Below are positions 1 to 64,000 of a stretch of 64,000 bases of DNA, piece after piece (position 1 is the first letter of the stretch; the number at the start of each line of letters is the position of its first letter). A model generated the notes under the pieces. That model saw only the letters and a list, made by a program, of their open reading frames with translations, did not search any database and was not told the DNA's origin. The position numbers were made by a program, and so were the translations under genes. Source of the stretch: Eledone cirrhosa (taxonomy: Eukaryota); the NCBI GenBank assembly GCA_964016885.1, contig OZ024760.1, positions 34,534,001 through 34,598,000 on the forward strand, given 5' to 3'.

Positions 1-2610
1 CATATTATAACTAAAGATACTATAGTAAAGATACTATAATAAAGATACTATAGTAAAGATACTTAACTGAAGATACTATAGCTGAAGATACTATAACTAA
101 AGATACTATAATAAAGATACTATAGTAAAGACACTATAACTAAAGATACTATAGTTAAGATACTATAGTATAGACACTATAACTAAAGATACTATAGTAA
201 AGATACTATTGTAGAGATACTATAGTAAAGATACTGTAGTTAAGATACTATAACTAAATATACTATTCTAAAGATACTATAACTCAAGATGCTATAATAA
301 AGATACTATAACTAAAGCTACTACAGTAAAGATACTATAATAAAGATACTATAGTAAAGATACTCTAACTAAAGTAACTATTGTAAAGATACTATAACTA
401 AAGATAATATAGTAAAGATACTATAACTAAAGATACTATAGTAAAGACACTATAACTGATGATACTATAACTGATGATACTATAACTAAAGATACTATAG
501 TAAAGATACTATAACTAAAGATACTATAGTAAAGATACTATAACAGAAGATACTATAGCTAAAGATACTATAACTAAAGATACTATAATAAAGATACTAT
601 AGTAAAGATACTATAACTAAAGATACTATAACTAAAGATACTATAGTAATGATATTATAACTAAAGATACTATAATAAAGATACTATAGTAAAGATACTA
701 TAACTAAAGATGCTATAGTAAAGAGACTATAGTAAAGATATTATAACTGAAGATACTAACTAAAGATACTATGGTAAAGATACTATAACTAAACATACTA
801 TAGTAAGGATACTGTAAATAAAGATACTATAGTAAAGATACTATAGTAAAGATTCTATAGTAAAGATACTATAACTAAACATACTATAACTAAACATACT
901 ATAGTAAAGATACTATAACTAAAGATACGGTAGTTAAGATACCATAAGTAAAGATACTATATTAAAGATACTATAGTAAAGGTACTATAACTAAAGATAC
1001 TATAGTAAAGATACTATAACTAAAGATGATATAGTAAAGATACTCTAACTAAAGATACTATAGTAAAGATACTACAGTAAAGATACTATATTAAAGACAC
1101 TATAACTAAAGATACTATATTTAAGATACTATAGTAAAGATACTATAACTAAAGATACAATAGTAAAGATATTACCGTAGAGATACTATAGTAAAGATAC
1201 TATAACTAAAGATACTATAATAAAGATACTCTAACAAAAGATGCTATAGCAAAGATACTATAACTTCAGATACTATAGTAAAGATTCTATAGTAAAAATA
1301 CTATAACTAAAGATACTATAACTAAACATACTATAGTAAAGATACTATAACTAAAGATACTATAGTAAAGATACTATAGTAAAATACTATAGTAGAGATA
1401 CTATAACTAAAGATACTATTGAAAAGATACTATAGTAAAGGTACTATAACAAAGATACTATAACTAAAGATACTATAACTAAAGTAACTATTGTAAAGAT
1501 ACTATAGTATAGATATAACTAAAGATACTATAGTAAAGATACTATAACTAAAGATACTATAACTAAAAATACTATAGTAAAGATACTAAAATAAAGATAT
1601 GATAAGTGAAGATACTATAACTAAAGATACTATAACTAAAGATACTATAGTGAAGATACTATAGTAAAGATACTATAACTGAAGATACTATAGCTAAAGA
1701 TACTATAGTAAAGATACTATAACTAAAGATACTATAATAAAGATACTATAGTAAAGATACTATAACTAAAGATACTATAGTAAAGATATTTTTAACTAAA
1801 GATACTATAATAAAGATACTATAGTAAAGATACTATAGTAAAGATATTTAACTGAAGATACTATAGTAAAGTCACTATAACTAAATATACTATGGTAAAG
1901 ATACTATAACTAAAGATACTATAGTAAAGATAATATAGTAAAAATACTATAACTAAAGATACTATAACTAAAGATACCATAGTAAAGTACTATAACTAAA
2001 GATATTGTAGTAAAGATACTATAACTAAAGATACTATAGTAAAGATATAACTAAAGATACTATAATTAAAGATACTGTAGTGAAGTTACTATAACTAAAG
2101 ATACTATAGTAAAGATACTCTAACTAAAGATACTATAGTATAGACACTATAACTAAAGATACTATAGTAAAGATACTATCGTAGAGATACTATAGTAAAG
2201 ATACTATAACTAAAGATACTATAGTAAAGATACTATAGTTAAGATACTATAACTAAAGAAACTATAGTAAAGATACTATAACTAAAGATACTATAGTAAA
2301 GATACTATGGTAAAGATACCATAGTAAAGATACTATAGTAAAAATAGTATAACTAAAGATACTATAGTAAATATACGATAGTAAAGATACTATAACTAAA
2401 GATACTATAGTAAAGATACTATGGTAACCATACTATAGTAAAGTTACTATGGTAAACATACTATAACTAAAGATACTATAGTAAAGATACTATAACTAAA
2501 GATACTATAACTAAAGATACTATAGTAACGATACTATAACTAAAGATACTATAGTAACGATACTATAGTAAAGATACTGTAACTAAAGATACTATAGTAA
2601 AGATACTATA
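1..2610. repeat. Short-unit satellite, mixed 14-bp GATACTATAGTAAA and 15-bp GATACTATAACTAAA units (~180 copies by length; runs off the left edge)
   Basis: Directly visible tandem units; array ends at ...agatactata|aacatttgaa near 2610. Confidence 0.97.
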
Positions 2611-2793
2611 AACATTTGAATTAACAAACTACATGAAACCCAATTAAGAAGACATTCATCTTAAAATAGTACAAAACAACACTGCATCACACAAGAAATG
2701 AAAGTCTTTACCTTTAGAATTTACATTACTCTATATATATTATTGTATTTTCTACGTAAACACTTTATCTCACATTATATTGAAACTACTAGA

Positions 2794-2978
2794 AGGCGGT
2801 GGATTGGCAGTATCGGTGGAGGGTCGGACACCATGCTTTCCAGCGTAGTTACGTCCCTTTACGATCTGAGTTCAAATCCCGCCGAGGTTGACTTTGCCTT
2901 TCATCCTTACGGGGTCGATAAAATAAAGTACCAGTAATGCACTGGGTAATTGCTGGCCTTGTGCCTAAAGTAGAAACA
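2794..2978 (+). mobile_element. tRNA-derived SINE (family A) with a perfect 20-bp target-site duplication
   Basis: A-box-like TGGCAGTATCGG, B-box GTTCAAATCC, central GCCTTTCATCCTTACGGGGTCGATAAAATAAAGTACCAG. ATTATATTGAAACTACTAGA occurs at 2774-2793 and 2979-2998. Many further copies in the window. Confidence 0.95.
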
Positions 2979-3039
2979 ATTATATTGAAACTACTAGATT
3001 TTGATTTCTATTTATTTTGCAAACAATACCTTAACATAA

Positions 3040-3080
3040 GTATGGGCTAGATACAGCCGGTTTAAATACTAAAGGGTTAA
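3040..3080. mobile_element. piggyBac-type MITE terminus remnant (...AAAGGG-TTAA)
   Basis: AAAGGGTTAA at 3071-3080, preceded by gggctagatacagccggtttaaatact; this resembles the reverse complement of the TTAACCCTTTAGTGTTCAAACC start at 10249. Confidence 0.5.
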
Positions 3081-3236
3081 ATAATGAAGTCTTGACCTTA
3101 ACACTGTTGTTTTTCACAATGATCTGTCCACTAGTAAAGGTATTATAAACTTTTGAATGAACAAACCCATTTTCAGGTATTTTTCTACAAAATTATTTAA
3201 AATATTTTCAAATAGCTCTATATCTTTCTTTTGTAG

Positions 3237-3332
3237 AGTCCAAATCGAAGTGAAACAAATAAGTCAGATCTCAGTCCAACCAGTGCTAGTATATCAGACA
3301 CACAAACATGGGAGAAAGACAAGAAATATGTT
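3237..3332 (+). CDS. Candidate internal coding exon, 96 bp, phase 0/0 (SPNRSETNKSDLSPTSASISDTQTWEKDKKYV); product unknown
   Basis: Polypyrimidine tract plus acceptor tctttcttttgtag at 3223-3236, donor gtaagg at 3333, open frame, length a multiple of 3, and less AT-rich than its flanks. Confidence 0.55.
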
Positions 3333-3519
3333 GTAAGGAAAATATTTTTATTGTTATTTCTCCTCTGAATCTTCTAATTGATTTTTCTCTGTTGTTTTAT
3401 TTTAAAATTTTAGCAAACAATTCTAACTGACCTTCAAAATGTTCTATTTATATTCCTGTTTAATGTTTGGTAGTACAGGATAACAGGATAATGTCTTAAC
3501 AAACTTGCAAATTTATTCA

Positions 3520-3552
<33 letters not shown>

Positions 3553-3807
3553 GGTAATTCTGTCATTACCATAACAGAATTCCGACAAGCTTTTGATTCC
3601 AGATTCAGGACAAATCGATACAGATCAAACCTTGAGTTGATCAATAGTAGGGCGTACTCAGGAAAGTAATGAAGAACTAACAAATCATCCTTTTTATCAT
3701 TATTATTATTATTACACTCTGCTTAGTACTACACCTCTATACTTACGGGAAACTATACATTGAGTGCTCACTCTGGTGAACCTACAGTAACTGGACATTA
3801 CAATATA

Positions 3808-4145
3808 TCATCATCATCATCATTTTATGTCCGCTTTTCCCTGCTTGCAAGGGTGGGACGGGAACTGATTTTGGCTTGATTTCTACAGCTGGATGCCTTT
3901 CCTAACACCAACCCCATTTACAGTGAGTGCTGGGTGCTTTTTTGCCGTGGCACCTCTACGTCCACTTTGCAATGGAATGATATGGACTCCAGTCCTATCA
4001 TCTCATTTCTAGAGCTGTGTAAACTGGGGCAATGTGAAATAAAGTGTCTTGCTCAAGGAAACAACACATCACCCGGTCTGAGAATTGAACTCACAACCTT
4101 TCTATTGCAAGCCCAATGCTCTAACCACTAAGCCATGTGCCTCCA
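3808..4145 (-). mobile_element. tRNA-derived SINE (family B) with an RTE-LINE-like 3' tail ending in (TGA)n
   Basis: Minus-strand A box TGGCTTAGTGG (4125-4135), B-box-like GAGTTCAATTC and central CCTTGAGCAAGACACTTTATTTCAC. Highly similar to the copy at 16409-16733; 3' end matches the LINE at 16747. Confidence 0.93.
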
Positions 4146-5410
4146 CATAATTAATTAATAATTAGTTGGAACCAGGTGTCAGAGTATCATCATTAAGTTT
4201 ATTCAGGTGTGACACATGTTTCATGATTAATCAGCTCAAGGTTCGATGTGTATCGATTGGGCCCAACTCTGGAATCAATAGCACATCAGACTCATGGATT
4301 CAATTACAATGAGTGATATCTGTGTACAGCTTTAAAAATACCATTTCTCATTCAGTGGGATGTTCTGTCGTTCACCACAATTGAAACTGTACATGGATGT
4401 CTCTCATCATTAATAAAACAGCTGATTCTTCCCAGAGAAAAGTAAAGAGAGAGGGGGAGGGAGGGAGTGGTATGGAGAAAGAATCCACCCCAGGGATATA
4501 GTTGAACTACTGGCAAATAAAGGAAATTACATTACTTTAATGTTTTCAAAAAGGAGAAAAATATGTTTTAGATTGCTTTAGCAAGAAGTATTTAGTTTCC
4601 TGGCATTTTGTCATCTTTAAACCTGATATTCTTTTGTGTCGGTTATTTGATGTTAAATAAGTTTGATTTTACTGCGTGGAATATTTCCTTAAGAAACTTT
4701 GCCACTGCCACAAATATCACTTTTAATTTGTTTTGTTAGGAAAAAACAAAACAAAACCATAATGACACAAGAATTTCACTTAAACAGAAGTCATCAATAT
4801 TTCAACTGAAATATTGATCTGATGAAATCATCATCATCATCATCATTGTTTCATATCTACTTTTTCTATGCTAGCATGGGTTGGATAAGATGTTTTTGAG
4901 GCAGCTTTTTTTCTGTGTGCTCTTCCAAAAAAAGGGAAAAGTCAGTGAGCAAGAGGACTTTTTAGTTGTTTCATGGACATGACAACATCCTTAGTGTTGG
5001 TGCTGTGATAAAACAGTAAAGCAGGGGATTATATGTTGAGCCCCCAGCTTACCTGGAGGTCTGTGGCTCTACTTTCAATATTGATCAGTCTGTAATGACA
5101 CAAACAACCTTTGCTAGAAGGGATGATGATGATGGGTAAATCTATTAAAATTTTGTAATAAAAAAAAAATGGATTCTGAATGTATATTTTAATGTATTTA
5201 GTTTTTATAATTTCTTGACATTTTAAAGTTGTTTAAAATTAAAATGTTTACATTTCCTCTCTAGCTAAAAATATTTTCACGTCCTTAAATGTGCTTCAAC
5301 TTTGGGAGGCTTCTTCCTGAATTTGAGAAAAGCCAAATTTAGATTAATTCCACATATAAATCCTCTCAAGGGGTTTGACACCACGATGTGAAGACTTCTT
5401 CATATTTCAG

Positions 5411-5445
5411 TTGTTTTGCCCTTGGATGTCTCACTACAATAAACG
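5411..5445 (+). CDS. Candidate micro-exon, 35 bp (LFCPWMSHYNK-R in phase 0)
   Basis: cttcttcatatttcag acceptor and G|gtaagt consensus donor at 5446. Phase is compatible with the 3237-3332 candidate, but it is too short to confirm. Confidence 0.3.
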
Positions 5446-6532
5446 GTAAGTTTGAAATGGATCAATGAGACGATTATTGGGTAAAAAGGGTCTCTTTAGT
5501 CATGTCAAAGGTGTCACAACTTCTCTAGTGCTGGTCTCATTATATAATACACCCAGTACACTCTGTAAAGTAGCTGGTGTTAGGAAGGACAGCCAGCTAA
5601 ATAAACCATGTCAATTACTTCTGTCTCCCTTCATAAATGCTATTAGTTGAAAATCTATTTTAACATTTGCAATGACTGTTAATTGTAGCTGTATCATATA
5701 AAAACAAAATGGCCAAACAGCAGATAAAATTATCTTAGCAAACATAATTCAATAAAGAGATAAATCTGTAAGGCCTGCCACAAATCTAATATATTATAGA
5801 GGGAAAACAATGCATTTATATATCTTAATATATAATGGAAAGGCAGTGAAATGGTAGAGTTGTTACCATCGAAACCAGGGCTAGGAATACTGGTTATCTC
5901 TGAATCAAAGAATCTATTCTAATAGCTAAACTCAACAGCCAGTGGTTAACATAGACAAACTTCCTACTACAATTCATTCCACTTCAGAAATAGTTACAAC
6001 CATAACTTAGATAAAAAAAATATAGCTTAAAACATGTACCACATGATCCACTCACCATTTCTAGCATTGAAAAAACTCCACCATGTTCAGATTATAAAGA
6101 ATGACACCATATATCCTCCTCTAAATTAGTTTCCTCAACTCATTATTGATGAAATATTTTACCCCGAAATATTAAGGACTAAACAACTCCAAGGTAACAT
6201 TCATGACATCTTTGTTATTTAATGTCCCATTGTTGTAGATTGTTAATAAAACACACTAAATATAAATATGTATGTGTGTGGGTGGGTGTTTGTCAATGTC
6301 TGTGATGAATATGTGTGTGTTAAATATATATGTGTGCGTGTATGTGTTTACATTTACTGTTTCTTTATGTCCTGCAGTTTGACAAAAAAAAGTAATTGAT
6401 AGAGTAAGTTGCAGAGTGGGAAAAGATAAGTCCTGGGGTTGATATGATCAACTAAACCAAAATGGTGCCCCAGCATGGCCACAATAAAAGAGTAAACATC
6501 TGGAAGTATAGGAGGGATTTCTTTTAACTACA

Positions 6533-6780
6533 TCTCTCTCTCTCTCTCTCAACTATACCTCATACCTCTCTCTCTCTCTCCACACTTCACACCTCTATCC
6601 TAGTTCTTTCTCTCTTTTGCTCTCTCTCTCCCCCACTCCTTCTTTCTCCCTCCCTCTCTCTCACTCCCCCTTTCTATCTCACTCTCTCTCTCACTCCAAA
6701 CTTCACTCGCCCCTCTCTCTATAGCACTCTCTCTCTCACCTCACCCTCTATATGTCACATGTCTTCTCTCTTCTTCCACT
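6533..6780. repeat. (CT)n-rich low-complexity tract
   Basis: Degenerate CT/TC runs. Confidence 0.9.
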
Positions 6781-6921
6781 ATTATACCAAACCCAGCAGC
6801 TGTCTATCTCTTCAATTTCTCTCAGACTGATTATTTCTTAGATAAATATGTCTTCAGAGAAAAACAGTGAAAAATACAAAAAAAAACTTTAAACTGAGAA
6901 TATTCTCGCAATTTCATCCTT

Positions 6922-7275
6922 TTAACCCTTCCGTTACGACATTTATAAAAAGAGAAAAAAACAAACAATACCTGTGCATTAGTAACATCATTTTCTCATT
7001 ATTAAGGTGGTGTTTGGAGCATAACTTAACAAAGGTTCTTACATAAAATTATGATGGAAGGTTTTTAGATAAATATAAACACTTTTGTTAATATATTTCT
7101 AATGAAAGACACATTCTTGGTTTTTTAATCGTTTTTGAAAAATATCCAGAATTTGAAGTGATTTGATAAGTTGGTGTTTGGAACATAACTTAACAAAGGT
7201 TCGTGCATAAAATTATGATGGAGTGTTTTTAGATAAACATAATTTAAAACAAAGTTTCTTACATAAAATTATGTG
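6922..7275. mobile_element. Degraded piggyBac-type MITE remnant with an internal ~165-bp-period duplication
   Basis: Begins TTAACCCTTCCG. GGTGTTTGGAxCATAACTTAACAAAGGTTCxTxCATAAAATTATGATGGA occurs twice (~7008 and ~7173). Related sequence follows TTAACC starts at ~7381, ~8426 and ~9640. Confidence 0.5.
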
Positions 7276-7734
7276 CAACACCTTCCCAATTTCACAGAAG
7301 AAATTGGTAGTCTGACCACCAACCTAGCACCAAGGACACTACAAGTTTACTGTGATCAGCAGGAAATGGAATCTGTCTGTTAACCTTTTGGTCAAGAACC
7401 CACCCAAAACTTGACAGGTCCTATGTAACAAACCCACCCATGTTAAAAGGTTTCTATCTAAATTAAAATCCTCCAACATAATTCGGTGTAAGAATCATTT
7501 CTTAACATATATTGCAAATACCATTTAAATAATGAAATGAGTGTGTATGTGTATGTGTGTGTGTGGGGGGGGGGGGCACTCTAGATGTTTCTGTTTATCT
7601 TGTCCATCATCACATTTCACTGGGCCTTAGAATTCCTTGAGGGTGCCCATCTCCTCTCCAAGCATCTAGTCCCTCACTAAGTTTAGCGTACCAGTAAATG
7701 CAGTTATCAGAGTGTGACTGAAAAATATTCCTTT

Positions 7735-7818
7735 GTCAGGTGAGAACCAGTCTACCTGTCCATCTCTGCCAGAAATATGAGTCAGGTGAGAACCAGTGTA
7801 CCTGTCCATCTCTGCCAG
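7735..7818. repeat. Local tandem duplication, period 46 bp
   Basis: GTCAGGTGAGAACCAGTxTACCTGTCCATCTCTGCCAG at 7735 and 7781. Confidence 0.9.
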
Positions 7819-8957
7819 GCATCAGGGAACTCTTTCTATCTTAATACCCCAGTCTTTTTAAATAATGTTTCCTCGAATCCTGGACATATAATGTCCAGGA
7901 TTGCAATAACATTTCTTTAAATCACTTCACTCTATGTTTAAAGCGACTGTGGGTAATGAATAATATGTTCAATTTTGAAATATCTTATATCAACAACAAA
8001 ACATTTAAGAGACTTAAATGAATAAAATAGAATATATATATGTGTGTCTGTGTGTGTGTAAGGTGTTACTCTCTATTGTTTATATTACATTCTCCTGTAT
8101 TTGTGACAATTGCTGTTATCAGATATGCTAATTTATCAGCTGAGAAGGTTAAGATGGCTTCTCTGTTTAGGAAGTGGGGTGTAGAAGTTTAAGACAAACT
8201 GGAATAGTAGATTAGTGAAATAGCAGGTTTACATCCCCCAAAAAAGAAAATATTTATCTGTTTTATCACAACCATTAAATCTGAAAACTTCTTGCTACAG
8301 TAAGGTTTATGGTTGGAGACCATTGTTTAAGTTTCAAGCATGTTTTCTTTTGGAGAATTTTTATCAAGAACCCCTAGCTCAAAGGGTAAAAAAGGCTTCC
8401 AGCAGGTAAATGCATTTGTATATTTTTAACCTTTTTTAATATCAGACCACCCGAAACTGCCCCAGGTTCTATGGTACAAGATTTTCTTTTAAAGTGTTTA
8501 TATTTATATAAAAACCTTCCATCATAATTTCATCTGAGGACCTTTGTTAAGTTAGTTATATTAAATCCTTTAAAATTCTTGATTACTTTTGAAATGATTT
8601 GAAAATCATAGTTATCCATTTATTGGGGAAAATGGCCTTAAAACACTTGTTTTGTTGTTGTGCATAGGCTGAGTTTTGTTAAATATTTTGTTCGATTCTC
8701 TACAAGTTCTCTAAATCATGAGATAACCAGTACACTCTAGGAAGGGCATCCAACTCTAGAAAACCTAAACAAAGGGTTGGAAGGACTTTTCAGTTGTGTC
8801 AGGGACATGATAAAATACATTCAGTAGAGTGTAGCAACATATGTAAGCAAGATTCAGGCCTCCCAAGCCATCCAAAAGGTCAGTAGCTCCACTTGAGTAT
8901 TGACTTGGTCTGTAAAGACCCATCACCCCTTGCTAGCAGAGAAGATAAATTTTAAAT

Positions 8958-9246
8958 CAGGGGTCTCAAATACACAACCCACAGCAAAAAAAGTTTTTGT
9001 TACTAATTAAGGAAAATTAAAAACTGAAAATTTATCCCTCTACATTTTGTACTAATTCCCATATCCCACTTACTATCATATGTATTTATTTTGATGAAAA
9101 AATGATAATAAATAGCAGTCTATGAGTTGTATTGCAGATTAGTATTCTAACTCGTGGAACCTCTTTCCCTCATCTCAGTTTTGACCCACTGGGCCTCTTC
9201 CCTGATATATAATGGCTTCTTTTATGTCCTTGAGTATGAAACCTTG
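8958..9246 (+). mobile_element. hAT-like MITE (degenerate)
   Basis: Starts CAGGGGTCTCAAA and ends GAGTATGAAACCTTG (decayed TIR). The 8-bp flanks TTTTAAAT and CATTAAAT match at 6/8. Shares CATCTCAxTTTTGACCCACTG with the copy at 63495-63796. Confidence 0.65.
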
Positions 9247-10021
9247 CATTAAATGATGATGAATGTGTCTCTGGGTATGAGTGATGGTGAGGCAGAGGGG
9301 GGTGTATTACTGAGGTAGAAAGTACTTCAGGCAGGTGTTTTGCTTGTTAATAAATGCTCTATTTTCAACTATTTACTGATAACTAACAGCCAGAATAAGT
9401 TGATTTGAATGTCGTTAACATATTCCTTGATAAAAGCTGATTTAGAGTAAAATTTACATATCATTACATGCCATTTCTCAGAAACATGAATCACCTGGTT
9501 AATGGTGGTCTTTTGACCTGCTAGAAATAGCTACCAGACCATCACCATCACCATTTAAACATCTGCTTCATTATGATGATGATGATGGTTTGACAGCTAT
9601 TTCTCGATATTTTCCAAATCTCACCCTCCTACTTTGTTTTTAACCCCTTCAACAACTAAAACTGCCCTCCTTTTATGGCGCAACAACTTTTCATTTTAAA
9701 ACATCCATCAAAGTTTTATTTGAGAAATTTCTAAGTAATGTTCCAATCTTTGGCTTACTAATGAAAAAGTTTGTTATTTCATTAAATTCTTTAAATTTTC
9801 ATAATTGATTATTACACATAATTAGTGTAGTTCATTAGAAATATGGTAACAGAAGAGTTAAAGAAAGGACATTGGATTATGTATTTGTTATATACATCTA
9901 AAATAAAGACTGGATGGTCACAGCTGGAATGCTTTTGATCATATGTAGGGCTGCTTGCTCCATCAGCACTAGGTTGGGTGCTAAACAATACATTTTCAAA
10001 TATCCACAGATGCAAAATTTT

Positions 10022-10187
10022 GGACACATCATCAGTGTTGTATACTACAGTCACTGGGTATTTTGTGTGGTCTTACAACATAGTCACCATCATCCAGGTA
10101 ACTCAACTACAGGACATATCATCAAAGATGTATTCTGCAGTCACTGGGTATTTTGTGTGGTCTTACAACATAGTCACCATCATCCAG
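10022..10187. repeat. Local tandem duplication, period 90 bp
   Basis: CAGTCACTGGGTATTTTGTGTGGTCTTACAACATAGTCACCATCATCCAG is identical at ~10048 and ~10138. Confidence 0.92.
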
Positions 10188-10248
10188 ATGTTATTTTGTT
10201 GTTTCAAAGATTTCAAGGCCAAATAATTTGTATAAAAATAAAACATGT

Positions 10249-11125
10249 TTAACCCTTTAGTGTTCAAACCCCCTAAAATCGCCCGAAATTATTTCCGCTT
10301 CATTTGTTCAAACCGCCCGAAATCGCCCGATAACACCCACACTAAAAAATAATTCTAAAAATAAACAAACCATCATCAAAATCTCGTCAATTCGAGATTA
10401 CTGCGAGATTAAGCCCTTACCGCGAAAATTAACACTTAATATAGTGAAACAACTTAAAACAACAAGTGTTTTTTTTAACTTTGAAAGTACAACAAATTTT
10501 TTTTTTGTATCAACATGGCTTATGAAAGTAGCAATACCGACTTTGAAGGTTTTACACAGGACGACATTCAGAATAAACAAGAAACAAACGATAATATTAG
10601 TGATTTATCTTCAAATGAATCTGATGTTTATATTTCTGAAATTTCGTCCGACGATGATTGTTTTGAAAGTGAAAACGAAGGAGATCTCCAGGACGCCATT
10701 GAAAATATTACAGCAACGTGGTTGAAAAATACCACACTAATATATGTTCCCGATTTTATTCAAAATATTGGTCCACAACACACATTAGCTCCCGATGCTA
10801 AAGCACTGGATTATTTCCTTTTGTTTTTACCACAAACTTTCTTCGAAGTTGTGGCAGAAGAGATTAAGCGATATGCCCAACAACAGATTTCAATTCGAGG
10901 AAAACCCGATCTGTTTGGCGACCGACAGATGCTGTGGAAATGCAAGCATTTTTTACCGAAAATACTATGTTCGGTATGAAACAATTTCCAAGACTGTGGA
11001 ATTACTGGAACACTGATATAAGGTTTAGTGATCCTTATATATCAAGTATTATGCCGAAAACAACGTATTTAAAATTAAACCAGTATTTGCACCTGGTTGA
11101 TACTTCAAATGCCTCTATTAATTAA
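10249..11125 (+). mobile_element. piggyBac-family DNA transposon, left part: TIR plus frameshifted, truncated transposase (PGBD-like)
   Basis: TTAA-CCCTTTAG terminus with subterminal CGCCCGAAAT repeats. ORF 10515-10979 has an acidic N-terminus and ALDYFLLFLPQTFFEVVAEEIKRYAQQ; it continues in another frame (10934-11125) as EMQAFF...YWNTD...ISSIMPKTTYLKLNQYLHL, typical of the piggyBac transposase N-terminal half. No DDD catalytic core or right TIR seen. Confidence 0.88.
10515..11125 (+). pseudogene. piggyBac transposase pseudogene fragment (frameshift near 10915-10935)
   Basis: Two overlapping ORFs in different frames join into a recognisable transposase segment; stop at 11125. Confidence 0.85.
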
Positions 11126-11302
11126 TTTCACCTGCCCATAAAAGTCAAATTTGAACAAAAAAATCAGGTAAAATTAAATAATTGTAAATTATTGATATTT
11201 AAAGATCTACTGACAAAATTTCAAGCCTGCACATAGAAAATTAAGAAAATTACAAATAAATAAAATTGATAACCCTCTTGAGTATGATTAACTCAAAATA
11301 AT

Positions 11303-11473
11303 TGTTTCTACTTTTGGCACAAGGCCAGCAATTCTCCAGTGTATTACTGGTACTTTATTTTATCGACCCCGTAAGGATGAAAGGCAAAGTTAACCTCGGA
11401 GGGATTTGAACTCAGATGATAAAGGGACGTAACTCTATGCTTCAAAGCATGGTGTCCGACTCTCTACCAATAC
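11303..11473 (-). mobile_element. SINE family A, slightly 5'-truncated
   Basis: Reverse complement of family A. Flanked by TATGATTAACTCAAAATAAT at 11283 and 11474. Confidence 0.93.
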
Positions 11474-11513
11474 TATGATTAACTCAAAATAATTGTTTCT
11501 ACTTTTGGCACAA

Positions 11514-14378
11514 GGTGGTATATCTCAGCTGTGGTAGGGAGTAGTACACTCTACACCCCAGTCTATGTAGTATATCTCTGCTGTCATAGGGAGTGACAGA
11601 CTACACCCCAGTCTAGGTGGTATATCTCAGCTGTGGTAGGGAGTGGCAGACTCTACACCCCAGTCTAGGTGGTATATCACAGCTGTGGTAGGGAGTGACA
11701 GACTCTACACCCCAGTCTAGGTGGTATATCTCAGCTGTGGTATGGAGTGGCAGACTCTACACCCCAGTCTAGGTGGTATACATCATCTGTGGTAGGGAGT
11801 GACAGACTCTACACCCCAGTCTAGGTTGTACATCTCAGCTGGGAGTGACAGATTCTACACCCCAGTCTAGGTGGTATATCACAGCTGGGAGTGACAGACT
11901 CTACACCACAGTCTAGGAGGTATATCTCTGCTGTCGTAGGGAGTGACAGACTACACCCCAGTCTAGGTGGTATATCACAGCTGTGGTAGGGAGTGACAGA
12001 CTCTACACCCCAGTCTAAGTGGTATATCTCAGCTGTGGTAGGGAGTGACAGACTCTACGCCCCAGTCTAGGTGGTATATCACAGCTATGGTAGGGAGTGA
12101 AAGACTCTACGCCCCAGTCTAGGTGGTATATCACAGCTGTGGTAGGGAGTGACAGACTCTACACCCCAGTCTAGGTGGTATATCACAGCTGTGGTAGGGC
12201 GTGATAGACTCTACACCCCATTCTAGGTGGTATATCTCAGCTGGGAGTGACAGAGTCTACACCCCAGTTAAGGTGGTATAACTCGGCTGTGGTAGGGAGT
12301 GGCAGACTCTAAACCCCAGTCTAGGTAGTATACCTCAGCTGTGGTAGGGAGTGACAGACTCTACACCCCATTCTAGCTAGTATACCTTAGCTGTGGTAGG
12401 GAGTGACAGACTTTACACCCCAGTCTAGGTGGTATATCTCAGCTGTGGTAGGGAGTGGTAGACTCTACACCCCAGTCTAGGTGGTATATCTCAGCTGTGG
12501 TAGGGAGTGAGACTCTACACCCCAGTCTAGGTAGTATATTTCAACTGTGGTAGGGAGTGGTAGACTCTACACCCAAGACTAGGTGGTATACTTCAGCTGT
12601 GGTAGGGAGTGAGAGACTCTACATCCCAGTCTATGTTGTATATCTCAGCTGTGGTAGGGAGTGGTAGACTCTACACCCCTGTCTGGGTGGTATATCTCAG
12701 CTCTGGTAGGGTGTGACAGACTCTCCACCCTAGTCTAGGTGGTATATCTCAGCTGTGGTAGGGTGTGACAGAATCTACACCCCAGTCTAGATGGTATACC
12801 TCAGCTGCGGTAGGGAGTGACAGACTCTACACCCCAGTCTAAGGGGTATATGTCAGATGTGGTAGACTCTACACCCCAGGCTAAGTGGTATATCTCAGCT
12901 GTGGTAGGGAGTGACAGACTCTACACCCCAGTCTAGGTGGTATACATCATCTGTGTTAGGGAGTGACAGACTCTACACCCCAGTCTAGGTGGTATATCAC
13001 AGCTGGGAGTGACAGACTCTACACCCCAGTCTAAGTGGTATATCTCAGCTGTGGTAGGGAGTGAGACTCTACACCCCAGTCTAGGTAGTATATTTCAACT
13101 GTGGTAGGGAGTGGTAGACTCTACACCCAAGACTAGGTGGTATACTTCAGCTGTGGTAGGGAGTGAGAGACTCTACATCCCAGTCTATGTTGTATATCTC
13201 AGCTGTGGTAGGGAGTGGTAGACTCTACACCCCTGTCTGGGTGGTATATCTCAGCTCTGGTAGGGTGTGACAGACTCTCCACCCTAGTCTAGGTGGTATA
13301 TCTCAGCTGTGGTAGGGTGTGACAGAATTTACACCCCAGTCTAGATGGTATACCTCAGCTGCGGTAGGGAGTGACAGACTCTACACCCCAGTCTAAGGGG
13401 TATATGTCAGATGTGGTAGACTCTACACCCCAGGCTAAGTGGTATATCTCAGCTGTGGTAGGGAGTGACAGAATCTACACCCCAGCCTGGGTGGTATATC
13501 AGCTGTGGTAGGGAGTGACAGACTCTACACCCCAGTCTAGGTGGTATATCTCAGCTGTGGTAGGGAGTGGTAGACTCTACACCCCAGTCTAGGTAGTATA
13601 TATATCTCAGCTGTGGTAGGGAGTGACAGACTCTACACCCCAGTCTAGAATGTATATCTCAGCTGTGGTAGAGAGTGTCAGACTCTACACCTCAGTCTAG
13701 GTGGTATATCTCAGCTGTGGTAGAGAGTGTCAGACTCTACACCTCAGTCTAGGTGATATATCTCAGCTGTGGTTAGGAGTGGCAAAATCTACACCCCAGT
13801 CTAGGTGGTATATGTCAGCTGGGGGTGGCAGACTGTACACCCAAGTCTAGGTGGTATATTATAGCTGTGGTAGGGAGTGGCAGACTCTACACCCCAGTCT
13901 AGGTGGTATATCACAGTTGTGGTAGGGAGTGACAGACTCTACACCCCAGTTTAGGTGGTATATCACAGCTGTGGTAGGGAGTGGCAGACTCTACACCCCA
14001 CTCTAGGTGGTATATCACAGTTGTGGTAGGGAGTGGTAGACTCTACACTCCAGTCTTGGTGGTATATCTCAGCTGTGGTTGGGAGTGACACACTCTACAC
14101 CCCAGTCTAGGTGTATATCTCAGCTATAGCAGGGTGTGGTAGACTCTACACCCCAGTCTAGGTGGTATATTTTAGCTGTGGTAGGGAGTGGTAGAATTTA
14201 CAACCCAGTCTAGGTGGTATATCTCAGCTGCGGTAGGGAGTGACAGACTCTACACCCCAGTCTATGTAGTATATCTCTGCTGTCGTAGGGAGTGACAGAC
14301 TACACCCCAGTCTAGGTGGTATATTCCAGCTGTAAGTGACAGAATCTACACTCCTGTCTGAGTGGTATATCGCAGCTA
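11514..14378. repeat. 52-bp minisatellite (~55 copies), consensus GGTGGTATATCTCAGCTGTGGTAGGGAGTGACAGACTCTACACCCCAGTCTA
   Basis: Directly visible tandem units, with deletion variants and a 554-bp higher-order duplication. Confidence 0.97.
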
Positions 14379-14550
14379 CACGTTATGGGCAAAATGGTAA
14401 AGACATTGCCATGAAGAACAGCCAGTGACACCCATTGCATCAGTCACTCCGCCTCAAAAGGCTCTTTCTTCAGGTGAAATATCTCCTCCCCAACTCTAGA
14501 GAGGTTAACAGTTGTTAAACAACCAAGGACACCAACAGTCTTCACATTGT

Positions 14551-14727
14551 GGGGCTGAGGACACGAGAGGTCTTGACAGGGACTGTGGACACCAGAGGTC
14601 TTGACAGGGACTGAGGAGACCAGAGCTCTTGACAGGGACTGAGGACACCAGAGGTCTTGATAGTTGAGGACTAACGACATCAGAGTTCTTGATAGTTGAG
14701 GGCTGAGGACATCAGAGATGTTGACTG
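14551..14727. repeat. 28-32-bp minisatellite (~6 copies), GGACTGAGGACACCAGAGGTCTTGACAG
   Basis: Directly visible tandem units. Confidence 0.9.
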
Positions 14728-14841
14728 GCATAAAAGACTATTTGGATATCAATTTGCATATGAGTAAAATATTCAATGTTGTTAACTTTAGTCATCTGTT
14801 TAATTTATTCGATTTATTTTGCTGTGTTGTTATTATGGAAA

Positions 14842-14875
<34 letters not shown>

Positions 14876-14877
<2 letters not shown>

Positions 14878-15783
14878 GGAAAAATTTGAACAGGGACAAA
14901 ACAGAGAGGCAGTACAACGAATGTTTATTAATTTCACGCTCTGGATAGTGGGGTGTTGGTGGGGGACGACGTTTCGGGCATAAGCCCTTCCTCAGGTGAG
15001 AAGTGTGTGGGAACAGAGTTCAAAGGGTGTGTAGGCGAGTGGTGGAGAGACATATAGCGAAAGGAAACGGTGCGAATGAAAAAAATAAAAATAAAAATAA
15101 AAATAAAGCATGATCAAAATACAAGGAATGAAATAAATTTAAATATAAAAGCATGATCAAAATAAACTGAAATTAAAAGGGGGGTAAAACAGGTGGTGGA
15201 GGGGTGTGGGGTGTGTAGGGGTGGTGGTGGTTGGAGTGGGGAGAGGCAGACGGGGGTCCGAGCAGGGAGGGTTGAAGGTGGTGTGTGTGTGTAGGTGTAC
15301 GTGTGTGTGTGTGTGTGTATGTGAAAGTAAGGGTTGGGGGAAGAACGGGGTTGCATGTTCAGGAAGAGGTGTGTGTGGGGGGTTTGTGGGTCGGAGTGTC
15401 TGTGCGTGTGTGGATAGAGGGGTGGGGGAGAGGAATCAGGAGGCTGAGGGTGTAAATATGTGGTGGAAAGCACGTGTGTGGGGGGTTTAAGCGTGTTGTG
15501 GGTGTAGGTGGCATGTGGAGAAAAACATTTTTTTGGGGTGTGTGTGCGGGTGAGTTATATAGGTGATTACGTAAGAGGATGGTTGAAAAGTTGGTAAAAT
15601 CCAAAGGTGTTTAGTCGATTCTGTGGTGGTGAATTTCTGCATGCGAGTATTTCATGAAGCGATGGTCGGAAGAGGAGATATGTGGGGTGCGCGCGCAACA
15701 GGAAGTGGTCAAGCAGTGGGAGTGCTGTGTGTCTGTTTGTGCTGGGAGGTGGTCAGAGGGCATAGCAGCAGTCGGCGGAGTGG

Positions 15784-15787
<4 letters not shown>
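14876..15787 (-). mobile_element. Penelope-like retroelement 3' remnant inserted in (TA)n
   Basis: Bounded by (TA)n on both sides. Carries a minimal hammerhead at 14968-14995. Its terminal ~80 bp recur, diverged and inverted, at 15830-15910. Confidence 0.6.
14966..14997 (-). ncRNA. Minimal type I hammerhead ribozyme (Penelope-type)
   Basis: Minus strand reads AC-CUGAGGA-A-GGGC-UUAU-GCCC-GAAAC-GUC^GU: intact core, 4-bp stem II, palindromic ACGU in place of stem III, but only a 2-bp stem I. Confidence 0.8.
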
Positions 15788-15833
<46 letters not shown>

Positions 15834-15949
15834 CCACTCTCAAGAGCGTGAACCTAATCAACTTTTATTTGTACTGCCTCTCTGTTTTTGTTCCCGTCCA
15901 AGTTTTCACTATATATTATATATTATATATATATATCTTAGCTAGATCT

Positions 15950-16120
15950 CCTGCATTTAATGGGAGAAAAAACTCTTGCGATCTCTGTCTTACTGAGGCC
16001 TATCACATAACTTCGTCAAGGCCACCCCCACCACCCCACCCTCCATCAATGACAGGAACGAGTTGGTTATCAGCTGCCACCACCACAGAGCGAGTTCCTT
16101 CGCCAACAGAATATTTGACC
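15950..16120 (+). mobile_element. Penelope-like element ORF C-terminal fragment (frameshifted)
   Basis: ARSPAFNGRKNSCDLCLTEAYHI, then after a frameshift SINDRNELVISCHHHR. This resembles the recalled CxLCLxE...LNxRxE...CRH C-terminal motif of PLE RT/GIY-YIG proteins. Confidence 0.6.
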
Positions 16121-16408
16121 CAGCTTAGCCCATCCTTTAGTCATGGTCCTCCCTAAAACTAACAAATTAATGGCATCATTAGTCCACCAAATAAACACCT
16201 ATAAGTTACCTCCCTTAGGTACAAATCCCACTGCAACTATACCTATAGGCTACCTCCCTACCCTACAGCTCCTGGTGGGATTCTTGGCTCTCCAAGGAGT
16301 TACCTCCCTTGAAACCCATCTCTATACAATAAGATAGTTTCCCTACAGGAAGCCATTTTGGTATGTGATAGGCACCAGTATTTAATATATTATATATATA
16401 TATATATA

Positions 16409-16733
16409 TGGAGGCACATGGCTTAGTGGTTAGAGCATTGGCCTTGCAATCAAAAGGTTGTGAGTTCAATTTTCAGACCGTGTGATGTGTTGTTTCCTTG
16501 AGCAAGACACTTTATTTCACATTGCTCCAGTTTACTCAGCTGTAGAAATGAGATGATAGGGACTGGGGTCCCTATCATTCCACTGCAAAGTGGTCGTGGA
16601 CGTGCCACGGAAAAAAAGCACCCAGCACTCACTGTGAATGAGGTTGGTGTTAGGAAGGGCATCCAGCTGTAGAAATCAACCCAGAATCAGTTCCCGTCCA
16701 ACCCTTGCAAGCAGGGAAAAGCAGACGTAAAAT
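16409..16733 (+). mobile_element. SINE family B, near full length
   Basis: A box TGGCTTAGTGG at 16419-16429, B-box-like GAGTTCAATT at ~16462. Homologous along its length to 3808-4145. Confidence 0.93.
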
Positions 16734-16746
16734 CATATAATATATA

Positions 16747-17720
16747 TCATCATCATCATTTTACGTCCGCTTTTCCCTGCTTGCAAGGGTTGGATGGGTC
16801 CTATTCAGCACAGCATCTCTCCGCTTGTCACGGTCGTCATCTCCTCGGTGAGTTTCAGCAATCTGAGGTCTGCTCTCACCACCTCCGCTCATGTCTACTG
16901 CGTTTTCCTTCCACTGGGATTTCTTGGCGGTCACCCTCCATGCGCATCACATGTCCATACCATCTCAGCCTTCCCTCCTGCACACCACAACTTATACCTC
17001 TTATACCCAGTTTCTTTCTCAACTCGTCCATGATTGGTTGTTCACACACATTGACATTGCACATCTAACGGAGCATACTTGCTTCATTTCTCTCCAGCCG
17101 TCGCATATCCTCTGCAGTTGCCGCCGATGTCTCACTACCATGCAGCATCGCGCATCTAACACAGGCATCATATAACCGTCCTTTCGTATGCAGAGAGAAA
17201 CCCTGCTTTGTCAACAAAGGAAGCAGCTCCCTAAACTTCTTCCAACCCGTCCTTATTCTAGATACTATGGCCTTGGAATCTCCCCCCCCCCCTCTCATGC
17301 TAATCTGATCAACTAGGTATCAACCACTTCTATAGAACCCACCTGCATTGGAAAAATGTGTCTATCACTGCAATTAATACTGCCAACTTTCCCTGTACAT
17401 CTACTGCACACATAATTTTCCCTACCTGTTAGTTTGCCTGCTATCCCACTACAAGATCTGCATTGCATACATTTTATGGAATTTATGTCAGTTCCTTTTC
17501 TACATATTGAACATGGCCATTTCCCTGATAGAATCGGAGTATTGTCCTCTCTTCTACTTATCAACACTTTTGTCTTAGCTATGTTCACTCTCAGTCTTCT
17601 TGATTCCAACTGCTGTTTCCATAGACAGAATTTATTCTCTAGCTCCTAAACTGATTCTGCTATAAGAGCCAGATCATCAGCATAGAGAAGTTCCCATGGG
17701 CATCCAGTCTTAAACTCCTG
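16747..17720 (-). mobile_element. RTE-clade LINE, 5'-truncated and frameshifted, with (TGA)n tail
   Basis: Minus-strand TGCPWELLYADDLALIAES (YADD at 17673-17684), LRVNIAKTKVL, Cys-rich WPCSICRKG...SIKCMQC...CSGI...YVCSRC, SRIRTGWKKFRELLPLL...KGRLYDACVR..MLHGSET and RLRWYGHVMRM. Confidence 0.93.
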
Positions 17721-17945
17721 TTATATATATATATATAAATTTGTGGGAGTGTATAAGTATAATACTAATTCTGTCCCTAAGTTTTTTTAATTCTCTGCAA
17801 AATATTATGTGGTCTCCTATGATATTGACAGTGTGTAAAGCTCTGAGGTCTTGGATTTTTAGCCCAAATTCTCTCATAGAGCTATCATTGTGCCACATGA
17901 TCATTATATATTATATATCAATACCTTTTGATGTATGTATGTATG

Positions 17946-17993
<48 letters not shown>

Positions 17994-18023
17994 ATCAAAA
18001 GATGGTTAAAAGAGTTCCAAGTA

Positions 18024-18090
18024 TTTTATTATGCGCATTTCAAAAACAAATATCATCATGAGATGATATCTGCGTTTTCATCAGATAAAA
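18024..18090 (-). ncRNA. Type I hammerhead ribozyme candidate
   Basis: UUUUAU-CUGAUGA-AAACGCAGAUAUCAUC(UCAU)GAUGAUAUUUGUUUUU-GAAA-UGCGCA-UA^AUAAAA: 6-bp stem I, ~16-bp stem II, palindromic AUGCGCAU stem III, AUA cleavage triplet. Confidence 0.75.
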
Positions 18091-18156
18091 TAGGGATACA
18101 TGATATGAAGGTTAAAAAACACTTGTGAATAGTGAAGTTTTAAATCAACATATGAT

Positions 18157-18221
18157 TTTATCTGATGAAAACGCAGGTATCATCTCATGATAATATTTGT
18201 TTTTGAAATGCGCATAATAAA
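18157..18221 (+). ncRNA. Type I hammerhead ribozyme candidate (second arm)
   Basis: CTGATGA at 18162-18168, GAAA at 18205-18208, then TGCGCATA^ATAAA. Stem I is UUUAU/AUAAA; stem II has two substitutions relative to the other arm. Confidence 0.7.
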
Positions 18222-18345
18222 TTGCTTGGAACTCTTTTAACAATCTTTTGATCTTATATTATTTATACTCCAGTCCTACAAACTGTAGAGTGCTACTTAT
18301 CCGATATTTGCATTGCTTTATTGTGCTACAATAAAACTCACCTCC

Positions 18346-18384
<39 letters not shown>

Positions 18385-18448
18385 GTAGAACACTGGAAGG
18401 TAATATCCGTAGTGGTAGAGCACTCAGTCCATGGGACAAGTTAGGTAG

Positions 18449-18637
18449 AAGTGGTTAAATAACAGTTAGTTCACCATACCGGGAACAATTGTTTCACCTT
18501 AGCGGATCCTCACCTCATAATGGACATGGTTATACGGTTAACCTTCCTGTTCCGTATAACCATGTCCATTACAAGCTGAGGATCCGCTAAGGTGAAACAA
18601 TTGTTCTCGGTATGGTGAACTAACTGTTGTGTAACCA

Positions 18638-18640
<3 letters not shown>
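18449..18640. repeat. Long inverted repeat (89-bp arms, 14-bp loop) with a hammerhead-like motif
   Basis: 18449-18537 versus 18552-18640. The plus arm contains AG-CTGAGGA-TCCGCTAAGGT-GAAAC-AATT-GTT^CT at 18574-18607. Confidence 0.9.
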
Positions 18641-18672
<32 letters not shown>

Positions 18673-19144
18673 AGACATTACAGCAATACAACAGGAGGAA
18701 ACATAATAGTACCCCTGATGATGTCACAGATGTGTGACGAAAAAACTTTGATAGACTATATATATATATTTATATATATATTTTTAACTGTTGGTCAATC
18801 AATGATAAACATTGATAGCCAGCTAAATTAACTATAGGGATATGAAATGTATAGAAGCGAAAGTCAACCCAAACCAAACAGTGAGTGTGCTATTATTTCT
18901 GGCAATATTATAACAACATGACCCTCCCCAAATATAACAATGTATATTTATATATACTTATATCAGACATTTAAAATGTCATATTGATCTTTAATATTTG
19001 GTGTTGTTTCTAAATAGTAGATTTTCCATGGGGTCATATTGGTATAGGTGGGGATAGAGTGATGTTTTGACCATTTAGTAGTGGACAAATTGGCACCACT
19101 ATTATATATCTTTCATTACATATGCATGTGTGTGTACATATAAT

Positions 19145-20319
19145 ACTAGACCTGAAAAATGCGCAAGCTCAAAAGAGCCACAGAAGACCTATGGCGAAAC
19201 TCTCTGCAATGGGTATGAGGGATGATCTTTTAAACTTCATTCTCAACCGAAAAGTGGTAGTCACTGTTCTAGGACAGCATTCTTCACCATATGAGATGTC
19301 ATCTGGTGTACCACAGGGATCTGTTCTTGGTCCCCTTTTGTTTCTGGCATCTATTAATGACATAGATGCCAACTTAAAGAATGCCACGGTACTGAAATAT
19401 GCAGATGACATCAAGCTGTACCTTGAAATCAAAAGGACTGATCCTGAAATCTACAACTCTTTCTTACAATCAGACCTGGACACAATGCAGCAATGGATCA
19501 CAGACTGGCAACTGAAGCTGGATGTGGACAAGTGTACCACCATGCATTTTGGGAGGAAAAATCCAGCGTCCACTTACTCCCTCCACAATACTGATATCAA
19601 GAAGTCCTCTTGTGAACGTGACCTGGGCATTACTGTCAGCAGCGATTTGCGTTGGACAAAGTATGTCTCTAAGATTGTCAAGAAGGCCGGGGGTGTCTTG
19701 GCATCACTCAGCAAGACCTGTGTTAGCCGCTCTCCAGCCATCTATTTAAAGCTGTATACAGCTATGGTACGACCACACTTGGAATTCGCATCATCAGTCT
19801 GGAACCCCTATCTTGCGGAGAACATTGACCTCCTGGAAACTGTTCAGAGACGTGCAACCAAGCGCATACCTTCCATCAGACACCTACCATACTCTGAACG
19901 CCTAGCTTCCCTGGGCATGGATTCATTGAAGCCCCGACGTCTGGCAATGGACTTAGTAAACACCCACAAAGTTATTAACCATCTCGCCAACAACAACCCT
20001 GAACACCTTTTTGATCTCCATGTGTCTAACACACGTGGACATGCCTACAAAATCAGAAAACAGCACAGCTCCCATGACTTTCGGAAACATTTTTTCACGC
20101 TTAGAGTTGCTGAAGCATGGAACAAACTGCCTGCGTCAGTTGTTAGCTGCCGAGACACTGCATCCTTTAAAACCCTCATGCTTCCCGAAATTCGCCAAAA
20201 CTACACCTGATGTCTCCCTTCCATACACATGCACACAGGTGTATATCATGACTTATGCACTGTTCATTTATTATAACATTCTGTGGCTCTTTAGAGCTTA
20301 TGCATTTTTCAGGTCTAGT
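19145..20319. repeat. 41-bp inverted repeats (38/41 identical) bracketing the RT fragment
   Basis: ACTAGACCTGAAAAATGCGCAAGCTCAAAAGAGCCACAGAA (19145-19185) versus TTCTGTGGCTCTTTAGAGCTTATGCATTTTTCAGGTCTAGT (20279-20319). Confidence 0.93.
19186..20278 (+). mobile_element. CR1/L2-group LINE fragment: C-terminal ~340 aa of ORF2 (RT) uninterrupted, plus partial 3' UTR
   Basis: ORF 19122-20210 contains SSGVPQGSVLGPLLFL, KYADDIKLY, LQSDLD...W, ERDLGITVSSDL, YTAMVRPHLEFASSVWNPY, VQRRATK, YSERL and TRGH..K...RKHFFTLRVAEAWNKLP. The endonuclease and N-terminal RT domains are missing. Confidence 0.95.
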
Positions 20320-20736
20320 TTAATGTTTTTTTAAGGCAACGCTTGTAACTCTAGTTAAACATGATATATATTAATAAATTGTCGTTGTAATGTAATTAGA
20401 TTATATAATTGTTACTTTATAAATGATCTTATAAATATTATTGTAAGATGTATAAAAATATTTTCAGACTTTTAATATAAACAACTACAAAAAACAATCA
20501 ATATCAAATAAATATATTTTACATAATAATTGTTATAGTTGAATTAATAAAAATTAAATATTACATACAAATAGTCTAACATAATAATAAAAAAAAATAA
20601 TCTAACATAAAACGAACAATAATATGGACAAATATACAAGTAAATATGATACAACCAATATTATAAGCATGTTATAACGAACTGAAAAAAATTAGTTAAT
20701 TTAAATTTAACAAATTATATATAAATTAACAATATA

Positions 20737-20907
20737 ACTTACCAAAATGAGAAAAATATTTTGATGATAAACGACGAAATACAGGAGGAAGATTCGAAAG
20801 CGAAACGATAAATAAACGTGCAAACAAAATGGCGGATGCTTTTGAGCAACAATTACTCTCGTTGGTTGATTAGCCAATAAGACGATGAAATTAGCCAATA
20901 AGACGAT
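20737..20907 (-). promoter_or_regulatory. Promoter-like cluster: two AGCCAAT boxes, a YY1-type motif and a downstream splice donor
   Basis: CCAAT at 20874 and 20895 within an 18-bp direct repeat, AAAATGGCGG at 20826-20835, minus-strand G|GTAAGT at 20743/20742, and local CpG enrichment. Confidence 0.4.
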
Positions 20908-21057
20908 ACATTACAAAACATGTTTGGGAAGGATCACCACGGCCAGCGAAACCCCTTGAATATTTTATTCACAAGCAACGCATATATGTCAGAACACGCA
21001 GACTTAAAACATTCTGTTGTTAGTCACTGCGTGTCTAACAGATTATTTACATAATAA

Positions 21058-21251
21058 TTGTTTCTACTTTTGGCACAAGGCCAGCAATTATCCCAGTACA
21101 TTACTGGTACTTGATTTTATTGATCCTGTAAGGATCAAAGGCAAAGTTAACCTCGGCGGGATTTTTACCCAGACTGTAAAGGGCCATAAATCTATGCTGA
21201 AAAGCATGGCGTCCGACCCTCTACTGATACTGTCAATCCACCACCTTTATT
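21058..21251 (-). mobile_element. SINE family A with a 15-bp TSD
   Basis: Reverse complement of family A. TTATTTACATAATAA at 21043-21057 and 21252-21266. Confidence 0.93.
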
Positions 21252-24200
21252 TTATTTACATAATAACGTGTGTCCGTCAAACGTATATATATATATATAT
21301 ATATATATACACCAGGTCCGAACACAGAGGAACCAAACTCCCACTGTCACTTCCTCCGTCTCTCCCACTCTCCCATTATTATGAGAGATGGGGGTCTACG
21401 CACTGGCAGCCCTGCGAGCCCAGCAGAGAGAATAAAGAAGGGGTTTCCCTGGAGGATGGTGAGGCAGACATGTTAGAAGAGCCATATCTCAATCAGATCA
21501 GGTCTATATTATGTTATCTCCCACACTCACATCTACATCTGGTCTATATATTATCTCCCACAGTGACATCTATATCTGGTCTATATTATATTATCTACCA
21601 CAGTCACATCTACATCTGGCCTATATTATATATACCACTATCACGTCTGGTCTATGTTATATTATACCACTATCACATCTGATCTATATTATATTATATC
21701 AGTCACATCTGGTCTATATTGTATATACCGCAGTCACATCTGGTCTATATATATAGCACTACCACATCTAGTCTGTATTATATTATACCACAGTCACATC
21801 TGGTCTATATTATATATACCACAGTCACAGCTGGTCTATATTATATTATACCACTCACATCTGGTCTATGTTATATTATACCACAGTCACATCTGGTCTA
21901 TATTATATTATACCACAGTCACGTCTGGTCTATATTATATATACCACAGTCGCATTTGGTCTATATTTAATTATACCACAGTCACATCTAGTCTATATTA
22001 TATATACCACAGTCACATCTGCTCTATATTATATATACCACAGTCACATCTGGTCTATATTATATCATACCGCTATCACATCTGGTCTATATTATATTAT
22101 ACCACCATCACATTTGGTCTATATTATATTATAACTCAGTCACATTTGGTCTATATTATATTATAACACAGTCACATCTGGTCTATATTATATTATACCA
22201 CTATCACATCTGGTCAATATTATATATACCACAGTCACATCTAGTCTATTTTATATTATACCATTATCACATCTGGTCTATATTATATTATACTACAGTC
22301 ACATCTGGTCTATACTATATATACCACAATCACATCTAGTCTATATTATATTAGACCACTATCACATCTGGTCTATATTATATTATACCACAGTCACGTC
22401 TGATCTATATTATATATACCACTATCATATCTGGTCTATATTATATTATACCAGTCACATCTAGTCTATATTATATATATCACAGTCACATCTGGTCTAT
22501 ATTATATATACCAGTCACATCTGGTCTCTATTATATAATACCACTATCACAGCTGGTCTATATTATATTATACCACAGTCACATCTGGTCTATATTATAT
22601 TATCTCCCACAGTCACATCTATATCTGGTCTATATTATATTATCTCCCACAGTCACATCTACATCTGGTCTCTTATTATATTATCTACCACATTCACAGT
22701 CACATCTGGTCTATATTATATATACCACAGTCACATCTCGTCTATATTATATATACCACTATCACATCTGGTCTATACTATATATACCACAGTCACATCG
22801 GGTCTATATTATATATACCACAGTCACATCTGGTCTATATTATATAAACCACTATCACATCTGGTCTATATTATATACCACAGTCTCATGTGCTCAATAT
22901 TATATACCACTCTCTATATTATATCATATAACACTATCACATTTGGTCTATATTATATATACCACAATCACATCTGGTCTGTATTATATTATATCACAGT
23001 CACATCTACATCTGGTCTATATTATATTATACCACAGTCAGATCTGGTCTATATTATATATACCACAGTCATATCTGGTCTATATTATATATACCACAGT
23101 CACATCTGGTCTATATTATATTATACCACAGTCACATCTGGTCTATATATATAGCACAGTCACATCTGGTCTATATTATATATACCACAGTCACATCTTG
23201 TCTATATTATATATACCACAGTCACATCTGCTCTTTAGTATATTATACCACAGTGACATCTACATCTGGTCTATATTATATTGTCTACCACAGTCACATC
23301 TACATCGGGTCTATATTATATTATCTACCAGTCACATCTACATCTGGTCTACATTATATATACCACAATCACATCTGGTCTATATTATATATACCACTAT
23401 CACATCTAGTCTATATTATATACCACACTCACATCTGGTCTATATTATATTATACCACTATCACATCTGGTCTATATTATATTATACCACTATCACATCT
23501 GGTCTATATTATATTATACCACTCACATCTGGTCTATATTGTTATACCACAGTCACAAATGGTCTATATTATACCACTATCACATCAGGTCTATATTATT
23601 TTATACCACTGTCACATCTGCTCTATATTGTATTATACCACAGTCACATCTGGTCTATATTATATATACCACAGTAACATCTAGTCTATATTATATTATA
23701 TCACTATCACATCTGGTCTATATTATATTATACCACAGTCATATCTGGTGTATATTATATTATACCACTATCACGTCTGGTCTATATTATATTATACCAC
23801 AGTCACATCTAGTCCATATTATATATACCACAGTCACATCTAGTCTATATTATATTATATCACTATCACATCTGGTCTATACTATATTATATGACAGTCA
23901 CATCTGATCTATATTATATATACCACAGTCACATCTGGGCTATATTATATATACCACAGTCACATCTGGTCTATACTATATATACCACAGTCACATCGGG
24001 TCTATATTATATATACCACAGTCACATCTGGTCTATATTATATAAACCACTATCACATCTGGTCTATATACCACAGTCACGTGTTCAATATTATATACCA
24101 CTCTCTATATTATATCATATAACACTATCTCATTTGGTCTATATTATATATACCACAATCACATCTGGTCTATATATTATATCACAGTCACATCTACATC

Positions 24201-27200
24201 TGGTCTATATTATATTATACCACTATCACATCTGGTCTATATTATATTATACCACAGTCACATCTGGTCTATATTATATATAGCACAGTCACATCTGGTC
24301 TATATTATATTATACCACAATCACATCTGGTCTATATTATACATACCACTATCACATCTAGTCTATATTATATACCACACTCACATCTGGTCTATATTAT
24401 ATTATACCACTATCACATCTGGTCTATATTATATTATACCACTGTCACATCTGCTCTATATTTTATTATACCACAGTCACATCTGGTCTATATTATATTG
24501 TACCACAGTTAGATCTACATCTGGTCTATAATGTATATGCCACAATCACATCCTGTCTATATTATATACCACAGTCACATCTGGTCTATATTATATTATA
24601 CCGCAGTCACATCTAGTCTATATTATACCACTATCACATTTGGTCTATTTTATATTATACCACTGTCACATTTGGTCTATTTTATATTATACCACAGTCA
24701 CATCTGGTCTATATTATATATAGCACAGTCACATATGGTCTATATTATATATACCACAATCACATCTGGTCTATATTATATATACCACAGTCACATCTGG
24801 TCTATATTATGTATACCATAGTCAGATCTGGTCTATATTATATTATACCACAGTCACATCTACATCTGGCCTATATTATATTATCTACCACAGTCACAGC
24901 TGGTCTATATTATATTATACCACAGTCACATCTACATCTGGCCTATATTATATTATCTACCACAGTCACGTCTACATCTGGTCTATATTATATGCCACAG
25001 TCACATCTGGTCTATATTATATACAACACTATCACATCTGGTCTATATTATATACCACAGTCACATCTGGTCTATATTATATTATACCACTATCACATCT
25101 GGTCAATATTATATATATCACAGTCACATCTAGTCTATTTTATATTATACCATTATCACATCTGGTCTATATTATATTATACTACAGTCACATCTGGTCT
25201 ATACTATATATACCACAATCACATCTAGTCTATATTATATTAGACCACTATCACATCTGGTCTATATTATATTATACCACAGTCACGTCCGATCTATATT
25301 ATATATACCACTATCATATCTGGTCTATATTATATTATACCAGTCACATCTAGTCTATATTATATATATCACAGTCACATCTGGTCTATATTATATATAC
25401 CAGTCACATCTGGTCTCTATTATATAATACCACTATCACAGCTGGTCTATATTATATTATACCACAGTCACATCTGGTCTATATTATATTATCTCCCACA
25501 GTCACATCTATATCTGGTCTATATTATATTATCTCCCACAGTCACATCTACATCTGGTCTCTTATTATATTATCTACCACATTCACAGTCACATCTGGTC
25601 TATATTATATATACCACAGTCACATCTCGTCTATATTATATATACCACTATCACATCTGGTCTATACTATATATACCACAGTCACATCGGTTCTATATTA
25701 TATATACCACAGTCACATCTGGTCTATATTATATACCACAGTCTCATGTGCTCAATATTATATACCACTCTCTATATTATATCATATAACACTATCTCAT
25801 TTGGTCTATATTATATATACCACAATCACATCTGGTCTATATATTATATCACAGTCACATCTACATCTGGTCTATATTATATTATACCACTATCACATCT
25901 GGTCTATATTATATTATACCACAGTCACATCTGGTCTATATTATATATAGCACAGTCACATCTGGTCTATATTATATTATACCACAATCACATCTGGTCT
26001 ATATTATACATACCACTATCACATCTAGTCTATATTATATACCACACTCACATCTGGTCTATATTATATTATACCACTATCACATCTGGTCTATATTATA
26101 TTATACCACTGTCACATCTGCTCTATATTTTATTATACCACAGTCACATCTGGTCTATATTATATTGTACCACAGTTAGATCTACATCTGGTCTATAATG
26201 TATATGCCACAATCACATCCTGTCTATATTATATACCACAGTCACATCTGGTCTATATTATATTATACCGCAGTCACATCTAGTCTATATTATACCACTA
26301 TCACATTTGGTCTATTTTATATTATACCACTGTCACATTTGGTCTATTTTATATTATACCACAGTCACATCTGGTCTATATTATATATAGCACAGTCACA
26401 TATGGTCTATATTATATATACCACAATCACATCTGGTCTATATTATATATACCACAGTCACATCTGGTCTATATTATGTATACCATAGTCAGATCTGGTC
26501 TATATTATATTATACCACAGTCACATCTACATCTGGCCTATATTATATTATCTACCACAGTCACAGCTGGTCTATATTATATTATACCACAGTCACATCT
26601 ACATCTGGCCTATATTATATTATCTACCACAGTCACGTCTACATCTGGTCTATATTATATGCCACAGTCACATCTGGTCTATATTATATACAACACTATC
26701 ACATCTGGTCTATATTATATACCACAGTCACATCTGGTCTATATTATATTATACCACTATCACATCTGGTCAATATTATATATATCACAGTCACATCTAG
26801 TCTATTTTATATTATACCATTATCACATCTGGTCTATATTATATTATACTACAGTCACATCTGGTCTATACTATATATACCACAATCACATCTAGTCTAT
26901 ATTATATTAGACCACTATCACATCTGGTCTATATTATATTATACCACAGTCACGTCCGATCTATATTATATATACCACTATCATATCTGGTCTATATTAT
27001 ATTATACCAGTCACATCTAGTCTATATTATATATATCACAGTCACATCTGGTCTATATTATATATACCAGTCACATCTGGTCTCTATTATATAATACCAC
27101 TATCACAGCTGGTCTATATTATATTATACCACAGTCACATCTGGTCTATATTATATTATCTCCCACAGTCACATCTATATCTGGTCTATATTATATTATC

Positions 27201-27893
27201 TCCCACAGTCACATCTACATCTGGTCTCTTATTATATTATCTACCACATTCACAGTCACATCTGGTCTATATTATATATACCACAGTCACATCTCGTCTA
27301 TATTATATATACCACTATCACATCTGGTCTATACTATATATACCACAGTCACATCGGTTCTATATTATATATACCACAGTCACATCTGGTCTATATTATA
27401 TACCACAGTCTCATGTGCTCAATATTATATACCACTCTCTATATTATATCATATAACACTATCGCATTTGGTCTATATTGTATATACCACAATCACATCT
27501 GGTCTGTATTATATTATATCACAGTCACATCTACATCTGGTCTATATTATATTATACCACAGTCACATCTGGTCTATATTATATATACCACAGTCATATC
27601 TGGTCTATATTATATATACCAGTCACATCTGGTCTATATTATATTATACCACAGTCACATCTGGTCTATATATATAGCACAGTCACATCTGGTCTATATT
27701 ATATATACCACAGTCACATCTTGTCTATATTATATATACCACAGTCACATCTGCTCTTTAGTATATTATACCACAGTGACATCTACATCTGGTCTATATT
27801 ATATTGTCTACCACAGTCACATCTACATCGGGTCTATATTATATTATCTACCAGTCACATCTACATCTGGTCTACATTATATATACCACTATC

Positions 27894-28074
27894 GGTGGAT
27901 TGGCAGTATCGGTAGAGGGTCGGACGCCATGCTTTCCAGCATAGTTACGTCCCTTTACGATCTGAGTTCAAATCCTGCCGAGGTTGACTTTGCCTTTCAT
28001 CCTTACGGGGTCGATAAAATAAAGTACCAGTAATGCACTGGGTAATTGCTGGCCTTGTGCCAAAAGTAGAAACA
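27894..28074 (+). mobile_element. SINE family A inserted in the satellite, 18-bp flanking direct repeat
   Basis: ATTATATATACCACTATC at 27876-27893 and 28075-28092. Very similar to the 2794 copy. Confidence 0.95.
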
Positions 28075-31000
28075 ATTATATATACCACTATCACATCTAG
28101 TCTATATTATATACCACACTCACATCTGGTCTATATTATATTATACCACTATCACATCTGGTCTATATTATATTATACCACTATCACATCTGGTCTATAT
28201 TATATTATACCACTCACATCTGGTCTATATTGTTATACCACAGTCACAAATGGTCTATATTATACCACTATCACATCAGGTCTATATTATTTTATACCAC
28301 TGTCACATCTGCTCTATATTGTATTATACCACAGTCACATCTGGTCTATATTATATATACCACAGTAACATCTAGTCTATATTATATTATATCACTATCA
28401 CATCTGGTCTATATTATATTATACCACAGTCATATCTGGTGTATATTATATTATACCACAATCACATCTGGTCTATATTATACATACCACTATCACATCT
28501 AGTCTATATTATATACCACACTCACATCTGGTCTATATTATATTATACCACTGTCACATCTGCTCTATATTTTATTATACCACAGTCACATCTGGTCTAT
28601 ATTATATTATACCACAGTTAGATCTACACTGGTCTATAATGTATATGCCACAATCACATCCTGTCTATATTATATACCACAGTCACATCTGGTCTATATT
28701 ATATTATACCACAGTCACATCTAGTCTATATTATACCACTATCACATTTGGTCTATTTTATATTATACCACTGTCACATTTGGTCTATTTTATATTATAC
28801 CACAGTCACATCTGGTCTATATTATATATAGCACAGTCACATATGGTCTATATTATATATACCACAATCACATCTGGTCTATATTATATATACCACAGTC
28901 ACATCTGGTCTATATTATGTATACCATAGTCAGATCTGGTCTATATTATATTATACCACAGTCACATCTACATCTGGTCTATATTATATGCCACAGTCAC
29001 ATCTGGTTTATATTATATACACCACTATCACATCTGGTCTATATTATATACCACAGTCACATCTGGTCTATATTATATTATACCACTATCACATCTGGTC
29101 AATATTATATATACCACAGTCACATCTAGTCTATTTTATATTATACCATTATCACATCTGGTCTATATTATATTATACTACAGTCACATCTGGTCTATAC
29201 TATATATACCACAGTCACATCTAGTCTATTTTATATTATACCATTATCACATCTGGTCTATATTATATTATACCACTATCACATCTAGTCTATATTATAT
29301 ACCACACTCACATCTGGTCTATATTATATTATACCACTATCACATCTGGTCTATATTATATTATACCACTATCACATCTGGTCTATATTATATTATACCA
29401 CTCACATCTGGTCTATATTGTTATACCACAGTCACAAATGGTCTATATTATACCACTATCACATCAGGTCTATATTATTTTATACCACTGTCACATCTGC
29501 TCTATATTGTATTATACCACAGTCACATCTGGTCTATATTATATATACCACAGTAACATCTAGTCTATATTATATTATATCACTATCACATCTGGTCTAT
29601 ATTATATTATACCACAGTCATATCTGGTGTATATTATATTATACCACTATCACGTCTGGTCTATATTATATTATACCACAGTCACATCTAGTCCATATTA
29701 TATATACCACAGTCACATCTAGTCTATATTATATTATATCACTATCACATCTGGTCTATACTATATTATATGACAGTCACATCTGGGCTATATTATATAT
29801 ACCACAGTCGCATCTGGGCTATATTATATATACCACAGTCACATCTGGTCTATACTATATATACCACAGTCACATTGGGTCTATATTATATATACCACAG
29901 TCACATCTGGTCTATATTATATAAACCACTATCACATCTGGTCTATATACCACAGTCACGTGTTCAATATTATATACCACTCTCTATATTATATCATATA
30001 ACACTATCTCATTTGGTCTATATTATATATACCACAATCACATCTGGTCTATATATTATATCACAGTCACATCTACATCTGGTCTATATTATATTATACC
30101 ACTATCACATCTGGTCTATATTATATTATACCACAGTCACATCTGGTCTATATTATATATAGCACAGTCACATCTGGTCTATATTATATATACCACAGTC
30201 ACATCTTGTCTATATTATATATACCACAGTCACATCTGGTCTATAGTATATTATACCACAGTCACATCTACATCGGGTCTATATTATATTATCTACCAGT
30301 CACATCTGCATCTGGTCTACATTATATATACCACAATCACATCTGGTCTATATTATATATACCACTATCACATCTAGTCTATATTATATACCACACTCAC
30401 ATCTGGTCTATATTATATTATACCACAATCACATCTGGTCTATATTATACATACCACTATCACATCTAGTCTATATTATATACCACACTCAGATCTGGTC
30501 TATATTATATTATACCACTATCACATCTGGTCTATATTATATTATACCACTGTCACATCTGCTCTATATTTTATTATACCACAGTCACATCTGGTCTATA
30601 TTATATTATACCACAGTTAGATCTACATCTGGTCCATAATGTGTATGCCACAATCACATCCTGTCTATATTATATACCACAGTCACATCTGGTCTATATT
30701 ATATTATACCACATTCACATCTAGTCTATATTATACCACTATCACATTTGGTCTATTTTATATTATACCACAGTCACATCTGGTCTATATTATATATAGC
30801 ACAGTCACATATGGTCTATATTATATATACCACAATCACATCTGGTCAATATTATATATACCATAGTCAGATCTGGTCTATATTATATTATACCACAGTC
30901 ACATCTACATCTGGCCTATATTATATTATCTACCACAGTCACAGCTGGTCTATATTATATTATACCACAGTCACATCTACATCTGGCCTATATTATATTC

Positions 31001-34000
31001 TCTACCACAGTCACGTCTACATCTGGTCTATATTATATGCCACAGTCACATCTGGTCTATATTATATACACCACTATCACAGCTGGTCTATATTATATAC
31101 CACAGTCACATCTGGTCTATATTATATTATACCACAGTCACATCTGGTCTATATTATATTATACCAGTCACATCTTGTCTATATTATACCACTATCACAT
31201 TTGGTCTATATTATATTATACCACAGTCACATCAGGCCTACATTATATTATACCATAGTCACATGTGGTCTTTATTATATATACCACTATCACATCTCGT
31301 CTATATTATAGTATACCACTCACAGCTGGTCTATATTATTATGCCACAGTCACAACTGGTCTATATTATATTATACCACTAACACATCTGGTCTGTATTA
31401 TATATACCACAGTCACATCTAGTCTATATTATATTATACCACTATCACATCTGGTCTATATTATACAAATGTCACATCTGCTCTATATTATATTATACCA
31501 CATTCACATCTGGTCTATACTATATATACCACAGTCACATCTAGTCTATATTATATTATACCACAGTCACGTCTGGTCTATATTATATATACCACAGTCA
31601 CATCTGGTCTATACTATATATACCAGTCACATTTGGTCTATATTATATATACCACTATCACATCTGGTCTATATTGTATTTACCACTATCACATTTAGTC
31701 TATATTATATATACTAATATCACATCTGGTATATATTATATTATCTACCACAGTCACGTCTACATCTGGTCTATATTATATGCCACAGTCACATCTGGTC
31801 TATATTACATATACCACTATCACATCTGGTCTATATTATATACCACAGTCACATCTGGCCTATATTATATTATACCAGTCACATCTGGTCTATATTATAC
31901 CACTATCACATTTGGTCTATATTAACCACAGTCACATCTGGTCTATTTTATATATACCACTATCACATCTAATCTATAGTGTATATACCACTATCACATT
32001 TAGTCCATTTTATATATACTACTATCACATCAGGTCTATATTATATTATATCACAGTCACATCTGGTCTATATTATACTATACCACTATAACATCCTGTG
32101 TATGTTATATATACCTCTATCACATCTGGTCTATATTATATTATACCACAGTCACATCTGGTCTATATTATACCACAGTCACATCTGGACTATATTATAT
32201 ATACCACAGTCACATCTGGTCTATATTATATTATACGACAGTCACATCTGGTCTATAGTATATTATACCACAGTCACATCTGGTCTATATTATATATAGC
32301 ACAGTCACATCTGGTCTATATCATATATACCACATTCACATCTGGTCTATATTATATTATACCACAGTCACATCTGGCCTACATTATATTATACCATAGT
32401 CATATCTGGTCTTTATTATATATACCACTATCCCATCTGGTCTATATTATATTATACCACTCACAGCTGGTCTATATTATTATGCCACAGTCACAACTGG
32501 TCTATATTATATTATACCACTAACACATCTGGTCTATATGATATATAACACAGTCACATCTAGTCTATATTATATTATACCACTATCACATATGGTCAAT
32601 ATTATACAACTGTCACGTCTGCTCTATATTATATTATACCACATTCACATCTGGTCTATACTATATATACCACAGTCACATCTAGTCTATATTATATATA
32701 CCAGTCACATCTGGTCTATATTATATATACCACTATCACATCTGGTCTATATTATATTTACCACTATCACGTTTAGTCTATATTATATATACTACTATCA
32801 CATCTGGTATATATTATATTATATCAAAGTCACATCTGATCTATATTATATATAACACTATCTGGTCTATATTATATACCACAGTCACATGTGCTCAATA
32901 TTATATACCACTCTATATTATATTATATACCACTATCACATATAGTCTATATTATATATACCACAATCACATCTGGTCTATATTATATTATATCAGAGTC
33001 ACATCTATATCTGGTCTATATTATATTATACCACTATCACATCTGGTCTTTATTATATATACCACTATCACATCTGGTCTATATTAAATTATACCACTCA
33101 CAGCTGGTCTATATTATTATGCCACAGTCACAACTGGTCTATATTATATTATACCACTAACACATCTGGTCTGTATTATATATACCACAGTCACATCTAG
33201 TCTATATTATATTATACCGCTATCACATCTAGTCAATATTATACAACTGTCACATCTGCTCTATATTATATTATACCACAGTCACATCTAGTCTATTATA
33301 TTATACCACAGTCACGTCTGGTCTATATTATATATACCACAGTCACATATCGTCTATACTATATATACCACAGTCACATCGGGTCTATATTATATATACC
33401 ACAGTCACATCTGGTCTATATTATATATACCAGTATCACATCTGGTCTATATTATATTTACCACTATCACATTTAGTCTATATTATATATACTACTATCA
33501 CATCTGGTATATATTATATTATATCACAGTCACATCTGGTCTATATTATATAAAACACTATCACATCTGGTCTATATTTTATACCACAGTCACATGTGCT
33601 CAATATTTTATACCACTCTATAATATATTATATACCACTATCACATCTAGTCTATATTATATATACCACAATCACATCTGTTCTATATTATATTATATCA
33701 GAGTCACATCTACATCTGGTCTATATTATATTATACCACTATCACATCTGGTCTATATTATATTATACCACAGTCTCATCTGGTCTATATTATATATAGC
33801 ACAGCCACATGTGGTCTATATTATGTATACCACAGTAACATCTGGTCTATATTATATATACCACAGTCACATCTGGTCTATATTATACCACAATCACATC
33901 TACATCTGGTCTATATTATATTATCTACCACAGTCACATCTACATCTGGTCTATATTATATATGCCACTATCACATCTGGTCTATATTATATACCACAGT

Positions 34001-34125
34001 CACATCTGGTCTATATTATATTATACCAGTCACATCTGGTCTATATTATACCACTATCACAATTGGTCTATATTATATTATACCACAGTCACATCTGGTC
34101 TACATTATATTATACCACAGTCACA

Positions 34126-34305
34126 GAGGAGTGGCAGTATCGGTCGAGGGTCGGACTCCATGCTTTCCAGCATAGTTACGTCCCTTTACTTTCTAAATTC
34201 AAATCCCGCTGAGGTTGACTTTGCCTTTCATCCTTACGGGGACGATAAAATAAAGTACCAGTAATGCACTGGTTAATGGCTGGCCTTGTGCCTAAAGTAG
34301 AAACA
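34126..34305 (+). mobile_element. SINE family A inserted in the satellite, 22-bp TSD (1 mismatch)
   Basis: ATTATATTATACCACAGTCACA at 34104-34125, with a one-mismatch copy at 34306-34327. Confidence 0.95.
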
Positions 34306-37300
34306 ATTATATTATCCCACAGTCACATATGGTCTATATTATATATACCACAGTCACATCTGCTCTATATTATATTATACCACAGTCACATCTGGTCTAT
34401 ATTATATTATACCACAGTCATATCTATATCTGGTCTATATTATATTATCTACCACAGTCACATCTGGTCTATACTATTTATACCACTATCACATCTGGTC
34501 TATATTATATATATGACAGTCACAGCTGGTCTATATTATATTGTATCACAGTCACATCTACATCTGGTCTATATTATATTATACCACTATCCCATCTGGT
34601 CTATATTATATTATACCACAGTTACATCTGGTCTATATTATATTATACCACAGTCACATCTGGTCTATATTATATTATCTCCCACAGTCACATCTATATC
34701 TGGTCTATATTATATTATCTAACACAGTCACATCTACATCTGGTCTATATTATATATGCCACTATCACATCTGGTCTATATTATATTATACCAGTCACAT
34801 ATGGTCTATATTATACCACTATCACATTTGGTCTATATTACACCACAGTCACATCTGGTCTATTTTATATATACCACTATCACATCTGGTCTATTGTATA
34901 TATACCACTATCACATTTAGTCTATTTTACATATACTACTATCACATCTGGTCTATATTATATATACCATAGTCACATCTGGTCTATATTATATTATACC
35001 ACAGTCACATATGATCTATATTATATATACCATAGTCACATCTGGTCTATATTATATTATACCACAGTCACATCTGGTCTATATTATGTATAGCACAGTC
35101 ACATATGGTCTATATCATATATACCACAGTCAAATCTGCTCTATATTATATTATACCACAGTCACATCTGGTCTATATTATATTATACCAGTCACATCTT
35201 GTCTATATTATACCACTATCACATTTGGTCTATATTATATTATACCACAGGCACATCTGGCCTACATTATACCATAGTCACATCTGGTCTTTATTATATA
35301 TACCACTATCACATCTGGTCTATATTATATTATACCACTCATAGCTGGTCTATATTATTATGCCACAGTCACAACTGGTCTATATTATATTATACCACTA
35401 ACACATCTGGTCTGTATTATATATACCACAGTCACATCTAGTCTATATTATATTATACCACTATCACATCTGGTCTATATTATACAACTGTCACATCTGC
35501 TCTATATTATATTATACCACATTCACATCTGGTCTATACTATATATACCACAGTAACATCTAGTCTATATTATATTATACCACAGTTACGTCTGGTCTAT
35601 ATTATATATACCACAGTCACATCTGGTCTATACTATATATACCACAGTCTAATTGGGTCTATATTATATATACTACAGTCACATCTGGTCTATATTATAT
35701 ATACCACTATAACATCTGGTCTATATTATATTTACCACTATCACATTTAGTCTATATTATAAATACTACTATCACATCTGGTCTATATTACATATACCAC
35801 TATCACATCTGGTCTATATTATATACCACAGTCACATCTGGTCTATTTTATATTATACCAGTCACATCTGGTCTATTTTATATTATACCAGTCACATCTG
35901 GTCTATAGTATACCACTATCACATTTGGTTTATATTACACCAGAGTCACATCTGGTCAATTTTATGTATAGCACTATCACAACTGGTCTATAGTATATAT
36001 ACCACTATCACATTTAGTCCATTTTATATATACTACTATCACATCAGGTATATATTATATCACAGTCACATCTGGTCTATATTATTTTATACCACTATCA
36101 CATCCTGTGTATGTTATATACACCTCTATCACATATGGTCTATATTATATTATACCACAGTCACATCTGGTCTATATTATACCACAGTCACATCTGGTCT
36201 ATATTATATTAGCACAGTCACATCTGGCCTACATTATACTATACGATAGTCACATCTGGTCTTTATTATATATACCATTATCACATCTGGTCTATATTAT
36301 ATTATACCACTCACAGATGGTCTATATTATTATGCCACAGTCACAACTGGTCTATATTATATTATACCACTAACACATGTTGTCTGGATTATATATACCA
36401 CAGTCACATCTAGTCTATATTATACCACTATCACATCTGGTCAATATTATACAACTGTCACATCTGCTCTATATTATATTATACCACATTCACATCTGGT
36501 ATATACTACATATACCACAGTCACATCTAGTCTATTATATTATACCACAATCACGTCTGGTCTATATTATATATACCACAGTCACATCTAGTCTATATTA
36601 TATATACCACAGTCACATCGGGTCTATATTATATATTCCAGTCACATCTGGTCTATATTATATATACCACTGTCACATCTGGTCTATATTATATTTACCA
36701 CTATCACATTTAGTTTATATTATATATACTACTATCACATCTGGTCTATATTACATATACCACTATCACATCTGGTCTATATTATATACCACAGTCACAT
36801 CTGGTCTATTTTATATTATACCAGTCACATCTGGTCTATACTATACCACTATCACATTTGGTCTATATTACACCAGAGTCACATCTGGTCAATTGTATAT
36901 ATACCACTATCACATCTGGTCTATAGTATATATACCACTATCACATTTAGTCCATTTTATATATACTACTATCACATCAGGTATATATTATATTATATCA
37001 CAGTCACATCTGGTCTATATTATATTATACCACTATCACATCCTGTGTATGTTATATACACCTCTATCACATATGGTCTATATTATATTATACCACAGTC
37101 ACATCTGGTCTATATTATACCACAGTCACATCTGGACTATATTATATATACCACAGTCACATCTGGTCTATATTATATTATAGCACAGTCACATGTGGTC
37201 TATATTATATATACCATAGTCACATCTGGTCTATAGTATATTATACCACTGTCACATCTGGTCTATATCATACCACTATCACATATGGTCTGTATTATAT

Positions 37301-38912
37301 TATACCACAGTCACATCTGGCCTACATTATACTATACCATAGTCACATCTGGTCTTTATTATATATACCATTATCACATCTGGTCTATATTATATTATAC
37401 CACTCACAGCTGGTCTATATTATTATGCCACAGTCACAACTGGTCTATATTATATTATACCACTAACACATGTTGTCTGTATTATACATACCACAGTCAC
37501 ATCTAGTCTATATTATACCACTATCACATCTGGTCAATGTTATACAACTGTCATATCTGCTCTATATTATATTATACCACATTCACATCTGGTATATACT
37601 ATATATACCTCAGTCACATCTAGTCTATTATATTATACCACAATCACGTCTGGTCTATATTATATATACCACAGTCACATCTGGTCTATATTATATATAC
37701 CACAGTCACATTGGGTCTATATTATATATTCCACAGTCACATCTGGTCTATATTATATATACCACTGTCACATCTGGTCTATATTATATTTACCACTATC
37801 ACATTTAGTCTATATTATATATACTACTATCACATATGGTATATATTATATTATATCACAGTCACATCTGGTCTATATTATATATAACACTATCATATAT
37901 GGTCTATATTATATACCACAGTCAAATGTGCTCAATATTATATACCACTCTATATTATATTATATACCACTATCACATCTAGTTTATATTATATATACCA
38001 CAATCACATCTGGTCTATATTATACCACAGTCTCATCTGGTCTATATTATATATAGCACACTCACATGTGGTCTATATTATATATACCACTATCACATCT
38101 GCTCTATATTATATTTACCACTATCACATTTAGTCTATATTATATATACTACTATCACATCTGGTATATATTATATTATATCACAATCACATCTGGTCTA
38201 TACTATATATACCACTATCACATCTGGTCTATATTATTTATATGACAGTCACAGCTGTCTATATTATATTATATCACAGTCACATCTACATCTGGTCTAT
38301 ATTATATTTAGCCACTATCACATTTAATCTATATTATATATACTACTATCACATCTGGTATATATTATATTATATCACAGTCACATCTGGTCTATATTAT
38401 ATATAACACTATCACATCTGGTCTATATTATATACCACAGTCACATGTGCTCAATATTATATACCACTCTATATTTTATTATATACCACTATCGCATCTA
38501 GTCTATATTATATTATACCACTATCACATCTGGTCTATATTATATTATACCACAGTCTCATCTGGTCTATATTATATATAGCACAGCCACATGTGGTCTA
38601 TATTATATATACCACAGTAACATCTGGTCTATATTATATATACCACAGTCACATCTGATCTATATTATATTATACCACAATCACATCTACATCGGGTCTA
38701 TATTATATTATCTACCACAGTCACATCTACATCTGGTCTATATTATATATGCCACTATCACATCTGGTCTATATTATATACCACAGTCACATCTGGTCTA
38801 TATTATATTATACCAGTCACATCTGGTCTATATTATACCACTATCACAATTGGTCTATATTATATTATACCACAGTCACATCTGGTCTACATTATATTAT
38901 ACCACAGTCACA

Positions 38913-39092
38913 GAGGAGTGGCAGTATCGGTCGAGGGTCGGACTCCATGCTTTACAGCATAGTTATGTCCCTTTACTATCTGAGTTCAAATCCCGCCGAG
39001 GTTGACTTTGCCTTTCATCCTTACGGGGACGATAAAATAAAGTACCAGTAATTTACTGGGTAATGGCTGGCCTTGTGCCTAAAGTAGAAACA
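38913..39092 (+). mobile_element. SINE family A in the satellite; segmental duplicate of the 34126 insertion
   Basis: Same unusual 5' junction (CACA|GAGGAGTGGCAG), same TSD and same upstream satellite variants; offset 4787 bp. Confidence 0.93.
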
Positions 39093-42000
39093 ATTATATT
39101 ATACCACAGTCACATATGGTCTATATTATATATACCACAGTCATATCTATATCTGGTCTATATTATATTATCTACCACAGTCACATCTAGTCTATACTAT
39201 TTATACCACTGTCACATCTGGTTTATATTATATATATGACAGTCACAGCTGGTCTATATTATATTATATCACAGTCACATCTACATCTGGTCTATATTAC
39301 ATTATACCACTATCCCATCTGGTCTATATTATATTATACCACAGTTACATCTGGTCTATATTATATTATACCACAGTCACATCTGGTCTATATTATATTA
39401 TCTCCCACAATCACATCTATATCTGGTCTATATTATATTATGTCGCACAGTCACATCTACATCTGTTCTGTATTATATATGCCACAGTCACAGCGGGTCT
39501 ATATTATATATACCACTATCACATCTGGTCTATATTACATATACGACAGTCACAGCTGGTCTATATTATATACACCACAGTCACATTTGGTCTATATTAT
39601 ATTATCTACCTGGTCTATATTATATATACCAGTTACATCTGGTCTATATTATATCATACCACTATCACATCTGGTCTATATTATCTTATACCACAGTCAC
39701 ATCTGGTCTATATTATATTATACCACAGTTACATCTGGTCTATATAGTATATAGCACAGTTCTATATTATATATACCACAGTCATATCTGGTCTATATTA
39801 TATATACCACAGTCACAGCTGGTCAATAATATATTATACCACAGTCACATCTACATCTGGTCTATATTATATTATCTACTACAGTCACATCTACATTGGG
39901 TCTATATTATATTATCTAGCATAGTCACATCTACATCTGGACTATATTATATAGGCCACAATCACATCTGTTCTCTATTATATATACCACTATCTCATCT
40001 GGTCTATATTATATTATCTCCCACAGTCACATCTATATCTGGTCTATATTATATTATCTCCCACAGTTACATCTACATCTTGTCTATATTATATTATCTA
40101 CCACAGTCTCATGTACATCTGGTCTATATTATATATGCCACAGTCACATCTGGTCTATACTATATATACCACTATCACATCTGGTCTATATTATACATAC
40201 GACAGTCGCATTTGGTCTATATTATATTATCTCCCACAGCCACATCTATATCTGGTCTATATTATATTATCCCCCACAGTCACATCTCCATGTGGTCTAT
40301 ATTATATTATACCACAGACAAATTTGGTCTATACTATATATACCACAGTCACATCTATTCTATATTATATTATACCACTATCACATCTGGTCTATATTGT
40401 ATATACCACAGTCAAGTTGGTTTATATTATATATACGACTATCACATCTGGTCTATACTAAATCATATGCCAGTCACAACTGGTCTATATTATATATGAC
40501 GCAGTCATATCTAGTCTATACTATATATACCACAGTCACATCTGGTCTGTATTATATATACCACTATCACATCTTGTCTATATTATATTATATCACTGTC
40601 ACATCTGGTCTATATTATTATACTACAGTCACCTCTGATCTATATTATATGATACCACCATAACATCAGGTCTATATTATATATACCACAGTCACATCTA
40701 GTCTATATTATAACACAGTCACATCTGGTCTATATTATATATACTACAATCACATCTGGTCTATATATTATATCACAGTCACATCTATATCTGGTCTAAA
40801 TTATATTATACCACTATCACATCTGGTCTATATTACATTATACCACAGTCACATGTGGTCTATATTATATATAGCACAGTCACATCTCATCTATATTATA
40901 CCACAGTCACATATATATTGGTCTATATTATATTATCTACCTCAGTCACATCTGGTCTATATTATATTATCTACCAGAGTCACATCTACATCTGGTCTAT
41001 ATTATATATACCACAATCACATCTGGTCTATATTATATATACCACTATCACATCTGGTCTATATTATATACCAGAGTCACATCTGGTCTATATTATATTA
41101 TACCAGTCACATGTGGTCTATATTATACCACTATCACAATTGGACTATATTATATTATACCACAGTCACATCTGGTCTATATTATATTATCTCCCACAGT
41201 CACATCTATATCTGGTATATATTATATGATCTCCCACAGTCACATCTACATCTGGTCTATATTATATTATACCAGTCACATCTGGTCTATATTATACCAC
41301 TATCACCATTGGACTATATTATATTATACCACAGTCACATATGGTTTATATTATATTATCTCCCACGGTCACATCTATATCTGGTATATATTATATTATC
41401 TCCCACAGTCACATCTACATCTGGTCTATATTATATTATCTACCACAATCCCATCTACATCTGGTCTATATTATATATGCCACAGTCATATCTGGTCTAT
41501 ATTATATATGCCACAGTCACATCTGGTCTATAGTATATATACCACTATCACATCTGGTCTATATTATATATACGACAGTCACAGCTGGTCTATATTATAT
41601 ACACCACAGTCACATTTGGTCTATATTATATTATCTCCCACAGTCACATCTATATCTGGTCTATATTATATTATACCCCACATTCACATCTCCATCTGGT
41701 CTATATTATATTATCTACCACAGTCACATCTACATCTGGTCTATATTATATGTGCCACAGTCACATCTGGTCTATATTATATATGCCACTGTCACATCTG
41801 GTCTATATTATATACCACAGTCATATCTAGTCTCTATTATGTTATAGCACTATCACATCTGGTCTATATTTTACCACTATCACAATTGGACTATATTATA
41901 TTATACCACAGTCACATCTATATCTGGTATATATTATATGATCTCCCACAGTCACATCTACATCTGGTCTATATTATATTATCTACCACAGTCCCATCTA

Positions 42001-45000
42001 CATCTGGTCTATATTATATATGCCATAGTCACATCTGGTATATATTATATATACCACTATCACATCTGGTCTATATTATATATATGACAGTCACAGCTGG
42101 TCTATAGTATATACACCACAGTCACATTTGGTCTATATTAAACTATCACATCTGGTCTATACTATATATACCACAGTCACATCTGGTCTGTATTATATAT
42201 ACCACTATCACATCTTGTCTATATATTATATCACTATCACAGGTCTATATTATTATACAACAGTCACATCTGATCTATATTATATAATACCACCATAACA
42301 TCAGGTCTATATTATATATACCACAGTCACATCTGGTCTATATTATATTATACCACAGTCACATCTGGTCTATATTATATATACCACTATCACAACTGGT
42401 CTATATTATATTATACCAAAGTCACACCTGCTCTATATTATATATACCACAGTCACATCTAGTCTATATTATAACACAGTCACATCTGGTCTATATTATA
42501 TATACTACAATCACATCTGGTCTATATATTATATCACAGTCACATCTATATCTGGTCTAAATTATATTATACCACTATCACATCTGGTCTATATTACATT
42601 ATACCACAGTCACATGTGGTCTATATTATATATAGCACAGTCACATCTCATCTATATTATACCACAGTCACATATATATTGGTCTATATTATATTATCTA
42701 CCTCAGTCACATCTGGTCTATATTATATTATCTACCAGAGTCACATCTACATCTGGTCTATATTATATATACCACAATCACATCTGGTCTATATTATATA
42801 TACCACTATCACATCTGGTCTATATTATATACCAGAGTCACATCTGGTCTATATTATATTATACCAGTCACATGTGGTCTATATTATACCACTATCACAA
42901 TTGGACTATATTATATTATACCACAGTCACATCTGGTCTATATTATATTATCTCCCACAGTCACATCTATATCTGGTATATATTATATGATCTCCCACAG
43001 TCACATCTACATCTGGTCTATATTATATTATCTACCACAGTCCCATCTACATCTGGTCTATATTATATATGCCATAGTCTCATCTGGTCTATATTATATT
43101 ATACCAGTCACATCTGGTCTATATTATACCACTATCACCATTGGACTATATTATATTATACCACAGTCACATATGGTTTATATTATATTATCTCCCACGG
43201 TCACATCTATATCTGGTATATATTATATTATCTCCCACAGTCACATCTACATCTGGTCTATATTATATTATCTACCACAATCCCATCTACATCTGGTCTA
43301 TATTATATATGCCACAGTCATATCTGGTCTATATTATATATGCCACAGTCACATCTGGTCTATAGTATATATACCACTATCACATCTGGTCTATATTATA
43401 TATACGACAGTCACAGCTGGTCTATATTATATACACCACAGTCACATTTGGTCTATATTATATTATCTCCCACAGTCACATCTATATCTGGTCTATATTA
43501 TATTATACCCCACATTCACATCTCCATCTGGTCTATATTATATTATCTACCACAGTCACATCTACATCTGGTCTATATTATATGTGCCACAGTCACATCT
43601 GGTCTATATTATATATGCCACTGTCACATCTGGTCTATATTATATACCACAGTCATATCTAGTCTCTATTATGTTATAGCACTATCACATCTGGTCTATA
43701 TTTTACCACTATCACAATTGGACTATATTATATTATACCACAGTCACATCTATATCTGGTATATATTATATGATCTCCCACAGTCACATCTACATCTGGT
43801 CTATATTATATTATCTACCACAGTCCCATCTACATCTGGTCTATATTATATATGCCATAGTCACATCTGGTATATATTATATATACCACTATCACATCTG
43901 GTCTATATTATATATATGACAGTCACAGCTGGTCTATAGTATATACACCACAGTCACATTTGGTCTATATTAAACTATCACATCTGGTCTATACTATATA
44001 TACCACAGTCACATCTGGTCTGTATTATATATACCACTATCACATCTTGTCTATATATTATATCACTATCACAGGTCTATATTATTATACAACAGTCACA
44101 TCTGATCTATATTATATAATACCACCATAACATCAGGTCTATATTATATATACCACAGTCACATCTGGTCTATATTATATTATACCACAGTCACATCTGG
44201 TCTATATTATATATACCACTATCACAACTGGTCTATATTATATTATACCAAAGTCACACCTGCTCTATATTATATTATACCAGAGTCACATCTGGTCTAT
44301 ATTATATATATCACAGTCACATCTGGTCTATATTACACCACAGTCACATCTAATTTATATTATATATACCACAGTCACATCTGGTCTATATTATATATAC
44401 CACTATCACATCTGGTCTATATTATATTATACCACTATCACATCTGGTCTATATTATATATACCACTATCACATCTGGTCTATATTATATTATATCACAG
44501 TCACATCTACATCTGCTCTATATTATATTATACCACTATCACATCTGGTCTATATTATATTATACCACAGTCACATCTGGTCTATATTATATTTTACCAC
44601 AGTCATATTGGGTATATATTATATATAGCACAGTCACATCTGGTCTATATTATATTATACCACAGTCACATCTACATCTGGTCTATATTATATTATCTAC
44701 CACAGTCACATCTACATCGGGTCTATATTATATTATCTACCACAGTCACATCTACATCTGGTCTATAGTGTATATGTCACAATCATATCTGGTCTATATT
44801 ATATATACCACTATCACATCTGGTCTATATTATATATCACAGTCACATCTGGTCTATATTATACTATACCAGTCACATCTGGTCTATATTATACCACTAT
44901 CACAATTGGTCTATATTATATTATACCACAGTCACATCTGGTCTATATTATATTGTACCACTATCACATCAGGTCTTTATTATATATACCACTATCACAT

Positions 45001-48000
45001 CTAGTCTATATTATATACCACAGTCACATGTGCTCAATATTATATACCACTATCTATATTATGTTATATACCACTATCACATCTGGTCTATATTATATAT
45101 ATCACAGCCACATCTGGTCTATATTATATTATATCACTATCACATCTGGTTTATATTATATTATACCACTATCACAACTGGTCTATATTATATTATACCA
45201 AAGTCAGATCTGGTCTATATTATATATAGCAGAGTCACATTGTGTCTATATTATATATAACACTATCACATCTGGTCTATATTATATGATACGACAGTAA
45301 TATCTACATCTGGTCTATATTATATTATCTACCACAGTCACATCTACATCTGGTCTATATTATATTATCTACCACAGTTACATCTACATCTGGTCTATAT
45401 TATATATGCCACAGTCATATCTGGTCTATATTATATATACCACTGTCACATCATGTCTATATTATATACCACACTCACATCTAGTCTCTATTATATTATA
45501 CCACTGTCACATCTGTTCTATATTATATTATACCACAGACATATTTGGTCTATACTATATATACCACAGTCACATCGAGTCTATATTATATTATACCACT
45601 ATCACATGTGGTCATATTATATATACCACAGTCACATCTGGTTTATATTATATATACCACTATCACATCTGATCTATACTAAATTATATCACAGTCACAT
45701 CTGGTCTATATTATATATACCACTATCACATCTTGTCTATATTATATTATACCACAGTCATGTCTGGTCTATATTATATATACCACTATCACATCTGGTC
45801 TATATTATATTATACCACAGTCACACCTGGTCTATATTATATTATACCACAGTCACATCTGGTCTATATTATATACGACTGACATCTGGTCTATATTATA
45901 TCAGTCACATCTAGTCTATATTATATGTAGCAAATTCACATATGGTCTATATTTTATATACCATTATCACACCTGGTCTATAATATATGATATCAGTCAC
46001 TTCTGGTGTATATTATATATACCACAGTTACATCTAGTCTATATTATATTATACCACTATCACATCTGGTCTATATTATATATACCACAGTCACAGCTGG
46101 TCAATATTATATATACCACATTCACATCTGGTCTATATTATATTATACCACAGTCACATCTGGTCTATATTATATACCACACTCACATCTGGTCTATATT
46201 GTATTATAGCAGTATTACATCTGGTCTATATTGTATTATACCACTAGCACATCTGGTCTATATTATATATACCAGTCACATCTGGTCTATATTATATATA
46301 CCACTATCACATTTAGTTTATCTTATATATACTACTATCACATCTGGTCTATATTATATATACCACAATCACATCTAGTCAATATTATTTTATATCACAG
46401 TCACATCTGGTCTATATATATTATCTACCACAATCACATCTACATCTGGTCTCTATTATATTATACCACAGTCGCATCTGGTCTATATTATATATATACC
46501 AGTCACATCTGGTCTTTATTATATATACCACTATCACATATGGTCTATATTATATTATACCAATATCAGATCCGGTCTATATTATATTATACCAGTCACA
46601 TCTGGTCTATATTATATATACCACTATCACATCTGGTCTATATTATATATACCACTATCACATCTGGTCTATATTATATATACCACAGTCAGGTCTGGAC
46701 TATATTATATCACATCTACATCTGGTCTATATAATATATAGCACAGTCACATCTGGTCTATATTATATTATATCACTCACATCTGGTCTATATTATATAT
46801 TCCACAGTCACATCTGGTCTATATAATATATACCACTGTCACATCTGCTCTATATTAGATATACGACAGTCACAGCTGGTCTATATTATATTATACCACT
46901 GTTACATTTGGTCCATATTATATTATACCACAGACACATTTGGTCTATACTGTATATACCACAGTCACTCTAGTCTATATTATATTATACCACAGACACA
47001 TTTGGCCTATACTATATATACCACAGTCACATCTGGTCTATATTATATCATACCACTATCACAACTGGTCTATATTATATTATACCACTATCAGATCCGG
47101 TCTATATTATATTATACCACAGACACATCTGGTCTATATTATATATACCACTATCACATCTGGTCTATATTATATATACCACAGTCAGGTCTGGACTATA
47201 TTATATCACAGTCACATCTGGTCTATATTATCTATACTGCAGTCACATCTGGTCTATATTATATTATACCACTATCACATCTGGTGTATATTATATTATA
47301 CCACAGTCACATCTAGTCTATATTCTATATACCGCAGTCATATATGGTCTATGTTATATATACCACAGTCACATTTCGTCTATAATATATTATACCAGAA
47401 TCACATCTGGTCTATATTGTATTATTTCACTATCGCATCTGGTCTATATTATATATACCACTGTCACATTTCGTCTATACTGTATATACCACAGTCACAT
47501 CTAGTCTATATTATATTATACCACTATCACATCTGGTCTATATTATATATACCACAGTCACAGCTGGTCTATATTATATGTACCGCAGTCACATCTGGTC
47601 TATATTATATGTACCGCAGTCACATCTGGTCTACATCATATACCACAGTCACACCTGGTCTATGTTGTATTATAGCACTATCACATCTGGTCTATATTAT
47701 ATATACCACTATCACATCTGGTCTATATTATATATAACACAGTCATATCTGGTCTATATTATATTATACCAGTCACATCTGGTCTATATCCCATCTGGTC
47801 TATATTATATATACCTCATTCACATCTGGTCTATATTATATATACCACTGTCATATCTGGTCTATATTATATATACCACTATCACATCTTGTCTATATTA
47901 TATATACCACGGTGACATCTTGTCTATATTATATCACAGTCACATCTGGTTTATATTATATTATATCAGTCACAACTGGTCTATATTATATTATACCAGT

Positions 48001-51000
48001 CAAATCTGGTCTATATTATATACCACAGTCACACCTGGTCTATGTTGTATTATAGCACTATCACATATGGTCTATATTATATATACCACTATCACATACG
48101 GTCTATATTATATATACCACAGTCATATCTGGTCTATATTATATTATACCACAGTCACATCTGGTCTATATTATACATACCACTATCCCATCTGGTCTAT
48201 ATTATATATACCGCAGTCACATCAGGTCTATATTATATATACCACATTCACATCTGGTCTATATTATATATACCACTGTCACATCTGGTCTATATTATAT
48301 ATACCACTATCACATCTGGTCTATATTATATATACCACAGTGACATCTGGTCTATATTATATCACAGTCACATCTGGTTTATATTATATTATATCAGTCG
48401 CAACTGGTCTATATTATATTATACCACTCACATTTGGTCTATACTATATATACCACAGTCACATCTAGTCTATATTATATTATACCACTATCACATCAGG
48501 TCTATATTATATTATACCAGTCACATCTGGTCTATATTATATATACCACAGTCACATCTGGTCTATATTATACTGCAGTTACATCTGGTCTATATTATAT
48601 ACCAGTCACATCTGGTCTATATTGTATTATAGCACTATCACATCAGATCTATATTATATATACCACTGTCACATCTGGTCTATATTATACCACAGTCACA
48701 TCTGCTCTATATTATATTGTTCCACAGTCACATCTGGTCTATAGTATATTGTACCACAGTCACATCTGGTCTATATTATATATACCAATTTTCCATCTGG
48801 TCTATATTATATACCGCAGTCACAGCTGGTCTATATTATATATACCGCATTCACATCTTGTCTATAGTATATACACCACTGTCACATCTGGTCCATATTA
48901 TATATACCACTATCACATCTGGTCTATATTATATATACCACGGTCACATCTGGTCTATATTATATATCAGTCACATCTGGTCTATATTATATTATACCAC
49001 AGTCATATCTGGTCTATATTATATATACCACAGTCACATCTGGTCTATATTATATATACCACTATCACATCTGGTCTATATTATATCACAGTCACATCTG
49101 GTCTATATATTATACCACAGTCACATCTGGTCTATATTATACCACAGTCACATCAGGTCTATATTACATTATACCACAGTCACATCTCGTCTATATTATA
49201 CCACAGTCACATCTATATTGGTCTATATTATATTATCTACCTCAGTCACATCTGGTCTATATTATATTATCTACCAGAGTCACATCTATATCTGGTCTAT
49301 ATTATATATACCACAATCACATCTGGTCTATATTATATACCAGTGTCACATCTGGTCTATATTATATTATACCAGTCACATCTGGTCTATATTATACCAC
49401 TATCACAATTGGTCTATATTATATTATACCACTATCACAATTGGTCTATATTATATTATACCACAGTCACATCTGGTCTACATTATATTATACCAGTCAC
49501 ATATGGTCTATATTATATTATACCTCTATCACATCAGGTCTTTATTATATATACCACTATCACATCTAGTCTATATTATATACCACAGTCACATGTGCTC
49601 AATATTATCTGGTCTATTATATTATACCACTATCACATCTGGTCTATATTATATTATACCACTGTCACATCTGGTCTATATTATATTATACCACAGACAC
49701 ATTTGGTCTATACTATATATACCACAGTCACATCTAGTCTATATTATATTATACCACTATCACATCTGGTCTATATTGTATATACTACAGTCAATCTGGT
49801 TTATATTATATATACCACTATCATATCTGGTCTATACTAAATTATATCACAGTCACATCTGGTCTATATTAGATATGACACAGTCACATCTGGTCTATTC
49901 TATATATACCACAGTCACATCTGGTCTATATTATATATACCACTATCATATCTGGTCTATATTATATATCACAGTCACATCTGGTCTATATTATATTATA
50001 CCAGTCACATCTGGTCTATATTATACCACTATCACAATTGGTCTATATTATATTATACCACAGTCACATCTGGTCTACATTATATTATACCAGTCACATA
50101 TGGTCTATATTATATTATACCACTATCACATCAGGTCTTTATTATATATACCACTATCACATCTAGTCTATATTATATACCACAGTCACATGTGCTCAAT
50201 ATTATATACCACTATCACATCTGGTCTATATTATATATACCACTATCACATCTGGTCTATATTATATTATACCAAAGTCACATCTGGTCTATATTATATA
50301 TATCACAGTCACATCTGGTCTATATTATATTATACCACTATCACATCTGGTTTATATGATATTATACCACTATCACAACTGGTCTATATTATATTATACC
50401 AAAGTCACATCTGGTCTATATTACATATAGCAGAGTCACATCCGGTCTATATTATATATATCACTATCACATCTGGTCTATATTATATATACCACAGTCA
50501 CATCTGGTCTATATTATATTATACGACATTAATATCTACATCTGGTCTATATTATATTGTCTACCACAGTCACATCTACATCTGGTCTATATTATATTAT
50601 CTACCACAGTTACATCTACATCTGGTCTATATGATATATGCCACAGTCACATCTGGTCTATATTATATATACCACTGTCACATCTGTTCTATATTATATT
50701 ATACCACAGACATATTTGGTCTATACTATATATACCACAGTCACATCGAGTCTATATTATATTATACCGCTATCACATGTGGTCATATTATATATACCAC
50801 AGTCACATCTGGTTTATATTATATATACCACTATCACATCTGGTCTATACTAAATTATATCACAGTCACATCTGGTCTATATTATATATACCACTATCAC
50901 ACCTTGTCTATATTATATTATACCACAGTCATGTCTGGTCTATATTATATATACCACTATCACATCTGGTCTATATTATATTATACCACAGTCACACCTG

Positions 51001-54000
51001 GTCTATATTATATTATACCACAGTCACATCTGGTCTATAGTATATACGACAGTGACATCTGGTCTATATTATATTATATCACAGTCACATCTGGTCTATA
51101 TTATATTATACCTCTATCACATATAGTGTATATTATATGTAGCAAATTCACATATGGTCTATATTTTATATACCACTATCATACCTGGTCTATATTATAT
51201 GATATCAGTCACTTCTGGTGTATATTATATATACCACAGTTACATCTAGTCTATATTATATTATACCACTATCACATCTGGTCTATATTATATATACCAC
51301 AGTCACATCTGGTCTATATTATATATACCACTATCACATCTGGTCTATATTATATCACAGTCACATCTGGTCTATATATTATACCACAGTCACATCTGGT
51401 CTATATTATACCACAGTCACATCAGGTCTATATTACATTATACCACAGTCACATCTCGTCTATATTATACCACAGTCACATCTATATTGGTCTATATTAT
51501 ATTATCTACCTCAGTCACATCTGGTCTATATTATATTATCTACCAGAGTCACATCTATATCTGGTCTATATTATATATACCACAATCACATCTGGTCTAT
51601 ATTATATACCAGTGTCACATCTGGTCTATATTATATTATACCAGTCACATCTGGTCTATATTATACCACTATCACAATTGGTCTATATTATATTATACCA
51701 CTATCACAATTGGTCTATATTATATTATACCACAGTCACATCTGGTCTACATTATATTATACCAGTCACATATGGTCTATATTATATTATACCTCTATCA
51801 CATCAGGTCTTTATTATATATACCACTATCACATCTAGTCTATATTATATACCACAGTCACATGTGCTCAATATTATCTGGTCTATTATATTATACCACT
51901 ATCACATCTGGTCTATATTATATTATACCACTGTCACATCTGGTCTATATTATATTATACCACAGACACATTTGGTCTATACTATATATACCACAGTCAC
52001 ATCTAGTCTATATTATATTATACCACTATCACATCTGGTCTATATTGTATATACTACAGTCAATCTGGTTTATATTATATATACCACTATCATATCTGGT
52101 CTATACTAAATTATATCACAGTCACATCTGGTCTATATTAGATATGACACAGTCACATCTGGTCTATTCTATATATACCACAGTCACATCTGGTCTATAT
52201 TATATATACCACTATCATATCTGGTCTATATTATATATCACAGTCACATCTGGTCTATATTATATTATACCAGTCACATCTGGTCTATATTATACCACTA
52301 TCACAATTGGTCTATATTATATTATACCACAGTCACATCTGGTCTACATTATATTATACCAGTCACATATGGTCTATATTATATTATACCACTATCACAT
52401 CAGGTCTTTATTATATATACCACTATCACATCTAGTCTATATTATATACCACAGTCACATGTGCTCAATATTATATACCACTATCACATCTGGTCTATAT
52501 TATATATACCACTATCACATCTGGTCTATATTATATTATACCAAAGTCACATCTGGTCTATATTATATATATCACAGTCACATCTGGTCTATATTATATT
52601 ATACCACTATCACATCTGGTTTATATGATATTATACCACTATCACAACTGGTCTATATTATATTATACCAAAGTCACATCTGGTCTATATTACATATAGC
52701 AGAGTCACATCCGGTCTATATTATATATATCACTATCACATCTGGTCTATATTATATATACCACAGTCACATATGGTCTATATTATATTATACGACATTA
52801 ATATCTACATCTGGTCTATATTATATTGTCTACCACAGTCACATCTACATCTGGTCTATATTATATTATCTACCACAGTTACATCTACATCTGGTCTATA
52901 TGATATATGCCACAGTCACATCTGGTCTATATTATATATACCACTGTCACATCTGTTCTATATTATATTATACCACAGACATATTTGGTCTATACTATAT
53001 ATACCACAGTCACATCGAGTCTATATTATATTATACCGCTATCACATGTGGTCATATTATATATACCACAGTCACATCTGGTTTATATTATATATACCAC
53101 TATCACATCTGGTCTATACTAAATTATATCACAGTCACATCTGGTCTATATTATATATACCACTATCACACCTTGTCTATATTATATTATACCACAGTCA
53201 TGTCTGGTCTATATTATATATACCACTATCACATTTGGTCTATATTATATTATACCACAGTCACACCTGGTCTATATTATATTATACCACAGTCACATCT
53301 GGTCTATAGTATATACGACAGTGACATCTGGTCTATATTATATTATATCACAGTCACATCTGGTCTATATTATATTATACCTCTATCACATATAGTGTAT
53401 ATTATATGTAGCAAATTCACATATGGTCTATATTTTATATACCACTATCATACCTGGTCTATATTATATGATATCAGTCACTTCTGGTGTATATTATATA
53501 TACCACAGTTACATCTAGTCTATATTATATTATACCACTATCACATCTGGTCTATATTATATATACCACAGTAACAGCTGGTCAATATTATATATACCGC
53601 ATTCACATCTGGTCTATGTTATATATACCACAGTCACATCTTGTCTATATTATATTATACCACAGTCACATCTGGTCTATATTATATACCACACTCACAT
53701 CTGGTCTATATTGTATTATAGCACTATCACATCTGGTCTATATTGTATTATACCACTAGCACATCTGGTCTATATTATATATACCAGTCACATCTGGTCT
53801 ATATTATATATACCACTATCACATTTAGTTTATATTATATATACTACTATCACGTCTGGTCTATATTATATATACCACAATCACATCTAGTCTATATTAT
53901 TTTATATCACAGTCACATCTGGTCTATATATATTATCTACCACAGTCACATCTACATCTGGTCTATATTATATTATACCACAGTCGCATCTGGTCTATAT

Positions 54001-57000
54001 TATATATATACCAGTCACATCTGGTCTTTATTATATATACCACTATCACATATGGTCTATATTATATTTTACCACTATCAGATCCGGTCTATATTATATT
54101 ATACCAGTCACATCTGGTCTATATTATATATACCACTATCACATCTGGTCTATATTATATATACCACTATCACATCTGGTCTATATTATATATACCACAG
54201 TCAGGTCTGGACTATATTATATCACATTCACATCTGATCTATATTATATACCACAGTTACATCTGGTCTATATTATATATACGACAGTCACATCTAGTCT
54301 ATATTATATCACAGTCACATCTGGTCTCTATTATATATACCGTAGTCACATATGGTCTATGTTATATATACCACAGTCACATCTTGCCTATTTTGTATTA
54401 TACCAGTGTCACATCTGGACTATATTATATACCACTGTCACATCTGGTCTATATTGTATTAGCACTATCACATCTGGTCTATAATATATATACCACTATC
54501 ACATCTGCTCTATATTATATTATACCAGTCACATCTAGTCTATATTATATTATACCACTATCACATCTGGTCTATATTATATATACCACAGTCACTGCTG
54601 GTCTAAATTATATATACTGCATTCACATCTGGTCTATATTATATTATACCACTGTCACATCTGGTCTATATTATATTATACCACAGTCATATCTAGTCTA
54701 TATTGTATATACCACAGTCACATCTGGTCTATATTATATATACCACAGTCACATCTGCTCTGTATTATATATACCATTATCACATCTCGTCTATACTATA
54801 TTATATCACAGTCACTTCTGGTCTATATTATCTATACTGCAGTCACATATGGTCTATGTTATATATACCACAGTCACATCTTGTCTATATTATATTATAC
54901 CAGAGTCACACCTGGTCGATATTATATACCACAGTCACATCTGGTCTATATTGTATTATGGCACTAACACATCTGGTCTATATTGTATTATACCACTATC
55001 ACATCTGCTCTATATTATATTATATTATACCAGTCAGATCTGGTCTATATTATATATACAACAGTCACATCTGGTCTATATTATATTATATCACAGTCAC
55101 ATCTGGTCTATATTATATTATACCACTATCACATCTGGTCTATATTATATATACCACAGTCACCTCTGGCCTGTATTATATTATACCACAGTCTATCTAT
55201 ATCTGGTCTATATTATATTATCTACCACAATCACATCTACATCTGGTCTATATTATATTATCTACCACAGTCACATGTACATCTGGTTTATATTATATGG
55301 CACAGTCAGATCTGGTCTATATTATATTATACCACTGTCACATCTGCTCTATATTATATTATTCGACAGTCACATCTGATCTATACTATATATACCACAG
55401 TCACATATAGTCTATATTATATTATACCACAGTCACATCTGGTCTATATAATATATAGCAGTCACATCTGGTCTATATTATATTATATCACTGTCACATC
55501 TGGTCTATATTATATATGCCACAGTCACATCTGGTCTATATAATATATACCACTATCACATCTGGTCTATATTATATATACGACAGTCACAGCTGGTCTA
55601 TATTATATTATACCACTGTCACATCTGGTCTATATTATATTATACCACAGTCACATTTGCCCTATACTATATATACCACAGTCACATCTGGTCTATATTA
55701 TATATACCACAGTAACATCTGGTCTATATTATATCATACCACTATCACAACTGGTCTATATTATATTATACCACAGTCACATCTGGTCTATATTATATTA
55801 TACCACACTCACACCTGGTCTATATTATATTATACCACTATCAAATCCGGTCTATATTATATTATACCACAGACACATCTGGTCTATATTATATTATATC
55901 ACAGTCACATCTGGTCTATATTATATTATACCACTATCACATCTGGTCTATATTATATTATACCAGTCACATCTGGTGTATATTATATTATACCAGTCAC
56001 ATCTGGTCTATATTATATATACTACAGTCACATCTGGTCTATATTATATTAGTCACATCTGGTCTATATTATATCACAGTCACATCTGGTCTATATTATA
56101 TTATACCACTATCACATCTGGTCTATATTATATTATACCAGTCACATCTGGTCTATATTATATATACTACAGTCACATCTGGTCTATATTATATCACAGT
56201 CACATCTGGTCTATATTATATCACAGTCACATCTGGTCTATATTATATTATACCACTATCACATCTGCTCTATATTATATTATACCACAGTCACATCTGG
56301 TCTATATTATATATACTGCAGTCACATATGGTCTATGTTATATATATCACAGTCACATCTCGTCTATAATATATTATACCAGAATCACATCTGGTCTATA
56401 TTGTATTATAGCACTATCACATCTGGTCTATATTATATATACCACTGTCACATTTCGTCTATACTATATATACCACAGTCACATCTAGTCTATATTATAT
56501 TATACCACTATCACATCTGGTCTATATTATATATACCAGTCACAGCTGGTCTATATTATATGTACCGCAGTCACATCTGGTCTATATTATATTATACCAC
56601 AGTCACATCTTGTCTATATCATATACCACAGTTACACCTTGTCTATGTTGTATTATAGCACTATCACATCTGGTCTATATTATATATACCACTATCACAT
56701 CTGGTCTATATTATATATACCACAGTCATATCTGGTCTATATTATACATACCACTATCCCATCTGGTCTATATTATATATACCACGGTCACATCAGGTCT
56801 ATATTATATATACCTCATTCACATCTGGTCTATATTATATATACCACTGTCACATCTGGTCTATATTATATATACCACTATCACATCTTGTCTATATTAT
56901 ATATACCACGGTGACATCTTGTCTATATTATATCACAGTCACATCTGGTTTATATTATGTTATATTAGTCACAACTGGTCTATATTATATACCACACTCA

Positions 57001-58262
57001 AATCTGGTCTATATTATAAACCACAGTCACACCTGGTCTACGTTGTATTATAGCACTATCACATATGGTCTATATTATATATACCACTATCACATCCGGT
57101 CTATATTATATATACCACAGTCATATCTGGTCTATATTATATTATACCACAGTCACATCTGGTCTATATTATACATACCACTATCTCATCTGGTCTATAT
57201 TATATATACCGCAGTCACATCAGGTCTATATTATATATACCACATTCACATCTGGTCTATATTATATATACCACTGTCACATCAGGTCTATATTATATAT
57301 ACCACTGTCACATCTGGTCTATATTATATATACCACTATCACATCTGGTCTATATTATATATACCACAGTGACATCTGGTCTATATTATATCACAGTCAC
57401 ATCTGGTTTATATTATATTATATCAGTCACAACTGGTCTATATTATATTATACCACTGTCACATTTGGTCTATACTATATATACCACATTCACATCTAGT
57501 CTATATTATATTATACCACTATCACATCAGGTCTATATTATATTATACCAGTCACATCTGGTCTATATTATATATACCACAGTCACATCTGGTCTATATA
57601 CCGCAGTCACATCTGGTCTATATTATATACCACAGTCACATCTGGTCTATATTGTATTATAGCACTATCACATCAGGTCTATATTATATTATACCACAGT
57701 CACATCTGGTCTATATTATATATACCACTGTCACATCTGGTCTATATTATACCACAGTCACATCTGCTCTATATTATATTGTACCACAGTCACATCTGGT
57801 CTATATTATATATACCAATTTTCCATCTTGTCTATATTATATATACCGCAGTCACATCTGGTCCATATTATATATACCACTATCACATCTGGTCTATATT
57901 ATATATACCACAGTCACATCTGGTCTATATTATATATCAGTCACATCTGGTCTATATTATATTATACCACAGTCACATCTGGTCTATATTATATATACCA
58001 CAGTCACATCTGGTCTATATTATATATACCACTATCACATTTGCTCTATATTATATCACAGTCCCATCTGGTCTATATATTATACCACAGTCACATCTGG
58101 TCTATATTATACCACAGTCACATCTGGTCTATATTATACCACAGTCACATCAGGTCTATATTATATTATACCATAGTCACATCTGGTCTATATTATATAT
58201 ACACTATCACATCTGTCTATATTATACCACACTCATATCTGGTCTATATTATATTATATTAT

Positions 58263-58323
58263 ATAAAATAAAGTACCAGTAATGTACTGGATTATTGCTG
58301 GCCTTGTGCCTAAAAGAGAAACA
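58263..58323 (+). mobile_element. SINE family A 3' fragment near the satellite's right end
   Basis: ATAAAATAAAGTACCAGTAATGTACTGG...GCTGGCCTTGTGCCTAAAAGAGAAACA. Confidence 0.88.
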
Positions 58324-58849
58324 ATTATATTATATACCACAGTCACCTCTGGTCTATATTATATTATATCCCACAGTTACATCTGGTCTATATTATATTA
58401 TATACCACCATCACATATGATTTAGTCTAGCGTCTGACCTGTTCCTATGCGCGTCAACGACCAAGGACAATTGCACCAATCATCACCTATATTATACTCT
58501 ATGTTCATGATTCTTATCAGAGTTACGTCCATTTCTGTTCAAGTCCCAGGGTTGTAGTAGAAGACACCTGCTCCTTCTGGTTGAGGCTGAAACCAGGTAG
58601 TTATATATATATATATCATCTGCGAGCTAGGGGGTTTCTTCACACATTCTTGTCTTAAAATGCAAAGCACCTTATATACACACAGACAGCTCTATACGCA
58701 CACACTTACATACACACCTACATATATACATACACCTACACATACAGACAGCTCTATTGCACACACTTACATACCCACCTACATGCATAAATACACTTTA
58801 TTCTCATTGTGATAAATAACATCTCTCAACATTTCTCCTATAAATTACA

Positions 58850-59520
58850 TCACAACCATTACCACCACTACTACCACCACCACTACCACTACCACCAGTA
58901 CTACCACCACTGCCACTACTACCACCACCACTACCACCACCACCACCATTACTACTACCACCACCACTACTACCACAACTACCACCACCATTACTATCAC
59001 CACCACCACTACCACTACTACCACCACCATTACCACCACCTCCACCACTACTACCACCACCACCACTACTTCCACCACCATTACTACCACCACTACTACC
59101 ACCACCACCATTACTACCACCACCACCACTACTACCACTAGCACCACCGTTACCACCACCACTACTACCACCACCATTACATCTACCACTACCACCACCA
59201 TTACTACCACTACCACCACTATTACCACCACCACTACCACCACCCTTACCACCACCACTACCACCACAATTACCACCACCACCACCATTACCACCACGAC
59301 GACCACCACCACCACCAATACCACCACCACCACTAGTACCACTAGTACCACTACCACCATTACCACCACTACCACACCACCACCTCCACCACCACTACCA
59401 CAACCACCACCATTACCACCACCACCACCACCACCATTACCACTACTACCACTACTACCACCACACAACCACACCACCACCACTACTACCACCACTACCA
59501 CACCACCACCACTACCACTA
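58850..59520. repeat. Degenerate (CCA/CTA)n trinucleotide tract
   Basis: Directly visible. Confidence 0.95.
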
Positions 59521-59699
59521 CCCCTCACCTTTGTCTCTCTCTCTCTCACACACACATATACATACATACACACATACATAGTGCATGTGTATGTAAGTAT
59601 GATACATACACACACACACTTCTATTCTTGTACTTAAAGTCAATGGTGACAAGATGGAGGGGGGGGACCTGTAGTAAAAACTATTTTGACTGCTTTGGA

Positions 59700-60610
59700 G
59701 GCGGTGGTGGTAGTGTTGCGGTGGTGGTACTGATAGTGGTGGTAGTGTTGCGGTGGTGGTAGTGTTGTGGTGGTGGTACTGGTAGTGGTGTATTGGTGGT
59801 ACTGATAGTGGTGGTAGTGGTAGTGTGGTGGTACTGATAGTGGTGGTAGTGTGGTAGTGCGGTGGTGTAGTGGTTGTACTGAGAGTGGTGGTAGTGGTGG
59901 TGTGGTGGTGTAGTGGTGGTCCGGATAGTGGTGGTAGTGGTGACAGTGGTAGTGTGGTGGTGTGGTGGTGTAGTGGTGGTACTGATAGTGGTGGTAGTGT
60001 TGTGGTGGTGGTGGTACTGATAGTGGTGGTAGTGGTGTATTGGTGGTAGTGATGGTGGTGGTAGTGTGGTGGTGTGGTGGTGTAGTGGTGGTACTGATTG
60101 CAGTGGTATTGTGGTGTAGTGGTGGTAGTGTTGTGGTAGTGTGGTGATGGTAGTGGTAGTGTGGTGGTGGTGGTGGTGGTTATGTTGTGGTAGTGTGGTG
60201 ATGGTAGTTGTAGTGTGGTGGTGGTGGTAGTAGTGGGGATAGTGGTGGTAGTGTGGTGTTGGTGGTGGTAATGTGGTAGTGTGGTGGTGGTAGTGTTGTA
60301 GTAGTGGGGGTGGTGGTGGTAGTGGTGTAGTAGTGGGGGTAGTAGTGGTGGTGGTGGTGGTGGTGGTAGTGTTGTAGTAGTGGGGGTGGTGGTGGTAGTG
60401 TTGTAGTAGTGGGGGTGGGGGTGGTAGTGTTGTGGTGTAGTGGGGGTAGTGTGGTGATGGTGGTGGTTGTAGTGTTGTGACGGTGGTGGTAGTGTCGTGG
60501 TCGTGGTGGTAGTAGTGGTGATGGTGGAGGAGGTAGTGGTGGTACTGGTAGTAGTAGTGGTGGTGCAGGTAGTAGTAGTAGTAGTGGTGGTGGAGGTGTT
60601 GGAGGTGAGG
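59700..60610. repeat. Degenerate (TGG/TAG)n tract, complementary in composition to 58850-59520
   Basis: Directly visible. Confidence 0.95.
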
Positions 60611-60667
60611 GGGGCCTTCGGCTGTAACTAAACTAGCAATTTACCCCAGCGACATACATTTAATTAC

Positions 60668-60950
60668 TCACACACTATGACTGCCACACACACTATGACA
60701 GCCACACACACTATGACAGCCACACACACTATGACACCCACTCACACGATGACTGCCACACACACTATGACACCCACCCACTGACAAACACACATACACA
60801 CACCATGACAGCCACACACTGACAACCACAGATACACACACTATGACAGCCACACACTATGACAGCCACACACTCTACGACAGCCACTCCAACAGCCTCA
60901 CACACACACTGACAGCCACACACACACAAACACAGACTCTACGACAGCCA
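60668..60950. repeat. 18-bp minisatellite CTATGACAGCCACACACA (degenerating)
   Basis: CTATGA at 60675, 60693 and 60711 (period 18). Confidence 0.9.
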
Positions 60951-61078
60951 AGAAAAACACGTGTTAATAAATCAGTAGAGAATGTTTTTAACTTGGATTT
61001 TCACGGAGTTCCACTTGGTGACAACAACTCATTGATTTAACATGACAATATATTTATAACAAATTTATTAATCCTTTT

Positions 61079-61123
<45 letters not shown>

Positions 61124-61276
61124 ATGTTGACATAACATTTTTTCTACCTGGACTTCAACGACTGTGGACAGCTGGTCACTTCTAGGGGTACTTTACCCGA
61201 GTTTATAAGCTATTATTTATTGCGATCGACTGTTGTTACAGTTATTTACGGCTTCTGGGATTCCTACATTTCCAAA

Positions 61277-61320
<44 letters not shown>

Positions 61321-61819
61321 CAAGGTATGTAACTTATTTGATAACAGAAAGTTTTATTCCGTTTTTATTGATATCAAACTGTTTTGTTGTATTTCTAACG
61401 AAACACACCCTCTTTGTGTCTCAATTTTATAATTACTCAAACATTTGGTGTCGTTTAATAGTCATATTTATCCACTTCCTAAGCTGATATTTAGGACATT
61501 ATGTAACAAATTCCTGAAATAAAATTACGATGGAAGGATGTAACAAACATTTTAAGTGAGAAGTTTTTTGTATAAAAAATCTCTGGCGGTGTCAGACCGG
61601 TTCCTTTCAGAAGGGTTAACAATATTTGTCAACAAATACATCCAGTATAGAAATCTACACAATTCTGTGTATTTGTTGCACTATTTTATTTACAATATTT
61701 CTAAGAAAGACTCAAGGACACAATAATATTATTTCAGTGTCATCTTTTAGTTTTCTCCCATCAATAAATATGTCGAGAGAAGTTTATGACAAACCGGGTT
61801 ACATGAATATTTAACAGAC

Positions 61820-61893
61820 TAGGGCGATTTAATCGACTTCTCCTCCCCTAAAGTTTTTGGTCATGTGCCTAACTAAATCAGAAAATTATTATT
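61820..61893 (+). mobile_element. 3' fragment of a long-form SINE A relative
   Basis: GGGCGATTTAATCGACTT...TGGTCATGTGCCTAA...GAAAATTATTATTA matches the 3' part of the 61910 copy. Confidence 0.7.
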
Positions 61894-61909
61894 ATACACG
61901 CACACCCGA

Positions 61910-62130
61910 GGGCGGTGGATTGGCTGTAATCGGTAGAGCGTCGGACAGCATGCTTTACGGCATAGTTACGTCCCTTTACGTTCTAAGTTCAAATCCAGTC
62001 GAGGTTAATCCTTGCCTTTCATCCTTATGGTGTCTGATAAAATAAAGTACCAGTAACGCACTGGAGGCGATTTAATCAACATCAACCCCCTCCCCTTCTA
62101 GTTGCTGGTCTTATACCAAAAGTAAAAACA
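61910..62130 (+). mobile_element. SINE family A, long-form subfamily
   Basis: Same head and centre as the other copies, with an extra ~35-bp segment GGCGATTTAATCAACATCAACCCCCTCCCCTTC before the tail. Confidence 0.92.
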
Positions 62131-62960
62131 ATTGTTAAACCCGTCTCCTGGGGGGGGGGGGGTGCACAGAATACAATTAATTTGCGACGGTTTTGATGGC
62201 AATATTCGTTCAAAACATCGAAAATCATAGGAAAAACATTACTTTCACCTTTAAAATATTAACCAAAACCTGTTTATCACTATTACATCCGTCTTGGAGA
62301 CGGGTGCAATTATAAAGATTTACCCATTTATCTCCAAAGAAGTTCATTGAAGAATTAAGACAAACCGAGTCTGCAGGGTTTTCCTTTTACTCCACTAATT
62401 CTTTGTTGGTATGGTTATGTTGAATGCTTACTTTGCCGCTTCGTTTTCGTGTCGGCTCTGTCTCTGGACTGCCGGGAGGAGTACACCCTGCTTGAATAGG
62501 GAATTCCCCTCACCCTCGTCATGTGGAGTGGCTGGTGTAGCAGGCTCTTCTCCTCGACTGGACCTTGCATATCACGGGGCTCTGCTGAGATACACTGCCC
62601 AGCCGAGGGTGTAAAATTTGCTCTACCCCCTCATTCTCATCATTATTTAGTTGTTTTTCTCTCTTCTTGTTTTATTAAGTGAAATATTTATACAAATAAA
62701 ATTCTTTCTCTATGTCGAATTGTACTGAAAACAAAAGAGACAATCTATCTAATGTATTAGACCTGTTTTATAGCAATATCCTAGCTCTGCTCTGGCACGT
62801 GTCGCGGTATATAATATAAAACCTGCCATTTATGAGCTATAGTTCTTTTATAATTTACTTATTCATACGACTATAAATAAAACGAAACCCCTGTAATGAC
62901 TCGTCGTCGTACTTCGAAAGAAATATCTTTCGTACCTATTGTTTATTGAATATTAATAAT

Positions 62961-63023
62961 TGTTTCTACTTTAGGAACAAGGCCAGCAATAACCCAGTGC
63001 ATTACTGGTACTTTGTTTTATCG
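62961..63023 (-). mobile_element. SINE family A 3' fragment
   Basis: TGTTTCTACTTTAGGAACAAGGCCAGCAATAACCCAGTGCATTACTGGTACTTT, preceded by an ATT-type tail on the minus strand. Confidence 0.88.
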
Positions 63024-63494
63024 TGGTAGTATGTATGATTCTAGCTTCGTACGTGATCGTGTTTCCAGAAAGAAGCTGTAGCTAGCTGCACGTTCGCCAC
63101 GCTGTGTCTGTTGTTGTTATTTGATACAAAGTCTACCCACGTTTACAAAACATCCGGCTGCGTCAACAGTACAGTGGCCATCTGGAACTAACATTCCTTC
63201 ATACTGGACAGACAGACAAACGGTATGTGTTTATTATCTGTGTCCATGCAAGCCAGTTGGACATTCCTTAATACTGGACAGACAGACAGACTGATTGACT
63301 AACAGTGTACATAAGTGAGGGGGTCTCGGAGAGGAATTGCGCTCCTGTTCAACTTGGAATCGATGTTAAATGTGAATCAGCTGTTCATATAACCCTATAT
63401 TTCATTGAGCATACACCTTCCCACAACACCGTTGTCACCCTGGCAAAGTTGGACATGTGAAACGCCTTTAATAAGATTAGGTGCGACCATATTC

Positions 63495-63796
63495 TAGGGT
63501 CTCAAACATGCGAGCCACAAAACCACTTTAATATAATATTTTCCTAAAAACTTGGTAATTTATTTCCCTCGCCTTCTTCCATACTTTGGCAACGACAACA
63601 ACAGTTTTGAGTTTGACCTGGCGACCTAATGCAAATATTGAAATAAACAACAGTCTATCAGCTGTATTGTAGGTTAACATAACTGGTGGAAACACGTCCC
63701 CATCCCCTAGCCCTCTCACGCACACCCCCGCCTCATCTCACTTTTGACCCACTGTGACTGTGTCTGCTCTTGAGTCCTTGAGTTTGAGACCCCCTG
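63495..63796 (+). mobile_element. hAT-like MITE
   Basis: TIR pair TAGGGTCTCAAAC (63495-63507) and GTTTGAGACCCCCTG (63782-63796). Related to 8958-9246. Confidence 0.7.
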
Positions 63797-63826
63797 GTGT
63801 ACATTCAGGCTTGTCACTAGGCTTTA

Positions 63827-64000
63827 GTGGGGTACCTCTCAACATTCCAGGTAGCCTGTCATTAAGATTTGGTGCTCAGGGGTGGGGTACCTCTCAACAT
63901 TCCAGGTAGCCTGTCATTAAGATTTGGTGCTCAGGGGTGGGGTACCTCTCAACATTCCAGGTAGCCTGTCACTAAGATTTGGTGCTCAGGGGTGGAGTAC
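63827..64000. repeat. 55-bp minisatellite (at least 3 copies; runs off the right edge)
   Basis: GGTACCTCTCAACATTCCAGG at 63831, 63886 and 63941. Confidence 0.95.

Follow-up and report, generated by a model that had tools for sequence, protein, structure and literature searches.

What are the hammerhead-ribozyme-like motifs that an earlier note had reported among (TA)n tracts at 14876..18760 of the Eledone cirrhosa window, the 64-kb stretch of DNA analysed here, and does their crowding set this locus apart? Both strands of the whole window were scanned for a CUGANGA…GAAA core with a stem II of at least 2 bp. The scan returned 12 core–GAAA pairs, five of which have such a stem II; all five lie at 14.9–18.8 kb, with none elsewhere in the 64 kb, and their core C3 positions are 14995 and 18084 on the minus strand and 18162, 18576 and 18715 on the plus strand. 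Dinucleotide shuffles of the 14.8–18.8 kb segment (n=300) contain 0.08 motifs on average and one at most. The reported motifs are present and are the only five of the window, and the palindromes noted in the stem III region (ACGU, AUGCGCAU and ACAAUUGU) are all there; as to their positions, 14968 corresponds to the C at the cleavage site in the first motif, and 18024 and 18157 fall inside stem I of the second and third, respectively. An Rfam scan of the window returned no hammerhead among its 41 matches at E≤5; its miRNA matches were rejected as foldback or TA artefacts, below the gathering score.

The five motifs are the ends of 5′-truncated Penelope-like element (PLE) copies, which belong to four dispersed repeat families (A–D) and lie in neighbouring TA repeats. 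As a whole, the locus is very probably explained by four insertions of 5′-truncated, endonuclease (EN)-bearing PLEs, each with the terminal-repeat hammerhead motif of its family, in (TA)n that is likely nicked by the element EN. Each family query gave 957–1,713 first-look candidates, 40 of which were scored. In longer genomic copies, the upstream part includes a GIY-YIG endonuclease in all four families and a reverse transcriptase (RT) in three: RT lies upstream of a C-terminal GIY-YIG in B (copies L189 and L190) and D (L195), and in C through the RT of L125 and the EN of L122. The linkage to PLE RT/GIY-YIG frames, which had been proposed as a check, is thus found and, since longer copies run into this coding sequence, the window copies are 5′-truncated PLEs and not retrozymes; the claim of four unrelated, TA-targeted, hammerhead-bearing retroelement families is supported, with the families being of PLE type. 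B and D proteins match Atlas clusters at 0.94–0.97, with HTH_animal in 19–98% and GIY-YIG in 13–48% of the members; Pfam gave GIY-YIG only below threshold, in 2/6 PLE fragments, and nothing for the other 4/6 or for the uncropped L122 frame.

The 3′ end is fixed and lies at TA in 28/30 A, 27/30 B and 30/30 C loci, and the 5′ ends are variable, from a few nt up to over 1.4 kb; A, B and D are separated by TA alone. The intact 11-nt core is retained in 75/87 A arms, 64/85 B arms, 30/30 C and 27/28 D copies. Core conservation within families, the absence of which above background would have counted against the earlier reading, is weak: 1.3% vs 2.6% in A (p=0.011), p=0.076 in D and p=0.74 in B, with C uninformative. 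On the basis of motifs, A and B would be of Hydra type and C and D of Neptune/Nematis type; the Hydra comparison was made by eye against the printed Hydra alignment.

Family C occupies 14876..15786 on the minus strand and represents the 5′-truncated 3′ UTR/pLTR of a putative Neptune/Nematis-type PLE; because this copy is 3′ UTR, translation of its three minus-strand frames reveals no PLE motif. A (TA)n tract (14845..14875) borders its 3′ end, and TA occurs no more than 20 nt from this shared 3′ end in all 30 C loci. The minimal type I hammerhead (14966..14997, minus strand) has C3 at 14995, an unpaired base and a 4-bp stem II, ACGU in stem III, C17 at 14968 and a 2-bp stem I. The family is highly homogeneous, with 99% identity over the 3′ 200 nt among the 39 other matches listed; 6/29 other loci extend beyond the 5′ end of the window copy, and none of these 29 has an inverted arm of C itself. 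The EN of L122 is preceded by a Cx4CxxC linker, and a Cx2-5CxxC linker before GIY-YIG, a motif common to Neptune and Nematis, is present in both L122 and L125. From the truncated 5′ end of C, a (TA)n tract (15787..15830) leads to the 3′ stub of a sister subfamily (15831..15905, plus strand; 89% identity to L218), cut just downstream of the hammerhead. L218 carries the full hammerhead motif; the stub is a fifth PLE insertion, whose ribozyme is gone.

Families A and B are head-to-head foldbacks, made of a tail-bearing arm and a tail-less inverted arm. To the right of a (TA)n tract (17934..17991), the inverted tail-less arm of A (17992..18154, minus strand) carries an intact hammerhead, with C3 at 18084, A17 at 18030, an 8-bp stem I, a long stem II and AUGCGCAU; the hammerhead of the forward arm (18155..18267, plus strand) has C3 at 18162, A17 at 18216 and a 5-bp stem I. 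A tail of about 81 nt (18268..18348, plus strand) follows on this arm only, at the end point of the inverted arms, which is query position 108 in 15/20 cases and falls at 100–109 in 20/20. In both A and B, a tail-less inverted arm is found within 1.5 kb in 20 loci out of 30, and none that close in the other 10. Subfamily variants of A are mostly common to both arms (e.g., 6/7 and 5/6), 9/27 tail arms have their start in an ATAT stretch, at −67 to −70, and several junctions are palindromic. Longer copies of A (L199/L176) reach PLE coding sequence; in the three long copies fetched, EN alone was found and RT was not recovered. In the EN (L173, L176/L199), CxxC precedes the conserved E and CxH follows the conserved N.

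A (TA)n tract (18349..18381) separates the A tail from the tail of B (18382..18445, minus strand; about 62–64 nt), which is likewise on one arm only and adjoins the end point of the inverted arms (query position 92 in 16/20). The forward arm of B (18446..18545, minus strand) has the core C3 changed to G at 18513, and the inverted arm (18546..18639, plus strand) bears a Hydra-type hammerhead, with C3 at 18576, a U·U followed by a 2-bp stem II, ACAAUUGU and U17 at 18605, and with a stem I weaker than in the family majority. The cassette described at 18576 therefore does hold the motif, but it is also a foldback with a damaged second arm. The idea that the basal U·U of this stem II is a new variant was rejected, as the feature is common in the published Hydra table (PMC8557442). 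Longer B copies (L189/L190) contain Hydra RT and EN, with the DKT motif and the CxCx5C linker both visible in L190, and the EN of L189 and L192 has CxxC and CxH at the same places as in A.

A further (TA)n tract (18640..18669) leads from B to D, the 3′ end of a 5′-truncated PLE (18670..18941, plus strand), whose hammerhead has C3 at 18715 and a 6-bp stem II. This fourth cassette contains the motif and fails a strict type I test: it carries two substitutions relative to the family majority, differing at 2.1 and in stem III. The TA run that follows this motif, near 18757, is inside the element, which extends to about 18941. RT and C-terminal GIY-YIG are present in the longer copies L195 and L193, and only the CxxC half of the linker is intact, in the single long copy L195. 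Inverted segments are present among D copies, without a single tail boundary; a 185-nt D tail is not claimed, since these segments start at several places.

Across 16 families, 45/64 stem I positions 3–6 pair, a figure inflated by the optimised register; shuffles give 22.5 on average and 37 at most. Folding prediction gives the active dimer as the minimum-energy fold for the minus-strand A motif alone among the five of the window. In full elements, the hammerhead would cleave the tandem precursor RNA as a dimer through the palindromic stem III. Cis dimers, as envisaged previously, do not apply to the foldbacks, because the paired A and B motifs are on opposite strands and are predicted to form a single long hairpin. 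Most likely, the copies of the window are passengers that no longer cleave, with A and B sequestered in the foldback hairpin, D and one B arm mutated, and C devoid of a tandem partner.

Genome-wide density was sampled in 55 systematic tiles, 550 kb in total. The tiles contain 39 strict motifs, vs 2, 1 and 2 in shuffles, and 39/55 loose hits pass both stem III and stem I, vs 5/43 in shuffles. The genome mean is about 0.7 strict motifs per 10 kb, rising to about 1.8 per 10 kb in the neighbourhood of other PLE copies; extrapolation from the tiles yields approximately 2×10^5 strict motifs genome-wide. Most tile motifs (35/39) are within 250 nt of (TA)6, vs 45% of points placed at random in these tiles, and motif count correlates with TA-tract count (Spearman 0.63).

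As for the origin of the foldbacks, the RT-EN protein would nick (TA)n on both strands; the first cDNA would be started at the distal 3′ start site on the element RNA, and the second, primed by the opposite nick, would begin internally, 60–80 nt farther upstream; both would end early and then be joined at short microhomologies. With TA left on either side, every insertion would restore the target, so that unrelated families could accumulate. An origin of the two arms from different parent RNAs was considered and is not supported, as variants are mostly common to both A arms and the differences in B resemble post-insertion decay, many being at CpG. The inverted arm of the same PLEs could also come from self-priming or fold-back on the antisense template, instead of a second target priming, as proposed for rotifer PLEs on junction palindromes (PMC3846280). 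The palindromic A junctions and the variants common to both arms fit this route equally well; indeed, two-start priming and self-priming look alike in these data. Self-priming is nevertheless considered rather unlikely, because alone it leaves unexplained the fixed internal end of the inverted arm, flush with TA (15/20 A, 16/20 B), and because two RT start sites flanking the tail have been shown in vitro for a lizard PLE (PMC11167929). Long inverted arms with 92–95% complementarity and insertion at TA would also suit MITE-like foldback DNA transposons carrying hammerheads by chance; however, the arms are asymmetric, with the tail on one side, junctions differ from copy to copy, a third of the loci in each family lack a nearby inverted arm, and both A and B extend into PLE ORFs. 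Effectively refuted by the single-armed, ORF-linked copies, this explanation is highly improbable.

There is also very little to suggest that the cassettes are non-autonomous retrozymes, i.e., short hammerhead repeats amplifying through circular RNA, an option raised in the earlier note. The units are short, with type I hammerheads and a palindromic stem III, and the derivation of retrozymes from PLE pLTRs is reported in the part of a preprint consulted (bioRxiv 10.64898/2026.07.22.740005); however, the window contains no head-to-tail array of units, the variable 5′ ends lead in every family into PLE coding sequence, and no 150–450 nt head-to-tail non-coding hammerhead units were found for A–D in the window and the copies fetched, the only tandem seen being a 1.7-kb triplication holding D (L085–L087). 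A selected ribozyme cluster, special to this locus and serving the host, is similarly improbable. The number of motifs (five within 4 kb, vs a mean of 0.4, with 0/55 tiles reaching five) would be in line with it, but four motifs within 4 kb occur in 1/55 tiles and three in 2/55, the count follows TA tracts, the window copies have damaging changes, and the neighbours of the cluster are other repeats and satellite. The term hotspot was thus an overstatement of a mild enrichment: motifs are widespread in the genome, and the cluster stands out because satellite makes up 37 kb of the window.

The locus itself is ordinary repeat debris. Tentatively, and with somewhat more doubt than confidence, the genome may contain about 1.4–3.0×10^5 PLE hammerheads, which would belong to 16 families or more and amount to one per about 14 kb, exceeding the published counts compared, and the long-end/short-end arrangement of Hydra insertions may obey a fixed rule, as the trace of double priming at two RT start sites of a single parent RNA. 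If so, tens of thousands of perfect hairpins would be seeded in the genome, as dsRNA sources rather than ribozymes. The high density also carries a warning: in genomes of this sort, hammerhead hits and miRNA-like hairpins are as a rule PLE stubs. As a resource, the locus offers four PLE families, from two lineages, in which element ends and tail boundaries are mapped exactly; it includes the very young family C and an A hammerhead predicted to adopt the active fold as a dimer. How PLEs prime and invert, and what their hammerheads do, become testable questions with this material.

What is new is the four families, while their kind is already known, as anatomy, TA targeting and hammerhead type are all published, including an octopus Hydra family. 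The expectation that the elements were uncatalogued therefore holds at the family level only, since a TA-targeting, hammerhead-bearing Hydra PLE of Octopus bimaculoides, with a different hammerhead, has been described. A search of the cephalopod and octopus hammerhead literature brought up only Craig et al. (PMC8557442) and a twister paper; the words “hammerhead” and “ribozyme” are absent from the main text of a 2026 O. vulgaris repeat paper, and its supplements or Repbase may list these families. According to the sections of Craig et al. (2021) compared, A and B share with Hydra-clade PLEs, including Hydra-1_Obim, the C-terminal GIY-YIG, (TA)n targets and an inverted 5′-truncated copy, as well as DKT and the CxCx5C linker (B), the EN CxxC and CxH around E and N (A and B), and hammerheads with U·U at the stem II base, a near-palindromic stem III of 6–10 nt and A or U at 17. 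Their hammerhead sequences differ from Hydra-1_Obim, which makes them other families, and their tails (about 81 nt in A, about 62 in B) exceed the 30–40 bp given there for Hydra-clade PLEs; A further departs from these in its non-coding 3′ region of about 1.2 kb and its long stem II. With Neptune/Nematis PLEs, as presented in the same sections, C shares RT, a Cx4CxxC linker followed by GIY-YIG, and the microsatellite bias; its non-coding 3′ region, AC-rich and about 1.5 kb long, sets it apart. The pLTR hammerheads of metazoan PLEs, in the portion of Cervera and De la Peña (2014, PMC4209133) consulted, similarly have an unpaired base before stem II, a short stem I and a palindromic stem III, and occur mostly as solitary copies, with opposite-strand pairs 100–700 bp apart; the counts there are thousands per genome (about 9,000 in Xenopus tropicalis), vs the some 2×10^5 extrapolated here with a different descriptor. 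Finally, metazoan non-LTR retrozymes, as outlined in parts of PMC7229834 and of the above preprint, share the type I hammerhead and a mobility likely driven by PLEs; unlike these non-coding head-to-tail arrays, families A–D are dispersed truncations of coding elements.

Scanning the whole window on both strands turned up 12 CUGANGA…GAAA pairs; the five whose stem II reaches 2 bp or more all fall within 14.9-18.8 kb, with the core cytosine C3 at 14995 and 18084 on the minus strand, and at 18162, 18576 and 18715 on the plus strand. The hammerhead-like motifs claimed for this region in an earlier note were thus recovered, and shuffling of the 4-kb region never produced more than one motif in 300 trials. 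Four of the five also pass a strict type I test, consisting of a near-palindromic stem III and a stem I of at least 2 bp, which 18715 fails. The Rfam search of the window gave no hammerhead match.

Comparison across families argues strongly for hammerhead identity. Systematic 10-kb tiles of the genome, 55 in number, contained 55 loose and 39 strict motifs, versus 10, 17 and 16 loose and 2, 1 and 2 strict motifs in three shuffles. Across all fetched loci, the distinct strict contexts numbered 279 and fell into 38 clusters, of which the 16 present in at least two loci were used and 22 dropped: of 64 stem I positions additional to the required ones, 45 were paired (shuffle mean 22.5, maximum 37), a figure inflated by register choice and family kinship, and the stem III palindrome was perfect in 12 of the 16. 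The geometry agrees with published descriptions of hammerheads of Penelope-like elements (PLEs), in which a base ahead of stem II is unpaired, stem I is short and pairs occur on opposite strands (PMC4209133), and with the U·U at the stem II base and A or U at position 17 of the Hydra hammerhead table (PMC8557442). Core conservation within families, the test proposed at the outset, was weak: after removal of duplicate loci, and with copies picked by similarity and arms not independent, core mismatches were 12/957 versus 233/9035 at other positions in family A (p=0.011), 22/935 versus 170/6538 in B (p=0.74), 0/330 versus 2/4620 in C and 1/308 versus 32/1844 in D (p=0.076); more is not expected of dead copies. 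A recurring family in tiles L219, L234 and L254, with a core and short stem II often in opposite-strand pairs, fails the strict stem III test and is possibly a further hammerhead variant.

In TA richness, repeat density and chromosome sizes, the 3.0-Gb assembly seems octopus-like. Searches of it with each cassette, 40 candidates being scored each time, gave 1,713 first-look candidates for A, 1,164 for B, 1,311 for D and 957 for C, which are not copy numbers. In family C (14876-15786, minus strand), the 3′ terminus is fixed while the 5′ ends scatter, and 6 of the 29 other loci run beyond the window copy; among these six, fetched at 8 kb, L122 leads to a GIY-YIG endonuclease (EN) with a Cx4CxxC linker and L125 to a reverse transcriptase (RT). 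Because foldback queries favor foldback matches, the searches for A (foldback at 17992-18348) and B (foldback at 18382-18639, minus strand) were redone with one arm plus tail, which brought up longer copies. Those of A have an EN about 1.2 kb upstream with Hydra-type CxxC and CxH motifs, no RT being found in the three long copies examined; in B (L189, L190) an RT with a DKT motif, a CxCx5C linker and an EN were found, the L190 RT segment being homologous by eye to the printed Hydra-1_Obim alignment. Atlas look-alikes of the B and D proteins at 0.94-0.97 bear HTH_animal and GIY-YIG; two of six PLE fragments had sub-threshold GIY-YIG matches only in Pfam. By motif tests, the window set appears to consist of EN-containing PLEs and to work like them, A and B being putatively Hydra-type and C and D putatively of Neptune or Nematis type, two clades that the motifs do not separate. 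The retrozyme alternative, also entertained for these cassettes, did not stand up to its test, the window showing no head-to-tail arrays of such units. Further unrelated Hydra-like RT/EN fragments lie a few kb from queried copies (L187, L196, L198, L122, L124), a sign of the co-occurrence of many PLE families. At C5:8.77 Mb, family D is present in three identical copies about 1.7 kb apart (L085-L087), probably a local tandem duplication.

For A and for B, insertions were dissected in 30 arm-plus-tail loci, among them the window copy and a small number of loci that had been fetched before. In each family, 20/30 loci have an inverted arm no more than 1.5 kb upstream, which ends at one internal site in 15/20 (A) and 16/20 (B); the tail, on one arm only, measures about 81 nt in A and 62 nt in B. 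TA follows the tail in 28/30 A and 27/30 B loci, and adjoins the inverted arm in 14/20 and 17/20. Subfamily variants are mostly common to both arms in 44 two-armed A insertions, and arm differences are mostly private in 38 B insertions; 9 of 27 A tail arms have their start in an ATAT stretch, between −67 and −70 relative to the core. With tail length as the sole difference, this anatomy matches the published PLE unit, which combines 5′ truncation with a neighboring inverted copy and a tail on one side (PMC8557442, PMC3846280), and the in vitro finding that RT starts at two sites, one on either side of the tail (PMC11167929). In 10 of 85 B arms, usually one arm only (e.g., L031, L034, L040, L046, L060), C3 is replaced by G; the change makes the local sequence a short direct repeat and may therefore mark a site prone to templated RT errors.

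The window copies themselves are probably passengers. The two motifs of A lie on opposite strands, as do those of B, and the read-through RNA is predicted to form one hairpin (about −160 kcal/mol for A, −157 for B) with the core buried. Co-folding of two copies predicts an active dimer for A(−) only, pairs the C and B cores with flanking sequence and leaves D without stems I and III. The B minus arm carries C3G, which abolished cleavage in a lizard element whose cleavage was dispensable for in vitro insertion (PMC11167929).

Strict motif density in the 55 tiles is 0.71 per 10 kb (bootstrap 0.45-1.0), which extrapolates to about 1.4-3.0×10^5 genome-wide. The maximum per 4 kb was 0 in 25 tiles, 1 in 17, 2 in 10, 3 in 2 and 4 in 1, motif and TA-tract counts correlate (Spearman 0.63), and motifs of other families beside family copies reach 1.84 per 10 kb (47 in 255 kb). 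Therefore, five motifs in 4 kb are an upper-tail pile-up within general clustering, and the proposed "hotspot" is overstated. Nothing but TA separates A, B and D, a spacing that would be expected if each insertion regenerates its TA target.

Much of the window is satellite (12-2610, 11513-14333 and 21612-58258; periods 14/29/43, 52 and 31 nt), the last, about 37 kb, with about 1,160 copies and higher-order structure; outside it, satellites still take up a large share of the sequence. An RT fragment at 19071-20210 (Pfam RVT_1, E 1.8e-18), which we take to be CR1-like, is bracketed by the ~50-nt inverted repeats that belong to a different high-copy repeat; in sister copies of that repeat, an unrelated spacer of about 350-600 nt occupies this place. 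This AT-rich repeat (19135-19185 and 20267-21043; 989 candidates) has internal inverted repeats, and no hammerhead was seen in its window copy. The segment 16411-17720 holds a SINE head resembling a tRNA, matched weakly by the Rfam tRNA family at 16416-16484, and after it a LINE-like fragment, presumably RTE, in which a 44-nt inverted repeat spans 16693-16798.

No study devoted to hammerheads of cephalopods came up in literature searches. The very high density of hammerheads and the two-end rule, mapped with precision, merit further attention. The families themselves appear new, but their kind is already known: Hydra-1_Obim (PMC8557442) is a catalogued octopus PLE, which narrows the suggestion that such elements are uncatalogued in this lineage. 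It shares TA targeting and a hammerhead with the families described here, whereas its hammerhead differs from theirs.
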